From a virus (taxonomy: Duplodnaviria; Caudoviricetes): a stretch of DNA of 64,000 nucleotides. Made by a program: the position numbers and the translations under genes. The notes beneath the pieces are model-generated. The model saw only the letters and a program-made list of their open reading frames with translations, was not told where the DNA came from and searched no databases. Of the stretch, positions 1 through 64,000 are shown in pieces (position 1 is the first letter of the stretch; each line of letters opens with the position of its first letter). The stretch lies in the IMG/VR virus record IMGVR_UViG_3300031784_000002. One strand, 5' to 3'.

Positions 1-3000
1 ACATCAAATTTTATTTCTGTAGCTGGAATAATCACCAATGTACCTATTGTTGGATTTACAACTACTTCTTTAGGTAATGTTTATAACTTAGTAAGTATTA
101 CTGGGGTAGCTTCAACTGTATCTTCAGCTTCAACATCTTTCCCAGTTAATGCGACAACTAATGTTATTGTTGGTGACTATGTGAGCGTTGCTAATAGTAC
201 TACTGGTGCTATTTTAGTTAATAGACAACAAATATTAGGATTAGGATCTACTGATGGAACTCCATATTATCTAACAATCAATACTACATCTATTTCAACA
301 ACTGTAAGTATTGGATCAACTATTATTTCAATTGGAAGTACATCTGGAATTACCACAAGTTCATTTATTACCGTATCTGGAATTATCACCAATGCTCAAG
401 TTGTTGGTGTAATTACAACAGGACTCACAACTTCTTATCAAACTTCCGGTTCAACTACCGTAGCTTCTACTGTAGCTACTGGATCAACGGTAATTTCTGT
501 TGCTTCAACTTCTGGAATAGTTGTTGGAAGCGCTATTGACATTACTGGTATATTTGATAAGGTAAGAGTTACTGGTATAGGCCTCACTACAATAACAATT
601 GGCGCAGGAAATACTTACAATAGTACTATATCATCTGGATTGGCTCTAACTTCATTTCTAGTTTCTGAGACTCTAAACTATGCTGCTCTGATTGGATCTG
701 GAAGTACTTCAAATCAAGTTTTACCATCAGGAACATCTGTAAATGTAAATTCATTCATTACTCCATCAATACCTGTAGTAATCATTGGGTCTTCTGTTGG
801 AACTAATTTGGGTATAGGTTTTACTGTAACTTATGAAAGACTAACTACTCCTACTGGACCTGCTATTCTAATTGGATCTGGAAACACTTCAAATCAGTCC
901 ATTCCAGTTGGAACAGCTGTATCATACACATTTTTAAATAATGTAAGGTCAACTATTATTATTGGAACTGGAAATACTTCAACTTCTGTTATTTCTGCGG
1001 GATCTTCTCTTAATATTATAAGACAAGAATCGGTGCAGAGTGATTTAAATATTAATAATTTGAAAGCGGTTGGTATTACAACTATTGAACAATTAGTTCT
1101 TTCTGGTCTAACTTTCCCAACTATTGATGGAGCAAAAGGACAAGTTCTTGCTACCGATGGTGCTGGTAATATTGGATTTACCACTGGTGGTGGAGGAGGA
1201 GGATCTAACGTAATTCTTAGAGTATCTTCTAAGACAGGTAGTGACAGTAATGATGGCAAGATTCTTCCTCTTGCAACTATCAGAAAAGCAACTCAACTTG
1301 CATCTATGGTTGGAGAACCGGTAACTATTCTCGTAGAAACTGGTGAATATGTAGAAGATAACCCAATTATTGTCTATGATGAGGTTTCTATTATTGGAGA
1401 TTCTCTAAGAAATATCGTAGTAAGACCTCAAAATGCTGGTAAGGATTTATTTAAGGTCAGAAATGGTTGTTACCTCACAGGAATGACTTTTAATGATTAT
1501 ATCAATCCTACTACTAAAGTTCCTCAGCACACTTATAATTACTCCATAGCTTTTGACGATCCTTATGATTCATCAATATCTAGAACTGGTTATGCTGCTA
1601 CAGCTATTGTAGATATCACAAATGCTGTCTATACGCCATCAACCGGCATTTTAACTGTTACAACAGCTACACCACACCAATTATATTCTCCAAACAGTGT
1701 AAGACTTTCTGGACTTGCATTTACTTGTGGATATGATGAGGTTGGAGTTAGTACATTTAGATATACTAATACAACTGGTGTTTCAACTTGCACTACAGTA
1801 AATGTACATGGACTATCTACTGGTAGCAAAGTATTTTTAGCAGGTCTTGCATTTACTTGTTCTGCAGAACATGCTGGAGTAACCACCACAATTTTCCCAG
1901 ATGGGACCAGTCAATATGGAAGGATATTTACGGTAACTAGTGTTGGTAGCACCAATACATTTACATTTAATGCCGGAATTTCGACAATTGGACATAATTA
2001 TGTAAGTGGAGGTACTGTACAAAAAGCACTAATTTACCCTGAAGCAAATTCCGATGGAAGAATTGATTTTGGTGTTATCAGTGTAGGTTCTTCAACTACA
2101 TTTACCATTAGAGCTGGAGTTACTACTGTACCACACTATTATACTCAAGATGGTACGGCTAGAATTTCCAAACCAATTATTAATAAATCTCCATACATAC
2201 AAAACTGTTCTATTCTTTCTTTCCTTGGTGGTAATGGTATTCTTGTAGATGGTAATAAGATTGCTAGTCAAAACGAAGCAATCGTTCCCGAACTTGGAGA
2301 AAGACCTACTGCAGGAGAAGGACCGGAATTTGGTAAGTCAATGGTTGCTGCAACCTTTACCATGGTATCTTTTGGTGGTATTGGTTGGAGAACAATTAAC
2401 GATGGATATGCACAGGTTGTTTCTTGTTTCCAAATTTTCTGCCGTTATGCATCCTTAACTCAGTCGGGTGGTTACCTATCAATCACTAACTCCGCTACAA
2501 ACTTTGGAGATTTTTCTCTTAGATCCACAGGTTTCAGTCCAAATGCTTTTGCATTTGATAAGGGACGTATTGCCGCAACTGGCACTAGAGACGGACTTCA
2601 AACACTCAAGGTCATTGGACTTGGTAGAACCGACCAAGATCTTTATGTTTTACAATTCTTAGATAATAATCTTGCCAATAGAACTGGTGATTTCAAACCA
2701 GTTGTAACAAGTCAAGAATTTAACGGTGGTCAAATTAGCACCACAACAAACATTTTCAACATTTCAGGTCACCCATTCAGTAACTTAGATCCAGTTGTAT
2801 ATCTTGGAAATGAAAACGACGCAAATCCACAGTTTATTAGTGGAATGGTTCCAGGAAACCAATATTATGTTTCATATATTGATGCATCTAATTTCTACCT
2901 CTACCAAGATGAAGGTTTAGAAACCATTGTAACTATTGGATCTACATTTGTAGGCATTAATACATTATCTAAAAATAATCAAGAATTTTTTGTAGAAGAA

Positions 3001-6000
3001 ATCTTTGATACTCATGGTTCATACCAAACAGTCAGTCTTGCATCAACTTCAAGTACACTTAAGTTTGTATCTGGAAGACAAATTACTCAAACCGTAACAG
3101 GGGGTAATGCAGTTGGTTATGCACTGACATTTAATTCAACCTCAAGACAACTTGTTGTTTCTGTAGAGGCTGTTGCTGGAGTTAGGAGATTCTTCTCCAC
3201 TGCGGGTGGAAATATTAGTGATCACAATGCATCCCCAGTTTCAATTGGTGTAACTGCTGTTGCTGGAATAACAACATATAAAACGGTAGACTTCAAAGTA
3301 GATTCTACTAATACAGGAACCGTTATTGCTGGTATTAGCACACTTCCAGAAAATTACTACTTACATTTCCATAGACCATCTATTATTAACTCTTCTGGTC
3401 ATACATGGGAATATTCTGGATCTGGAACTGATTACAATGCACTTCCTCAAAATGGTGGTAAAGGTGATGCTGCAACTGAACAGGTTTCAGAACTTGGTGG
3501 TAGAGTATATGCTTCTGGTACTAATGAACTTGGTGACTTTAAGATCGGTGATCAGATTACTGCATTTAACAGAACTGGTAACATTATCTTCAACAACAAA
3601 GTTACAATCGGTCAGTTAGATAGTATTCGTCTTTCACTCTCTGGTGGTGTAGCCGTTGAGGAATTCTCTACAGACGTAAATCTTGGAGAAGGTGAGATTG
3701 GTGGACCACAGAATAAGAGAGTTTCTACTCAACTTGCTGTAAGATCTTTCCTTGGAAATAGACTTGGGACATTCATTGATAAGACGGTATCTGCAAATGC
3801 AGTTCCGAATGCAGTTGTTCAGTTAAATGCTAATGGCCAAATTAACCCAGATCTAATTCCTCCAAAAGTTGTTAATTATAACATTACCAACGTTGGTGGC
3901 GGCAGAACTATGTTATCCAACCAAATTCCATCAATTAATATTCTTCAGGGGGACACTGTTGTTGAGCCGGATGATTCTTATGTACTCGTTAATGATGTTT
4001 TAAGTCAATATCTGGTCTTAGATACTGATGGAAGAGATTATAACTTCAATAATGGTAATGTAGTTACTTCCGCACTTGCTGAAGCAGTTACTGGCGTTGT
4101 TACGGCACCTCCTAGAGGACTTGCAATTGGTGTTGGTACAACTGGGTACGTAGATTATAATTACGTTGGTTATGGAACCACAGGCCTTGTTAAGGGCGTG
4201 ATGTTGGGTGGTATAATTAATGCTGCTGGATCTGGATATAATGTCGCTGGAGTTTATACTGGAGTACAATTACTCACACAGACAGGTGTAGGTACTCAAG
4301 CCACTGCTAATATTACGGTTAGTGCTGGTGGTAGTGTAACGAGTGTAGATATTCATGGTGGTGGTAGGTACTACGCAAGTGGAAACATTGTTTCTGCTGC
4401 GGCTACTGCTTTGGGTGGAAGAACTGGTGGATCTGACTTCCAGTTCACTATTAATGACGTTGAAACTAGACTTTACATTGGTCTTACAAATAATCAAAAG
4501 TTTGCTGGTTCTTCAGCTCTGGCCGATTATATTGCAGATAATGATGCAGCTGGTATTTCTACAGTATTAACTACAAGATATGAAGTAACCTTTACACCTA
4601 CAGATATTTCGGTTGGAGGTAATATTGACTTCATAAATGATAGAATTGTGGTTGGAGCCGGTAACAGTTTTGTTAATGGAGATCCAATCATTTATGACGC
4701 AAATGGTGGTAACATTATTACTGTTGGTGGTCTTGGTATTATTAACTTGTCTACTTACTATGTTAAGGTAGTTGGAGCGGGTACTTCAGTTGAATTACAC
4801 AGAACATATCAGTTAAATGATCCATTAGATCTAACTGGTAGTGGAACAGGTACACACAAACTTGCAAGAGCTGTAGTAAACGTAGAAGAGGATGCTCTCG
4901 TAATAGTTGGTCACGGATATTCAACTGGTACTCCAGTTAGAGTGACTGGATCAACACCAGTTGGAATTGATACTCATGCATTCTACTATGTTGGTTCAAT
5001 AACAACTAACTCATTTACATTCCACGAAACGCAATCTGATGCATTGTCTTCCGTAAATGGAGTAAGTTTCAATACAATTGCAATTGGATCAACTTCTACT
5101 GGTACAATAACTCTAACAAAACAAAACGTAAGATATGCTTCTGTTGTTAATACTTCATCCACAAATCCCAATAACTGGGCTTTACTTGCTAGAGACAGTA
5201 TTGACGCTTCTAACATTGTATCTGGAGTAATTTCACCTACAAGACTAGGAACTGGATCTGCAAACTCAGACACTGTTCTTACCGGTACTTCGGAATATAA
5301 GAAGAATGTCTTCTCAGTGGGCATTGGTACGACTCAACCATTAGGTGTAAGTTCTTATACAAGTGCAGATTTAGCTGCAGGTGGAGTTGGAGTTAACACA
5401 TATTATGGTTCATTAAATTTTACAGTCACTAGAGCTGCTGGATCTGCAGATCTTTATTCAACTCTTGGTGTTGCAAGATTTAAGACCAGTACCTTCTCTG
5501 TAGATACTGATGGTAATGTTCAGATTAAAAATTCACTAACTGGTGATGTTGATGCTGCTACTCTAGGTGGTCAAACCGGTGCTTATTATCTAAACTCACT
5601 AAATCATACTGGCGCTGTTCCTATTACCAGGGGTGGTACTGGTCAAAATGGTGTTCCTGCTGCAGGTGCAATTCTGCAGGGTAATGGAACTGCTTATAAC
5701 TTAACTACTGCTCCAATATTTACAGGTATCACAACCTTCAGTGGCGGCACTGCATCATCTTCAACAACAACTGGACAGGTTGTAATTACTGGTGGTCTTG
5801 GAGTTAGTGGAAATATTAACCTAGGAGGAACCTTAAATGCGGTTTCCAAGTCATTCTTAATTGATCACCCAACAAAACCAGGATACAAACTCCAATATGG
5901 TTCTCTTGAGGGTCCAGAAAATGGAGTATATGTAAGAGGTAAACTTGTTGGTTCGGATACAATTCAACTTCCAGATTACTGGACTGGATTAGTTGATGAA

Positions 6001-6177
6001 GAAACAATTACCGTAACATTAACTCCAATTGGACAAACTCCAGTTCTACATAGTGCAGTAAGTACAAGTATTTCTGAAGTAAAGGTAGCTAGTGCAGGTG
6101 ATATTAACTGTTACTATGTTGTTTACGCAGAAAGAAAGGATACTGAAAAACTTGTTGTAGAATTTGAGGGGGTTTGA
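1..6177 (+). CDS. Giant tail fibre/structural protein, 5'-partial (frame open from base 1; >2050 aa)
   Basis: Frame 1 has no stop from base 1 to the TGA ending at 6177. G/S/T/V-rich repeats, a pectin-lyase/beta-helix-like segment (VSSKTGSDSNDG...TIRKA...GEYVEDNP...IIGDSLR), and a C-terminal KSFLIDHP...LEGPENGVYVRG domain typical of cyanophage fibre termini. Confidence 0.8.
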   Translation, partial: TSNFISVAGIITNVPIVGFTTTSLGNVYNLVSITGVASTVSSASTSFPVNATTNVIVGDYVSVANSTTGAILVNRQQILGLGSTDGTPYYLTINTTSISTTVSIGSTIISIGSTSGITTSSFITVSGIITNAQVVGVITTGLTTSYQTSGSTTVASTVATGSTVISVASTSGIVVGSAIDITGIFDKVRVTGIGLTTITIGAGNTYNSTISSGLALTSFLVSETLNYAALIGSGSTSNQVLPSGTSVNVNSFITPSIPVVIIGSSVGTNLGIGFTVTYERLTTPTGPAILIGSGNTSNQSIPVGTAVSYTFLNNVRSTIIIGTGNTSTSVISAGSSLNIIRQESVQSDLNINNLKAVGITTIEQLVLSGLTFPTIDGAKGQVLATDGAGNIGFTTGGGGGGSNVILRVSSKTGSDSNDGKILPLATIRKATQLASMVGEPVTILVETGEYVEDNPIIVYDEVSIIGDSLRNIVVRPQNAGKDLFKVRNGCYLTGMTFNDYINPTTKVPQHTYNYSIAFDDPYDSSISRTGYAATAIVDITNAVYTPSTGILTVTTATPHQLYSPNSVRLSGLAFTCGYDEVGVSTFRYTNTTGVSTCTTVNVHGLSTGSKVFLAGLAFTCSAEHAGVTTTIFPDGTSQYGRIFTVTSVGSTNTFTFNAGISTIGHNYVSGGTVQKALIYPEANSDGRIDFGVISVGSSTTFTIRAGVTTVPHYYTQDGTARISKPIINKSPYIQNCSILSFLGGNGILVDGNKIASQNEAIVPELGERPTAGEGPEFGKSMVAATFTMVSFGGIGWRTINDGYAQVVSCFQIFCRYASLTQSGGYLSITNSATNFGDFSLRSTGFSPNAFAFDKGRIAATGTRDGLQTLKVIGLGRTDQDLYVLQFLDNNLANRTGDFKPVVTSQEFNGGQISTTTNIFNISGHPFSNLDPVVYLGNENDANPQFISGMVPGNQYYVSYIDASNFYLYQDEGLETIVTIGSTFVGINTLSKNNQEFFVEEIFDTHGSYQTVSLASTSSTLKFVSGRQITQTVTGGNAVGYALTFNSTSRQLVVSVEAVAGVRRFFSTAGGNISDHNASPVSIGVTAVAGITTYKTVDFKVDSTNTGTVIAGISTLPENYYLHFHRPSIINSSGHTWEYSGSGTDYNALPQNGGKGDAATEQVSELGGRVYASGTNELGDFKIGDQITAFNRTGNIIFNNKVTIGQLDSIRLSLSGGVAVEEFSTDVNLGEGEIGGPQNKRVSTQLAVRSFLGNRLGTFIDKTVSANAVPNAVVQLNANGQINPDLIPPKVVNYNITNVGGGRTMLSNQIPSINILQGDTVVEPDDSYVLVNDVLSQYLVLDTDGRDYNFNNGNVVTSALAEAVTGVVTAPPRGLAIGVGTTGYVDYNYVGYGTTGLVKGVMLGGIINAAGSGYNVAGVYTGVQLLTQTGVGTQATANITVSAGGSVTSVDIHGGGRYYASGNIVSAAATALGGRTGGSDFQFTINDVETRLYIGLTNNQKFAGSSALADYIADNDAAGISTVLTTRYEVTFTPTDISVGGNIDFINDRIVVGAGNSFVNGDPIIYDANGGNIITVGGLGIINLSTYYVKVVGAGTSVELHRTYQLNDPLDLTGSGTGTHKLARAVVNVEEDALVIVGHGYSTGTPVRVTGSTPVGIDTHAFYYVGSITTNSFTFHETQSDALSSVNGVSFNTIAIGSTSTGTITLTKQNVRYASVVNTSSTNPNNWALLARDSIDASNIVSGVISPTRLGTGSANSDTVLTGTSEYKKNVFSVGIGTTQPLGVSSYTSADLAAGGVGVNTYYGSLNFTVTRAAGSADLYSTLGVARFKTSTFSVDTDGNVQIKNSLTGDVDAATLGGQTGAYYLNSLNHTGAVPITRGGTGQNGVPAAGAILQGNGTAYNLTTAPIFTGITTFSGGTASSSTTTGQVVITGGLGVSGNINLGGTLNAVSKSFLIDHPTKPGYKLQYGSLEGPENGVYVRGKLVGSDTIQLPDYWTGLVDEETITVTLTPIGQTPVLHSAVSTSISEVKVASAGDINCYYVVYAERKDTEKLVVEFEGV

Positions 6178-6180
6178 TAG

Positions 6181-7626
6181 ATGACAATATCGGTAGGAAG
6201 TTCTTCTTTTATTTCTGATGGATTAATTTTATATTTTAATCCATCAAACCCCAAAAATTACCTATTGAATGAAATTGAGGTTTTATTAATTGGTGGTGGG
6301 GGAGGTGGATCGGAAAATCAATATGATGATGGATCCGGAGGTGGTGGAGGGGGATTTTTACAGAGGGTTACGAATGTCTCTTCATCTACAGCTTATACTA
6401 TTACTGTGGGTAATGGAGGTGGAACTGGTGGAAGTGGATCTGTCGGTGGAAATACCAGTGCTTTTGGGTTAATTGCTTATGGCGGCGGCGGTGGGTCTAG
6501 TCATAGGAGTAGTGGTGGAACTGTTGATGGAGCTAGTGGCGGTGGATCAGGTGGACAATACTCTTCAGATATTCCAGTAGTAGGTAGAGCAATATATGGC
6601 GATCAAGGAAATGATGGTGGTGCAAGTATAACTTATGGTGGAGGAGGTGGAGGAGGTGCGGGCTCTGCAGGACAAGGTTCAATAACTTATGGTCATGGCG
6701 GTTATGGAGGCAAAGGTAGAGCTTCTTCAATATCTGGAACTTTAAGATATTATTCTGGAGGCGGAGGCGGTTTTGGTTATGCTAATTTGGGTAGAGGTGG
6801 AATCGGTGGAGGTGGTTCTACGGGAGTTTCTCCACAAGCGAATAGTGGTGGTGGAGGAGGTGGAGGAAAAACCACCGGAAACAGAGCTACTGGTGGTGCT
6901 CAGGGAGTTGTGATAATTAGATACCCTGGTCCACAAAAAGCAACAGGTGGTAATACTATTACTTATATTGGTGGATATACTATTCATACATTTACTTCAA
7001 CTGGAACGTTTACCACTCTTGGCACACCATCTAATGGTTCTACTGTTTATGGATTGTATGATCTGAGTAATAATTTAAATTCTGCAAATACCTTAGGAGC
7101 GTCTTATGCTCCTACTTACAATATTAGTGCATCGGGAACTTTACTTTTTGATGGATCTGATGATATTATTCAGTTTGATAGATCCCCCATTTTAAGTAAT
7201 TTGAAAGCTTCTTTGGGAGGTGAAGGTTATACTGTTTTAATCTGGGCAAGATCTACGAGTACCACTGGCCAGTGGAGAAAATTAATAGGAAATGATGATG
7301 GCGAGAATTATATTGATCTATACCAAAATCCTAGTGGATATTATCATCAGGAGTGTGGATCAACGTTATATGTTGATGGTACACAAGTATCTCAGGGATC
7401 TTATTATATGCCAAACGCCGGTTATCATTTTTGGGGAGCCACAAATTATAACTCCGGCACACTAAATAATCCCAGTAGAGGATTTGGAATATTTAATGAA
7501 CCAGATAGAGTTAGATCATATCAACTTGCAGGAAATTTGGGAGAAGTTTTTATATTCAATAGAGTATTAACTACAAACGAGATTAATTTAATTTTTAATT
7601 CCACAAAAAGTAGGTATGGACTATAA
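6181..7626 (+). CDS. Adhesin cassette gene A1: Gly-rich domain plus LamG/ConA-like lectin domain
   Basis: VLLIGGGGGG...GVVIIRYP...GGYTIHTFTS Gly-rich module; FDGSDD and LGEVFIFNRVLTTNEI LamG motifs. Confidence 0.75.
   Translation: MTISVGSSSFISDGLILYFNPSNPKNYLLNEIEVLLIGGGGGGSENQYDDGSGGGGGGFLQRVTNVSSSTAYTITVGNGGGTGGSGSVGGNTSAFGLIAYGGGGGSSHRSSGGTVDGASGGGSGGQYSSDIPVVGRAIYGDQGNDGGASITYGGGGGGGAGSAGQGSITYGHGGYGGKGRASSISGTLRYYSGGGGGFGYANLGRGGIGGGGSTGVSPQANSGGGGGGGKTTGNRATGGAQGVVIIRYPGPQKATGGNTITYIGGYTIHTFTSTGTFTTLGTPSNGSTVYGLYDLSNNLNSANTLGASYAPTYNISASGTLLFDGSDDIIQFDRSPILSNLKASLGGEGYTVLIWARSTSTTGQWRKLIGNDDGENYIDLYQNPSGYYHQECGSTLYVDGTQVSQGSYYMPNAGYHFWGATNYNSGTLNNPSRGFGIFNEPDRVRSYQLAGNLGEVFIFNRVLTTNEINLIFNSTKSRYGL
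6919..6999 (+). repeat. 81-bp exact direct repeat, copy 1 (copy 2 at 9491-9571)
   Basis: AGATACCCTGGTCCACAAAAAGC...CATACATTTACTTCA is identical in A1 and A2. Confidence 0.92.
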
Positions 7627-7724
7627 TGGCTAACTCAGATAAAAATATTCTAATAACTCCCAATAAAAATGCCTCTGGTATTCCAGAAATTGCTCTGACT
7701 GGTTTTGGCAATTCTACAATTTCA
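7617..7724 (+). repeat. 108-bp exact direct repeat, copy 1 (copy 2 at 10189-10296)
   Basis: TGGACTATAATGGCTAACTCAG...CAATTCTACAATTTCA spans the A/B junction in cassettes 1 and 2. Confidence 0.92.
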
Positions 7725-8723
7725 GCAAATATTCCAGATTCTAACATTGGTACTTTAAATTTTTCTACAAGTACAAAAAATATTTTTTCAATTGATAGTG
7801 ATCAAAATTCAAATATCCAACTATCTATAGGAAGCACTACATCTGGTAGTTTTTTAGAGCTCAAAAATTTTGGAAATTTAAGTATAAACACTCCAAAAAC
7901 TACAATATATGGAAAGGGGTTGAAATTATCAAAAGTAAAACCAACAACATCTCCTTCCGTTAACGGAAAAATTGCTTACGATTCCGTACAAAAAACTTTG
8001 GTAGTTAGCAATTCAACTACATGGACTTCTTATAGTTCTCCAACTTATGTACAAGATGGACTTATAGTTTACTACGATGCTTCCAGACCAGACTCATATC
8101 CAGGAAGTGGTAGCGTAGTTTACGATATTAGTGGAAGTTCTATTGGATCTGGTGAAATGCATGGAACAATGGGAAATGTTGGGTTTAGTACTGAAAGAGG
8201 TGGAGCCTTAACATTTAATGGATCCAATTCTTATATTGATGTCAATAATAGTAGTGATTTATTGCGAGATTTTTCTGGATATACTGTAGAGTGGTATACC
8301 AAGATAACTACAGCTACTGCATGTGAAATTTTTGGTAATTATGGTCCTTCGTTTACAACTAATTACTTGTGGATTGCAGCAAGATATGGACATTATTTAA
8401 ATGGAGCAAATCCTTATTTTGTTGCAGGACCTTACACTGAGGCTGCTCCTCTTGAACCGGGATACACTTATCATGGAGCGGTGACTAGAGATCCTCAAAC
8501 TAGAAATACGATGTTGTATTTGAATGGATTTTTAAATACAAGTTCTACTGCAGATGCAAGAATAGGAAATGGAATCAATTATAGAATTGGATTGGATGTA
8601 AACTCAAGTACGGCCGAACCTTTTGGTGGTAGTTTATATTTAATCAGAGTCTATAATAGACCTCTTACCCCTAAAGAAATTCAAATAAATTTTGAGTCCG
8701 CAAGGACCAGAGTTGGATTATAA
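7626..8723 (+). CDS. Adhesin cassette gene B1: MANSDKNILITPN N-terminus, fibre-like linker, LamG head
   Basis: TAATG overlap with A1; DGLIVYYDAS...SYPGSG, FNGSNSY and IRVYNRPLT..EI LamG motifs. Confidence 0.75.
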   Translation: MANSDKNILITPNKNASGIPEIALTGFGNSTISANIPDSNIGTLNFSTSTKNIFSIDSDQNSNIQLSIGSTTSGSFLELKNFGNLSINTPKTTIYGKGLKLSKVKPTTSPSVNGKIAYDSVQKTLVVSNSTTWTSYSSPTYVQDGLIVYYDASRPDSYPGSGSVVYDISGSSIGSGEMHGTMGNVGFSTERGGALTFNGSNSYIDVNNSSDLLRDFSGYTVEWYTKITTATACEIFGNYGPSFTTNYLWIAARYGHYLNGANPYFVAGPYTEAAPLEPGYTYHGAVTRDPQTRNTMLYLNGFLNTSSTADARIGNGINYRIGLDVNSSTAEPFGGSLYLIRVYNRPLTPKEIQINFESARTRVGL

Positions 8724-8726
8724 ATA
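8719..8726 (+). promoter_or_regulatory. T4 gp55-type late promoter TATAAATA (cassette 2)
   Basis: Perfect consensus overlapping the B1 stop codon. Confidence 0.8.
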
Positions 8727-8758
8727 TCTTTTATGAAGACTAATAATAGGAAAAAATA

Positions 8759-10198
8759 ATGACCATAAGAGTTGGATCTGGAATAATTAAAGATGGTCTT
8801 ATTTTGCATCTTGATGCAGCTGATCAGTTAAATTATCTACTTTCCGTTGTTGAAGTTCTTGTGGTCGCTGGCGGTGGTGGTGGCGGTGTTTGTTATGGAG
8901 GAGGAGGTGGTGGAGGAGGAGTAGTATATTCAAATTCGTATTCCGTAACACCTGGTACTGGTATAAACGTTTCCATAGGTAATGGTGGAACTAATCAAGT
9001 AAACGTTGTCGGTAATGGTGGCCCTGGAGGCAACTCTTCTTTTGGTAATTTAACTGCTATTGGTGGCGGCTACGGCGGCGGTAATTGTGGTAATGCAGGA
9101 GGTTCTGGGGGATCAGGAGGCGGTGGATCTGGTACAGGGTCTGCAAGAGTATCTGGTGGTACAGGAACTCCTGCGATGGGTTTTGATGGAGAAACTTCTA
9201 TTCCCGCTGGTGGAGGTGGAGGTGGAGGTGCTGGTTCTTTAGGATTTAGAAGAGCTGGCGGGAATGGACTTCCATTTACCATTTCCGGATCTATTCAATA
9301 CTATGGAGGAGGTGGTTCCGGCGGTGGACCAGAGGACATGCCAGGCGGAGCTGGCGGTGGTGGAATGGGGGGCACTGCAGTTGCTTCTGGAAGAGCAGAT
9401 GCGACTCCTAACACTGGCGGTGGAGGTGGAGGTAGTATTATTTCCGGTTCTGGAGTTTCTGGTATAGGTGGATCAGGAATAGTAATTGTAAGATACCCTG
9501 GTCCACAAAAAGCAACAGGTGGTAATACTATTACTTATATTGGTGGATATACTATTCATACATTTACTTCAGCTGGAACATTTACTCCAAATTCTTTACC
9601 ATCAAATAATAGTTCCATCAACGGATTATTTGATTTAACTGGAGATGGTAATACGGCTTTTCAATCTGGGGGAGTAACTTATAATGCAAGTAACTCTGGT
9701 GCATTAAATTTTGATGGGAGTAATGATTTTTTAACTTCTCCAGCATCCTCTTTGTTTTCATTTGGGACAGGGGATTTTACTTTAGAAATTTTGATATATC
9801 CAGAAAGTTTTTCTACTTATACCCATATGATCGCTCTTCCAGATCAAAATACATTTGCACTTAAAGCCAATGCATCTGATGGCCAAATATACTTTTATAG
9901 TCCATCTTATAATACTTTTGGTTCTACTTCGGGTTGGACTTTATCTTTGAATACTTGGAATCATGTAGTTTTTAAAAGAGAATCTTCTATAGGTTATGCT
10001 TTTTTAAATGGTATTTCTAGGGGATCTAAATCTGGATTTATTAACAATTTTACATCACGAGTATTAAATATCCACAATGGATGGCCAAATGAATTTACTC
10101 AATGTAGAATATCAAATGTAATGATATATAATAGATCATTAACTACTTCAGAGATCCAACAAAACTTCAATGCACTCAGAGGGAGGTTTGGACTATAA
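8759..10198 (+). CDS. Adhesin cassette gene A2: Gly-rich plus LamG
   Basis: Paralogue of A1; DGLILHLDAA, VEVLVVAGGGGGG, FDGSND, WNHVVF, IYNRSLT. Confidence 0.75.
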   Translation: MTIRVGSGIIKDGLILHLDAADQLNYLLSVVEVLVVAGGGGGGVCYGGGGGGGGVVYSNSYSVTPGTGINVSIGNGGTNQVNVVGNGGPGGNSSFGNLTAIGGGYGGGNCGNAGGSGGSGGGGSGTGSARVSGGTGTPAMGFDGETSIPAGGGGGGGAGSLGFRRAGGNGLPFTISGSIQYYGGGGSGGGPEDMPGGAGGGGMGGTAVASGRADATPNTGGGGGGSIISGSGVSGIGGSGIVIVRYPGPQKATGGNTITYIGGYTIHTFTSAGTFTPNSLPSNNSSINGLFDLTGDGNTAFQSGGVTYNASNSGALNFDGSNDFLTSPASSLFSFGTGDFTLEILIYPESFSTYTHMIALPDQNTFALKANASDGQIYFYSPSYNTFGSTSGWTLSLNTWNHVVFKRESSIGYAFLNGISRGSKSGFINNFTSRVLNIHNGWPNEFTQCRISNVMIYNRSLTTSEIQQNFNALRGRFGL

Positions 10199-11277
10199 TG
10201 GCTAACTCAGATAAAAATATTCTAATAACTCCCAATAAAAATGCCTCTGGTATTCCAGAAATTGCTCTGACTGGTTTTGGCAATTCTACAATTTCAATAA
10301 GAGTACCAGATGACACAACAGGAACTCTTTCTTTTGAAAATTCCGGTAGAAGATTATTTTCAATAGATACCAACTTAAGTTCGGGAGAATTGTTTAAAGT
10401 TGTAAATAATACTTCCCAAGCACCAGTATTCAATGTTAATTCTAATGGAAATTTAATTTTATCGCCAAAATTAGGGACAACAAATATTAGTGGAAATGGA
10501 ATAACACTTCCATCTTATAGTAGCAATTCATTACCGGATGGAGAAGAAGGACTTTTAATATATGATAGAACACTAAAAATTGTACGTATATATTCAGATA
10601 ATAAATGGGTAAATTTGGGAAATCCACCAATTGTAACTAGTGGATTGGCCCTTAGATTGGATGCAAGTGATATTCGTTCATATCCCGGAAATGGTTCAAT
10701 ATGGTATGATCTAAGTGGATATAATAACAACTGCAATTGGAGCAGCACACCTTCATTTGATCATAGGGGATTTTTTAGATTCAATGGATCAAGTCATGCA
10801 GGAGTTATTACCAATAATGGAAGTTTGAATACCAATTATGAACAAACTTTAATAATGGTACTGAAACATAATTATAACTCAGGAAGAAGAAATCCATGGA
10901 ACCAAGCATACGCTGGTTTTGGAACTTGGACTCATGAACAGGGGGAAAATATTAGTTGGTATTTTGGTGATGGTGGCGGAGATAATAGTCCATACTTGGG
11001 ATATAGTAGCCCATCAACACCCCGAAATAGATGGAACATTCTTGCTACTGTTAGAAATATTTCAAATTATCAGTGGTATTATGATGGAATTTCTACCGGT
11101 GTTTCTTCAAATCCTTATGCAGTTTTAACAGATAGTAGCGCAAATATTACAATAGGAAATGGATATGCTGGATATTGGCAAGGTGACATGGGAATGGTTC
11201 TTATGTACAGAAGAGCTTTGACTACTGACGAAATTCTCCAGACTTATAATGTCATAAGACTTCGTTATCCGATATAA
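10198..11277 (+). CDS. Adhesin cassette gene B2: LamG head
   Basis: First 33 codons identical to B1; GLALRLDAS...SYPGNG..WYDLSG, MYRRALT..EI. Confidence 0.75.
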   Translation: MANSDKNILITPNKNASGIPEIALTGFGNSTISIRVPDDTTGTLSFENSGRRLFSIDTNLSSGELFKVVNNTSQAPVFNVNSNGNLILSPKLGTTNISGNGITLPSYSSNSLPDGEEGLLIYDRTLKIVRIYSDNKWVNLGNPPIVTSGLALRLDASDIRSYPGNGSIWYDLSGYNNNCNWSSTPSFDHRGFFRFNGSSHAGVITNNGSLNTNYEQTLIMVLKHNYNSGRRNPWNQAYAGFGTWTHEQGENISWYFGDGGGDNSPYLGYSSPSTPRNRWNILATVRNISNYQWYYDGISTGVSSNPYAVLTDSSANITIGNGYAGYWQGDMGMVLMYRRALTTDEILQTYNVIRLRYPI

Positions 11278-11280
11278 ATA
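11273..11280 (+). promoter_or_regulatory. Late promoter TATAAATA (cassette 3)
   Basis: Perfect consensus overlapping the B2 stop codon. Confidence 0.8.
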
Positions 11281-11309
11281 TAAAAAAAGATGATTTTACA
11301 ATAATATAA

Positions 11310-12890
11310 ATGGCAATAAGTATTGGCCAAACTTCTATTACTCCAACTAATGCAGATCTTCTTTTTTACTTAGATCCTGCGATTAGTTATAATTACACTT
11401 TATCTGACGTTGAAGTTCTCGTAGTCGCTGGAGGCGGCGGAGGAGGCGGCTGGGGAGGAGGAGGAGGCGGTGGGGGTGTAGTTTATAATAGATTGTATCC
11501 GGTGACTCCTGGTACTGGAATTAATATTTCTATTGGAAATGGAGGAAGTCCAGGAACTAACGCATATACCTCCGGTGGAGATGGAGAAAGTTCAGTTTTT
11601 GGTACTATTACTGCAATAGGTGGAGGAGGCGGCGGACATTATAATGGGAATAATGGTAGAGCTGGTGGATCCGGAGGAGGCGGCGGTGGAGCCTCAAATG
11701 CAACTTATGGATTCGTGACCACTGGTGGCTCTGGTACTCCGAGACAAGGAAATAATGGAGGTAGAGGTGGTGGGCTCCCTGACGGTTCAATCTATAATCC
11801 AGGTGGAGGTGGAGGTGGAGCTGGAGAACGTGGATATGATTTTGATATTAATCTTAGACTGGGTGGAAAGGGTGGAGATGGACTGCCATTTAATATTTCT
11901 GGAAGATTAAAATATTATGGCGGCGGTGGAGGAGGCCATACAGATGGTAGAGGTGGAACCAACTCAACTTCTTTTGGAGGAAAAGGTGGTGGAGGTCGTG
12001 GAGGAAATTATGGCATTCCACGAAGAGGATTAGATGGTGCTCCAAATACTGGAGGTGGGGGAGGGGGATCTTATGGAACCTCATCCGGATATGAGTGTGG
12101 TGCTGGTGGTTCTGGAGTAGTCATCATTCGTTATCCAGGATTACAAAAAGCATCAGGTGGAAACACTATCACTCAGGTTGATGGTTATACTATTCACACG
12201 TTTACTTCGGGTGGAACTTTTACTCCAAATACAGCACCAACAAATGGAGGTGGTTTGAATGGACTTCAAGATTTGGGTCCAAATGGATATAATTTCTATC
12301 AAGTCAATACACCAACTTATAATACAAGTAGATCTGGAACAATTGATTTCAACGGAACTAGTGCATACTTGGAATCCGTTTTACCAACAAGATATAGTGC
12401 AGCATCCGTTTATACTATTAATATGTGGTTTAAAATTAATGGTGCCCCTAGTGGTGCAAGTGGAAATCAGGCCAATTTCTTGATAGATTTAGATGTTACT
12501 GGTGGATCTTTCAATGGATTGATAGTTGATTGGCAGCCATACTTGTCAGGAAGTTCGCAAATGAGATTTGCATATGCAACTAGACCATCTAGTGGTGGAT
12601 CTTATACACCTCTACTAGGATCAGTTTTAACTCAGGGGGTATGGTATAATGGTTGTGTTGTAAAAAATGGAACTACAGAAACCAGACTATATTTAAATGG
12701 ATCTTTAGAATCTACATATTCTGGCAATATGCCTTCTTGGGGCACAAATACTGTCCGAATAGCTAGATGGACTGATGGAACAGTATATTCCAATTGTTCT
12801 GTTGGTGTAGTTTGGGTTCAAAATAAAGCCTTAACTGCTTCTGAAGTTTTGCAAAACTTTAATGCACTTAAAGGGAGGTATCAAGTCTGA
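11310..12890 (+). CDS. Adhesin cassette gene A3: Gly-rich plus LamG
   Basis: Paralogue of A1/A2 with the same architecture. Confidence 0.75.
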   Translation: MAISIGQTSITPTNADLLFYLDPAISYNYTLSDVEVLVVAGGGGGGGWGGGGGGGGVVYNRLYPVTPGTGINISIGNGGSPGTNAYTSGGDGESSVFGTITAIGGGGGGHYNGNNGRAGGSGGGGGGASNATYGFVTTGGSGTPRQGNNGGRGGGLPDGSIYNPGGGGGGAGERGYDFDINLRLGGKGGDGLPFNISGRLKYYGGGGGGHTDGRGGTNSTSFGGKGGGGRGGNYGIPRRGLDGAPNTGGGGGGSYGTSSGYECGAGGSGVVIIRYPGLQKASGGNTITQVDGYTIHTFTSGGTFTPNTAPTNGGGLNGLQDLGPNGYNFYQVNTPTYNTSRSGTIDFNGTSAYLESVLPTRYSAASVYTINMWFKINGAPSGASGNQANFLIDLDVTGGSFNGLIVDWQPYLSGSSQMRFAYATRPSSGGSYTPLLGSVLTQGVWYNGCVVKNGTTETRLYLNGSLESTYSGNMPSWGTNTVRIARWTDGTVYSNCSVGVVWVQNKALTASEVLQNFNALKGRYQV

Positions 12891-14044
12891 TGGCTAATTC
12901 TGATAAAGATATTTTAATAACGCCTAATAAAAATGTTTCTGGGTTACCAGAAATAAGATTTACTGGATTTGGTAATTCAAGTCTCTCTCTTGTAGTTGCA
13001 GATGATAATACTGGAAAGATAAACTTTGTAAGTTCTGGTGCAACTGCTTTTTCAATTGATACCAATGTAAATAATGGAGTATTACTTAACGTTGCTGACA
13101 GAAATTCAGTACCACTTTTAGAAATTTCCGACACAAATTCTTTACTTGGATATGAATTGGGTACTGTTTCCGTGGAAGGTGATGGAATAGTATTACCTTC
13201 TTATGGAACAACTGCATTACCAATAGGAACTCCAGAAGGAACTATTGTTTATGATGATAACCATCAAGTAGCAAAAGTATATAATGGCACTGTTTGGACA
13301 CCAATTGGTGGCAGAAAAAATGGATTAACTGCTGATACCGCGGCAGAATCAACAGAACAATTAATCACAGATTATCCGGATTCTCCAACTGGTTTTTATT
13401 GGATTCTCGTTGATAGAATCCCACAACTATTTTGGGTTGACATGGTTTATGAGGGTGGAGGATGGATTCTTGTATTAAATAATAGAATTAATACAAATGG
13501 AATGACAGGATTGAATTATCAATCAGCAACTACTAGAGTAATTAATTATAGAGGAAATTATTATTCAGCAACAGGAAATAATCCTACAAACTTTAATCTT
13601 TGGGTTGGATTAGATGCATGGGTAAAATTAGCTAATGCCAACTTTAGTACATCAAATAGAGTTGTTGAATTTGTTGCCTCTGCATATCAACCCCTTGGGG
13701 CAGTTCATCAACATACAAAAAGGGCTAGTTGGGATTGGAGTGGTTGGGGTGGTGCTTACGCTTGGCAAGGTCTTGCAAATACTTATTTAGAGTTGGGTGG
13801 ATCTCTACCAGGATTATACTCATATCACGCAGCAAATGGATATAATTTAACTACTTTTGATGTAGACCAAGATGTAGCTGGTAACAATTGTTCTACTGCT
13901 TATTTTAATCAACCGAATTGGTATGGTGCATGTTGGTCTGGTAGTCCTTTTGGGGGAGGTGGTTCCGGCAGTCATGCTGATGCTTGGTTCTGGGATAGTT
14001 CTACTAGCGACTATCACAATTATGGTGCTTTATACGTTAGGTAA
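12890..14044 (+). CDS. Adhesin cassette gene B3: fibrinogen C-terminal-like (FReD) head
   Basis: MANSDKDILITPN N-terminus; DM..EGGGWILV, TTFDVDQD...NNCS and NWYGACW match fibrinogen-domain motifs. Confidence 0.7.
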   Translation: MANSDKDILITPNKNVSGLPEIRFTGFGNSSLSLVVADDNTGKINFVSSGATAFSIDTNVNNGVLLNVADRNSVPLLEISDTNSLLGYELGTVSVEGDGIVLPSYGTTALPIGTPEGTIVYDDNHQVAKVYNGTVWTPIGGRKNGLTADTAAESTEQLITDYPDSPTGFYWILVDRIPQLFWVDMVYEGGGWILVLNNRINTNGMTGLNYQSATTRVINYRGNYYSATGNNPTNFNLWVGLDAWVKLANANFSTSNRVVEFVASAYQPLGAVHQHTKRASWDWSGWGGAYAWQGLANTYLELGGSLPGLYSYHAANGYNLTTFDVDQDVAGNNCSTAYFNQPNWYGACWSGSPFGGGGSGSHADAWFWDSSTSDYHNYGALYVR

Positions 14045-14049
14045 AATTT

Positions 14050-14451
14050 ATGGAACCAATTAAAAGGAAATCAAACAAATTAAATATTTTAAAGTCTGAG
14101 GATGTATATAAATTAGTTTGGATAAATGATGACGAAATTATTTTTTCAGAAAAATATATTATTTCTTTTGATTCTGAAAATAATCCAACTAATTTCAATC
14201 TAACAGAAATCATTGAACATAAAAAACATTGTTGTTTAGATATTGATGACGAAAATTTTCAAGTAATTGAAGAAGAAAATTTTAGTTTTATTATTGGTGT
14301 AAATGATGCAATTAATGATTTGCGACCTGGATCAAAATATCAGTTAAACGGTAAAACATTTACTTATTGGGAACATGATTCTCAACCACCGTCTTGGGAA
14401 GAAATTTCTTTACACATAAAAAAAATGCAGAGGGATTTGGATTCAAACTAG
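14050..14451 (+). CDS. Hypothetical protein, possible fibre assembly helper
   Basis: 133-aa ORF directly after the fibre cassettes; C-terminal AINDLRPGSKYQL...W...PPSWEEI resembles small ORFs that often follow phage fibre genes. Confidence 0.45.
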   Translation: MEPIKRKSNKLNILKSEDVYKLVWINDDEIIFSEKYIISFDSENNPTNFNLTEIIEHKKHCCLDIDDENFQVIEEENFSFIIGVNDAINDLRPGSKYQLNGKTFTYWEHDSQPPSWEEISLHIKKMQRDLDSN

Positions 14452-14470
14452 TTAAATTTAAAGTTTAATT

Positions 14471-14478
14471 TATAAATA
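14471..14478 (+). promoter_or_regulatory. Late promoter TATAAATA for g13, overlapping a hairpin
   Basis: Consensus; hairpin AAATACCTCTAG-AAGA-CTAGGGGTATTT. Confidence 0.8.
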
Positions 14479-14505
14479 CCTCTAGAAGACTAGGGGTATT
14501 TTTTT

Positions 14506-15336
14506 ATGGCGCAACCATCTAGTAGGGCGGAGTTGAAAGAATACTGCCTTAAGCAACTAGGAAAGCCAGTTTTAGAAATAAACGTAGATGATGATCAGAT
14601 TGATAATCTGATTGATGATGCGATTCAGTATTTCCATGAGAGGCATTATGATGGTATTGATCGTATATTCCTGAAGCACAAACTTACTCCTTCAACCAAA
14701 ACAACTTTAGCTCAACCAGGTCCAGTTGGAAGTGCAACTACTTCTCCAGTAGTTGTTGGTTCTGGGTTAACTTCTGCCACTTATGTTGAAGGAGTTAATT
14801 ATCTTCCTCTCCCAGACTCTATTATCGGCGTAAATAATATTCTGAAAATTAATTCAAGTACCGTATCTGATGGTCTTTTTAATATCAAATATCAATTATT
14901 TTTAAATGATGTTTACTATTATGGTGCATTAGATCTTCTCAACTATGCAATGGTTAAGAGATATCTTGAGGATTTGGATTTTCTTTTAAACCCTAATGCA
15001 CAAATTCGTTTTAACAAATTAAATCATAAATTATACTTAGATATAGACTGGCAACAAGTTGGTGAAAATGAATATGTAATTATTGATTGTTATAGAATTG
15101 TAGACCCATCGGATGCTCCCAAACTTTATAATGATTGGTGGTTAAAAAAATACCTCACTGCATTAATCAAGAAACAGTGGGGACAAAACATGATTAAATT
15201 TAATGGTGTTTTACTTCCTGGAGGAGTTCAACTCAATGGAAGACAAATCTATGATGATGGAGTTGCAGAAGTAGAGAAACTTGAACAACAACTTAAGGAT
15301 GAGTACGAATTACCACCACTTGATCTCATAGGTTGA
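14506..15336 (+). CDS. g13: Neck protein gp13
   Basis: LKEYCLKQLGKPVLEINVDDDQI...IDDAIQYF.ERHYDG and GGVQLNG signatures; synteny. Confidence 0.95.
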   Translation: MAQPSSRAELKEYCLKQLGKPVLEINVDDDQIDNLIDDAIQYFHERHYDGIDRIFLKHKLTPSTKTTLAQPGPVGSATTSPVVVGSGLTSATYVEGVNYLPLPDSIIGVNNILKINSSTVSDGLFNIKYQLFLNDVYYYGALDLLNYAMVKRYLEDLDFLLNPNAQIRFNKLNHKLYLDIDWQQVGENEYVIIDCYRIVDPSDAPKLYNDWWLKKYLTALIKKQWGQNMIKFNGVLLPGGVQLNGRQIYDDGVAEVEKLEQQLKDEYELPPLDLIG

Positions 15337-15337
15337 T

Positions 15338-16768
15338 ATGTCACCACTCAATTCTTATTTTTTACAAGGATCTCCGAGTGAGCAAAGACTTATTCAAGAT
15401 CTAATCAACGAACAACTTAAGATGTATGGACAAGATGTTCTATACATGCCAAGAAGAATTATTGGTGAAAATACAGTCATTAAAGAAGTCACTGCTTCAA
15501 AATTTGATGATAGTTTTCGTATTGAAGCCTATCTAATGAACTTTGAAGGTTTCAGTGGGAACGGAGATATTCTTAGTAAGTTTGGAGTCAGAAGTAATGA
15601 TGAAATTAATCTCGTAATCTCCAAAGAAAGATATGATGATTTTATTTCTCCTTTGTTGAAATTATGGCCAGAAACTGAAAGAAAACTTGCATATAGACCA
15701 CAAGAAGGAGATTTAATTTGGTTTCCTCTTGACGAGTCTTTATTTGAAATCAAGTATGTTGAAGGTAAAAAACCTTTCTATCAACTTAATAATCTTTATG
15801 TCTATGAGTTAAGATGTGAGAGATTTGAATATGAAGATGAGATTATTGATGTTCCAGAGGTTGATCCAACGGGTATTGAAGTCAACGAATCAATCAAAGA
15901 TCTTGGAAACATTTATACTATTCAAATGGTTGGAACTGGAGCTACAACTGCAGTTGCAACTGTAGGTTTTGCTACTACTAATCCAAATTCCAAGTCTGTT
16001 CAGTATGTTGATCTTATCAATGACGGATATGGATATACTTCCGCTCCTGTAGTTTCAATCTCTACTGCTCCGGCCGGAGGACTAACTGCAACTGCTGTTG
16101 CAATTATGACAAGTAGATCATCAAATCAGAAACTATCAATTGATAAAATTCTCATTACAAATCCAGGATTTGGATATACTGAACCACCAGTTATCATGAT
16201 TTCTGGTGGAGGTGGTGCTGGAGGTATCGCTACCGCAGTTATTAATAATAGAGTTCTTGGAATTGTTGGGTTATCTTCCGGTGGAGTTGGATATACTACT
16301 ACTCCACAAGTTACGATTCAAAGAATATTCATTCCTTCTGGTGCAGGCATTTCTTCAAACATCAACAATGCTCAAGCAGAAGCTGTAATCAATTCAAATG
16401 GAGTTGTTGTTGCGGTTCGTTATTCAAACGCTGGTGCTGGATACACATTTACTCCAACAATATCTTTCACAAATCCAACTGCAACCTCTTTCGGTGATTA
16501 CGATTATAACGAAGTTGTTACCGGAACAAGAACAGGTACAACTGGTTATGTAAGAAGTTGGGATGCTACAAATAGAGTTCTTAAGCTTTCTGTAGTTGAT
16601 GGAACTTTTGCAAGAGGTGAAGCGATTGTTGGTGTCGCAGCAAGTTACAAAGTATCTACGGTTCAGACAAATGAATTCTTAGACCTTTACGCAGAAAATA
16701 TTCAAATTGAAAATGCTGCTGATAATATTGTAGATTTCAGTCAGAGAAATCCATTTGGCGAATACTAA
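15338..16768 (+). CDS. g14: Neck protein gp14 with internal repeat insertion
   Basis: EQRLIQDLINEQLKMYGQDV.YMPR, SKFG, RPQEGDLIWFP; synteny. Confidence 0.92.
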   Translation: MSPLNSYFLQGSPSEQRLIQDLINEQLKMYGQDVLYMPRRIIGENTVIKEVTASKFDDSFRIEAYLMNFEGFSGNGDILSKFGVRSNDEINLVISKERYDDFISPLLKLWPETERKLAYRPQEGDLIWFPLDESLFEIKYVEGKKPFYQLNNLYVYELRCERFEYEDEIIDVPEVDPTGIEVNESIKDLGNIYTIQMVGTGATTAVATVGFATTNPNSKSVQYVDLINDGYGYTSAPVVSISTAPAGGLTATAVAIMTSRSSNQKLSIDKILITNPGFGYTEPPVIMISGGGGAGGIATAVINNRVLGIVGLSSGGVGYTTTPQVTIQRIFIPSGAGISSNINNAQAEAVINSNGVVVAVRYSNAGAGYTFTPTISFTNPTATSFGDYDYNEVVTGTRTGTTGYVRSWDATNRVLKLSVVDGTFARGEAIVGVAASYKVSTVQTNEFLDLYAENIQIENAADNIVDFSQRNPFGEY

Positions 16769-16795
16769 ATAATTATTACTCCAGAATAACTTGTA

Positions 16796-17848
16796 ATGAT
16801 ATCAAATTATTTTTATCACGAAATATTGAGAAAGACCATCGTATCTTTCGGTACTCTTTTTAATGATATTCAAATCAAACATAAAGATAATGCAGGCGAT
16901 GATTTTAGTATCTTAACTGTGCCGATTGCTTATGGTCCGGTTCAAAAGTTTTTAGCTAGAATCGAACAAGTTCCCGACCTAAAAAAGAGAGTAGCTATAA
17001 CTCTTCCAAGAATGTCATTTGAAATGACTGGTATTCAATATGATCCTTCTCGAAAGTCTTCGACAATGCAGACTTTTAAAACAGTTGATAAGACTAGTAA
17101 TAATGAATTAACACAGGTTTTTATGCCTGTTCCATATAATGTTAATATTCGTCTTTCAATTATGTCTAAATTGAATGAAGATGCTTTGCAAATTGTAGAA
17201 CAAATACTACCTTACTTTCAACCACATTTTAACTTAACAGTAGATCTCGTATCGAGTATTGGAGAAAAACGAGATATTCCAATGATTCTGGAGAGAATCA
17301 CAATGGATGATCAGTATGAGGGTGATTTTACTACAAGAAGGATTTTAATTTATACTCTAGATTTTACCGCAAAAACATACCTATTTGGTCCAGTTGGAAA
17401 TGGTAATGAGGCGTTAATCAAACAGGTTCAAGTCGATTATTACACAAATACAAATAGAGTTAATCCTTCAAGACAACTTAGATATGTTGCTGAACCAAGA
17501 GCAATTAAAGATTACAATAACGATGAAATTACTATAGTTTCAGAAAATATTTCTGAAAATGTCACTGAGTTTAATGTATCTGATGCAACTGGATTAATTG
17601 TAAATTCATACATTCAAATTGACAATGAATCCATGTTTATTCGTAGTATTAATGGAAATACTTTATTGGTAAATAGAGGTCAAGATAATACTGATATTAC
17701 AACTCACTCATCCGGAACTGCGGTTAATGTGATTAATAATGCAGATGATGAACTAATAGATATGGATGATGACTTTGGATTCAGTGAATATCGTTATGAT
17801 TTTGCTGACGGTAAGATTTATAGTACAACAAAAGGAATTGATGTATGA
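16796..17848 (+). CDS. g15: Tail sheath stabiliser/terminator gp15
   Basis: YFYHEILRKTIVSFGTLFNDI, VPIAYGP..KFLAR, LPRMSFE, QIVEQILPYFQP. Confidence 0.95.
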   Translation: MISNYFYHEILRKTIVSFGTLFNDIQIKHKDNAGDDFSILTVPIAYGPVQKFLARIEQVPDLKKRVAITLPRMSFEMTGIQYDPSRKSSTMQTFKTVDKTSNNELTQVFMPVPYNVNIRLSIMSKLNEDALQIVEQILPYFQPHFNLTVDLVSSIGEKRDIPMILERITMDDQYEGDFTTRRILIYTLDFTAKTYLFGPVGNGNEALIKQVQVDYYTNTNRVNPSRQLRYVAEPRAIKDYNNDEITIVSENISENVTEFNVSDATGLIVNSYIQIDNESMFIRSINGNTLLVNRGQDNTDITTHSSGTAVNVINNADDELIDMDDDFGFSEYRYDFADGKIYSTTKGIDV

Positions 17849-18261
17849 ATTTTGAAGACATTGATACAGCTTTAGATATTGAACCAACAGAAATTGTAAA
17901 GTCGGAACCAGTTCCAGTATTAAAACCACAGGAGACAGAACAACTTCAAAAAGATTATGAATATTCTAGAGGACAACTCTATTCTATTATTGAAAAGGGA
18001 CAAGAAGCAATTAATGGAATTCTAGAACTTGCACAAGAATCCGACTCCCCAAGAGCTTATGAAGTTGCTGGTCAATTGATCAAAAACGTTGGGGACGTTA
18101 CGGACAAGTTATTAGATCTTCAGAAGAAAATGAAGGATATTAACAAGGAGGAAAAAGGTGTGACTCCAACAAGTGTAACTAATAATGCCGTCTTTTTTGG
18201 TTCTACTGCGGAACTCCAAAAGTTTCTGAAGAGTTCCATGAATCAAGATACATCTAAATAA
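17845..18261 (+). CDS. g16: Terminase small subunit gp16
   Basis: DYEYSRGQLY...A.ESDSPRAYEVAGQLIK; TNNAVFFGSTAELQK. Confidence 0.92.
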   Translation: MNFEDIDTALDIEPTEIVKSEPVPVLKPQETEQLQKDYEYSRGQLYSIIEKGQEAINGILELAQESDSPRAYEVAGQLIKNVGDVTDKLLDLQKKMKDINKEEKGVTPTSVTNNAVFFGSTAELQKFLKSSMNQDTSK

Positions 18262-18285
18262 TAGATAGACTACCAAAATAGATAA

Positions 18286-18708
18286 ATGAAAACGTTTAAA
18301 GATTTTTGTGCAGAGGCATATTCTATTGATGAAATGGCAATGAATCCAAAGAGTCGTTTTGTTACTCAGGGTCAGATGAGAAATTATGAAAAAGATAGAA
18401 TTGGATCCCAGAGTTTTTCTGATAGAGGTGGATATGCAGGACTCAAAGCAGGTGGTGGCCAAGCAGCATTGAAAAAAGGAAGTAGTGTCAGTGATGTTCT
18501 TTATGCGGGACAAAAAGCAAAGCAAGCAAAGGCACAACAAGATTTTTCAAATAAAATAAACAGACCTACTCAACATCAATCTGGACCAGCAAAGAAACCA
18601 ATGGATGATTTTGCTGCTGGTGGTGGAAATGCTAAGATGAAATCAACTGGTATGACTAAAGATCAAGTGATTGCACTTGGAAAGAAAAACGTATCTAATC
18701 AAAAGTAA
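18286..18708 (+). CDS. Putative internal head protein (capsid-targeting-like N-terminus MKTFKDFCAE)
   Basis: The N-terminus resembles the T4 internal-protein CTS MKTYQEFIAE; late promoter CTAAATA at 18254; basic G/A/K-rich body with two AGGG.A..K.G repeats. Confidence 0.55.
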   Translation: MKTFKDFCAEAYSIDEMAMNPKSRFVTQGQMRNYEKDRIGSQSFSDRGGYAGLKAGGGQAALKKGSSVSDVLYAGQKAKQAKAQQDFSNKINRPTQHQSGPAKKPMDDFAAGGGNAKMKSTGMTKDQVIALGKKNVSNQK

Positions 18709-18709
18709 T

Positions 18710-20356
18710 ATGGAAAAACTCACCTTTAAAGAGTGGTCTATTCTTGCAGACCTAGAAACTATCGCACCTCTTGGAGAGGACTTTGAGTTTTCTATGGCTC
18801 GTGGAGAACTTAAGACTGCTCAGGCAGCTATTACAAGATTGATGACTAAACTTAAGGGTGAGGGAGATTTGGAGGCATGGGTGCAATCCAAAATCACTAA
18901 GGCCGCAGAATATCTTGACACCGTAGCCGACCATCTTTCTCATGGTGAGGATGATACAGAAAGAACGAAAGAAGTCAAGGAAGGTTTCAAAGGCCACAAG
19001 TCTGTAGAAGAAATTGCAAAAAAGCATAAAGTATCTCCATCGGTAATTCAAAAACAACTTGAGATGGGGATGAAAGTAGAACATGAGCATACAACAGATA
19101 ATGATGAGGCAATGGATATTGCCTTACAACATCTAGATGAAATTCCAAACTACTACTCCAAACTCAAGAAGATGGAGAAAGTAAAAGAGGAGTGGACAGA
19201 AATTCATGATGCAAATGGTAATACTTTTGCACATGTTGTTGATATCATTAAGGGATCTGATTATAAGTTCAAGAGTTTTACTGCACCAGTAAACGAGAAG
19301 TGTTGGGATGGTTATAAACAAGTTGGAATGAAGAAAAAAGGAAAAAAAGTAGTTCCTAATTGTGTGAAGGAGGATTTTATTGATGAAGCCAACAAGAGTG
19401 GTGATAGTTCTCTGCGTGACTGGTTTACTAAGAGTCGCGCTTCTGATGGCACCCCTGGTTGGGTTCAACTGGGTGGTAAATACGCAGGACAACCCTGTGC
19501 AAAACAACCAGGACAAACAACCAAACCAAAGTGCGGTTCAAGCAAAATGAAATCAGACCTCTCTGATAAAGAAGAGGAGAGTGCATTCCGTCGTAAGAAT
19601 CAGGAAGATCCAAATCCCGATAGAAAGGGTAAGGCTAAGATGGTTGCGACTGAAGAAAAGGATGCATGTTATTCAAAGGTAAAATCTCGTTATTCGGTTT
19701 GGCCTTCCGCATATGCATCTGGAGCACTAGTTAAGTGCCGTAAAGTCGGTGCAAAAAATTGGGGTAATAAGACTAAAAAGGAGTCTTTTGAACTTCAAGA
19801 AATGGGTGAAATTCAAAGATATTGTCCTAAGTGTAAAAAGAATGAGACGATGAAGGACTGTAGATATGGTGAGGGATATTGGAAAATGTTCTCACTTCCT
19901 GCATCATTAGCCCCAGATCCTTATGATCCCAATGATATTCATCCCGCTAATGAGGGAATGAGTTTTGAAATTGGTTCTGGTCATAAACAGGCGCAGAAAC
20001 AAGCAAAGATCAGAAATCTTGCAACAGGAACTAATAATCCCAATGAAAAGTCTGCTGCCCTCAGGAAACTAACTGGACCTTCACTTCCTCTTGCAGATTC
20101 AGTAATCCAACCAGGACAACTGACAAATGAGGACTATCAACGGATACAATCCACTGGAAATGTTTATACTATACTCTTCTCATGGAGAGGTAGACCGATG
20201 ATGAATCTCCAATTCTTTTTCCCAAACATGAAGAGACCATCAAAAGATGAAGTTAAAAAGGAAATTGAGAAGTTCTATCCTGGTGCAGTTATAATGCAAT
20301 GGTATCCAAGTCCTACTGATCCATCTAAACCAATTGTAGTGATTCCAGGTAATTGA
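18710..20356 (+). CDS. Modular hypothetical protein (DUF5661-like and other small modules), putative processed internal protein
   Basis: The ATG at 18710 is more plausible than the TTG at 18671. Short modules (GMKVEHEHT, KCWDGY..NCV, LRDWF...PKC, DACYSKVK...YASGALVKCRK) are joined by x-x-E linkers. Confidence 0.6.
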   Translation: MEKLTFKEWSILADLETIAPLGEDFEFSMARGELKTAQAAITRLMTKLKGEGDLEAWVQSKITKAAEYLDTVADHLSHGEDDTERTKEVKEGFKGHKSVEEIAKKHKVSPSVIQKQLEMGMKVEHEHTTDNDEAMDIALQHLDEIPNYYSKLKKMEKVKEEWTEIHDANGNTFAHVVDIIKGSDYKFKSFTAPVNEKCWDGYKQVGMKKKGKKVVPNCVKEDFIDEANKSGDSSLRDWFTKSRASDGTPGWVQLGGKYAGQPCAKQPGQTTKPKCGSSKMKSDLSDKEEESAFRRKNQEDPNPDRKGKAKMVATEEKDACYSKVKSRYSVWPSAYASGALVKCRKVGAKNWGNKTKKESFELQEMGEIQRYCPKCKKNETMKDCRYGEGYWKMFSLPASLAPDPYDPNDIHPANEGMSFEIGSGHKQAQKQAKIRNLATGTNNPNEKSAALRKLTGPSLPLADSVIQPGQLTNEDYQRIQSTGNVYTILFSWRGRPMMNLQFFFPNMKRPSKDEVKKEIEKFYPGAVIMQWYPSPTDPSKPIVVIPGN

Positions 20357-20357
20357 A

Positions 20358-20534
20358 ATGAATATTGACCCCTCTGAAATTGAACTTTCGGATATTAATA
20401 AGATGTTGATTTATGAACAACAGGCAAGGGTTATAGATAAATTAGATAGAGAAGAAGCAATAGAGTTTGCAAAGGCTTATTTTAAACTTTATCTCAAACA
20501 ACAGGAAGTAGTAGCAAGTTTAGTTAAATTATAA
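20358..20534 (+). CDS. 58-aa NblA-like small helical protein
   Basis: Translated by hand: MNIDPSEIELSDINKMLIYEQQARVIDKLDREEAIEFAKAYFKLYLKQQEVVASLVKL. It fills the gap exactly; size and residue pattern resemble NblA. Confidence 0.5.
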   Translation: MNIDPSEIELSDINKMLIYEQQARVIDKLDREEAIEFAKAYFKLYLKQQEVVASLVKL

Positions 20535-20543
20535 TTTTATACT

Positions 20544-22193
20544 ATGAATGATCAAGTATATCTTGGCAATCCCAATCTTAAGAAGGCTAATGTAGCCGTA
20601 GAATTTACGCAGGATCAAGTTCTTGAATTCGTCAAGTGCAAGAATGATCCTGTATATTTTGCTAAAAATTATATCAAGATTGTTTCTCTGGACCATGGTG
20701 AGATACCTTTCAAGATGTATCCGTTCCAGGAAAAATTAATTAATAATTTCCACGAGAACCGATTCAACATTTGTAGGATGCCTCGTCAGACAGGTAAATC
20801 TACAACTTGTGTTTCATATTTGTTACATTATGCGGTGTTTAACGATAATGTCAATATAGCTATTCTAGCGAACAAAGCATCCACTGCACAGGATCTACTG
20901 AGTAGATTACAATTTGCATACGAGAAACTGCCAAAGTGGATGCAACAAGGTATTGTATCATGGAATAAACGATCACTAGAACTAGAAAATGGTTCCAAAA
21001 TTATCGCAGCGTCTACTTCTGCATCTGCTGTCCGAGGCGGATCATATAATGTCATCTTTTTGGACGAATTCGCATTCATCCCAAATCACATTGCTGATGA
21101 ATTCTTTGCCTCTGTTTATCCTACTATTTCGTCAGGTAAAAGCACAAAAGTCCTGATTGTTTCTACCCCAAAGGGTATGAACCACTTCTACCGTATCTGG
21201 CATGATGCGGAGAGGGGTAAGAACGAATACATACCTACAGACGTACATTGGTCTGAAGTCCCTGGCAGGGACGATAAGTGGAAAGCCCAGACAATTGCAA
21301 ATACTTCCGAACAACAATTCAAAGTTGAGTTTGAATGCGAATTCCTAGGATCTGTCGATACTCTTGTATCTGCAGCAAAACTCAGATCCTTGGTTTATGA
21401 AGATCCAATCAAGTCAAATGCGGGTTTGGATATCTACGAAGAACCTCAGAAAGACCACAACTATGTTGTTACAGTAGACGTTGCTCGTGGAGTAGAAAAA
21501 GATTATTCTGCATTTACGATTTGTGATACTACATCATTCCCATATAGATTAGTAGCAAAATATAGAGACAACCAAATAAAACCAATGTTGTTTCCAAGTA
21601 TTATCAAAGATCTTGCAGTTGCATATAACAAAGCATATATTCTTGTAGAGGTTAATGATATTGGAGAACAAGTAGGACAAATTCTACATATGGATTTGGA
21701 ATATGATAATGTTCTCATGTGTACAATGAGAGGTCGTGCTGGACAACTGGTTGGTCAGGGATTTTCTGGAAAGAAATCTCAAATGGGCGTCAAGATGTCC
21801 AAGAATGTCAAAAAGATTGGATGTATGAATCTTAAGACATTAATTGAAGGAGATAAATTGGATATTAAAGATTATGATACTATTAGTGAACTAACCACTT
21901 TCATTCAAAAATCAAATTCATTTGAAGCTGAAGATGGTTGTAATGATGACCTCGCAATGTGTCTAGTAATTTTTGCTTGGTTAATTGCACAACCTTATTT
22001 CAAAGAGATGACGGACAATGATGTTCGTAAAAGATTATATGAGGAACAAAAGAATCAAATAGAACAAGATATGGCTCCTTTTGGATTTATTTCTGATGGT
22101 TTAGATAGTGGAGAGAGTTTTGTTGATGAAGATGGAGATCGTTGGCACGTTGATGAATATGGAGATATGCAATATATGTGGGATTACCGATAA
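20544..22193 (+). CDS. g17: Terminase large subunit gp17
   Basis: YLGNPNLK, RQTGKST Walker A, FLDEFAF Walker B, DVARG and DDLAM RNase H-like motifs. Confidence 0.98.
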   Translation: MNDQVYLGNPNLKKANVAVEFTQDQVLEFVKCKNDPVYFAKNYIKIVSLDHGEIPFKMYPFQEKLINNFHENRFNICRMPRQTGKSTTCVSYLLHYAVFNDNVNIAILANKASTAQDLLSRLQFAYEKLPKWMQQGIVSWNKRSLELENGSKIIAASTSASAVRGGSYNVIFLDEFAFIPNHIADEFFASVYPTISSGKSTKVLIVSTPKGMNHFYRIWHDAERGKNEYIPTDVHWSEVPGRDDKWKAQTIANTSEQQFKVEFECEFLGSVDTLVSAAKLRSLVYEDPIKSNAGLDIYEEPQKDHNYVVTVDVARGVEKDYSAFTICDTTSFPYRLVAKYRDNQIKPMLFPSIIKDLAVAYNKAYILVEVNDIGEQVGQILHMDLEYDNVLMCTMRGRAGQLVGQGFSGKKSQMGVKMSKNVKKIGCMNLKTLIEGDKLDIKDYDTISELTTFIQKSNSFEAEDGCNDDLAMCLVIFAWLIAQPYFKEMTDNDVRKRLYEEQKNQIEQDMAPFGFISDGLDSGESFVDEDGDRWHVDEYGDMQYMWDYR

Positions 22194-22423
22194 TGAATTT
22201 AGATAATCAGTTTGAATTAGAACATTTATTTTTAACTGAACGAAAGTGTAGAGTTTGTAAGGAAATAAAAGATTTAATTGATGGATTTTATCTAACTCGT
22301 AGTGGTAGAGGTCACATTCCCTCTGCGTATTCATATGAATGTAAAGAGTGTACTAAGAAACGAATTATCAGTAATAGAAAACAAAAACCCACAGATTCAT
22401 ACTGGCAATATCCTGATTGGTAG
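22193..22423 (+). CDS. Small CxxC...CxxC zinc-binding protein
   Basis: TAATG overlap with g17; RKCRVC...FY...YECKEC. Confidence 0.65.
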   Translation: MNLDNQFELEHLFLTERKCRVCKEIKDLIDGFYLTRSGRGHIPSAYSYECKECTKKRIISNRKQKPTDSYWQYPDW

Positions 22424-22461
22424 TGTTCACTGTCCGTTTCCCCAATATAAAGTTAGCAAAT

Positions 22462-22469
22462 AATAAATA
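22462..22469 (+). promoter_or_regulatory. Late promoter AATAAATA for g18
   Basis: Near-consensus, intergenic. Confidence 0.7.
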
Positions 22470-22505
22470 TTTGTAGTCAAGTTGAACTTCTTCAGAGGGA
22501 AAGAC

Positions 22506-24902
22506 ATGTCGCTAAACTTAGTATCACCTGGCATAAAAGTTCGAGAAGTTGATCTTACTGTAGGTAGAATCGATGCAGTAAATGATCAAGTAGGTGCTTT
22601 TGCTGGACCTTTTGAGAAAGGACCAGTAGGCGAGCCAGTTCTTATAGAAACCGAACAGGATTTATTGAACACTTTTGGTAAACCATCTAATTCTGATGGT
22701 CAAGCCGAGTATTGGTTATCCGCTTCATCATATCTCTCATATGGAGGAACCCTACGAGTAGTTAGAACGGATTCCAGTAATTTGAGAAATGCAAATTATC
22801 CCGTATCTACTCCTGTTAATTTAAAAATTACTGGACAAGAAGATTATAACAACAATCATGCCACAGATAGTGATTGGATTTTTGCGGCTAAGAATCCAGG
22901 ATCATGGGGCAATGGATTAAAAGTTTGCGTTATTGATGCTTTCGCAGATCAAAGAATAGCTATTGGAACTTTTGGCATCTCTGCTGGATTTGCTATTACT
23001 TGTTCAATCGGAACCAGTTACGCTACCCCTAATGGAACCGTTGAAAATTTTGATGGATACGTTAAGGGAATCGTTACTAAAGTAAATGTCGGTAACATTG
23101 ACGTAAAGGTAATAAGTCGTCACAATAATGTCACAGGTCTTTCTACTGAAATTACATATGCATCATCAGGATTAAATAGAATTCCCGATGGTCCAGGAAA
23201 TTATTATCAATTGTTTAATAATGTTGGAACCGCTACTTCATTAGAAAAGTTTAGATTTGATGGAAATGCAACGATCGGAATTGGATCTACAACTATTGCC
23301 TTCCCATCCGCATTAGATGCAACCTCTGTTAATGTTGGTGATCTAATCCAAACTTTAAATGGTGCATTATCTGCTAGAGTTGTTGGTGTCAGCACAGGTC
23401 AAGTTGTAATTGATTCCGCATCTCCAGTATCAATAGCTTCGACTACATTAGTAGTAAGATATACAAGAAGTATTTCTGATGGAACTAATGGTTTTGGTGA
23501 AGGTTTACTTACAGGTAATAGTACCGTTTCTCTAGATTGGTATGATCAACAGACTTTAGGATTATCAAATTCTACCGTTTTCTGGAAATCAATTGCACCA
23601 AAACCAGGAACATCTCAGTATGCTATTGAAAGATCTGGAAAAAATGACGAGATTCATGTCGTTGTTGTGGATGAAAATGGTTCAATAACTGGAACATCTG
23701 GTAATATTTTAGAAAAGTATACAAATCTATCTAAGGCTGTTGACGGTAAGATTTCTCCTTCGGAGAATATTTACTACAAAGATTATCTTGGAAATGTATC
23801 TTCATATATTTTTGTTGGTACTAGTGATTCAGTTACTGGGGTCAAATTCACCTCTATTGATGGATACGTTCAAGCTAGTGGTGGTTCCATAGCTAGTGGA
23901 CAAAATGCTACTGGGGTTAATTTTGGATGTTTTGGAAATAAATCGTATTCATTCAGTAATGGATATGATTATTCTTCAGCGACTGGAGGAATGGCAGCAA
24001 CTTTAGCTGACGTTATAAGTTCCTATGAAGTCTTTAGAAATCCTGCGGAATATGATATTAATTTCTTGATTGCAGGTCCTGATGGAGGACCAGCTATATT
24101 CGATTCACAAGCCAAAGCAAATAGACTAATTGATATTGCAGAAGCTAGAAAAGATTGTATTGCTTGCATTTCTCCAAGAAAATCGGGAGTTGTTAATATT
24201 GCAAATAGTGACCTCCAAACAGATAATATTATTAAATTCTTTGATGCTATAACTTCTTCTTCATATGCGGTATTTGATTCTGGTTATAAGTATATGTTTG
24301 ATAGATTTAATAATTCATTTAGATATGTTCCATTGAATGGTGATATTGCTGGATTAATGGCAAGAACATCAATTAATAATTATCCATGGTTCTCTCCTGC
24401 TGGATCTTCAAGAGGAGTAATCAACAATGCAATTAAACTTGCATATAATCCTTCACAAGCACAAAGAGATTTACTCTATCCTAAGAGAATTAATCCAGTA
24501 ATCTTCTCACCAGGAGCTGGAATCCTTCTTTTCGGTGATAAGACTGCTTTATCTGTTGCTAGTGCTTTTGATAGAATTAACGTTCGTCGTTTATTCTTAA
24601 CTATCGAAGATACAATTTCTAGAGCTGCTAGATCTCAACTATTTGAATTCAATGATGTTATCACCAGAAACAACTTTGTTAATATTGTTGAACCATATCT
24701 ACGCGATGTTAAAGCAAAGAGAGGAATTACAGACTTCCTCGTTGTTTGCGATGAATCAAACAACACTCCAGATGTAATTGATTCAAATCAATTTAGGGCT
24801 GATATTTTCATTAAACCTGCAAGATCGATTAACTTTATTGGTCTTACTTTTGTTGCTAATAGAACTGGTATTAGTTTTGAAGAGGTTGTTGGAACCGTTT
24901 AA
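22506..24902 (+). CDS. g18: Tail sheath protein gp18
   Basis: LVSPGIKVREVD, PWFSPAG..RG, INPV, FDRINVRRLF; ATG at 22506 chosen as start. Confidence 0.97.
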   Translation: MSLNLVSPGIKVREVDLTVGRIDAVNDQVGAFAGPFEKGPVGEPVLIETEQDLLNTFGKPSNSDGQAEYWLSASSYLSYGGTLRVVRTDSSNLRNANYPVSTPVNLKITGQEDYNNNHATDSDWIFAAKNPGSWGNGLKVCVIDAFADQRIAIGTFGISAGFAITCSIGTSYATPNGTVENFDGYVKGIVTKVNVGNIDVKVISRHNNVTGLSTEITYASSGLNRIPDGPGNYYQLFNNVGTATSLEKFRFDGNATIGIGSTTIAFPSALDATSVNVGDLIQTLNGALSARVVGVSTGQVVIDSASPVSIASTTLVVRYTRSISDGTNGFGEGLLTGNSTVSLDWYDQQTLGLSNSTVFWKSIAPKPGTSQYAIERSGKNDEIHVVVVDENGSITGTSGNILEKYTNLSKAVDGKISPSENIYYKDYLGNVSSYIFVGTSDSVTGVKFTSIDGYVQASGGSIASGQNATGVNFGCFGNKSYSFSNGYDYSSATGGMAATLADVISSYEVFRNPAEYDINFLIAGPDGGPAIFDSQAKANRLIDIAEARKDCIACISPRKSGVVNIANSDLQTDNIIKFFDAITSSSYAVFDSGYKYMFDRFNNSFRYVPLNGDIAGLMARTSINNYPWFSPAGSSRGVINNAIKLAYNPSQAQRDLLYPKRINPVIFSPGAGILLFGDKTALSVASAFDRINVRRLFLTIEDTISRAARSQLFEFNDVITRNNFVNIVEPYLRDVKAKRGITDFLVVCDESNNTPDVIDSNQFRADIFIKPARSINFIGLTFVANRTGISFEEVVGTV

Positions 24903-24937
24903 TTTATTAAAACATCAATCCCTACAGAGGTAAAAAA

Positions 24938-25630
24938 ATGGCATTTTCAAATACCCCAAGTTTTGGCTCCAGAACTTTAGAAGACTTTAAAGCAAGGTTA
25001 ATTGGTGGAGCAGCTCGTCCAAATCTTTTTGAAGTTGAGTTAAACTTCCCAACATTTGCAACTGAATCAACTACAACTGCAAGTGTCGATCAAACTAGAT
25101 CTATAAGTGAACTTTCTAGATTCATGATCAAATCTGCAAATCTACCAGCATCAAATGTTGGTGTTATCGAAGTTCCTTTTAGAGGAAGAACTTTAAAAAT
25201 TGCAGGAGATAGAACGTTTGATGTTTGGACAGTTACAATTATCAACGATGTTGATTTTACTATTAGAACTGCTTTTGAAAAGTGGATGAACGCTATCAAC
25301 AAACATGATGATAACTCTGGACTTATTAACCCTTCACAATATCAGAGAGATGCTATTGTGAAACAGTTTGGTAGAACGTCTGTTGCATCTGCACAGTCAA
25401 ATGTTTCTAACCCAATTACAACTAATGCTGGAGATCCAATTCCAGTTCTTAAAGCCTATAAGTTTTATGGAATATTTCCAACTGCTATTAGTGCGATTGA
25501 TTTATCATATGATTCCTCAGATACAATTGAAGAATTTACGGTAGATCTTCAGGTTCAGTGGTGGGATGCATTAGATTCAAATGGAACAACTCAGTTAGGT
25601 ACTGATCCACAAGTTGTGAACCCTCTATAA
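24938..25630 (+). CDS. g19: Tail tube protein gp19
   Basis: GGAARPNLFEV, VPFRGRTLKIAGDRTFDVWTVT, IEEFTVDLQVQWW. Confidence 0.97.
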   Translation: MAFSNTPSFGSRTLEDFKARLIGGAARPNLFEVELNFPTFATESTTTASVDQTRSISELSRFMIKSANLPASNVGVIEVPFRGRTLKIAGDRTFDVWTVTIINDVDFTIRTAFEKWMNAINKHDDNSGLINPSQYQRDAIVKQFGRTSVASAQSNVSNPITTNAGDPIPVLKAYKFYGIFPTAISAIDLSYDSSDTIEEFTVDLQVQWWDALDSNGTTQLGTDPQVVNPL

Positions 25631-25633
25631 ATA
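25626..25633 (+). promoter_or_regulatory. Late promoter TATAAATA for g20
   Basis: Consensus overlapping the g19 stop codon. Confidence 0.8.
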
Positions 25634-25660
25634 GTACAAATAGAGTTAAATATTTGAATA

Positions 25661-27364
25661 ATGCCTAAATTATTTGGTTTCAAAATCCAAGATTCGGAGG
25701 ACGATAGATCAAAAAAATCTATCGTCTCTCCTGTTCCGGAGAATCAAGAAGATTCTTCGGACTTTTATGTGTCTAGTGGATTTTATGGACAGTATGTTGA
25801 TATTGAAGGTGTTTATAAGTCCGAGTACGATTTAATTAAAAGATATCGTGAAATGGCAATTCATCCTGAAGTTGATGGAGCTATTGAAGATATTATTAAT
25901 GAAGCAATTGTTTCTGATCAAAACGACTCTCCAGTTCAAATCGATTTACAAAATGTTCCTGCTTCTGACAAACTTAAGTCAATTATCAGAGATGAATTCA
26001 AGTACATCAAAGAAATTTTAGATTTTGATAAAAGATGTCATGAAATAATGAGGAATTGGTACGTTGATGGTAGAATTTATTACCACAAAGTTATTGATTT
26101 ACAAAAACCCGAAGAAGGTATTAAAGAAGTAAGATATATTGATCCTACAAAAATTAAACTTGTAAGAAAAATCAAAAAAGACGGTAAACATGTTCTAAAT
26201 CCATCTTTCACAGTTACAGATGGAAGGACTGCTAATGCTAATATGGTCACTCCAGAAGTGGAGGAATTTTATGAATATGATCCAAACACTAGAGGTGGAC
26301 AGAGAACTAGTACATTTAAAAGCGGTGTTGGTGGGGCTGCAAGAATTTCTAAAGACTCTATTACCTATGTACACTCTGGTTTAGTAGATAGAAATAAACA
26401 GGTTGTTCTTTCATATCTCCACAAAGCAATTAAAGCACTTAATCAACTCCGCATGATTGAAGATAGTCTTGTTATCTATAGATTATCTAGAGCACCAGAA
26501 CGTCGTATTTTTTACATTGACGTTGGTAATCTTCCTAAGATTAAAGCAGAACAATATTTACGAGATGTAATGACTCGTTATCGTAATAAGTTAGTTTACG
26601 ATGCAAATACTGGAGAAATTCGTGATGATAAACGAATGATGGCAATGCTTGAAGATTTCTGGCTTCCTCGTCGTGAAGGTGGTAGAGGAACTGAAATTAC
26701 AACTCTTCCTGGTGGTCAGAATCTCGGAGAACTTGCTGACATTGAGTATTTCCAGAAAAAACTTTTTAGGGCTCTTGGAGTTCCCGAGTCACGCTTAGCT
26801 GGAAGTGGTGGTTTCAATTTGGGACGTTCTTCTGAAATTTTAAGAGATGAAATTAAATTTACAAAATTTGTTGGAAGAATGAGGAAGAGATTTTCATATC
26901 TCTTCACAGATATGTTAAAGACTCAACTCATTCTTAAAAATATTGTTACTCCAGAAGATTGGAAAATTCTTTCTGATCACATTCAATTTGATTTTGTTTA
27001 TGATAATCATTTTGCAGAACTTAAAGAAGCTGAACTTATTCAAAATAGGTTAAATGTTCTTGTTGCGGCTGAACCTTACGTTGGTAAGTATTTCTCGGTA
27101 GAGTATGTAAGAAGACACATTCTCAAACAAACCGATTCGGATATTGTAGAAATAGATGAACAAATAGGGGCAGAACAAGAGGCTGGAATTATTCCACCTC
27201 CAGTTGATCCAAATACTGGATTACCAGTAGGACAAGAACCACCTGTCAATCAAAGTGCAATGGGTGAAGTTCCAATGAATCCAGAAGCTTCAACCGGAGT
27301 TGCTGAACTACCTCCGACTGAAGAAGCTCCAAAAATGACTACACCAAAGGGTGGCAGAATCTAA
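25661..27364 (+). CDS. g20: Portal vertex protein gp20
   Basis: WYVDGRIYYHK, YRLSRAPERRIFYIDVGNLP, EDFWLPRREGGRGTEITTLPGG. Confidence 0.98.
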   Translation: MPKLFGFKIQDSEDDRSKKSIVSPVPENQEDSSDFYVSSGFYGQYVDIEGVYKSEYDLIKRYREMAIHPEVDGAIEDIINEAIVSDQNDSPVQIDLQNVPASDKLKSIIRDEFKYIKEILDFDKRCHEIMRNWYVDGRIYYHKVIDLQKPEEGIKEVRYIDPTKIKLVRKIKKDGKHVLNPSFTVTDGRTANANMVTPEVEEFYEYDPNTRGGQRTSTFKSGVGGAARISKDSITYVHSGLVDRNKQVVLSYLHKAIKALNQLRMIEDSLVIYRLSRAPERRIFYIDVGNLPKIKAEQYLRDVMTRYRNKLVYDANTGEIRDDKRMMAMLEDFWLPRREGGRGTEITTLPGGQNLGELADIEYFQKKLFRALGVPESRLAGSGGFNLGRSSEILRDEIKFTKFVGRMRKRFSYLFTDMLKTQLILKNIVTPEDWKILSDHIQFDFVYDNHFAELKEAELIQNRLNVLVAAEPYVGKYFSVEYVRRHILKQTDSDIVEIDEQIGAEQEAGIIPPPVDPNTGLPVGQEPPVNQSAMGEVPMNPEASTGVAELPPTEEAPKMTTPKGGRI

Positions 27365-27399
27365 TAAATAACTTTTAAGTAAACACTGAATTTAAACCA

Positions 27400-27594
27400 A
27401 TGGATGATCTTATTGATATGATGGCGAGAAACGAATCGCCTGCTGACATTAGTGATAAAATTAAAGAGATTTTGATGCAAAAATCTGCAGAAAATATTGA
27501 AATTATTCGACCAGTAGTTGCTGCTTCATTGTTTGGTGGAGAAGAAACTGAACCTGAAGTAGAAGAAGAAACCTATGAAGAAGACGCAGAATAA
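27400..27594 (+). CDS. Small acidic prohead-core-region protein (positional analogue of T4 gp67)
   Basis: Lies between g20 and g21; acidic tail; late promoter at 27361. Confidence 0.55.
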   Translation: MDDLIDMMARNESPADISDKIKEILMQKSAENIEIIRPVVAASLFGGEETEPEVEEETYEEDAE

Positions 27595-27625
27595 TAAATA
27601 ACTATTATAGGACTTTATTATAACG

Positions 27626-27895
27626 ATGCAAAGAACAAAAATAATTGCAACAGAAGTTGCAATGCCCACAACTGCTGGTACTGCTTCAAGTATTAGTGAA
27701 GCAACTTGTGTAAGATTATACAATGGAGCTGGGGGTGCGGCTACAGTAAGTATTTCAACTGCTGTAGGTGCTGCAACTACTAGTACATTTACAATGCCCG
27801 ATGGCACTGTTGAATTTCTCCAGAAAGCATCAACGGATGTAATTTTTGCATCTTCTGCATCTGTGAAAGCGGCTAAAGTAGGACTTACCAACTAA
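27626..27895 (+). CDS. Small conserved hypothetical head-region protein
   Basis: 89-aa beta-rich ORF after late promoter AATAAATA (27593). Confidence 0.6.
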   Translation: MQRTKIIATEVAMPTTAGTASSISEATCVRLYNGAGGAATVSISTAVGAATTSTFTMPDGTVEFLQKASTDVIFASSASVKAAKVGLTN

Positions 27896-27900
27896 GAAAA

Positions 27901-28551
27901 ATGAAACTAATTACCGAAGAAGTAACGAACGTAAAAATTATCAGCGAAGGAAAAGGCGCTGATAAAAAACTTTATATTGAAGGTGTATTCCTTCAAGGTG
28001 AGATTAAAAATAGAAACGGTAGAATGTATCCCATCACTACTCTATCTCGTGAAGTAAATCGTTATAATGAAAACTTTGTTGCAAAAGGTCGTGCTCTTGG
28101 CGAACTTGGTCATCCAGATGGACCAACTGTAAACCTTGATCGTGTTTCACATAAAATTACTTCTTTAACTCAAGAAGGTAATAATTTTATCGGTAAGGCA
28201 CAAATCCTCAATACTCCAATGGGTAAAATTGCATCTTCACTTCTTGATGAGGGTGTAATGCTTGGTGTTTCTTCTCGTGGTGTTGGATCACTCCAAACAA
28301 CCAGTGAAGGACATAAAGTTGTGGGTGAAGATTTTATGCTTGCTACTGCAGCTGATATCGTAGCTGATCCTTCAGCTCCTGATGCATTTGTTTCGGGAAT
28401 CATGGAAGGTAAAGAGTGGGTTTGGGAAGGAGGAATCCTTCGTGAACAACTTGCTTCCAGAACACAGAAGAGAATCAACACACTTGTTGATCAAAGAAAG
28501 CTAGATGAACAGAAGTTAAATCTGTTCAATGAGTTTTTATCAAATCTTTAA
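27901..28551 (+). CDS. g21: Prohead protease gp21
   Basis: MKLITEE, NRNGRMYP, ALGELGHP (His), GVSSRGVGS (Ser), ADIVADPSAPDA. Confidence 0.97.
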   Translation: MKLITEEVTNVKIISEGKGADKKLYIEGVFLQGEIKNRNGRMYPITTLSREVNRYNENFVAKGRALGELGHPDGPTVNLDRVSHKITSLTQEGNNFIGKAQILNTPMGKIASSLLDEGVMLGVSSRGVGSLQTTSEGHKVVGEDFMLATAADIVADPSAPDAFVSGIMEGKEWVWEGGILREQLASRTQKRINTLVDQRKLDEQKLNLFNEFLSNL

Positions 28552-28553
28552 TT

Positions 28554-28561
28554 TATAAATA
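28554..28561 (+). promoter_or_regulatory. Late promoter TATAAATA for g22/g23
   Basis: Consensus, intergenic. Confidence 0.8.
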
Positions 28562-28596
28562 AATACAGATTATACTAAGGTAATCGGAGAGTACAA

Positions 28597-29790
28597 ATGT
28601 CCCGTGGTAAGAATTTACAAGAAATGGAATCTGTTGCTACCCCCGGTCAGGGCGGTGGTGCAGGAAGCGGCACTTCACAATCCAAAACCGCTGTAAATGC
28701 TAATGCATCTGCACCGGCTTCCCCAGAAAAAAGTGCAACTCCAGTTGCAACTCCAGGTCAAACTGGTGCATGGGAAGATCTAGGAGGCCCAACTCCAGAA
28801 AATAGTCGTCCAGACGACAATTCCAATGCGTACAAAACCCCAGGTGCAACCCTTAAGCAAGTTAAGGATGTTGTAAATGCTAAAGCTTCTGCAGCTGATG
28901 CTCCTGCTACTTCTGCAACTCCAGTTGCAACACCTGGACAAGGTGGTGGAATGAAGGAAGAAGTAGAAGAAGATGAAGAGCTAGTAGAAGTTGAAGATGA
29001 AGAGGGTGGTGAAGAGGCCGAAGAAGAGGATGCGGAAGAAGTTGTAGAAGAAGATGTAGATTCCATCATCGATGAGGACGTAAATGCTCTTCTATCTGGT
29101 GAAGAAGAACTCTCCGAAGAATTTAGAGAGAAGGCAAAGCTAGTATTTGAAGCCGCCCTTCACGCCAAAACAAAAGAAATTCAATCAGTAATGGAAGAGC
29201 ACTATGCTGCTGCTCTTGCTGAAGAGATTGAAGAAATTAAACTAGAACTAACCGAGCGTGTTGATTCATACCTAGAGTATGTTTCATCCGAATGGTTAGA
29301 AGAGAATGCTCTCGCAGTTGAGAGTGGTCTCAAGACTGAGATCACCGAGTCCTTCATCAATGGTATGAAGGGACTTTTTGAAACACATTATGTATCAATG
29401 CCTGAAGAAAAATATGATGTTCTAGAGAGCATGGTAGAAAAACTTGATGAAATGGAGACAAAACTCAACGAGCAAATTCAAAAGAATATTGCTCTAAACA
29501 CGAAACTTGCTGAATCTTCTGCTGACAGAATTTTCAATCAGGTTTCCGAGGGTCTCGCGCTTTCCCAAAAGGATAAGCTTGCAAGCCTCGTAGAAAGTGT
29601 TGAGTTTGAGAGTGAAGCTGACTATTACCAGAAACTGGTAACTCTTAGGGAGTCGTACTTCCCGAGAAACGCTGGTATTCCAGCAAACGAGACGGAAAAT
29701 CTATCAGAAGAAGCGAACTTCCAGGAAGTGAATCATTCACCTTCTATGGACGCTTATCTACGTGCGCTTTCCAACGTTGCTAAAAAGTGA
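28597..29790 (+). CDS. g22: Prohead scaffold protein gp22
   Basis: EELSEEFREKAKLVFEAA, VDSYLEYV..EW, acidic coiled coil; synteny. Confidence 0.95.
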   Translation: MSRGKNLQEMESVATPGQGGGAGSGTSQSKTAVNANASAPASPEKSATPVATPGQTGAWEDLGGPTPENSRPDDNSNAYKTPGATLKQVKDVVNAKASAADAPATSATPVATPGQGGGMKEEVEEDEELVEVEDEEGGEEAEEEDAEEVVEEDVDSIIDEDVNALLSGEEELSEEFREKAKLVFEAALHAKTKEIQSVMEEHYAAALAEEIEEIKLELTERVDSYLEYVSSEWLEENALAVESGLKTEITESFINGMKGLFETHYVSMPEEKYDVLESMVEKLDEMETKLNEQIQKNIALNTKLAESSADRIFNQVSEGLALSQKDKLASLVESVEFESEADYYQKLVTLRESYFPRNAGIPANETENLSEEANFQEVNHSPSMDAYLRALSNVAKK

Positions 29791-29850
29791 TTTTTAGATA
29801 ATACTCAAACCGCAGTTCAACAACACTTTTAACAGAGGTATTAAAAACAA

Positions 29851-31245
29851 ATGGACGGAATTAATTCACAAATGTTAATGGAGAAGTGGGCTCCAGTTCT
29901 AGACTTCGACGGTCTAGGCAACATCAAAGATTCCCACAGACGTGCAGTAACTGCACAACTTCTAGAGAACCAAGAAAGAGAACTCCGTGAATCTGCTGAG
30001 TTCCTTGGCGAAGCTTCCCCAACCAACTCTGCCGGTACTGGTGGTTTTAGTGGTGGTGCTACCGCTGGTGGTCCTGTTGCCGGTTTCGACCCAGTTCTAA
30101 TCAGCCTCATTCGTCGTGCAATGCCTAACCTCATTGCTTATGACATCTGTGGCGTTCAACCAATGAGTGGTCCTACTGGACTTATCTTCGCAATGCGTTC
30201 CCGCTACGATGGTCAGTCTGGTACTGAAACCTTCTTCGATGAAGTCGATACTACCTTCTCTGGTCAGAACAACAGCCGCAACCTTGCTAACGGATTCTCT
30301 GATGGTCTCGTTGGTTTCGGTACAACCAACCAGGATGGAACTAATCCTAACGTTCTCAACCCAGTTGGAACCGCAACAACCAACCCATCACCATATAACG
30401 TTGGTCAAGGTATGACCACTGGTGATTCGGAAGCTCTTGGAGATGCTGCTGCTAATGCCTTCAATCAGATGGCATTCAGCATCGAGAAAGTTACCGTAAC
30501 CGCTAAGTCACGTGCCCTCAAGGCTGAGTACTCACTAGAGCTCGCTCAAGACCTCAAGGCTATCCACGGTCTAAACGCAGAAGCAGAACTTGCTAACATT
30601 CTCTCCACTGAGATCCTCGCTGAAATCAACAGAGAAGTTATCAGAACCATCTATAAGGTTGCTGAGCAAGGTGCTGCTGTTAACACTGCTACCGCTGGTG
30701 TATTTGACCTCGACGTTGACTCCAATGGTCGTTGGTCAGTTGAGAAGTTCAAGGGTCTACTCTTCCAGATCGAGAGAGATGCAAACGCTATCGCTCAAAG
30801 AACTCGTAGAGGAAAGGGCAACACCATCATCTGCTCCGCAGACGTTGCTTCCGCTCTAACCATGGCTGGTGTACTTGATTACACTCCTGCACTCAACGCT
30901 AACCTCAATGTTGATGACACTGGTAACACCTTCGCTGGTGTTCTCCAAGGTAAGTATCGTGTATACATTGACCCATATGCTGCTAACGTTGCTGCTGATC
31001 AGTACTACGTTGTAGGTTATAAGGGTTCTAGCGCATATGACGCTGGTATCTTCTACTGCCCATATGTTCCTCTCCAGATGGTTCGTGCCGTCGGTCAGGA
31101 CACCTTCCAACCAAAAATTGGCTTCAAGACCCGTTATGGTATTGTTGCCAACCCATTTGCAGAAGGAACCGATCAGGGACTCGGAAGACTCCGCCTCAAT
31201 GCAAACCGTTACTACAGAAGAGTCAAGGTTTCCAACCTCATGTGA
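29851..31245 (+). CDS. g23: Major capsid protein gp23
   Basis: EKWAPVL, LIRRAMPNLIAYDICGVQPM, AKSRALKAEYSLELAQDLKAIHG, FQPKIGFKTRYG. Confidence 0.99.
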   Translation: MDGINSQMLMEKWAPVLDFDGLGNIKDSHRRAVTAQLLENQERELRESAEFLGEASPTNSAGTGGFSGGATAGGPVAGFDPVLISLIRRAMPNLIAYDICGVQPMSGPTGLIFAMRSRYDGQSGTETFFDEVDTTFSGQNNSRNLANGFSDGLVGFGTTNQDGTNPNVLNPVGTATTNPSPYNVGQGMTTGDSEALGDAAANAFNQMAFSIEKVTVTAKSRALKAEYSLELAQDLKAIHGLNAEAELANILSTEILAEINREVIRTIYKVAEQGAAVNTATAGVFDLDVDSNGRWSVEKFKGLLFQIERDANAIAQRTRRGKGNTIICSADVASALTMAGVLDYTPALNANLNVDDTGNTFAGVLQGKYRVYIDPYAANVAADQYYVVGYKGSSAYDAGIFYCPYVPLQMVRAVGQDTFQPKIGFKTRYGIVANPFAEGTDQGLGRLRLNANRYYRRVKVSNLM

Positions 31246-31271
31246 TCCATTTCACAACTCTTCAGATTCAG

Positions 31272-31293
31272 GGGTCCGAAAGGACCCTTTTTT
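31272..31293 (+). terminator. Rho-independent terminator after g23
   Basis: GGGTCC-GAAA-GGACCC followed by a T-run. Confidence 0.9.
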
Positions 31294-31319
31294 ATTGCAA
31301 ATAAATAAAAGTAAAAACA

Positions 31320-31859
31320 ATGTCAGGCGCTTTTGATAAACAAATTTCAAATAGAAATTTTCTTAGTCCAGTAGGATTTAAATTTATTCTTACAAGGGCC
31401 CCGAAAGTAGATTTTTTTTCAAAATCAGCTAATGTTCCTGGTATAAATCTTGGAGTTGCAATTCAACCAACTTACTTAAAAGATATTCCAATACCTGGAG
31501 ATAAACTTGTTTTTGATGACTTTAGATTAACATTTAACATTGATGAAAATCTAGAAAATTATAACGTAGTTCAAAGTTGGATGAGGGGACTTGGTTATCC
31601 TGAAAGTATCTACGAATACACTGAATGGAAAAAAAGTGATCCAAACAATCCACAACAAGATCCAAACGTTTCGGATGGTACGTTAATTATCTACAATAGT
31701 AATTTTCAACCATCAACTTTAGTAAAATTTCAGGGAATGTTTCCAACTTCCCTGTCTGATATTGAATTTGATTCGACTGCTGCAGATGTGCAGTATGCGG
31801 TTGCTACGGTAACCTTTAAGTATGTTCTTTATAAAATCATGCCTTATGAACCTGGATGA
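31320..31859 (+). CDS. g3: Tail completion/sheath stabiliser gp3
   Basis: NRNFLSPVGFKF, VPGINLG, IPIPGDKL.FDDF.L.F.IDENL.NY. Confidence 0.9.
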   Translation: MSGAFDKQISNRNFLSPVGFKFILTRAPKVDFFSKSANVPGINLGVAIQPTYLKDIPIPGDKLVFDDFRLTFNIDENLENYNVVQSWMRGLGYPESIYEYTEWKKSDPNNPQQDPNVSDGTLIIYNSNFQPSTLVKFQGMFPTSLSDIEFDSTAADVQYAVATVTFKYVLYKIMPYEPG

Positions 31860-32274
31860 AATTCAAACCCTTTGGGAAGAAGATTCAAAAATTGATGAAG
31901 ACAATCTCCACACAGAATCCGTAAAAATTCCAAGTCTTCATGCAAAATATTATAAGATCTTTAATAATATTTTAACTCTTAAAAAAGCACAAGAGAACAA
32001 ATATAAGATTCTAAAGAAAGAAAAATGGCAGTATTACACTGGTAAAGCAGAACCAGATGTTTATATAGAAAAACCTTTTGATCATAAGGTACTTAAACCG
32101 GATTTAGACAAGTATTTGGATGCTGATGAAGACTTAATTAAGTGCCAGACTAAGATTGAGTATTATCAAATGATGCTCAATTATCTGGAGAGCATTCTTA
32201 AAACTATATTAAATAGAACATATCAGCTGAAAAATGCGATTGAGTGGCAGAAATTTATTAGAGGATATGACTGA
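31846..32274 (+). CDS. uvsY: Recombination mediator UvsY
   Basis: IPSLHAKY, YYTGKA, R.YQLKNAIEW.KF..G; synteny with uvsW. Confidence 0.9.
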   Translation: MNLDEIQTLWEEDSKIDEDNLHTESVKIPSLHAKYYKIFNNILTLKKAQENKYKILKKEKWQYYTGKAEPDVYIEKPFDHKVLKPDLDKYLDADEDLIKCQTKIEYYQMMLNYLESILKTILNRTYQLKNAIEWQKFIRGYD

Positions 32275-33730
32275 TATTGTAATTGCGAAGAAAAATGAAG
32301 TATTCCTGAAGATAGAAGCAGAACCACATATCTATCAAGAACTTTCAGAACACTTTACCTTTGATGTACCTGGTGCAAAATTTATGCCTCAGTACAGGAG
32401 TAAGTATTGGGATGGAAAGATTCGTCTTTTCTCGACACATACAGGAGAGATTTATGTTGGTCTCCTGGATAAAGTTGTTTCTTGGGCTAAAAAGTGGGGC
32501 TATCAAATAGAATTTAAGAATAACAAATTCTATGGAACTCCGTTAGAAGAGAATGAAATGATCTCTTATGAAGGGGTCAAAGATTATATGACTAGTATTT
32601 CTAAACACAAACCACGAGATTATCAAGTAGATGCAGTTTATGATGCACTCAGATATAATCGCAAACTTTTAATTTCACCGACTGCTTCTGGTAAGTCACT
32701 GATGATTTATTCAATTGTCAGATACTTTGCAGAAAGAAATCAGAAGACCCTCCTAGTGGTCCCTACAACGTCTCTGGTTGAACAGATGTTCAAAGACTTC
32801 CAGGACTATGGATGGAACGCAGAGGACTACTGCCACCGCATCTACAGTGGTCGTGAGAAGACGAATGAATATCCTGTAGTCATCACAACTTGGCAGTCAA
32901 TTTACAAGCTCCCTAGAGGTTTTTATGACTCATTTGATGTAGTCATTGGAGATGAGGCTCACCAATTCAAATCCAAATCTTTAGTCGGTATCATGACTAA
33001 AATGGACAACACCAAATACAGGTTTGGTTTTACTGGTACTCTTGATGGCACTCAAACACATAAATGGGTATTAGAAGGCTTGTTTGGTCCGTCTTACAAA
33101 GTTACTCAGACAAAAGAGTTAATTGATAAGGGACATCTTTCCAAACTTCAAATTAAAATTATTATTCTCAAACATAATCCTCAAACATTTGAAAACTTTG
33201 AAGATGAAGTTCAATTTATTATTGGACATCCAAAACGAAATAAGTTCATTAAAAACCTTGCATTAGATTTGAAAGGTAACACTCTTATTCTTTTTTCCAG
33301 AGTTGAATCTCACGGTCAACCTTTATATGAATCAATAAATAACTCAGTCAAGGATGGACGTAAAGTATTTTATGTTCATGGTGGAGTAGATGCAGAAGAA
33401 AGAGAGTTAGTTAGAGAGATTACAGAAAGAGAACAAAATGCAATTATTGTGGCTTCATATGGTACGTTTAGTACAGGAATTAACATTAAGAATTTACATA
33501 ATGTTATTTTTGCTTCACCTTCGAAGTCTAGAATCCGTAATCTCCAATCAATCGGCAGAGTATTGAGAAAAGGCGATAATAAAACTCAAGCAGTTCTCTA
33601 TGATATTGCTGACGATTGTACTAAAAATTCAAGAAAAAATTATACCCTTAATCACTTAATAGAAAGAGTTAAAATTTATAATGAAGAAAATTTCAATTAC
33701 GAATTTATCCAGGTAAACTTAAAAGAATGA
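32267..33730 (+). CDS. uvsW: SF2 RNA-DNA/DNA helicase UvsW
   Basis: SPTASGKS, DEAH, TGT, GINI, LQSIGRVLR. Confidence 0.97.
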   Translation: MTDIVIAKKNEVFLKIEAEPHIYQELSEHFTFDVPGAKFMPQYRSKYWDGKIRLFSTHTGEIYVGLLDKVVSWAKKWGYQIEFKNNKFYGTPLEENEMISYEGVKDYMTSISKHKPRDYQVDAVYDALRYNRKLLISPTASGKSLMIYSIVRYFAERNQKTLLVVPTTSLVEQMFKDFQDYGWNAEDYCHRIYSGREKTNEYPVVITTWQSIYKLPRGFYDSFDVVIGDEAHQFKSKSLVGIMTKMDNTKYRFGFTGTLDGTQTHKWVLEGLFGPSYKVTQTKELIDKGHLSKLQIKIIILKHNPQTFENFEDEVQFIIGHPKRNKFIKNLALDLKGNTLILFSRVESHGQPLYESINNSVKDGRKVFYVHGGVDAEERELVREITEREQNAIIVASYGTFSTGINIKNLHNVIFASPSKSRIRNLQSIGRVLRKGDNKTQAVLYDIADDCTKNSRKNYTLNHLIERVKIYNEENFNYEFIQVNLKE

Positions 33731-34137
33731 TGGAAGAAGATTTCTATGCGGTCATTAAATTAATTTCTGGAGAAGAAATATTTTCTATTGTTTGTCCGTC
33801 TGAAGAAGATGAAAAAACAATGTTAATATTAAACAATCCGGTCACAATCGAAGTGATTGTCATGAAACAGATTGGTATGCAAGGATATAAAATAGATCCT
33901 TGGCTTAAATTTGCTGATGATGATACATTTTTACTAGATATTGATAAAGTTCTTACTATCAGTGAAGTTCGTGATCAAGAAACAATTGATATGTATCACA
34001 AATTTATAAAACAACAACAAAACAAAAACTCAAAAACACCATTGAGTGCAGAGATGGGATATTTATCGTCAGTGTCTGAAGCCAGAAAAAGATTTGAAAA
34101 GTTGTATAGAGGCCAATCAGATATTAAAGATAGCTAA
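33727..34137 (+). CDS. Hypothetical protein, Sm-like fold family
   Basis: IKLISGEEI...L.NP...PW motif shared with three other small ORFs in the window. Confidence 0.55.
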   Translation: MMEEDFYAVIKLISGEEIFSIVCPSEEDEKTMLILNNPVTIEVIVMKQIGMQGYKIDPWLKFADDDTFLLDIDKVLTISEVRDQETIDMYHKFIKQQQNKNSKTPLSAEMGYLSSVSEARKRFEKLYRGQSDIKDS

Positions 34138-34181
34138 TCTTTGAAACTCCACAGAGTAATTGTACCAATTTTTACTGGGTA

Positions 34182-34210
34182 TTGTCAATAGCCGAACATT
34201 CTGTTATAAT
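34182..34210 (+). promoter_or_regulatory. Host sigma70-type (middle) promoter for g55
   Basis: TTGTCA-17 nt-TATAAT. Confidence 0.8.
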
Positions 34211-34241
34211 AAGAACATCTAATAACAGCAGGACTCATGAA

Positions 34242-34721
34242 ATGCAGGCACCTAAAAGAAAAAGATCAGAACATTATGTAAACAATAAAGAATTTCTTGA
34301 AGCAATATGCGAGTATAAAAGGAAAGTTAAGGTAGCTGCGGAAAACGGAGATCCCAAACCTCGTATCACAAATTACTTGGGAGAGTGTTTTCTAAAAATT
34401 GCTACTCACTTATCGTATAAACCAAATTTTGTCAACTATATGTTCCGTGAGGACATGATTTGTGATGGAATTGAAAATTGCGTTCAGTATATTCACAACT
34501 TTAATCCAGAGAAGTCTTCAAATCCTTTTGCGTACTTCACTCAAATTATTCACTATGCATTTTTGAGAAGAATTCAAAAAGAGAAAAAACAGATGGAGAT
34601 TCGTTCTAAAATTATTGAACGGTCTGGATATGATGAAGTGTTTACCGTAGATGGTGACGGAATTGATGCCGCGGAGTATAATAGTATTAAAGATGCAATT
34701 CAAACAAAAATGTATCAATGA
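34242..34721 (+). CDS. g55: Late-transcription sigma factor gp55
   Basis: HYVNNKEF, YLGECFLKIA, NYMFREDMICDG.ENC, NPFAYFTQI. Confidence 0.96.
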   Translation: MQAPKRKRSEHYVNNKEFLEAICEYKRKVKVAAENGDPKPRITNYLGECFLKIATHLSYKPNFVNYMFREDMICDGIENCVQYIHNFNPEKSSNPFAYFTQIIHYAFLRRIQKEKKQMEIRSKIIERSGYDEVFTVDGDGIDAAEYNSIKDAIQTKMYQ

Positions 34722-35764
34722 CTTTAATTGCTTGTATAACTGACACTCATTATGGTGCTAGAAAGGGAAGTAAAACATTTCATGATTACTTTAAGAAGTT
34801 TTATGAGAATGTATTTTTTCCTGAACTAGAGAAAAGAAATATTAAACATTGTATTCACTTAGGTGATGCATTTGATAGTCGTAAGTCTATTGATTTTTGG
34901 TGTCTAAACTGGGCCAAAGAAAATGTTTATGATAAGTTCCGCGATCTAGGTATTACAGTATACCAAATTGTAGGAAATCATGACGCATATTATAAAAATA
35001 CCAATGAAGTCAACTCGATTGAGTCCCTGCTAAGAGAGTATGACAACATTGTACCTATCTCAAGTCCTGGGGAATATGAAGTTGCAGGACTTGACACATT
35101 TATGATTCCTTGGATTTCTCCTGAGAATCGTGATGAAACTTTAGAGAAGATGTCAAAAACCAAAGCGAAAGCCGCATTTGGACATCTAGAACTGAATGGA
35201 TTCAGTGTATATCCTGGAAATGTCCAACAACATGGAATGGATGTAAATGTTTTTGATAAGTTCAGAATCGTCTGTTCTGGACACTATCACACTCGTTCTA
35301 ATAATGGTAAAGTATTTTATCTTGGAAATTCCTATCAACTTTACTGGAATGATGTTGATGATAAACGAGGTTTCAACTTCTTTGATACTGAGACTTTTGA
35401 ATTGGAGTTCGTTCAGAATCCTTATAATATGTTTGAAAGGATTTATTATGAAGATCAGAATTCAAAATTATTTAATACAACATCCTGTAAAGATAAGATT
35501 GTAAAGATTGTTGTCCGCAAAAAGTCCGATCAACTGGCATTCGAAAAGTTTGTAGATAAAATTTACAAGACTGGAGTTGTAGACATTAAGATTGTTGAAA
35601 ACTTCGAAGTCAATGATGATGATGTTGACTTTGATCAGGAAAAGATTGAGGATACGATCACCATTTTAAATAAATATGTTGAGGACTCTGATTTTGATCT
35701 AGATAAAGAAAAGGTCAAAAAACTTTTGCGAGAGGTCTATCAAGAAGCTTGCGAAATAGAATAA
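34718..35764 (+). CDS. g47: Recombination endonuclease subunit gp47 (Mre11/SbcD-like)
   Basis: DTHYG, HLGD.FD, GNHD, GHLE, SGHYH metallophosphoesterase motifs. Confidence 0.96.
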   Translation: MTLIACITDTHYGARKGSKTFHDYFKKFYENVFFPELEKRNIKHCIHLGDAFDSRKSIDFWCLNWAKENVYDKFRDLGITVYQIVGNHDAYYKNTNEVNSIESLLREYDNIVPISSPGEYEVAGLDTFMIPWISPENRDETLEKMSKTKAKAAFGHLELNGFSVYPGNVQQHGMDVNVFDKFRIVCSGHYHTRSNNGKVFYLGNSYQLYWNDVDDKRGFNFFDTETFELEFVQNPYNMFERIYYEDQNSKLFNTTSCKDKIVKIVVRKKSDQLAFEKFVDKIYKTGVVDIKIVENFEVNDDDVDFDQEKIEDTITILNKYVEDSDFDLDKEKVKKLLREVYQEACEIE

Positions 35765-35766
35765 GT

Positions 35767-36042
35767 ATGTACATGATCACGCCATATGGAGATGAAGACG
35801 GTGCTTATGCCGTTTCGAATGACTATGGCGAAAAAACATTATACTTTTTTCAGGATGAAGACGACGCAGAGAGATTTGCCGGTCTTTTAGAGGCTGACGA
35901 TCATCCTGAAATGGAAGTAGTTGAAGTAGATCCAGAACTTGCAATTAAAGCGTGTCACCAGTATAATTACAAATACGCTATCATTACCCCTGATGACTTT
36001 GTGATTCCTCCTAGAAAATATGATATTGTTCAAAACGATTAA
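35767..36042 (+). CDS. DUF3110-like protein
   Basis: FFQDEDDAERFAGLLEADDHP...VE resembles the cyanobacterial DUF3110 core (FE.EDDA.RYA.LLEAQDFP). Confidence 0.55.
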   Translation: MYMITPYGDEDGAYAVSNDYGEKTLYFFQDEDDAERFAGLLEADDHPEMEVVEVDPELAIKACHQYNYKYAIITPDDFVIPPRKYDIVQND

Positions 36043-37738
36043 GTGGCGTAATTTTCTTTCTACTGGAAATCAGTTTACAGAAGTAGATTTTCAAGACGCT
36101 AAGACAAATTTGATTGTCGGTACTAATGGTTCCGGTAAGAGTACGATTTTGGATGCTCTTACCTTTGTTTTGTATAACAAACCATTCCGAAAAATCAACA
36201 AACCTCAACTCATTAATTCTGTTAATGAGAAAGATTGTCTGGTGGAGATTGAATTCTCTATCGGAAATAAGGAGTATAAAGTTGTCCGAGGTATCAAACC
36301 AAATATTTTTGAGATATGGATTGATGGTAAAGTTCAGGACCAAGATTCTGCAGCCCAAGATCAACAAAAGAAACTTGAAGAAGGTATTCTGAAACTTAAC
36401 TATAAGTCATTTACTCAGACGGTCATTCTGGGATCGGCTACATTTGTTCCATTCATGCAGTTGACCTCTTCTAATCGTAGAGAGATTGTGGAAGATCTTC
36501 TTGATATTAAGATTTTTTCTACGATGAACAACATCCTAAAAGATAGGATGCGTAGAACAAATGAACTCATTCGTGAATATTCAATCAAGAAAGATATGAT
36601 TGAAGATAAAATTGAGATGCAAGAAAGTTTTATTAAGGATCTTGATAAGAGTGGAAAGGATCGTATTCAGAAAAAGAGAGATAGTATTCAAACCATTGAA
36701 AATGAAATTGATGAATTGAATACTGATAATGAATCTACTTTGGTCATGATTGAAACGGAACTTCAACCAAAGTTAGAAGAACTTAACAATACTAACTCAA
36801 CTCTGAAAAAACTCAGTACCATCAAGGCAAAACTGGAACAAAAGATACAACTTTTAGTATCTGATCATAAGTTTTTCCAAGAAAATTCGGTTTGCCCCAC
36901 ATGCACTCAAAGTATTGAAAATGAATTTCGCTTAAATAAGATTGCCGATATCGAGGAGAAATCCAAAGAACTCAATGACGGATACCGAGAGTTGGAGGAT
37001 GCAATCAATGTAGAACAGGAAAAAGACAAACAATTTTTATCTTATTCTACGGAGATCAACAGACTCAACAATGACATTTCCCACAACAATGTTAAAATTA
37101 CTGGGCTTAACAAACAAATCCGAAATCTTGGACATGAAATTCAAGAAATTACCGAACAAATTCAAAATCGAAATACTGAACGTCAAGCCCTTGAAAACTT
37201 AATACAAGATCTTGAAACATTAGAAAAAGAAAGATCTGCAGAAAAGGAACAAGTTAATTATTACGAGTTCGCTCATTCATTGATGAAAGATGGTGGAGTA
37301 AAGTCCAAGATCATCAAAAAGTATCTGCCTCTTATGAATCAGCAGATAAACAAGTATTTACAGATGATGGATTTTTACATCAACTTCACATTGGATGAGG
37401 AGTTTAAGGAGGTTATCAAGTCACCAGTTCATGAAGATTTTAGTTATGAGTCATTTAGTGAAGGTGAGAAGATGCGTATTGACCTTTCTCTTTTGTTTAC
37501 CTGGCGGGACATTGCCAAACTTAGAAACTCGGCCAGTACAAATCTTCTCATCTTAGATGAAATCTTTGATAGTTCTTTGGATGGTGCAGGAACAGACTTC
37601 TTCACAAATATTGTTCGTTATGTAATTCAGGACGCTCATGTGTTCGTTATCTCACACAAGACCGACGATCTCATGGACAAATTTGACAGGGTGATGAAAT
37701 TTGATAAAGTAAAAGGGTTCAGTAAACTAGTGTCATGA
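36020..37738 (+). CDS. g46: Recombination ATPase gp46 (Rad50/SbcC-like)
   Basis: GTNGSGKST, CPTC zinc hook, FSEGE signature, LILDEIFDSSLD, ISH. Confidence 0.97.
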   Translation: MILFKTIKWRNFLSTGNQFTEVDFQDAKTNLIVGTNGSGKSTILDALTFVLYNKPFRKINKPQLINSVNEKDCLVEIEFSIGNKEYKVVRGIKPNIFEIWIDGKVQDQDSAAQDQQKKLEEGILKLNYKSFTQTVILGSATFVPFMQLTSSNRREIVEDLLDIKIFSTMNNILKDRMRRTNELIREYSIKKDMIEDKIEMQESFIKDLDKSGKDRIQKKRDSIQTIENEIDELNTDNESTLVMIETELQPKLEELNNTNSTLKKLSTIKAKLEQKIQLLVSDHKFFQENSVCPTCTQSIENEFRLNKIADIEEKSKELNDGYRELEDAINVEQEKDKQFLSYSTEINRLNNDISHNNVKITGLNKQIRNLGHEIQEITEQIQNRNTERQALENLIQDLETLEKERSAEKEQVNYYEFAHSLMKDGGVKSKIIKKYLPLMNQQINKYLQMMDFYINFTLDEEFKEVIKSPVHEDFSYESFSEGEKMRIDLSLLFTWRDIAKLRNSASTNLLILDEIFDSSLDGAGTDFFTNIVRYVIQDAHVFVISHKTDDLMDKFDRVMKFDKVKGFSKLVS

Positions 37739-37914
37739 CCACACCAAACTGGCAACACAACTCTGGGAAACCCCAGAAACGAAAACTTAAACCGCAAGCA
37801 CTGCGCCAGGCAAAAGCACGACTGGCCCAGTTCAAAAAGCGTCACATGAACCGCTCCAATGGGGCGGTTTCTTCGTATTATGGCTGCATACGAAACGAAA
37901 TCCATGCCTGTTAA
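37735..37914 (+). CDS. Small basic hypothetical protein (59 aa)
   Basis: ATGA overlap with g46; MTTPNWQHNSGKPQKRKLKPQALRQAKARLAQFKK... Its 3' half overlaps the early regulatory element. Confidence 0.5.
   Translation: MTTPNWQHNSGKPQKRKLKPQALRQAKARLAQFKKRHMNRSNGAVSSYYGCIRNEIHAC
37827..37881 (+). promoter_or_regulatory. Putative early-promoter element CCAGTT-N4-AANNGTCAC-N30-TATTAT (copy 1)
   Basis: Same architecture and spacing as 44709-44763. Confidence 0.65.
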
Positions 37915-40114
37915 CCACGAAGTCAAAGGTCATCTCGCCCGTCTCCTCGCAACTGAAGATCTGGTGGTGGAACACAAGAATGTTCCCACTGCATCCTTCA
38001 ATGTGGATACTCGTGTTCTGATTCTTCCAATGTGGGAGAAGGCTTCTAACGCAGTCTATGATATGCTTGTGGGCCATGAAGTAGGTCATGCACTCTATAC
38101 TCCTAATGAAGATTGGAGTGTGAAGTTCTCCATTCCTCAACAATTCGTGAATGTGACTGAAGACGCTCGGATTGAGAAACTGATGAAGCGTCGTTATGGT
38201 GGAATGAACAAGTGTTTCTATGCAGGTTATCGGGAGCTGCATGATGACGATTTCTTTCAAGTAAAAGACGAAGATCTTTCTACTTTTAATCTGGCTGATC
38301 GTGTCAATCTATATTTCAAGATTGGAAACTATCTTGAACTTCAGTTCAATCCAGAGGAACTGGAGATCGTTGAAATGATTGGTGATGCAGAAACTTTTGA
38401 TGAAGCGATTGAAGCCGCTGTAAAACTCTACGAATATTGTAAGAAAGAACAGAAACAAGAAACTAAGATTAGTTCTCTGGATAATGTTGAACATAATTTT
38501 GGAGGTGGGTCAGAACCTACTCCAGAATATCAGAATCAATCTGCAGAGGATGAACTGGAAACATCTGGAGATGGTGGTCAGGCGTCCTCTGAGGGTCAGT
38601 CAGAGGATAAGATGGATCAACCCACTATGGAACAAACCAATCAAGGTGGAGAGACCTCTGAACCCGAAGTCCGTACCGCTGATAGTCTTGAGGAAGCGAT
38701 TAGGGATCTTGTAAACACTTCTTCTTATGAGAATGTTTATGTTGAACTTCCTAAACTGAATCTGAATACTGTGATTGCACTTAACTCTGAAATCCATGCG
38801 GAGATCAATAACTGGTGGAATAAGTCTGTAGAAAAGTTTGGTGAGACTTGTTCAAATCCGCGAGACGTTCTCTTTAAAAGTGTTGATAAAGAGTACCTTG
38901 AGTTTAAGCGTTCGGCTCAGAAGGAAGTCAACTATCTGGTGAAGGAGTTTGAATGTAAGAAAGCCGCAGACTCTTATGCTCGTTCAACCACGGCTCGTAC
39001 TGGTGTTTTGGATTGTTCCAAACTTCACACCTACAAATATAATGAAGACTTGTTCCGCAAGGTAACGACTCTTGCAGATGGCAAGAATCACGGTCTGGTG
39101 TTCATTCTAGACTGGTCTGGATCTATGAGTAATGTGATGCAAGACACGATCAAACAACTTTATAACTTGATTTGGTTCTGTAAGAAAGTCACAATTCCCT
39201 TTGAGGTTTATGCATTTACCAATGAGTGGCGACGTAATTCTTATGATGAGGATGGAAATTTTATTAAAATGGAACCTCATTACCAGAAGAAACATGGTTT
39301 GATTCATGTTGATGAGTCTTTCTCTCTGATGAATCTTTTCACCAGTAAAGTAAACAATCGTGTTCTTGAAGAACAGATGATTAACATCTATCGGATTGCT
39401 AAGGAATTTAAGTATTCTTATAATAATGCACCGATGTATACTACTCCAGCTCGTTTGTGTCTTTCTGGTACTCCTTTGAATGAGTCTTTGATTGCTCTTC
39501 ATCAAATTCTTCCTAAGTTCCAAAAAGAAAATAAACTCCAGAAAGTTCAGTGCGTTGTTCTTACTGATGGTGAAGCTTGTTATCTTAAGTTTCACAAAGA
39601 GTTTACTGGTCGTTCCAAAAACAATCCAGAGGAAGTTTATATTGGACTGAACTCCCTCCAGAGCTATCCTTCTTTTATTCGTGATCGTAAGGTTGGTCGT
39701 ACTTATAAAGTTCGTGAAGAATATCATCAACTGACTGATACTCTTCTTGAGAATCTTCGAGATAGTTTTCCTTCCGTAAACTTTATTGGTATGCGAGTTC
39801 TTGAGAATCGTGAGGCCAATTCTTTTATTCGTAAGTATTACAATAACTACGATTACTCTTCTGGTTATTGTCAAGATAACAAAGAATATATTCAGGTTAT
39901 TAATGATTGGAAAAAGAATCGTTCTTTTTCGATCAAAAATTCTGGATACCATTCTTATTTTGGTCTTTCTGGTTCGGCTCTTTCTCAGGAAAGTGAGTTT
40001 GATGTTGCAGAGGATGCAAGTAAGAGTCAGATTAAATCTGCTTTTGTAAAATCATTGAAGAGTAAGAAAATGAACAAAAAAATTCTTGGGGAATTTATTG
40101 ATCTAGTTGCATGA
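37904..40114 (+). CDS. CobT-like protein: zincin HExxH peptidase-like N-domain plus VWA (MIDAS) domain
   Basis: HEVGH; acidic linker; LDWSGSMS and LTDGE MIDAS motifs; usual partner of the phage CobS-like ATPase. Confidence 0.85.
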   Translation: MPVNHEVKGHLARLLATEDLVVEHKNVPTASFNVDTRVLILPMWEKASNAVYDMLVGHEVGHALYTPNEDWSVKFSIPQQFVNVTEDARIEKLMKRRYGGMNKCFYAGYRELHDDDFFQVKDEDLSTFNLADRVNLYFKIGNYLELQFNPEELEIVEMIGDAETFDEAIEAAVKLYEYCKKEQKQETKISSLDNVEHNFGGGSEPTPEYQNQSAEDELETSGDGGQASSEGQSEDKMDQPTMEQTNQGGETSEPEVRTADSLEEAIRDLVNTSSYENVYVELPKLNLNTVIALNSEIHAEINNWWNKSVEKFGETCSNPRDVLFKSVDKEYLEFKRSAQKEVNYLVKEFECKKAADSYARSTTARTGVLDCSKLHTYKYNEDLFRKVTTLADGKNHGLVFILDWSGSMSNVMQDTIKQLYNLIWFCKKVTIPFEVYAFTNEWRRNSYDEDGNFIKMEPHYQKKHGLIHVDESFSLMNLFTSKVNNRVLEEQMINIYRIAKEFKYSYNNAPMYTTPARLCLSGTPLNESLIALHQILPKFQKENKLQKVQCVVLTDGEACYLKFHKEFTGRSKNNPEEVYIGLNSLQSYPSFIRDRKVGRTYKVREEYHQLTDTLLENLRDSFPSVNFIGMRVLENREANSFIRKYYNNYDYSSGYCQDNKEYIQVINDWKKNRSFSIKNSGYHSYFGLSGSALSQESEFDVAEDASKSQIKSAFVKSLKSKKMNKKILGEFIDLVA

Positions 40115-40134
40115 GGGGTATACCCCTCTTTTTT
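40113..40134 (+). terminator. Terminator after the cobT-like gene
   Basis: GAGGGG-TATA-CCCCTC-T6, followed directly by late promoter CTAAATA (40136). Confidence 0.85.
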
Positions 40135-40163
40135 ACTAAATACTTAAAAAAGTATTTGTAAAG

Positions 40164-41699
40164 ATGAACTCTAACGATTTTCAAAACCTAACTGAAGCTT
40201 ATAATCAAGTACATCAACTTGATGAAGTGTTAGACACTCCTGAAAAAGCGAATGAATATGCCAAAAAGAATGTAAAATCTATGGTTGGTGCTTTTGTTAA
40301 AGGTGCTGTTAACAAAGATATTAGTCAACTGAAAACCATAGAAAAAAGAAAAAGAGGAGCGGAACTGGGAAAAAGAAAGGCAGAAAGAAAGTCAGCAGAG
40401 GAAAAGAATGAAGAGTTTGAAACTTGGGTAAATGAACTTATGGAAGAGGGTTATGATCTCTCCGACTATACTTGGGAAGAGATGCATGAGTTCTATCTAG
40501 ATGAAGCAGAAGGTTCATACGGTGAAACTCCAAAGGCATACAGTGCAGCATCAAAGACCAAGATGACTGCAAAGAGAAAGCCTTTCCTCAAGAAAATGCT
40601 CAGAAGAACTAATCCTGCAGAAAGAAAGTCTGAGACTTCTCCAAGAAAAGGAATGACTGCTTCTGATAGGGAAGAAGCAAGAGCAGGTGATGCACATGGT
40701 TCACCTAGGGGTCATGATTACCCTTCACAGGGCCCTGGTGGAGTAACTAAGAATCCTAAGAAACTCCGTAAGCAAAAAGCAATGGGAGAGTTTGCTAAAG
40801 AAGAACTTGATGTCTTTGATGTAGTCCTTGAGTTCCTCCAAGTAGAAGGATACGCAGAAACTCTGGAAGAGGCAGAGTGGATGATGGCAAATGAACTAGA
40901 TGAGGAAACCATTGATGCAATCCTTGAAGCAGAAGGTTCTTACGGTAAGACACCCAAGGCAAGAGCAGCAATGGGTAAACTTGCTATTGCAAGACGTGAG
41001 AAACCTGCAAGTGAGTATTCGCAGAAAGGTGAGAAAACTAAAAAAGTAAAATCAATCGAAAAGCATACTCAGAGAATTGATAACGGTCCTGATGTAGGAA
41101 ATCGTGGTAAGAAATCTACTAAACCAAGATGGTCTGGGATGTTAGGCAAATCTGGTAGGGGTAAACTTGACCAAGATAGTAGAGATTATGCAAGAGATAG
41201 TGCTGTTGAGTATACTTCTGGCGGACACAAACCTGGTTCTGGTACTGTAACCAAGAACCCCAAGAAACTCCGTAAGCAAAAGGCTATGGGTGAGATTGGC
41301 GAAAGTTTTGACACATATGAATTTGTTTTGTGTCATCTTCTAGATGAGGGATATGCTTCAACCGAAGAAGCCGCAGATAAAATCATTCTCAACATGAGTG
41401 AAGCTTGGTTTGAAGATATTATGGAATTGAATCGTGTTGAAAAGGAAACTGGTATCAACACTAAAACTGGTAGACCAACTGCCAAAGGTGGCGCTAAGGA
41501 TGATAAAGCATATACTAGCGTAAAAAGAATGATGCGTAAAATGGAGGGAACTCCTGCGGGCCAAAGAAAAAAAGAACCAGGTAAAAAGCCACCTAAAGCT
41601 GGTGAATATGGCGGTCCAAGATCACCCGAACAAAAAGTTGCAAAACTCCGTGCAGACAAAAAACGCAGTGCAGATATGATGAGTTCTCGATTTGACTGA
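40164..41699 (+). CDS. Repeat protein with alternating acidic helical linkers and basic segments; putative processed internal head protein
   Basis: Three EGY-containing acidic repeats; duplicated AEGSYG.TPKA and TKNPKKLRKQKAMGE; late promoter upstream. Confidence 0.65.
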   Translation: MNSNDFQNLTEAYNQVHQLDEVLDTPEKANEYAKKNVKSMVGAFVKGAVNKDISQLKTIEKRKRGAELGKRKAERKSAEEKNEEFETWVNELMEEGYDLSDYTWEEMHEFYLDEAEGSYGETPKAYSAASKTKMTAKRKPFLKKMLRRTNPAERKSETSPRKGMTASDREEARAGDAHGSPRGHDYPSQGPGGVTKNPKKLRKQKAMGEFAKEELDVFDVVLEFLQVEGYAETLEEAEWMMANELDEETIDAILEAEGSYGKTPKARAAMGKLAIARREKPASEYSQKGEKTKKVKSIEKHTQRIDNGPDVGNRGKKSTKPRWSGMLGKSGRGKLDQDSRDYARDSAVEYTSGGHKPGSGTVTKNPKKLRKQKAMGEIGESFDTYEFVLCHLLDEGYASTEEAADKIILNMSEAWFEDIMELNRVEKETGINTKTGRPTAKGGAKDDKAYTSVKRMMRKMEGTPAGQRKKEPGKKPPKAGEYGGPRSPEQKVAKLRADKKRSADMMSSRFD

Positions 41700-41737
41700 G
41701 AATAAATAATTTATATTATTGATTGATTTATTGGGTT

Positions 41738-42700
41738 ATGAAACTTTTTGAAAAAAATAGAGTAAGATTTACTTTTGAACTAGAAAATAACCAATTTTTA
41801 CAATTAGAGTATCAGTTACAATTGAATAGTTTGAGAGAAAAATGGGTAAATGAGGTTAAGGATTCTCTGAAAAAACCAGATGCATATCTTAACCTCAAAA
41901 TATCAAATAAAAATTATCTTCATCTAGGTGAACTAAAAGAAAAATTAAATTCTATAGTTAAGCAAATTAATGATGCTTATGGAGATGAAATTTTAGTTTC
42001 TTTCAAAGGAACAAAAAATATATGCAGAAATACATTGAATTATTTACATGAAAAATTTGAGGAGTATGGAGAATACGGAGCTGGAGATGGTGAAGGCCCG
42101 TGGTATCGTGGCCAAAAAGTTCATGATCTTTGGTTAGATTTAAATGAATGGATTCATGTGACTGAAACCGCAATGGATTCAACTCCAAGAGATTATCCAA
42201 ATTATAGTGCCTTAGTTACGGTTTATCCTCCATATCCTGGTAAAGATTTAGAAGAAACAGATAAATTATTTTTAACCGCAGAATATGCATGGGGTCATCT
42301 TTATCTTGGATATAATACCTTAGGTAAAGATTATTTGCATGTTTGGTTGGACAATGATGTTCGAGTAATTACTAATAACCAAATAAAAGTTCAGAATAAG
42401 TATAGTTCAGAAGTCTGGCTCTGTTTTCAAGAAGCTTCGTTTTTTTTAAACGAAGCTGAATCGCAGTATTACAAATGGTATAAAACCCTAAGTAAAGAAG
42501 TTCGGGATTTGATTCCTACAGATGATCTGAGTAAATTCGCTTTTGGTAGATATTATCTTGGATGCATCATAATTAATCGAGATCTTTCAAAGTTTCATCC
42601 AATTGAATATGATTGGTATACTGACAAAGATTTACAAAAGAGGTGGAATAATGAAGTTTTTTCAAAGGTTAAGGGGATAAAAAAAGTTGAGTTTTTATGA
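41738..42700 (+). CDS. Hypothetical protein (LYLGYNTLGKD motif)
   Basis: Long ORF after late promoter AATAAATA (41701); ATGA overlap with the next gene. Confidence 0.7.
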   Translation: MKLFEKNRVRFTFELENNQFLQLEYQLQLNSLREKWVNEVKDSLKKPDAYLNLKISNKNYLHLGELKEKLNSIVKQINDAYGDEILVSFKGTKNICRNTLNYLHEKFEEYGEYGAGDGEGPWYRGQKVHDLWLDLNEWIHVTETAMDSTPRDYPNYSALVTVYPPYPGKDLEETDKLFLTAEYAWGHLYLGYNTLGKDYLHVWLDNDVRVITNNQIKVQNKYSSEVWLCFQEASFFLNEAESQYYKWYKTLSKEVRDLIPTDDLSKFAFGRYYLGCIIINRDLSKFHPIEYDWYTDKDLQKRWNNEVFSKVKGIKKVEFL

Positions 42701-44706
42701 ATAAAGTAATTGATGAATTTGTGAAATTTTCATTGAGAAATCAATGGTATCCCACAAGTGTACCAAAATATTTTGATGTGTTTGAGTCCGATTGGCCTTT
42801 TCTGCAAATAGACTTTAAAGATGACTTTGAAAAGATGCACCAAGAGTGTATTAAAAATGATCATCTATTTGTTGGACATAGACAAAAAGATAAACACCTG
42901 AGTTATTCCCATGATGGTTGGTCGGCTTTAACTTTGCATGGCATAAGACCTGATGCTACCGAAAATTATGATCAGTATGGATTGTCTGAACCAAATTACA
43001 AATGGACAGATGCATGTAAATATTTTCCAACTTGTGTTGAGTTCTTAAAAAAATTGGGATATAAAGATTATGATAGAGTCAGAATCATGAGACTGGCTCC
43101 TGGTGGATATATTATGCCTCATTCTGATGGAGAAGGTAGAATCTTTGGTCCTTTAAATATAGCAATTAATAATCCAGAAGGGTGTAATTTTTACTTTAAA
43201 AATTGGGGAAGAGTTCCTTTTAAACAAGGAACCGGATTTTTTCTTGATATAGGTAATATTCATGCGGTTCATAACAATAGTAATGAGCCTAGATATCATT
43301 TTATAGTTCATGGGCACATTAATGATAGATTGATTCAAACTGCATTTAAACAAATTGACATGAGAGAAGAAAAAATTTGTTACGGAGTTTATAATCAAAG
43401 GCAGTCAATTAATAGTTTTTCAATGTATTTGAGAGCTAAAGGTGCGACTTTGTTTTACCTCAACCGACCTAGAAATAATGCAGAGATAATTTGTGCAGAT
43501 GAAGTACATGAAATATTGAAAGAGGCTTTGATTAAGGGGTATCGATATTGTGTAATACAATCTGCTGGATGTACTCTAAGAAGTTTTGATTACGATAGAG
43601 AAATTAGAGATTTTATAAAAGAAAATAATTTTGGAGTCGCTGGTCATATACTAGCTTGGCCTGGAAAATGGTTGGAGTTACATCCGCAGTTTTTTATAGT
43701 TAATGTTTCTGCATGGAAAGATGTTGGATGTCCAGAATTTGGGGAGTGGTGTTCTGGTAAACAATTACTACCTGTAGTAGAAAGAAGTGTTGAAAATTTT
43801 CACGATGACTACACACCTTTGTGGGTTAAGTATTCAAAAAAACAAACCATTCAATCTGAAGCAGGAAGAGGTTGGAAACTTTTAAAGGCTATGTTTTTGA
43901 ATAATTGGCCTGTAATAACATTGAGTGAAAAATTGCGATTCAATAAATTTTATTATTATCCTGAACATGAAACAGAAAAATTCGAAAACAGTATAAAAAC
44001 TTTGACTCCGTATGAGGGACAAAATTGGAATCAATCTAAAATCATATCTGATGTAAAATTAATAAAAGATCAAATTTGGTTATTTAATAGTGAATCAATG
44101 TGTATAACTAATGGGGGTAATTTTGATCTCGTTGTTAATACTGCAAGTGGATTTAAATTATTCGATATTTTTAAAAATAAAAAACTCAATAATAATGGAA
44201 AAGTTATAGTCTATGATTTTAATTCAAAAAGTTTAAGATGGTACAAACATTTTCACGGTTGGAAAAATGATGATCTAATTGATTGTATTAGAAGTTTTTC
44301 GGAAAAAGATCATTTTACTTGGATAGGTAAAACGGATTGTAATTATGTTGAGGATGAATCTTTTTCAAATTTATATAAAGAACTAATTGACCACTTTGGT
44401 GGAGTTAATAATTTTGTTAAATATTGGAAAATTTTTAAAAAAACTCAAGTCAAATTTGCGATGGTTGATTTATATAAAGATTCTGAAAAGTTCTCAAATA
44501 TTTTTGTGGGGAAAGGAAAGAAGTTTGTCAATTTGTCAAACATTTTTTCTACAGATGCCACAACATTTTTATATGGACATGTTGAAGTTCAGACTTCACA
44601 GCAAAGGTGTTTAGCTTCTTTGTATGTTGTTGATCCTGAAATACAAATTTCTATTTTTGATTTTTGGGGACGAAATTTGGTTGGTAAAGTAAAAGACATA
44701 TTGTAG
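42697..44706 (+). CDS. Multi-domain enzyme: Asp/Asn beta-hydroxylase-like 2OG-Fe(II) dioxygenase plus two uncharacterised alpha/beta domains
   Basis: RVRIMRLAPGGYIMPHSD...HAVHN...PRYH (HxD...H...R) in the N-terminal ~210 aa. Confidence 0.75.
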   Translation: MNKVIDEFVKFSLRNQWYPTSVPKYFDVFESDWPFLQIDFKDDFEKMHQECIKNDHLFVGHRQKDKHLSYSHDGWSALTLHGIRPDATENYDQYGLSEPNYKWTDACKYFPTCVEFLKKLGYKDYDRVRIMRLAPGGYIMPHSDGEGRIFGPLNIAINNPEGCNFYFKNWGRVPFKQGTGFFLDIGNIHAVHNNSNEPRYHFIVHGHINDRLIQTAFKQIDMREEKICYGVYNQRQSINSFSMYLRAKGATLFYLNRPRNNAEIICADEVHEILKEALIKGYRYCVIQSAGCTLRSFDYDREIRDFIKENNFGVAGHILAWPGKWLELHPQFFIVNVSAWKDVGCPEFGEWCSGKQLLPVVERSVENFHDDYTPLWVKYSKKQTIQSEAGRGWKLLKAMFLNNWPVITLSEKLRFNKFYYYPEHETEKFENSIKTLTPYEGQNWNQSKIISDVKLIKDQIWLFNSESMCITNGGNFDLVVNTASGFKLFDIFKNKKLNNNGKVIVYDFNSKSLRWYKHFHGWKNDDLIDCIRSFSEKDHFTWIGKTDCNYVEDESFSNLYKELIDHFGGVNNFVKYWKIFKKTQVKFAMVDLYKDSEKFSNIFVGKGKKFVNLSNIFSTDATTFLYGHVEVQTSQQRCLASLYVVDPEIQISIFDFWGRNLVGKVKDIL

Positions 44707-44708
44707 GG

Positions 44709-44763
44709 CCAGTTTGGGAACTGTCACACCCATCTGACCATCCCCCCTTCAATGGGGTATTAT
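44709..44763 (+). promoter_or_regulatory. Putative early-promoter element (copy 2), upstream of the cobS-like gene
   Basis: CCAGTT-TGGG-AACTGTCAC-N30-TATTAT. Confidence 0.7.
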
Positions 44764-44790
44764 AGCTTCAGTTGAGAAACACACCACACA

Positions 44791-45924
44791 ATGCCCCGCA
44801 CCAAAATGACTGACGATCAAGTTTTTGAAGGTCTTAAATCCACTTATGGAGTTGAAATTACTTCTGGAGATGTCAAGGCTTATTGTGCGATGAATAATCT
44901 TTCTTATCCTACGGTTACTCGTCGTCTGGAAAACTTCAAAACTGCTCGTGGTCGTTGGAATCTTGAAGTGACTCAAGAACGTGTTCAGGAGATTGAACGC
45001 AATTTTAATAATGTCTCGGTTCTTCCTGAAGTGCATCAAAACCTTATTCCCGATAAAGATGATACCTTCGTCCAGTTTGGTAACTTTAAAGATATTAAGC
45101 GTATTATTCAGTCCCGTCTTTTTTACCCTACGTTTATTACGGGTCTTTCGGGTAATGGTAAAACGTTCGGTGTTGAACAAGTTTGCGCTCAACTTAAGCG
45201 TGAACTGATTCGGGTCAATATCACTATTGAAACTGACGAGGATGACCTGATTGGTGGTTTCCGTCTTGTCAATGGTGAAACTGCTTGGCACAATGGTCCC
45301 GTCGTCGAAGCTCTGGAACGCGGTGCGATTCTTTTGCTTGATGAAATTGACTTGGCTTCTAATAAGATTCTGTGTCTCCAATCTATTCTGGAAGGTAAAG
45401 GTGTCTTCCTTAAGAAGATTGGTCGCTTTGTGAAACCTGCCGCTGGTTTCAATGTGGTTGCCACTGCGAACACCAAAGGTAAGGGTTCTGATGATGGTCG
45501 CTTCATCGGCACTAACGTTCTCAATGAGGCATTCTTGGAACGTTTCCCTGTGACCTTTGAACAGGAATATCCTTCCGTAACTAATGAAGTCAAGATTCTT
45601 GAGAAAGTTGCTCAAACTTTGAATGTCAACGATCTTGAATTTTGCAAACGTCTTGCTGACTGGGCAGACATTATCCGCAAGACCTTCTACGATGGTGGTA
45701 TTGAGGAAATTATTTCTACCCGGCGTCTGGTCCATATCATCCGTGCCTATAGCATCTTCCAAGACAAGGCAAAGGCAATCCAAGTTTGTGTAAATCGTTT
45801 CGACGACGAAACCAAACAGTCCTTCCTGGAACTGTACGATAAGGTGGATGCTGACTTCCAGATGCCTAATATGTCACAGGAGAATGGTGTTCCCACTCCC
45901 GTTGACTTGAACGCTCCGTTCTGA
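44791..45924 (+). CDS. cobS: CobS/MoxR-like AAA+ ATPase
   Basis: GLSGNGKT Walker A, LLLDEID Walker B, NEAFLERF, ISTRRL. Confidence 0.93.
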   Translation: MPRTKMTDDQVFEGLKSTYGVEITSGDVKAYCAMNNLSYPTVTRRLENFKTARGRWNLEVTQERVQEIERNFNNVSVLPEVHQNLIPDKDDTFVQFGNFKDIKRIIQSRLFYPTFITGLSGNGKTFGVEQVCAQLKRELIRVNITIETDEDDLIGGFRLVNGETAWHNGPVVEALERGAILLLDEIDLASNKILCLQSILEGKGVFLKKIGRFVKPAAGFNVVATANTKGKGSDDGRFIGTNVLNEAFLERFPVTFEQEYPSVTNEVKILEKVAQTLNVNDLEFCKRLADWADIIRKTFYDGGIEEIISTRRLVHIIRAYSIFQDKAKAIQVCVNRFDDETKQSFLELYDKVDADFQMPNMSQENGVPTPVDLNAPF

Positions 45925-45930
45925 TAGAAT
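45902..45930 (+). promoter_or_regulatory. sigma70-type (middle) promoter for the clamp/clamp-loader operon
   Basis: TTGACT-17 nt-TAGAAT. Confidence 0.75.
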
Positions 45931-45934
45931 ATGG

Positions 45935-45958
45935 GGAGGTAAAAAGTGCCTCCTTTTT
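45935..45958 (+). terminator. Terminator after cobS
   Basis: GGAGGT-N7-GCCTCC-T5. Confidence 0.7.
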
Positions 45959-45979
45959 GTTCCTTTACTATGAATTCAA

Positions 45980-46501
45980 ATGTCTGAAAACTTTGAAAGC
46001 TTTTATGAAAGTTCTATACCAAACCAAGATTTTTGGGTAGAGGATGGAATCAGTTTGACTGGTAATCCAAATTCTTCTTCTGATGCAATTCTTATTGGTT
46101 CCGGTAATATTAATCAATTCACTCTTACTGCCAATGGTGGCGGAACACTCAATCTTGAAAAAACGCCTGTTAGTATGACCGAATCAAAAAACTACCTCTG
46201 GAAATACAATGAAGATAAAATCCTTAAAGATGTTGAGGATTATGTGACTAGTACTTATGGTAGCCACTATTGTGGACACAACCACGCCTACAAAGATATT
46301 CAGACTATTGATTTGATGGCTGCAAAGGATCTTGCTCCTGGATTTTGTCAGGCGAATATCCTAAAATATGGAAGTCGTTATGGTGATAAAGATGGTCGTA
46401 ACAAACGCGATCTTCTTAAAGTAATTCACTACGCAATGCTTCTACTCCACTTTGACGGTCATTATTCTCGCAAAGATAATGGCCTTACAGAATTCCGTTG
46501 A
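45980..46501 (+). CDS. DUF3310-like protein (T7 gp1.7-type nucleotide kinase family)
   Basis: HY...IQTID....GFCQANILKYGSRYGDKDG....DLLKVIHY. Confidence 0.7.
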   Translation: MSENFESFYESSIPNQDFWVEDGISLTGNPNSSSDAILIGSGNINQFTLTANGGGTLNLEKTPVSMTESKNYLWKYNEDKILKDVEDYVTSTYGSHYCGHNHAYKDIQTIDLMAAKDLAPGFCQANILKYGSRYGDKDGRNKRDLLKVIHYAMLLLHFDGHYSRKDNGLTEFR

Positions 46502-46503
46502 TC

Positions 46504-47193
46504 ATGAAACTCAAAAATACATCTATGAAACTCTCTGAAAAAACCCTCTCTCTTCTCAAGAACTTCTCTGGTATCAACCAGTCTATTCTCTTCAAGAAGG
46601 GAACCAAACTCCGCACCATTTCTGTGATGAAGAATATTCTCGCAGAAGTTGAAGTAGAGGAAGAGTTTGAAAAAGACTTTGGTATTTACGATCTAAACCA
46701 GTTCCTAAATGCAATGTCTCTCTATCAAAATCCCCAACTGAAGTTTGCTAACGACAGTTATGTGACTATCAATGAGGGTAATGCACGATCCAAGTATTTC
46801 TTTGCAGATCCTGCTGTGATTGTGACTCCTCCCGAAAAGTCCATTACACTCCCGTCTGAGGATGTTTGTTTTGAGGTAAATACTCAACAACTAGATAAAC
46901 TCCTCAAGGCTGCAGCAGTCTATGGTGTCCCTGACCTTTCTGTGGTTGGTGAGGCTGGTGTTGTTAAGCTTGTTGTTCGTGACAAAAAGAATGATACTTC
47001 TAATGAGTATTCTCTTGTTGTTGGTGAGACTACTGGAACTTTTGTTCTTAACTTCAAAGTTGAGAATATTAAAATTCTCCCTGGTTCTTATGAGGTTGTG
47101 ATCTCCAAGAAACTTCTTTCTCGTTTCCAGTCAGAAGATAAGAATCTTACATATTACATTGCTTTGGAACCAGACTCAACCTATGATGAGTGA
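46504..47193 (+). CDS. g45: DNA polymerase sliding clamp gp45
   Basis: MKLSEKTLSLLKNFSGINQSI, FGIYDLNQFL, YYIALE. Confidence 0.96.
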   Translation: MKLKNTSMKLSEKTLSLLKNFSGINQSILFKKGTKLRTISVMKNILAEVEVEEEFEKDFGIYDLNQFLNAMSLYQNPQLKFANDSYVTINEGNARSKYFFADPAVIVTPPEKSITLPSEDVCFEVNTQQLDKLLKAAAVYGVPDLSVVGEAGVVKLVVRDKKNDTSNEYSLVVGETTGTFVLNFKVENIKILPGSYEVVISKKLLSRFQSEDKNLTYYIALEPDSTYDE

Positions 47194-47210
47194 GGTAACT
47201 CACCTATATT

Positions 47211-47723
47211 ATGAACATCTTTGTGACTTCTCCCTGGCCCGCTGAAAGTGCCGTATGTCTCCCCGATAAACATATTGTCAAGATGCCTTTGGAGTGCTGT
47301 CAAATGCTCTCCATTGTTGCTTCTGAAAAGTGGGGTCATAACTACGGCACTCTGCCTAAGACTGACGGCACTCCCTACAGAACTGAAAAGGGTGCGTTTC
47401 GTAATCATCCCTGTACCAGGTGGGCAATGGATAGTATCCACAATGCCTATTGGTTGATTAAGTGGGGAATGAACTTGTGTGATGAGTACCAACTACGCTA
47501 TAATAAAACTCACTCCTGTTACAAGACTCTTGTAGATGCTTACTATCTTTTCCCTAAAGGAAAGATCACAGAAGTGACTCCATTCGCTCGAGCGATGCCA
47601 GAAGAATGGAAATTTGATGATAGTATTGATACCTTTACTGCTTATAAAAGGTACATTGCTTCAAAACCTTGGGTATCGGACAACTACCTCCGTATGCCTG
47701 AACGTAAACCCGATTGGATTTGA
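47211..47723 (+). CDS. Pyrimidine-dimer DNA glycosylase (DenV)-like protein
   Basis: MNIF...DKHIVKMPLE..QMLS, NHPC..WA, Y..RY.K.H. Confidence 0.7.
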   Translation: MNIFVTSPWPAESAVCLPDKHIVKMPLECCQMLSIVASEKWGHNYGTLPKTDGTPYRTEKGAFRNHPCTRWAMDSIHNAYWLIKWGMNLCDEYQLRYNKTHSCYKTLVDAYYLFPKGKITEVTPFARAMPEEWKFDDSIDTFTAYKRYIASKPWVSDNYLRMPERKPDWI

Positions 47724-47725
47724 TT

Positions 47726-48676
47726 ATGAGTCGTGATGAATTTCTGTGGGTAGAGAAATACCGCCCACGCAAGATTGAAGATTGTATTCTCCCAGATGCT
47801 AACAAGAAGACATTTTTGGAGTTTCTAAATAACAAAGAAATTCCGAACCTGATGCTTGCTGGCCCTGCAGGGTGCGGAAAAACTACAGTTGCAAAAGCTC
47901 TGTGTGAAGAACTAGGAGTAGATTACTATGTTATTAATGGATCTGACGAAGGACGATTTCTGGACACGGTACGGAACCAGGCAAAGAACTTTGCTTCGAC
48001 CGTCTCACTTTCTGCGGGTGATGCAAAACACAAAGTCATCATCATTGATGAGGCTGACAACACAACCCACGATGTACAACTCCTTCTGCGGGCTAATATT
48101 GAGGCGTTTTATAACAACTGTCGATTCATCTTCACTTGCAACTACAAGAACAAGATCATCGAACCCCTACACTCTCGATGTGCAGTCGTTGAGTTCAGTA
48201 TCAAAGGGAAAGAAAAAGCCCAGTTGGCAGGATCCTTCTTCAAGCGTCTACAGAACATCCTGGATGCGGAAGGTGTACAATACGATCCTAAAGTCCTTGC
48301 AGAACTCATCAACAAACATTTCCCCGACTGGCGACGAGTCCTAAACGAATGTCAGAGGTATTCTGCTGGTGGTAAAGTTGACTCTGCAATTCTTGCTGAA
48401 TTTTCTGATGTAAATGTAAATGAACTTATCAAGAATCTCAAAACTAAAAACTTTACTGAAGTCCGAAAGTGGGTGGTCGGGAACCTGGACAACGATGCTT
48501 CTGGTTTACTTCGCAGGGTTTATGACGCCTCTTTTGATCATTTTTCACCTTCATCTATCCCTGCTGCCGTTCTTATTATTGCTAAGTATCAATACCAATG
48601 TGCGTTCGTGGCTGACCAGGAAGTAAATCTTCTTGCAGCATTAACTGAAATTATGTGTGAGGTTGAATTCAAATGA
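47726..48676 (+). CDS. g44: Clamp loader large subunit gp44
   Basis: WVEKYRP, GPAGCGKTT, IIDEAD, SRC, FPDWRR. Confidence 0.97.
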   Translation: MSRDEFLWVEKYRPRKIEDCILPDANKKTFLEFLNNKEIPNLMLAGPAGCGKTTVAKALCEELGVDYYVINGSDEGRFLDTVRNQAKNFASTVSLSAGDAKHKVIIIDEADNTTHDVQLLLRANIEAFYNNCRFIFTCNYKNKIIEPLHSRCAVVEFSIKGKEKAQLAGSFFKRLQNILDAEGVQYDPKVLAELINKHFPDWRRVLNECQRYSAGGKVDSAILAEFSDVNVNELIKNLKTKNFTEVRKWVVGNLDNDASGLLRRVYDASFDHFSPSSIPAAVLIIAKYQYQCAFVADQEVNLLAALTEIMCEVEFK

Positions 48677-48969
48677 TTGATGTAAAACTATTTCGTATTG
48701 CAACTGGTGAAGAAGTTGTCGCTGAGTTGGTATCTCAGGATGATAACTTTGTAACAGTAAAAAATGGCCTGGTTGTTCTTCCTAGTCCGGATGGTCGTGT
48801 GGGATTTGCTCCATGGGCTTCCGTAATTGATAAAACAATTCCCGATCTTATTATTGCTAAAAATCATATTGTTTATATTGCAGAAGTTGATCCACAAGTC
48901 AAAAACAAGTATAATGAAATTTATGGGAGTAAACTAGTAACTCCTGGTGAAAAGAAATTGATTCTCTGA
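48673..48969 (+). CDS. Hypothetical protein, Sm-like fold family
   Basis: KLFRIATGEEVVAEL...FAPW. Confidence 0.6.
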   Translation: MIDVKLFRIATGEEVVAELVSQDDNFVTVKNGLVVLPSPDGRVGFAPWASVIDKTIPDLIIAKNHIVYIAEVDPQVKNKYNEIYGSKLVTPGEKKLIL

Positions 48970-48970
48970 T

Positions 48971-50092
48971 ATGCAATTAGAACTTGATGATGCTGTTTAC
49001 GCAGCCGATAAATTCATTGATTACTTTTCTAACATGGGAAGGATTGATGAATATCTGCGTAACATTAAACTTGAACGAATGGAACAAATGCCTTCATCCA
49101 TTCTTGGGATTGGTCCTGAGGATGATATGTTTGATGCATTTGACATGCACCCACAGGACATGAACTTTAAAGTTTATACTGCGGGGGAGAGGGGTGGATT
49201 TACAAATGAATATTTTAATGAGAGGTTGCAGATTACTACCTCTCACGCGATTGAGGATAGTATTCCTGGTAAGTCTCTGAAGTGGATTGTACAAGAAACT
49301 AACACACAGAAGATTGTTGGTTTCTGTCGGTTTGGTTCTCCCACAATCAACTCTAAACCTCGCAATGATTGGCTTGGACAAACTCCCCAGTTGTCTAGGT
49401 TTAATCGTCATGCAATCATGGGATTCATTATTGTCCCAACCCAACCTTTTGGTTTCAACTATCTGGGAGGTAAACTCCTTGCACTTCTTTGTTGTTCTCA
49501 TACTGCTCGTGAGACGTTAAATAAGAAGTATGGATCAGATATTTGTTCTTTTGAGACCACTTCTCTTTATGGTTCCACTAAGGCCTCATCTCAGTATGAT
49601 GGTCTGAAACCTTATATGAGGTATAAGGGTCTAACTCAAAGTGATTTTACTCCTCTGCTCCATGACGAGATCTTTCAGGACTTAAACAAATGGTTTATTC
49701 AGAGGAACGACAATCAATCTCTGGTGAAGGAGGACGCATCCAGTCGGAAACTCAAGACACAACAAAAGATGATCTCAATCATCAAGAAAAGCTTACCTTC
49801 TCAAAAGGTTGTGGAGTTCCAGACTGCGATTGCAAATGCAAAAAATCTGACTGAACAGAAGAGATTTTATATTTCAGATTATGGTTTTGAGAATGCTCGT
49901 GAAGTCATTCTTGGACAAGATGAAGTTCTGCGTCCTGGTCAAAACTATGACAAGTTTCACTTTGACCATCTTGTGAACTGGTGGAAGAAAAAGGCTTCTA
50001 ATCGTTATGAAAATTTGAAGTCCGAAGGTCGTCTTCGTACTGAACTTGAGACTTGGAACAAGAACCCCGAATCGATTGATATTATCCGATGA
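48971..50092 (+). CDS. DUF4338/DruA-like hypothetical protein
   Basis: IVGFCRFGSP...RNDWLG, VPTQPFGFNYLGGKLLALL, ETTSLYG..SQYDGL. Confidence 0.6.
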   Translation: MQLELDDAVYAADKFIDYFSNMGRIDEYLRNIKLERMEQMPSSILGIGPEDDMFDAFDMHPQDMNFKVYTAGERGGFTNEYFNERLQITTSHAIEDSIPGKSLKWIVQETNTQKIVGFCRFGSPTINSKPRNDWLGQTPQLSRFNRHAIMGFIIVPTQPFGFNYLGGKLLALLCCSHTARETLNKKYGSDICSFETTSLYGSTKASSQYDGLKPYMRYKGLTQSDFTPLLHDEIFQDLNKWFIQRNDNQSLVKEDASSRKLKTQQKMISIIKKSLPSQKVVEFQTAIANAKNLTEQKRFYISDYGFENAREVILGQDEVLRPGQNYDKFHFDHLVNWWKKKASNRYENLKSEGRLRTELETWNKNPESIDIIR

Positions 50093-50478
50093 GTTACGAA
50101 CTAAAAGATTATCTCAACTCCATCAACTTCGCAAAGGATTATTTGATGGATGATGGAGATCCTCAGTGGGAGAAGAAGTATCCGGCATTTGTCGTCAACA
50201 AATGTATGTCAGGTCACATTGATACGATCATGTTTGCAAATGAGATGAACATGAACCATCAATTACCTTCAAGACTTCAATATGATTTTTTACTAAATAG
50301 TGTCAGGAAACGGAAAAGATTTTCTCCGTGGCTTAAAAAAGAGAAGATTCAAGATCTTGATGCAGTCAAATCATACTATGGTTATAGTAATGAAAAGGCC
50401 CAACAAGCACTGAAAATTCTAACAAAAGACCAAATTAATTATATTAAATCTAAACTTGATGTTGGAGGCAAAAGATGA
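50089..50478 (+). CDS. g62: Clamp loader small subunit gp62
   Basis: LKDYLNSIN, QYDFLLNSVRKRKRFSPW, YYGYSNEKA. Confidence 0.93.
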   Translation: MSYELKDYLNSINFAKDYLMDDGDPQWEKKYPAFVVNKCMSGHIDTIMFANEMNMNHQLPSRLQYDFLLNSVRKRKRFSPWLKKEKIQDLDAVKSYYGYSNEKAQQALKILTKDQINYIKSKLDVGGKR

Positions 50479-50906
50479 GTACCTTTGTTGAACCAGAAGT
50501 CAATTGGTCACAAGACCAAATGGTGGAAGTGGTTCTGAATGAACCAGACGATTTTCTAAAAGTCCGTGAGACACTCACTCGTATCGGTGTTGCCTCTCGT
50601 AAGGAAAAGAAAATCTACCAGTCCTGTCATATTCTTCATAAACAGGGACGCTACTATATCGTTCATTTTAAAGAGTTGTTTGCACTTGACGGCAAACATG
50701 CAAATCTTACTGTGAATGATGTACAAAGACGTAACAGGATTATTAATCTAATTTCTGATTGGGGATTAGTCACTATTATTAAACCAGATTCCGTAACAGA
50801 TGTTGCACCTTTGAATCAAATTAAAGTTCTTTCCTATAAGGATAAGGGTGATTGGGTTCTTGAGAGTAAGTATAATATCGGTAAGAAAAAGAAACCGGAA
50901 GCCTAA
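50475..50906 (+). CDS. regA: Translational repressor RegA
   Basis: DDFLKVRETLTRIG, LYQSCHILHKQG-like segment, YYIVHFKELFALDGK. Confidence 0.97.
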   Translation: MSTFVEPEVNWSQDQMVEVVLNEPDDFLKVRETLTRIGVASRKEKKIYQSCHILHKQGRYYIVHFKELFALDGKHANLTVNDVQRRNRIINLISDWGLVTIIKPDSVTDVAPLNQIKVLSYKDKGDWVLESKYNIGKKKKPEA

Positions 50907-50925
50907 GTTTTTCGGTATACCACAC

Positions 50926-50960
50926 AAAAGAGGATCGGTTTTGCACCCCTCCTCTTTTTT
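50926..50960 (+). terminator. Terminator after regA
   Basis: AAAAGAGGA...TCCTCTTTTTT inverted repeat. Confidence 0.7.
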
Positions 50961-51035
50961 AATGTCTTGATATATAATAAGTGCGGAGTCTTCGGATCCG
51001 CAATTTAATCTAACAGACGCTTAAGGAGGTCTATC

Positions 51036-51473
51036 ATGTTACTCGCAAAGTACAACACGGCTAACATTGACAAATTTTTAAATGATATTGAAAAATATAG
51101 TATTGGAATGGATGAGTGGTTTAATCGATTTGGGACCGCACATGAGTCCTATCACAACTACCCACCATACAATTTGATTAAGGAGAGTGAGACGGAGTTC
51201 CGTTTAGAGATCGCTCTTGCAGGATACAAAAAGGAAGATTTTGAAGTTTTCACTGAATGGAATAAACTCTTCGTTGAAGCGAAGAAGTCGGAAACTTCTG
51301 ATGTAGGGGAATATCTTCACAATGGTCTTGCAAAGAGGGCTTTTACAAGAACCTGGACACTATCTGACGATGTTAAAGTCTCTGATGTCAAGTTTGAGGA
51401 TGGTCTACTCCATGTCAAACTAAATAGGATTATCCCTGAGCATCAGAAACGAAAGGTGTATGAAATCCTTTAA
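51036..51473 (+). CDS. hsp20: Small heat-shock protein Hsp20
   Basis: NYPPYNLIK, LEIALAGY, YLH.GLAKRAFTRTWTL, FEDGLL; SD AGGAGG. Confidence 0.96.
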   Translation: MLLAKYNTANIDKFLNDIEKYSIGMDEWFNRFGTAHESYHNYPPYNLIKESETEFRLEIALAGYKKEDFEVFTEWNKLFVEAKKSETSDVGEYLHNGLAKRAFTRTWTLSDDVKVSDVKFEDGLLHVKLNRIIPEHQKRKVYEIL

Positions 51474-51648
51474 GCAGTTCTTAGAACAAGTCGGAAACAT
51501 TAAACAGATTTCTTACCCTGCTGCCGTTAGGCATAAAATCTACAATCCGTTGACTGGAAAATCAAAAGTAGTCCCTGCAGGAAAAGCTGTGCCTAAGAAT
51601 CCAGGCGGGGGTGGATCTGGTAATTCCGCAGATGGTGATGGAGCCTAA
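51460..51648 (+). CDS. Small protein with CTS-like N-terminus (MKSFKQFLEQ)
   Basis: 62 aa; overlaps the end of hsp20. Confidence 0.55.
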   Translation: MKSFKQFLEQVGNIKQISYPAAVRHKIYNPLTGKSKVVPAGKAVPKNPGGGGSGNSADGDGA

Positions 51649-51679
51649 ATAATACGGGCTACCAAATATCGTCGTCGCT

Positions 51680-51721
51680 GGGGTTCAACTGGCAAAATCC
51701 AGTTGACACCCCCCTTTTTTT
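51680..51721 (+). terminator. Terminator with an embedded -35 box
   Basis: GGGGTTCAACTGG-CAAAAT-CCAGTTGACACCCC plus a T-run. Confidence 0.8.
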
Positions 51722-51731
51722 GTGTTATCGT
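51703..51731 (+). promoter_or_regulatory. sigma70-type promoter upstream of the g43 operon
   Basis: TTGACA-17 nt-TATCGT with extended TG. Confidence 0.65.
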
Positions 51732-51752
51732 ATTAGGAGGTATGGAGTAGTT

Positions 51753-52163
51753 ATGGCTATTAAATTGGCCCTTTTAAAATCGGGTGAAACTGTAATTGCA
51801 GATATTATGGAGTTGGTGGATGAAAACGAAAAGGTAGTTTCCTTAGTTTTTTCAAGTCCTTTCAATGTACGACTATTAACTCCAGAATTGTTGATGGAAA
51901 ATAGTACTGGAGTACAAGGCGAAGTTGAACATAGAGTCTCATTTTATCCATGGATAGTTTTATCTGAAGATAAAAAGATTGCAGTTGATCCTACGTGGGT
52001 AGTTAGTGTAGTAAATCCGCATGAATGGATTCGGACTTCCTATGAAGAAAAAATGAATTCAAACACAGAAGAAGTTCAAACAAAAGACCTAGAAGAATCA
52101 AATAATACAGAAACTTTGATTGAAAATTTTGAAGTAATTCAGGAAGAAAACGATGGAGAGTGA
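51753..52163 (+). CDS. Hypothetical protein, Sm-like fold family
   Basis: IKLALLKSGETVIADI...FYPW. Confidence 0.6.
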   Translation: MAIKLALLKSGETVIADIMELVDENEKVVSLVFSSPFNVRLLTPELLMENSTGVQGEVEHRVSFYPWIVLSEDKKIAVDPTWVVSVVNPHEWIRTSYEEKMNSNTEEVQTKDLEESNNTETLIENFEVIQEENDGE

Positions 52164-52410
52164 AGTTCAAGTCATTGTTCTAGTTAGTGGAACAATAATT
52201 ATTTCAAGAATTGCTGCAGTTGTATCTGAACTTGGGGAACCGGATTGTAAGCTTATTAATCCATATCAAATAATGGATGGTAAACTTATTCCATGGCTGG
52301 ATGAGTTGACTGATTCAACTGATGCAATTATGATCTCTTCAGACAAAATTTTAACTTTGGTTGATCCCAAAGATACTCTACTTAATGATTATTTGACTCT
52401 TATTAAATGA
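52153..52410 (+). CDS. Hypothetical protein, Sm-like fold family
   Basis: VIVLVSGTIIISRI...LINPY...LIPW. Confidence 0.6.
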   Translation: MESEVQVIVLVSGTIIISRIAAVVSELGEPDCKLINPYQIMDGKLIPWLDELTDSTDAIMISSDKILTLVDPKDTLLNDYLTLIK

Positions 52411-54905
52411 AGTTTTACACGAATGTCTTTCAACTAGGTAATGATATCCTTGTCCGAGGTTATGAAAATGGAAAACATTTTACAAACAGGGAAGAGTTTT
52501 ATCCCACGTTTTACGTCCCATCAAAGAAAGAAAGTAAATACAAAACCCTTGATGGAGTAAATGTCGAACCTATTCGTCCTGGCACCATTCGAGATTGCAG
52601 AGATTTTCTGGAAAAATATGAAGGTGTAAATGGATTTAGGGTCTATGGGAATGATCGGTTCATCTATCAATATATTGGGGAAAAGTATCCAGAGGATGAG
52701 ATTAAGTTTGATATCAACAAGATCAAACTTGTAACAATTGACATTGAGGTTGCTGCGGAAAGTGGATTTCCAGATGTATTCAATTGTGCAGAAGAACTTC
52801 TTTTGGTTACAGTTCAGGATTATAACACTAAACAGATCACTACCTTTGGTTCTCGTCCTGCACAAGTTTCCCAAGAAAATGTGAAATACATTTATTGTAA
52901 AGATGAGTATGCACTCATCAATACTTTCATGGATTGGTGGCAAAACAATACTCCAGAAGTAGTGACTGGATGGAACTGTGAACTCTATGATATTCCATAT
53001 TTGATCGGCCGTATTAGCCGACTTATGGGAGAGAAAGTTGCTAAAAGATTTTCTCCTTGGAATATTGTAAAGGTAAAAGAAGTTCAAATTTCTGGTCGTA
53101 AACAATTGAGTTGTGAGATTGCAGGCGTTTCTATTATTGACTATCTTGATCTTTATAAGAAATCTCCTGCAACTCCAAACCAAGAAAGTTACCGACTAGA
53201 TCATATTGCCTTCATGGAGTTGTCTCAAAATAAGTTGGATCACTCCGAATATGATACTTTCCGTGACTTCTATACCAATAATTGGCAGAAGTTTGTAGAG
53301 TACAACATCGTTGACGTAGAACTGGTAGACCGACTTGAGGATAAACTTAAGTTGATTGACCTCTGTTTCACCCGTGCATTTGACGCAAAGGTGAACTTTA
53401 ACGATATTGCATATCAAGTTCGCACTTGGGACGCAATCATTTATAACTATCTTCTTAAGAAGAATATTGTGATCCCTCAAAAAGAACGCAATACTAAAGA
53501 TGAAAAGTATGCAGGTGCATATGTAAAAGAACCTATTCCAGGTTCTTATGATTGGGTAGTTAACTTTGACCTTAACTCCCTGTATCCGCATTTGATTATG
53601 CAATATAACATCAGCCCCGAAACTCTTCTTGATAATCGTCACCCCAATGTGACAGTTGATAAGGTATTGAAAAAGGAACTGACTTTTGAGATGTATAAGG
53701 ACTATGCGGTATGTGCCAATGGTGCAATGTATCGCAAAGATATTCGTGGGTTTCTCCCAGAACTCATGGAAAAAATGTACAATGAACGAGTCATCTTTAA
53801 AAAGAAGATGATTGAGGCGAAGAAGGCCTATGAGAAGACTCCGACTAAAGAATTGGAGAAGGAGATCTCTCGTTGCGATAATATCCAAATGGCTAAAAAG
53901 ATTGCACTTAACTCTGCTTATGGTGCAATCGGTAATGAATACTTCCGTTACTACAAACTTGCAAATGCAGAAGCGATTACTCTGTCTGGTCAAGTAGCCA
54001 TTCAATGGATTGAAGAGAAGATGAACTCTTACATGAATAAGGTTCTCAAAACTGAGGAAGTTGATTATGTCATTGCTATGGATACTGACTCCATTTATAT
54101 TAATATGGGTCCTTTTGTTGACGCTGTATTCAAGGGGAGAGAGAAAACTACTGATGAAATTGTCAATTTCCTTGATAAGGTGTGTAACTTGGAACTTGAA
54201 AAGTATATTGAAGGTTCTTACCAAGAATTGGCCGACTACTTGAATGCTTATGACCAGAAGATGTACATGAAACGTGAGAACATTGCGGAACGTGGTATTT
54301 GGACTGGTAAGAAGCGTTATATCCTTCGTGTGTGGGACTCCGAGGGTGTTCGATACAAGGAACCAAAACTTAAGATGATGGGTATTGAAGCCATCAAAAC
54401 ATCTACTCCTGCACCTTGTCGTAAAATGATTAAGGATGCAATCCAAATCATTATGACTAAAGATGAGGATGATGTGATTGAGTTTATTGAGAATTGTCGT
54501 AAGGAATTCAAATCACTGAAACCAGAAGAGATTGCATTTCCTAGAAGTGTATCTGAAATTAATAAGTGGATGTCTAGAACAACCCTTTATAATAAAGGAG
54601 TTCCAATTCATGTACGAGGTGTGATTTTATATAATCATCATACCAAACTCCAAAACTTGGATAAGAAATATCCTCCTATTCAGAGTGGGGAGAAAATTAA
54701 ATTTGTGTATCTTAAGATTCCGAATTCTATTCAAGAAAATGTATTTTCCTTTATTCAAGATTTTCCTAGGGAGTTGGGTTTGGAGAAATATGTAGATTAT
54801 GACACTCAATTTGATAAATCTTTTGTTGAACCATTGAGAATTATTCTTGATTCTATTGGATGGTCAGTTGAGAAGACAATTAGTTTGGAGAGTTTCTTTT
54901 CATGA
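52407..54905 (+). CDS. g43: Family B DNA polymerase gp43
   Basis: DIEV and GWN exonuclease motifs; FDLNSLYP, KIALNSAYG, DTDS polymerase motifs. Confidence 0.99.
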   Translation: MKFYTNVFQLGNDILVRGYENGKHFTNREEFYPTFYVPSKKESKYKTLDGVNVEPIRPGTIRDCRDFLEKYEGVNGFRVYGNDRFIYQYIGEKYPEDEIKFDINKIKLVTIDIEVAAESGFPDVFNCAEELLLVTVQDYNTKQITTFGSRPAQVSQENVKYIYCKDEYALINTFMDWWQNNTPEVVTGWNCELYDIPYLIGRISRLMGEKVAKRFSPWNIVKVKEVQISGRKQLSCEIAGVSIIDYLDLYKKSPATPNQESYRLDHIAFMELSQNKLDHSEYDTFRDFYTNNWQKFVEYNIVDVELVDRLEDKLKLIDLCFTRAFDAKVNFNDIAYQVRTWDAIIYNYLLKKNIVIPQKERNTKDEKYAGAYVKEPIPGSYDWVVNFDLNSLYPHLIMQYNISPETLLDNRHPNVTVDKVLKKELTFEMYKDYAVCANGAMYRKDIRGFLPELMEKMYNERVIFKKKMIEAKKAYEKTPTKELEKEISRCDNIQMAKKIALNSAYGAIGNEYFRYYKLANAEAITLSGQVAIQWIEEKMNSYMNKVLKTEEVDYVIAMDTDSIYINMGPFVDAVFKGREKTTDEIVNFLDKVCNLELEKYIEGSYQELADYLNAYDQKMYMKRENIAERGIWTGKKRYILRVWDSEGVRYKEPKLKMMGIEAIKTSTPAPCRKMIKDAIQIIMTKDEDDVIEFIENCRKEFKSLKPEEIAFPRSVSEINKWMSRTTLYNKGVPIHVRGVILYNHHTKLQNLDKKYPPIQSGEKIKFVYLKIPNSIQENVFSFIQDFPRELGLEKYVDYDTQFDKSFVEPLRIILDSIGWSVEKTISLESFFS

Positions 54906-55063
54906 GTAAATATGTGGTGGTTTGGGCTGAACCTGGAGAATTATCTCCAGTCAAAAACAGGAAGATGTTTGATTCACCATCCACCGCATATTGGTTTGCA
55001 AATGAGCTAAAAAAGAAGTATAATTGGGTTATCTGCACTGAGTCAAAAAATTTAGAGGAGTAA
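54902..55063 (+). CDS. Small hypothetical protein (53 aa)
   Basis: ATGA overlap with g43; MSKYVVVWAEPGELSPVKNRKMFDSP... Confidence 0.55.
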   Translation: MSKYVVVWAEPGELSPVKNRKMFDSPSTAYWFANELKKKYNWVICTESKNLEE

Positions 55064-55064
55064 T

Positions 55065-55229
55065 ATGGATTTGCCTATTAATGACCAAGAATTAAATACA
55101 ATTATCAGTGCTATGGCTCTTGGTGGAGATACTGCATTATTTCAAAAACTAAAACTTGTAAAGGAACTCCGAGAACAAGGACTTCCATATAAAAAAATCT
55201 TACGTGAAGAATACGGGATGGTGGCTTGA
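55065..55229 (+). CDS. Small hypothetical protein (54 aa)
   Basis: GAGGAG SD; [29 protein letters not shown]...; TGATG overlap with uvsX. Confidence 0.6.
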
Positions 55230-56230
55230 TGGACTTTTTAAAAGATATTGTAAAAGAAATTGGTGGGGAATATACCAAACTTGCTTCAGATATAGACGAG
55301 ACCGAGAGTTATGTGGATACGGGTTCATACATTTTTAACGCACTGGTTTCAGGTTCTATATTTGGCGGTGTATCTGGGAATAAGATTACTGCTATTGCTG
55401 GAGAGTCTTCTACTGGAAAAACTTTCTTCTCTCTCGCTGTGGTTAAGAATTTTCTTGATACTAACCCCGATGGTTATTGTCTCTACTTTGATACTGAAGC
55501 TGCTATTACCAAATCTCTCGTAGAATCTCGTGGAATTGATACTACTCGTCTTGTTGTTGTTAATGTTGTTACAGTGGAGGAGTTCCGTGGTAAGGCGCTC
55601 AAAGCGGTAGACCTATACTTAAAAAAACCCGAATCAGAACGCAAACCCTGTATGTTTGTGTTGGACTCTTTGGGTATGCTTTCAACTGAGAAAGAAATTA
55701 CTGATGCTCTGAATGACAAACAAGTTCGTGATATGACCAAATCACAACTGATTAAAGGTGCATTCCGTATGCTTACTCTTAAGTTGGGTCAAGCGCAAAT
55801 TCCAATGATTGTAACCAATCACACTTATGATGTCATCGGTGCTTACGTTCCTACTAAGGAAATGGGTGGTGGTAGTGGACTTAAGTATGCGGCTTCTACT
55901 ATTATTCATCTTTCTAAGAAAAAAGAAAAAGATGGAACGGATGTTATTGGAAACATTATTAAATGCAAAACTGCTAAGTCTCGTTTAAGTAAGGAGAATC
56001 AACAAGTTGAAGTTCGTTTGTATTACGATGAGCGTGGTCTTGATCGTTATTACGGTCTTCTTGAACTCGGTGAGATTGGCGGACTTTGGAAAAATGTCGC
56101 AGGTAGATATGAAATTGATGGAAAGAAAATCTACGCAAAACAAATCCTCGCAAATCCAGAGGAATATTTCACTCCAGAAGTAATGCAGGCTTTAGATGAA
56201 ATTGCTCAGAAAGAGTTTTGTTATGGATGA
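55229..56230 (+). CDS. uvsX: RecA-like recombinase UvsX
   Basis: [33 protein letters not shown]. Confidence 0.97.
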
Positions 56231-56762
56231 TTTTATCAAGATCTATGATAATGTTCTTCCCCAAGAAACATGTCAGATCTTGATCAATCTCTTTGACCTG
56301 AGTGGATATAAGGAGATTGTCAATAACAAAGGAACTCCAAACTTTACACAATTAAATATCAATCAAAAACATCCAGATAGTGTCAAACAACTATCTCAAG
56401 TTACTATGAGTGTACTGAGCCTTTACAAAAAAGAGTTCTCAGACTACACTAGATGGTATCCACCACGACTCTTCTTAGAAGAGTTTCGTATTAAGAAGTA
56501 TCATTCTAGGAGTCATGATAGATTTGATATTCATGTTGATGTTGAAGATCATGCCTCTTCAAGAAGGTATCTAGCTTTCTTGTATTATCTAAATGATGAT
56601 TTCACTGGTGGTGAAACTGAGTTTCCTCATCACAATAAAAAGATTGTTCCTAAACAAGGATCAGTCATGGTGTTTCCTCCAACTTGGCAGTATCCTCATG
56701 CGGGATTGCGAGTCAATAAAGGAGTAAAGTATATTATGTCCACTTATTGTCACTATTACTAA
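56223..56762 (+). CDS. 2OG-Fe(II) oxygenase (prolyl-4-hydroxylase-like)
   Basis: FDIHVD (HxD), [18 protein letters not shown]. Confidence 0.88.
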
Positions 56763-58144
56763 TGGAACGGGTTGAAACTACTATTCTTAGGAGTCTTGCA
56801 TTCAATGAAGAATATTCTAGAAAGGTTCTACCTTTTATCCGAACTGAATATTTCACTGACTACACTGAGAAAGTAGTTTTTGAAGAGATCTGTCAGTTTA
56901 TTTTTAAGTACAATAAACTTCCTACTCAAGAGATTCTCAAAGTTGAAGTAGATAATCGTACAGATTTGAATGAGAATTCTTATAAAGAACTTGTAGAGTA
57001 TATTGCAAATCTTGATAATTCTCAACTAGATACATCTTGGTTGTGTGATACTACTGAAAAATGGTGTCGTGATAAAGCCATTTATTTGGCATTGATGGAA
57101 TCTATTGCCATTGTCGATGGTAAGGATTCTAAGAAGACCAAAGATGCAATTCCATCCATCCTCTCTGATGCACTTGCAGTCAGTTTTGATACGAATGTAG
57201 GTCACGATTATCTTCACGACTATGAAGAACGATACGAATTCTACCATCAGACTGAGGAAAAAATTCCTTTCGATCTGGAGTTCTTCAACAAGATTACAAA
57301 GGGTGGACTTCCTAATAAAACTCTCAACATTGCTCTTGCAGGCACTGGTGTTGGTAAGTCTCTATTCATGTGCCATTTTGCTGCTTCTGTTCTTCTCAGG
57401 GGTAAAAATGTACTCTATATTACTATGGAGATGGCTGAAGAAAGAATTGCAGAAAGGATTGATGCAAATCTTTTGAATGTCAATATTCAGGAGATCACAA
57501 ATCTTCCCCGTAAAATGTTTGAAACTAAAGTTTCTAATATTGCAAAGAAGACACAAGGAACTCTTATAATTAAAGAGTATCCCACTGCATCAGCGCATAG
57601 TGGCCACTTCAAGTCACTTCTTAATGAACTTGCACTTAAGAAGTCATTTAAGCCTGATATTATTTTCATTGACTACCTTAATATTTGTGCTTCCTCTCGG
57701 TATAAGGGAAACCTTTCTGTCAATTCTTATTCATATATCAAAGCTATTGCTGAGGAACTTAGGGGACTCGCCGTTGAGTTTAACCTCCCGATTGTCTCCG
57801 CTACTCAGACCACTCGTTCAGGTTATGGTTCTTCTGATGTTGAACTTACTGATACTTCTGAGTCCTTTGGTCTCCCTGCTACTGCTGATCTTATGTTTGC
57901 CCTTATTGGCACTGAAGAGCTCGAGGAGTTGGGACAGATCATGGTAAAACAATTGAAAAATCGTTATAATGACCCTACCATCAATAAAAGGTTCGTTGTT
58001 GGTATTGATCGTGCAAAAATGAGACTCTATGATTGTGAACAGAGTGCTCAAGCTGACATACTTGACTCTGGACAAGAAGAAGAGTATACTTATGAAGAAA
58101 AGAAAACTGGACCTAAAAAATCATTCGAGGGATTTAAATTCTGA
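56762..58144 (+). CDS. g41: Replicative helicase gp41 (DnaB-like)
   Basis: AGTGVGKS, ITMEM, IDYL, SATQTTRSG, KQLKNRY. Confidence 0.97.
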   Translation: MERVETTILRSLAFNEEYSRKVLPFIRTEYFTDYTEKVVFEEICQFIFKYNKLPTQEILKVEVDNRTDLNENSYKELVEYIANLDNSQLDTSWLCDTTEKWCRDKAIYLALMESIAIVDGKDSKKTKDAIPSILSDALAVSFDTNVGHDYLHDYEERYEFYHQTEEKIPFDLEFFNKITKGGLPNKTLNIALAGTGVGKSLFMCHFAASVLLRGKNVLYITMEMAEERIAERIDANLLNVNIQEITNLPRKMFETKVSNIAKKTQGTLIIKEYPTASAHSGHFKSLLNELALKKSFKPDIIFIDYLNICASSRYKGNLSVNSYSYIKAIAEELRGLAVEFNLPIVSATQTTRSGYGSSDVELTDTSESFGLPATADLMFALIGTEELEELGQIMVKQLKNRYNDPTINKRFVVGIDRAKMRLYDCEQSAQADILDSGQEEEYTYEEKKTGPKKSFEGFKF

Positions 58145-58554
58145 TGACTAAAAATATTGACTTTAACAAGTACACCCAATTTGTAGATGCAGTAACTTCT
58201 GAAGCATCTACTGATTTCCTTGCTCTTTCAAATCGTCTAGTAGAACTTGATGAAAAGGGTGCCAATATTGAACGACTTCTTACTGCTGGTGTTGGCATCA
58301 ACGCTGAGGGTGGTGAGTTTCTTGAGATCATCAAGAAAATGATCTTTCAAGGTAAGCCATGGAATGCAGTTAACAAAGAACACCTGATTATTGAACTTGG
58401 TGATATTATGTGGTATGTTGCACAAGCTTGTATGGCACTTGGAGTTACCATTGATGAAGTGGTTGCAGGAAATGTAACTAAACTTGAAAAACGTTATCCT
58501 GGTGGATCTTTTGATGTTTATTATTCCGAAAATCGTGCGGAGGATGATCTGTGA
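58144..58554 (+). CDS. mazG: MazG nucleotide pyrophosphohydrolase
   Basis: AEGGEFLEIIKK...ELGDIMWY..Q...N..KL..RYP. Confidence 0.92.
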   Translation: MTKNIDFNKYTQFVDAVTSEASTDFLALSNRLVELDEKGANIERLLTAGVGINAEGGEFLEIIKKMIFQGKPWNAVNKEHLIIELGDIMWYVAQACMALGVTIDEVVAGNVTKLEKRYPGGSFDVYYSENRAEDDL

Positions 58555-58730
58555 GTACTAAAGTAATTCTTGAAATGAGTCTTGAAGAAGCTGGTATAGT
58601 TCTTATGACTCTAGTTGATTCTCAAAAAGGTTATACTAATGGACCTGCAATTCCTGAACGTATTTTTAATCTTCGTGAAGTGATTGTAAATCTAGATTCT
58701 GCAATGGAAGATGCAGTAAAAACCAAATAA
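58551..58730 (+). CDS. Small hypothetical protein (59 aa, GTG start)
   Basis: GTGA overlap with mazG; MSTKVILEMSLEEAGIVLMTLVDSQKGY...PERI..LREVI. Confidence 0.55.
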   Translation: MSTKVILEMSLEEAGIVLMTLVDSQKGYTNGPAIPERIFNLREVIVNLDSAMEDAVKTK

Positions 58731-58736
58731 TAAATG

Positions 58737-58768
58737 ACCCTTCCATAAATATTTGGAAGGGTTTTTTT
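58737..58768 (+). terminator. Terminator whose loop carries a late promoter
   Basis: ACCCTTCCA-TAAATATT-TGGAAGGGT plus a T-run; CATAAATA at 58744-58751. Confidence 0.8.
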
Positions 58769-58774
58769 GTACCT

Positions 58775-59845
58775 ATGGCAAAGTTAAATGAAGGAGATGT
58801 GATGGAGGGCGTTTTTGCCATCTGTCTTGCAGAACTATTTGCAAATGGTACGATTAACAAAGCTAATGTTAACAAGTGGAGAAGACAGATTGATCCTGGT
58901 ATTTTCAGGAATGGTAGATCAGAGATTGTAGTTAGAGAATTTAAAGACGGTCGCCCACAAGATCAAATTAAAGTCACCTTGATTATTAGATTAAAATATG
59001 AATCTACAAATATGGCATTTGGTGCAAACTATGCACCTCTTTATGAGAAAAGTGCAGATGTGGGAAATATTGATAGAAAAATTGATAACTTAATTACTTT
59101 TACTAAAACACATTATCAAGACCTTATTCGCAGAACAAAGGATAGTTACTTAAAAAATAATAAATCAGATAAAGTTGATATTCTTATTAACGCTGATGGT
59201 ATTGCTGGAGAATCTTCTGGTGGAGATATAAAAGGTGACTTGGAAGTTGTCGTAACTATGAATGGCCAAAAACAACTTGATAGAACATTAAATTTCTCTT
59301 TGAAATCCGGAAGTAAAACATTGGCCAACCTAAGTCCATTTAATGGAATGATGGATATCGTAAGAAGATTTGGGGTCACACTTCCAAATGAAACTAAGTA
59401 TCGAAAAGTATTAGGCGAACAACTTGCACAAGCCAGAACTCCTTTAGAAAAGAAATTAAAAGTAGATACTATTAAAGAATTATATAAAGAGACTTTAGAA
59501 GCCCTTGAAGACGCTTCGAGAAGTTCTTCTTTTAAAGATCAAGCATTTGAATTATTTAAATCAATGACCTTTGGCTCCGATCTTGCTAATGTTGTTGACA
59601 TTGATAAATCAAAAATAAAAGAAATAACCGTAGATTATATAAACGAACTTCAGAAAAATACAACATCAATAGATGTACAAAAAAGTGGAGACAATTTAAA
59701 ATTTAAAGTAGTTCCTGGAAATAAAGAACTATTTCAATTGAGATTTAAAAAAAGAGTTGCTGGAAGTGGAGAAGATTTCCAAATTAAAGAATTAAAATTC
59801 TATGTTGAAGCTGGTCCTGCGGCTTATACACCAAAGGAAAAATAA
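58775..59845 (+). CDS. Putative PD-(D/E)xK restriction-endonuclease-fold protein
   Basis: EGDVMEG helix, KGDL.V...NFSLK motif; late promoter. Confidence 0.5.
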   Translation: MAKLNEGDVMEGVFAICLAELFANGTINKANVNKWRRQIDPGIFRNGRSEIVVREFKDGRPQDQIKVTLIIRLKYESTNMAFGANYAPLYEKSADVGNIDRKIDNLITFTKTHYQDLIRRTKDSYLKNNKSDKVDILINADGIAGESSGGDIKGDLEVVVTMNGQKQLDRTLNFSLKSGSKTLANLSPFNGMMDIVRRFGVTLPNETKYRKVLGEQLAQARTPLEKKLKVDTIKELYKETLEALEDASRSSSFKDQAFELFKSMTFGSDLANVVDIDKSKIKEITVDYINELQKNTTSIDVQKSGDNLKFKVVPGNKELFQLRFKKRVAGSGEDFQIKELKFYVEAGPAAYTPKEK

Positions 59846-59851
59846 TAAATA
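59844..59851 (+). promoter_or_regulatory. Late promoter AATAAATA for the nucleotidyltransferase
   Basis: Near-consensus at the gene boundary. Confidence 0.7.
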
Positions 59852-59885
59852 CCTTTATGGTTAAGGAATCCTAACTCGATTAATA

Positions 59886-61145
59886 ATGAAGAATTTTACT
59901 CAGTTCCTCACTGAAGCTAGAGAAACCTCTGCATCTACAGAAGCCAAGAGACTTGGTTTAACTGGAGATGGTCACGGTGGTTGGTATGATAAGAATGGAG
60001 AGTTTGTTGCAAAAACTGTTGCTGGTAAACTAAAGTTCTTTGGTAGTGACAACACTCCAGGACAAAAGGATTCCCCATCACAATCAACTGCACAAGCAAC
60101 TCCACAACCTGCAGCCGCAGAAGTTCCTGCAACTGCCGCACAACCAACGCAACAAGTTTCTGCACCTTCATCAGAACAACCTGCACAACAACAAGTTGCA
60201 CCAGAACAACAACCTGAAGAAGTGCCAGTTCCAGAAGCGCCTGGTGTTGTTGTAGTATTTGGTAGATTCAATCCACCCACCATTGGTCACGAAAAACTTC
60301 TAAAGAGAGCCGCAAAGGAAGCGGAAAAGAGAGGTTACGAGTTAAGAATTTATCCTTCTAGATCACAAGACGCTAAAAAGAATCCTCTGACTCCACAAAT
60401 GAAGATCTCTTACATGCGTCAGATGTTCCCTGATTATGCTGGCAGTATTGTTGACGACAAGGGTGCAAAGACTATTTTCAATGTACTCACCGGTGCAAAT
60501 GGAGAAGGTCATACCAACATGATCATTATGGTTGGTCAAGATAGATTGGGGGAATTCCAAGGTTTAAGTCACAAGTATAATGGTGAACTTTATAATTATG
60601 ATCAACTTGAAGTAGTTTCTGCTGGAGATAGAGATCCAGATTCCGATGATGTAACTGGAATGTCTGCATCTAAACTTCGTCTTGCTGCAGCAGAGGGTGA
60701 CTTTAAGAAGTTCGCAAAAGGTGTTCCCGATACTCTTGGTAATACTGAGAAGATGGAACTTTTCAATGTTCTTCGTAGATCTATGAATATTGAAGAGGGG
60801 ACTGAAGTATGGGAAGTTGCTCCTAAACTAGATGAAGAAGCTCTTAGAGATGCATATCTAGTAGATCGCATTTATGAAGTTGGTAACCTTGTTGAAAATA
60901 TGAACACCGGTCTCAAAGGAGAAGTGATTCGTAGGGGAACAAACTATGTGATTTGTGTGAGTGAAGATGGAATCATGTTCAAATCTTGGTTGAAGGATCT
61001 TATTGAGAATCCTCATGAGATTGGTACTGATGAGTATAGAGAATACCTTCAGTCATTAACTCCAGGTCAAGAAGTTAAGAGTTACACTGGTGTAAAGATT
61101 GCATCTATTTACGATAAATTCCGTAAGGGCAAAAAGAATAAATAA
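59886..61145 (+). CDS. Cytidylyltransferase-like HIGH nucleotidyltransferase with CTS-like N-terminus
   Basis: FGRFNPPTIGHEKL (HIGH-like), SASKLR (KMSKS-like); N-terminus MKNFTQFLTEA. Confidence 0.8.
   Translation: MKNFTQFLTEARETSASTEAKRLGLTGDGHGGWYDKNGEFVAKTVAGKLKFFGSDNTPGQKDSPSQSTAQATPQPAAAEVPATAAQPTQQVSAPSSEQPAQQQVAPEQQPEEVPVPEAPGVVVVFGRFNPPTIGHEKLLKRAAKEAEKRGYELRIYPSRSQDAKKNPLTPQMKISYMRQMFPDYAGSIVDDKGAKTIFNVLTGANGEGHTNMIIMVGQDRLGEFQGLSHKYNGELYNYDQLEVVSAGDRDPDSDDVTGMSASKLRLAAAEGDFKKFAKGVPDTLGNTEKMELFNVLRRSMNIEEGTEVWEVAPKLDEEALRDAYLVDRIYEVGNLVENMNTGLKGEVIRRGTNYVICVSEDGIMFKSWLKDLIENPHEIGTDEYREYLQSLTPGQEVKSYTGVKIASIYDKFRKGKKNK
61137..61144 (+). promoter_or_regulatory. Late promoter AATAAATA for the terminal modular ORF
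   Basis: Near-consensus overlapping the upstream stop codon. Confidence 0.7.
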
Positions 61146-61170
61146 AACTAGCAGTATTTTTTACAAATAA

Positions 61171-64000
61171 ATGGCTAGTTGGGAAGAATTTTCACGTATT
61201 GTTGCAGAAGCTAAATCTGTTAAGAAGTTAGATCCTGTCGGTCATGAAGATGACGACGTTGATAATGATGGTGATTCGGACTCTTCCGATACTTACCTCA
61301 AGAAGAGAAGAGCTACTGTTGGAGCTGCCATTGCTGCAGACAAGAAGAGAAAAGTTGAAGAAGCAAAACAACTAGATCCAGTTGGTAAAGAAGACAAAGA
61401 TATCGATAATGATGGTGATCACGATAAGTCTGATAAGTATCTTTTAAATCGTAGAAAAGTTAGATCAAAAATTATTGATCCTCAGGAAAGATTGAAGACT
61501 GATAGAGATATGTTTAATATCCCTAAGTCTGAACAGGAAGCTGCTCGTGAGAGAATTCTTGCGAAGACAAAGGCAAAGAGAATGAAAGAGGAAGTAGAAC
61601 AGATTGATGAAATTGCGCCTTTAGTTGCTGCTGGACTTGCTGCTGGTGGCGCCGCTCTTGCTGGTGCAGCTATTAATAGAGCAAAAAAAGCTGCAGATTC
61701 TGGAGTTGATGCTGCGAATAAAGGTCTAAAAGTTAAGAATCCTGGAACTGGTATCGCAGGTGCTGCATACGGAATGCAAAAAAGAAATAATGCATTAAAT
61801 GATGCAATGAAACAACTTCGACAGTCTTATGAATTTGAGGGTGAAATAGTTGATGAAGATAAAGAATACCGTCGTGAGATGGCAAAGGCTGCTGCAAGAG
61901 AAAGAGCAGAAGAGAAGAGATCTGAAGAGAACTATAGAACTAAAGGTAGAATTGGTAAAAAGAAAGCAGGTCCCAAGTTGAGTACAACTCCACATAGGGA
62001 ATCCGAATCAAAAAATTATGCTGATAAAGAAGTGGGTTCTATTAAACTATATGATAAACTTACAAAGAAAAATAAGAATGTTGTAGGTCTCGTTACTAAA
62101 GAAGAGAACGAGATTGAAGAAGGCATGTCCATGAAGGACTTCAAAGCAAATCGTCAGAAGAATAAAAGAAGAGCTGCTTCTGCCGATGCTGAGAAGAGAG
62201 GTCATGTAGGTAAGGAATGGTACAACAGTGGTAGAAAGTATTCTCCCGATGAAGCAAAGAGAAGTCGTGCAAACATGGATGATGAAGAAAGACGTACAAG
62301 ACATCGTAGTGCTGTAGATCCTGATAATGAGGATGATAATAATTACTCTGCAGACAAGACGAAGAATCCTAAGAAACTTCGCAAACAAAAAGCGATGGGA
62401 GAGGGATACCTTGCAGAGAAATCTCTAAGTAGAGCACAACAGAGATTCATGGGCATGGTTTATGCTGCAAAGAAAGGTGAAACTCCTGCATCACCTGAGG
62501 TTGCCAAGGCTGCATCTGGAATGAGTAAGAAAGCTGCAAGAGATTTTGCAAAGACAAAACATGAAGGTCTTCCAGAAAAGAAAGAAGAATTTTCTTTGGT
62601 GGATAGATTAGTCATGGAGTTTTCCCCATTAAGTGAAGGTAAACTTGATGATCTTCTTGCTGATATTCGTTCAGAAGATGATGGAAATAAAAAAAAACCT
62701 CAATCAAAAAAATCTGAACCTGTAAAAAAACCTCAAGCAAAAAAGTCTGAACCTGTAAAAAAGCCTCAAGCAAAAAAATCTGAATCAGAGAGAAAAGAAC
62801 AATCGAAAGAAGAAGTAAAAACCAGAAATACTGCAACTGAAAGAGCTGCAAGAACTTCTGCTGCTTCTAGGATTCGTGCTGCAAGAATTGCAAGAGAAAC
62901 TGAAAAGGAAAAAGAAGCCGCTAGGACTGAAAGACAACGTGAAAGAATGAGTTATGCTGAGAAAAATAAAGAATCTAAGGCAAAACAAAAAGAGTTAGAG
63001 AGTAAGAAAAAAGAGGAATCTAGCGCAGCTAAAGCAAAACAAAAAGAGGACGATAAAAAAAGAAAGGAACAAGCTAGTGCCGCAAAAGAATCAGCAAAAG
63101 CAAAACAAAAAGAAGCAAAAGACAGGCAAAGTGAATTAGAAAAAAAGGAAAGAGAGAAAAAGAATCAACTGAAAGCAAAAGAGGATTCTAGAAAACAGAG
63201 AAGATCTGAATTGGCTCGAGATGTTAAGTCTGCTTGGAGTGGATCAACAAAAGTTGCTGGTGATAAAAAAGATACTGAAGCAGTAGCTGCAGGTATGAGT
63301 AATGTGGGAAGTTTAGTATCTGGTGTTGCTAAAACTGGACTTGCTCTTGGAAAATATGCTTATAAGAAGGCAAAAGAAAAAAGAGCGGAGAAAACATCAG
63401 AAACTCCTAGTTCAAATCAACCAGAAAAAAAGGAACCAACAAAACCAGAGGCACCACAATCCACTAGTAGTGCAACTCAAAAAGCTCCTACTACAACAAA
63501 ACCAGATACGACTCAGAAAAAGTTAACTGGAACTCCAGAGAGAACAAAGTTGACTGCAACTCCAGAAAGAAAAAAATTAGTTCCATCAACAAAACGACTT
63601 CCTCCTGCAGGTCAAACAACTACAAATGCTTCTCCGAAAAGAGAAACTGGAATGACATTGGGACAAAGAGCTAGAAGAAATCCAGCATTGAAGTCCGCAT
63701 TAATGAAAAATAGAATGGAAGAGTATTCAAATTGGAGAGAGGAGTTTATTTTTGAAGTAGACGATCAAACAGTACAAAATCAAAAACAAAAAGTTATTGA
63801 TGTTTCCAAAAAGAAGAATAAAATTGAAATTAATCCAACAATGAGTGAAGGATGTGGTTGTGATGAAAAAGAAAATGAAAAGGAAACTCCAAAAAAAGAT
63901 ATGAGAGATTTACCTACTAAAGTAAATCTTTTGAAAACCAAACTAAGATCAGCGGGAGTTAGAAATCCTATTGTAATGGTTGGAGTTAAAGAGGATTGGC
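61171..64000 (+). CDS. Large modular K/E-rich protein, 3'-partial (at least 943 aa; absent from the ORF track because no stop lies in the window)
   Basis: Translated by hand in frame 1 with no stop to 64000: MASWEEFSRIVAE..., two DPVGxEDxDxDNDGD modules, a DUF3008-like SRAQQRFMGMVYAAKKG...DFAKTKHEGLPEK module, TKNPKKLRKQKAMGE. Confidence 0.85.
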   Translation, partial: MASWEEFSRIVAEAKSVKKLDPVGHEDDDVDNDGDSDSSDTYLKKRRATVGAAIAADKKRKVEEAKQLDPVGKEDKDIDNDGDHDKSDKYLLNRRKVRSKIIDPQERLKTDRDMFNIPKSEQEAARERILAKTKAKRMKEEVEQIDEIAPLVAAGLAAGGAALAGAAINRAKKAADSGVDAANKGLKVKNPGTGIAGAAYGMQKRNNALNDAMKQLRQSYEFEGEIVDEDKEYRREMAKAAARERAEEKRSEENYRTKGRIGKKKAGPKLSTTPHRESESKNYADKEVGSIKLYDKLTKKNKNVVGLVTKEENEIEEGMSMKDFKANRQKNKRRAASADAEKRGHVGKEWYNSGRKYSPDEAKRSRANMDDEERRTRHRSAVDPDNEDDNNYSADKTKNPKKLRKQKAMGEGYLAEKSLSRAQQRFMGMVYAAKKGETPASPEVAKAASGMSKKAARDFAKTKHEGLPEKKEEFSLVDRLVMEFSPLSEGKLDDLLADIRSEDDGNKKKPQSKKSEPVKKPQAKKSEPVKKPQAKKSESERKEQSKEEVKTRNTATERAARTSAASRIRAARIARETEKEKEAARTERQRERMSYAEKNKESKAKQKELESKKKEESSAAKAKQKEDDKKRKEQASAAKESAKAKQKEAKDRQSELEKKEREKKNQLKAKEDSRKQRRSELARDVKSAWSGSTKVAGDKKDTEAVAAGMSNVGSLVSGVAKTGLALGKYAYKKAKEKRAEKTSETPSSNQPEKKEPTKPEAPQSTSSATQKAPTTTKPDTTQKKLTGTPERTKLTATPERKKLVPSTKRLPPAGQTTTNASPKRETGMTLGQRARRNPALKSALMKNRMEEYSNWREEFIFEVDDQTVQNQKQKVIDVSKKKNKIEINPTMSEGCGCDEKENEKETPKKDMRDLPTKVNLLKTKLRSAGVRNPIVMVGVKEDW
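62692..62787 (+). repeat. 33-bp coding tandem repeat, about 2.9 copies (KKPQ[SA]KKSEPV)
   Basis: Units at 62692, 62725 and 62758. Confidence 0.85.

Follow-up and report, generated by a model that had tools for sequence, protein, structure and literature searches.

Few viruses of lakes and oceans are as abundant as the T4-like cyanophages, yet almost nothing is known of what their heads contain besides DNA. The locus described here brings that question to a single gene: what would a phage of this kind do with a long protein in which strongly acidic and strongly basic segments alternate? The window, by which we mean the whole 64,000-nucleotide stretch that was analysed, belongs to an uncultured T4-like cyanomyovirus from a lake. 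The open reading frame in question lies at 40164..41699 on the plus strand, exactly where it had first been placed, and encodes a modular product of 511 aa, P0001. We consider it reasonably probable that P0001 is a late polyprotein which is targeted to the head core and from which gp21 cuts small basic head proteins.

The window includes the genes from gp17 to gp23, with a gp21 protease and a gp22 scaffold of its own. Terminase gp17, sheath, tube, portal, gp21, gp22 and gp23 are followed by UvsW, gp47/46, a CobT-like peptidase gene and the P0001 gene, and beyond P0001 come two ORFs, CobS, gp45/44, gp43, UvsX, gp41 and an NMNAT-like gene that stands between two large ORFs. The presumed processing enzyme is the gp21-type prohead protease (27901..28551, plus strand; phrog_207, head maturation protease, E = 8e-83), and the presumed core partner is the gp22-type scaffold (28597..29790, plus strand; phrog_237, E = 2e-97); the gene for the gp23 major capsid protein is found at 29851..31245 on the same strand. 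The cultured phages nearest to the window are freshwater and estuarine Synechococcus phages. The stretch was found in metagenome runs of 15 studies, described as freshwater, lake-water or 'fungus', and three of these runs are possibly the source of this DNA.

P0001 is assembled from a leader, four basic modules and three acidic ones, all read from the plus strand. The leader (aa 1-21; 40164..40226) consists of an 11-residue part of the type we call EAY, ending LTE11/A (a slash marks a cleavage point, known or predicted), and of a short extension that ends in a second L-x-E site, LDE21/V. Basic module 1 follows (aa 22-82, beginning VLDTPEKANEY; 40227..40409; net charge +8), and after it acidic modules, named EGY, alternate with basic ones: module A (aa 83-114; 40410..40505; net charge -13; end LDE/A), cargo module 1 (aa 115-209; 40506..40790; +13), module B (aa 210-255; 40791..40928; -15; end ILE/A), cargo module 2 (aa 256-377; 40929..41294; +18), module C (aa 378-421; 41295..41426; -11; starting after IGE/S and ending IME/L), and a C-terminal basic module (aa 422-511, LNRVEKETG to MSSRFD; 41427..41699 with the stop codon; +14). 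Both cargo modules are framed, by AEGSYGETPKA in the first and AEGSYGKTPKA in the second on the N-terminal side, and by TKNPKKLRKQKAMGE on the C-terminal side. A family HMM of the acidic module finds three domains in P0001 (E = 2e-18, 5e-22 and 1e-21 for A, B and C) and, run on all ORFs in the window, matches no other. The AlphaFold2 model, built from a 44-sequence alignment, has a mean pLDDT of 63.6; the acidic modules are helical at pLDDT 80-92, and the basic segments are mostly of low confidence. The first-pass annotation had described three acidic helical repeats alternating with basic segments, each linker ending in [LI]-x-E, and this description is borne out by the HMM, the charges and the ends of the three modules (LDE114, ILE255 and IME421).

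Named proteins offer few points of comparison. Pfam holds no match for P0001; its only PHROG matches, 3708 and 27516, are both of unknown function and fall on the acidic module. A PDB sequence search at E <= 1 and a Foldseek search against the PDB at E <= 0.001 returned nothing for P0001, and an ESM Atlas search with cargo module 2 returned only unnamed viral clusters below a useful score. Searching five phage records with phrog_3708 also gave nothing, even for phages that hold known relatives, so this search is simply insensitive. The family to which P0001 belongs is large: 2414 representatives in a 50% identity library match at E <= 0.001, and more than 1000 matching proteins are found among 90% clusters. 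Its members combine a common set of modules in varying number and order; among 246 relatives, 158 combine EGY and cargo, 18 carry cargo without EGY and 52 carry EGY without cargo. One long member bears an S-AdoMet lyase domain. The AEGSYG cargo is present in the cultured phages S-SZBM1, S-CREM1 and DSL-LC02, and cargo module 2 is 92.7% identical to S-SZBM1_194. Running an EGY profile across cyanophages, as had been suggested as a check, recovered the module in S-SCSM1, in S-CRM01 (four places) and in P-SSM2, where PSSM2_140 is an EGY-like free-standing protein of 51 aa; Syn9 and S-PM2 gave no match. The C-terminal module of P0001 is also found in S-CRM01 g291 and in the relatives P0194 and P0186.

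The case for cutting begins with the joints between modules. In T4, gp21 cuts after Glu in L/I-X-E (PMC9026906); the gp23 precursor is cut at FLTE65/AEIGG, and mature chains in the PDB begin at AEIGG, 13 residues before IAAGQTS. The gp23 of the window reads FLGE54/A55 at the place of the T4 site FLTE65/A66, and that of a related contig reads MLTE/A at the matching place. All ten [LI]-x-E triplets of P0001 lie in the leader or in the acidic modules, which carry further internal L/I-x-E sites besides those at their ends; the 368 basic residues contain not one. For P0001 by itself this absence is not significant (1.36 expected, P = 0.23), and the triplet turns up frequently in acidic helical sequence; avoidance of the triplet is convincing only across the family. 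There, each of the 91 non-redundant EGSYG contexts has [LIMV]-x-E-[AGSE] in front of it, and the P2 residue is D, L, Y, Q, N or M. With module starts defined by profiles, [LIVM]-x-E stands before basic module 1 in 19 of 19 non-redundant instances, before the cargo module in 105 of 108 and before the C-terminal module in 45 of 46, irrespective of which module type stands upstream, and variants of module B with different ends still supply a site at the boundary (IIGE/A, ILDE/A, ELDE/A). Conversely, not one [LI]-x-E is found in 94 non-redundant cargo segments, where shuffling leads one to expect about 25 and the minimum over 500 shuffles was 15. These joint and avoidance counts are drawn from related sequences, so their independence is overstated and the shuffle figure is no clean probability.

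The same joints could be read without any cutting. P0001 might be packaged as a single chain, or lose its leader only, and lie on the DNA as a beads-on-a-string polyampholyte, the [LI]-x-E at each joint being no more than inherited residues of a helix end or module frame. The AlphaFold2 model lends itself to such a reading, with helices that run through the joints (H104-115 and H247-258), as does the precedent that T4 internal proteins are cut only once, beside the capsid-targeting sequence; the block xE-AEGSYG could, moreover, be inherited as one unit. Inheritance of a frame accounts poorly, however, for the presence of the same [LIVM]-x-E before three module types that are unrelated to one another, with P2 residues of many kinds and a variety of upstream partners, or for a triplet that is wholly avoided within cargo segments, and the joint motif is also the gp23 maturation site, both of T4 and of the phage in the window. 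We regard the uncut chain as unlikely and prefer cleavage at the joints.

The candidate sites at the other side of the basic modules are less regular. Basic-to-acidic boundaries are only partly canonical: IGE/S follows cargo 2, but after cargo 1 the sole option is MGE/F, with Met at P3. Across the family, the C-terminal frame of the cargo is often followed by [IL]-x-E/S or coincides with the end of the protein, and in P0194 it abuts the C-terminal module directly, reading AMGE/ATRYEKETG. Because of these arrangements, comparison of the boundaries suggests that the M-G-E at the cargo end may itself be a joint.

The leader of P0001, MNSNDFQNLTE/A, may point to the head as the place of action. 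An 11-residue leader is found in 124 of 141 non-redundant N-termini of the family, with Leu at P3 in 135 of the 141, a variable P2 and then AY, giving the consensus M-D-x-K-x-L-x-x-L-x-E/A-Y-x-x-V. The peptides proposed for a proteomic check had included one starting at VLDTP, which agrees with the second site, LDE21/V; this proposal missed the likelier first cut, LTE11/A, whose 11-residue leader is the one conserved in the family. The T4 capsid-targeting sequence (CTS) is MKTYQEFIAE, and the P0001 leader resembles it only in length, in one Phe and in the L-x-E/A end. Like the propeptides of the T4 internal head proteins, which have about 10-19 residues and end in L/I-x-E, the P0001 leader is short and closes with such a triplet. 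Of the 246 relatives, 159 have the same kind of leader as P0001 and 3 have a T4-type leader; in P0194, P0186 and P0246, family modules follow MK-x-F-x-x-F-[LI]-x-E, which is the T4 CTS pattern. The NMNAT-like gene of the window itself starts MKNFTQFLTE/A, a good match to that pattern, and its S-SCSM1 homologue, which has been reported as a virion protein, starts MKSFLQFLKE/A. The two kinds of leader appear from these arrangements to be interchangeable in front of family modules, and by analogy the 11-residue leader is probably the counterpart of the T4 capsid-targeting sequence.

P0194 and P0186, both with a T4-type leader, and P0111, a scaffold fusion, carry cargo without any acidic module; because of these three, we conclude from module content that acidic modules cannot be essential for targeting and are dispensable in some relatives. 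Since cargo occurs without EGY in the same three proteins, and an EGY-like module occurs as the free-standing PSSM2_140, the EGY module in turn appears to have some role of its own. The first-pass annotation had proposed that the acidic linkers neutralise the cargo and may dock on the scaffold, and that the basic products might condense DNA or be injected as effectors; all of these would be conjectural roles. A prediction of the complex between gp22 (aa 150-397) and P0001 (aa 1-120) scored 0.00; it was run without controls, and this score counts neither for nor against docking of the acidic modules on the scaffold.

A link to the prohead core comes from P0111. This relative begins with an EAY leader and YIDE/AEGSYG, continues with a cargo cassette that is 78% identical to P0001 aa 256-377 and ends in KAMGE, and then passes into a T4_CASP scaffold domain (PF25623, E = 4e-69) that is 49% identical to the gp22 of the window; its gene lies directly upstream of gp23 on its own contig. 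In the phage of P0111 at least, the cargo cassette is, as encoded, part of the scaffold protein itself. P0001 has no T4_CASP domain by Pfam search, the domain being carried only by the relative P0111. Evidence of another kind comes from S-SCSM1, a phage whose CsCl-purified particles were analysed by mass spectrometry to identify virion proteins. The S-SCSM1 protein gp89 shares with P0001 the leader and an EGY module of type B, but is without AEGSYG cargo, and it bears the annotation 'virion protein' in its record; the supplements of the S-CREM1 and S-SCSM1 papers contain no statement on peptides of ORF219 or ORF89.

It might be argued from P0111 that P0001 is an accessory scaffold or core protein like T4 gp22, gp67 and gp68, one that builds or sizes the prohead and is then fully degraded and expelled, delivering no cargo. 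The cargo cassette does form the N-terminal part of a gp22 scaffold protein there, the acidic helical modules resemble scaffold in composition, and the core proteins of T4 are cut to many fragments that leave the head (PMC9026906). Complete degradation is harder to reconcile with the basic modules: because these have no cutting sites, pieces of 60-120 residues would remain. A relative is, in addition, annotated as a protein of mature, purified virions, and the gene is not universal, as the empty EGY profile in Syn9 and S-PM2 attests, unlike what would be expected of an essential core component. We therefore think a purely scaffolding role quite unlikely, and return to a precursor whose basic parts outlast assembly.

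Sequences around the gene bear on when P0001 would be made. The CobT-like/peptidase gene upstream is followed, right behind its stop codon, by a terminator-like hairpin, GGGGTATACCCC plus a T run (40115..40134, plus strand), which separates the P0001 gene from it. Directly after the hairpin, at 40135..40142 on the plus strand and 29 nt upstream of the P0001 ATG, is the late-promoter-like motif ACTAAATA. The form NNTAAATA is found 20-43 nt upstream of structural genes and of the NMNAT cluster; of the replication and repair genes, only the helicase ORF at 32234 has it before its start. The hexamer TAAATA has 16 of its 49 sites within 60 nt upstream of the 41 listed starts, where about 2 would be expected from length. 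Exact TATAAATA is not enriched over the window as a whole (5 found, 4.87 expected), and only its position before late genes is informative. From these positions we infer that ACTAAATA and NNTAAATA may represent a late promoter of the T4 type. One RNA run holds part of the stretch; it consists of assembled contigs only, which are sparse and shallow across early as well as late genes.

Genomic position is less uniform than the motif. The P0001 gene lies between the CobT-like gene and cobS, outside both the structural block and the gp41-MazG-NMNAT cluster that is usual for its relatives. The positions of those relatives vary: in S-SZBM1 the gene is between terminase genes, in S-CREM1 and S-SCSM1 it is next to NMNAT, and in two metagenome contigs it is inside the gp41-MazG-NMNAT cluster. 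A late protein that never enters the virion, and binds DNA or RNA in the cytoplasm, for example to condense or protect replicated phage DNA, would suit the position of the P0001 gene between the CobT-like and CobS genes, and would suit its high positive charge and KKLRKQK-type motifs as well, its repeats then being ordinary domain duplications. Such a protein would hardly be expected to share its modules with a gp22 scaffold fusion (P0111), with proteins that begin with a T4-type CTS, with a virion-annotated protein of S-SCSM1, and with genes that sit inside structural or NMNAT virion-protein clusters. Set against these relatives, a cytoplasmic role is improbable in our judgement. The proposal that P0001 is a capsid precursor, cut by gp21 at [LI]-x-E joints so that basic pieces are freed, goes back to the first-pass annotation; in its favour are the joints of the family, the avoidance of the triplet in cargo, the gp23 site, the gp22 fusion, the virion-annotated relative and the late-promoter-like motif. 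This support is indirect, though drawn from several independent lines, and the part of the argument that would draw on avoidance in this one protein falls short of significance.

The frames of the two cargo modules had been noticed as duplicated at the DNA level, and they are: positions 40502-40538 and 40925-40961 agree over 37 nt at 86% identity, and 40735-40794 and 41239-41298 over 60 nt at 83%. Between cargo 1 and cargo 2 the frames have been conserved but the interiors have almost wholly diverged. In the 45-nt coding sequence of TKNPKKLRKQKAMGE, the two P0001 copies differ at 6 positions, all of them synonymous. A third copy of TKNPKKLRKQKAMGE lies at 62359..62403 on the plus strand, inside a long late ORF (61171 to 63999) whose leader reads MASWEEFSRIVAE/A, and differs from the P0001 copies at 5 and 9 positions, again all synonymous. 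Since every difference among the three copies is synonymous, purifying selection acts on the TKNPKKLRKQKAMGE peptide, whose presence in several copies does not simply reflect recent copying. A more far-reaching idea, which we put forward tentatively and think doubtful as it stands, is that these are combinatorial head-cargo cassettes. Variable basic peptides, held between AEGSYGxTPKA on the P' side and TKNPKKLRKQKAMGE at the C terminus, would be shuffled among polyproteins, scaffolds and CTS-led genes, freed by gp21 and injected along with the DNA as fast-evolving effectors of host takeover or anti-defence, with the 15-mer serving as a signal for retention, DNA anchoring or ejection.

Taken together, these observations are consistent with the following course of events. 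P0001 would be expressed late and built into the prohead core, to which its leader, MNSNDFQNLTE/A, would target the precursor. The gp21-type protease would then cut after the Glu of L/I-x-E at every module boundary. The acidic EGY modules would act as spacers and would probably be degraded and lost, as the core proteins of T4 are. The basic modules, having no sites, would remain beside the packaged DNA as small basic proteins of about 7 to 14 kDa: the first basic segment, the two AEGSYG...KAMGE cassettes and the C-terminal module, LNRVEKETG...MSSRFD. These products may also pass into the host together with the DNA. That they bind DNA, are retained or are injected we infer from the T4 analogy and from charge alone.

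If this account is right, T4-like cyanophages package and process a shuffled repertoire of small basic proteins, and the principle of the T4 internal proteins would extend from one protein that is cut once to cassette polyproteins. Several virion proteins that are unexplained in cyanophage proteomes would also be accounted for. The account predicts exact N-termini, which can be checked in existing mass-spectrometry data. A full-text literature search found no paper that links cyanophages to a capsid-targeting sequence or to processed internal proteins.

Among known systems, the true homologues of P0001 are S-SCSM1 gp89 (QFG06346.1), S-CRM01 g291, S-CREM1_219 and S-SZBM1_194, which have the leader, EGY, cargo or C-terminal module in common with it. 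They are annotated as hypothetical proteins or as virion proteins without function, and they differ from phage to phage in module content and genome position. In the giant phages phiKZ and SPN3US, inner-body and ejection proteins are cut after Glu at short motifs by a gp21-like protease, some of them at several places (PMC9026906). P0001 as proposed would likewise be head-internal and cut after Glu at short motifs; the protease motif, the protein families and the phage group are different, and alternating acidic and basic cassettes are not described in the parts of the source available to us. The core proteins of T4, gp22, gp67 and gp68, correspond to the acidic modules of P0001 in being acidic and helical, in having several L/I-x-E sites and in being expected to end as small pieces, whereas P0001 is without T4_CASP and most of its mass is basic and site-free. 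The closest parallel is with the T4 internal proteins and their capsid-targeting sequence. Homology to IPI, IPII and IPIII is absent by Pfam, PHROG, PDB and Foldseek searches, and the leader of P0001 is of another conserved type (EAY), not the MKTYQEFIAE of T4. The T4 proteins are single proteins cut once, whereas P0001 has four basic and three acidic modules with a predicted site at each joint. What the two have in common is a T4-type head with gp21, gp22 and gp23, a short leader ending in L/I-x-E/A, small basic non-structural products that are predicted to lie beside the DNA, and an evolution by mix and match behind the leader.

Downstream of psbA in the cultured cyanophage S-CRM01 lies a run of three small genes, g95-g94-g93 (minus strand, 82967-83861 of its sequence record), that looks like a single polyprotein of the target family in pieces. 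The first, g95, which is preceded by TATAAATA, supplies an EAY-type leader, the kind conserved in the family, usually 11 residues long and ending in L-x-E; g94 and g93 together add two acidic EGY modules, both with a basic tail behind them. A free-standing module occurs in P-SSM2, where the 51-aa PSSM2_140 (T4-GC 136; positions 3063-3218 of the P-SSM2 record), encoded between uvsY and uvsW with GATAAATA upstream, is essentially one type-C EGY-like module containing LIEEKYAVDAEAADKII. An S-AdoMet lyase domain (PF23780, E = 7e-8) is present in one of the 50 aligned long family members.

Immediately upstream of the terminase gene gp17, the window encodes a 561-aa ORF on the plus strand (18671-20356; DUF5661, phrog_727) with a CW-x-GYKQVGMK...VPNCV motif that is also present in the long family members P0072 and P0075. 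In S-SZBM1 the target's homologue is similarly placed, upstream of the large-terminase gene. The plus-strand ORF downstream of the target (41723/41738-42700, with an in-frame ATG at 41738) gave no family match. AATAAATA stands at 41701-41708, immediately 3′ of the target stop codon and ~37 nt upstream of ATG 41738; this gene may also be late.

AATAAATA also lies upstream of a plus-strand ORF of at least 943 aa, of basic/acidic low complexity, that begins at 61171 and continues past the window end (61171-63999). Its leader reads MASWEEFSRIVAE/A, and a third TKNPKKLRKQKAMGE copy lies within it at 62359-62403. Judged by eye, its N-terminal part is similar to S-SCSM1 gp92, annotated as 'virion protein', with which it shares an LDPVGKED-DVDNDG-type stretch.

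The variable N-terminal ~120 aa of the window's gp22 scaffold protein (28597-29790, plus strand) contain three copies of a repeat close to ATPVATPGQ(G/T)G, ahead of a poly-acidic tract; in P0111, a relative with a gp22 scaffold domain, the corresponding N-terminal region contains a cargo cassette. The product of an NMNAT/cytidylyltransferase-like gene (59886-61145, plus strand, AATAAATA upstream) looks like an NAD-metabolism enzyme packaged in the head. The N-terminus of this product, MKNFTQFLTE/A, closely matches the T4 capsid-targeting sequence, MKTYQEFIAE/A, and the homologue in S-SCSM1, a reported virion protein, begins MKSFLQFLKE/A.
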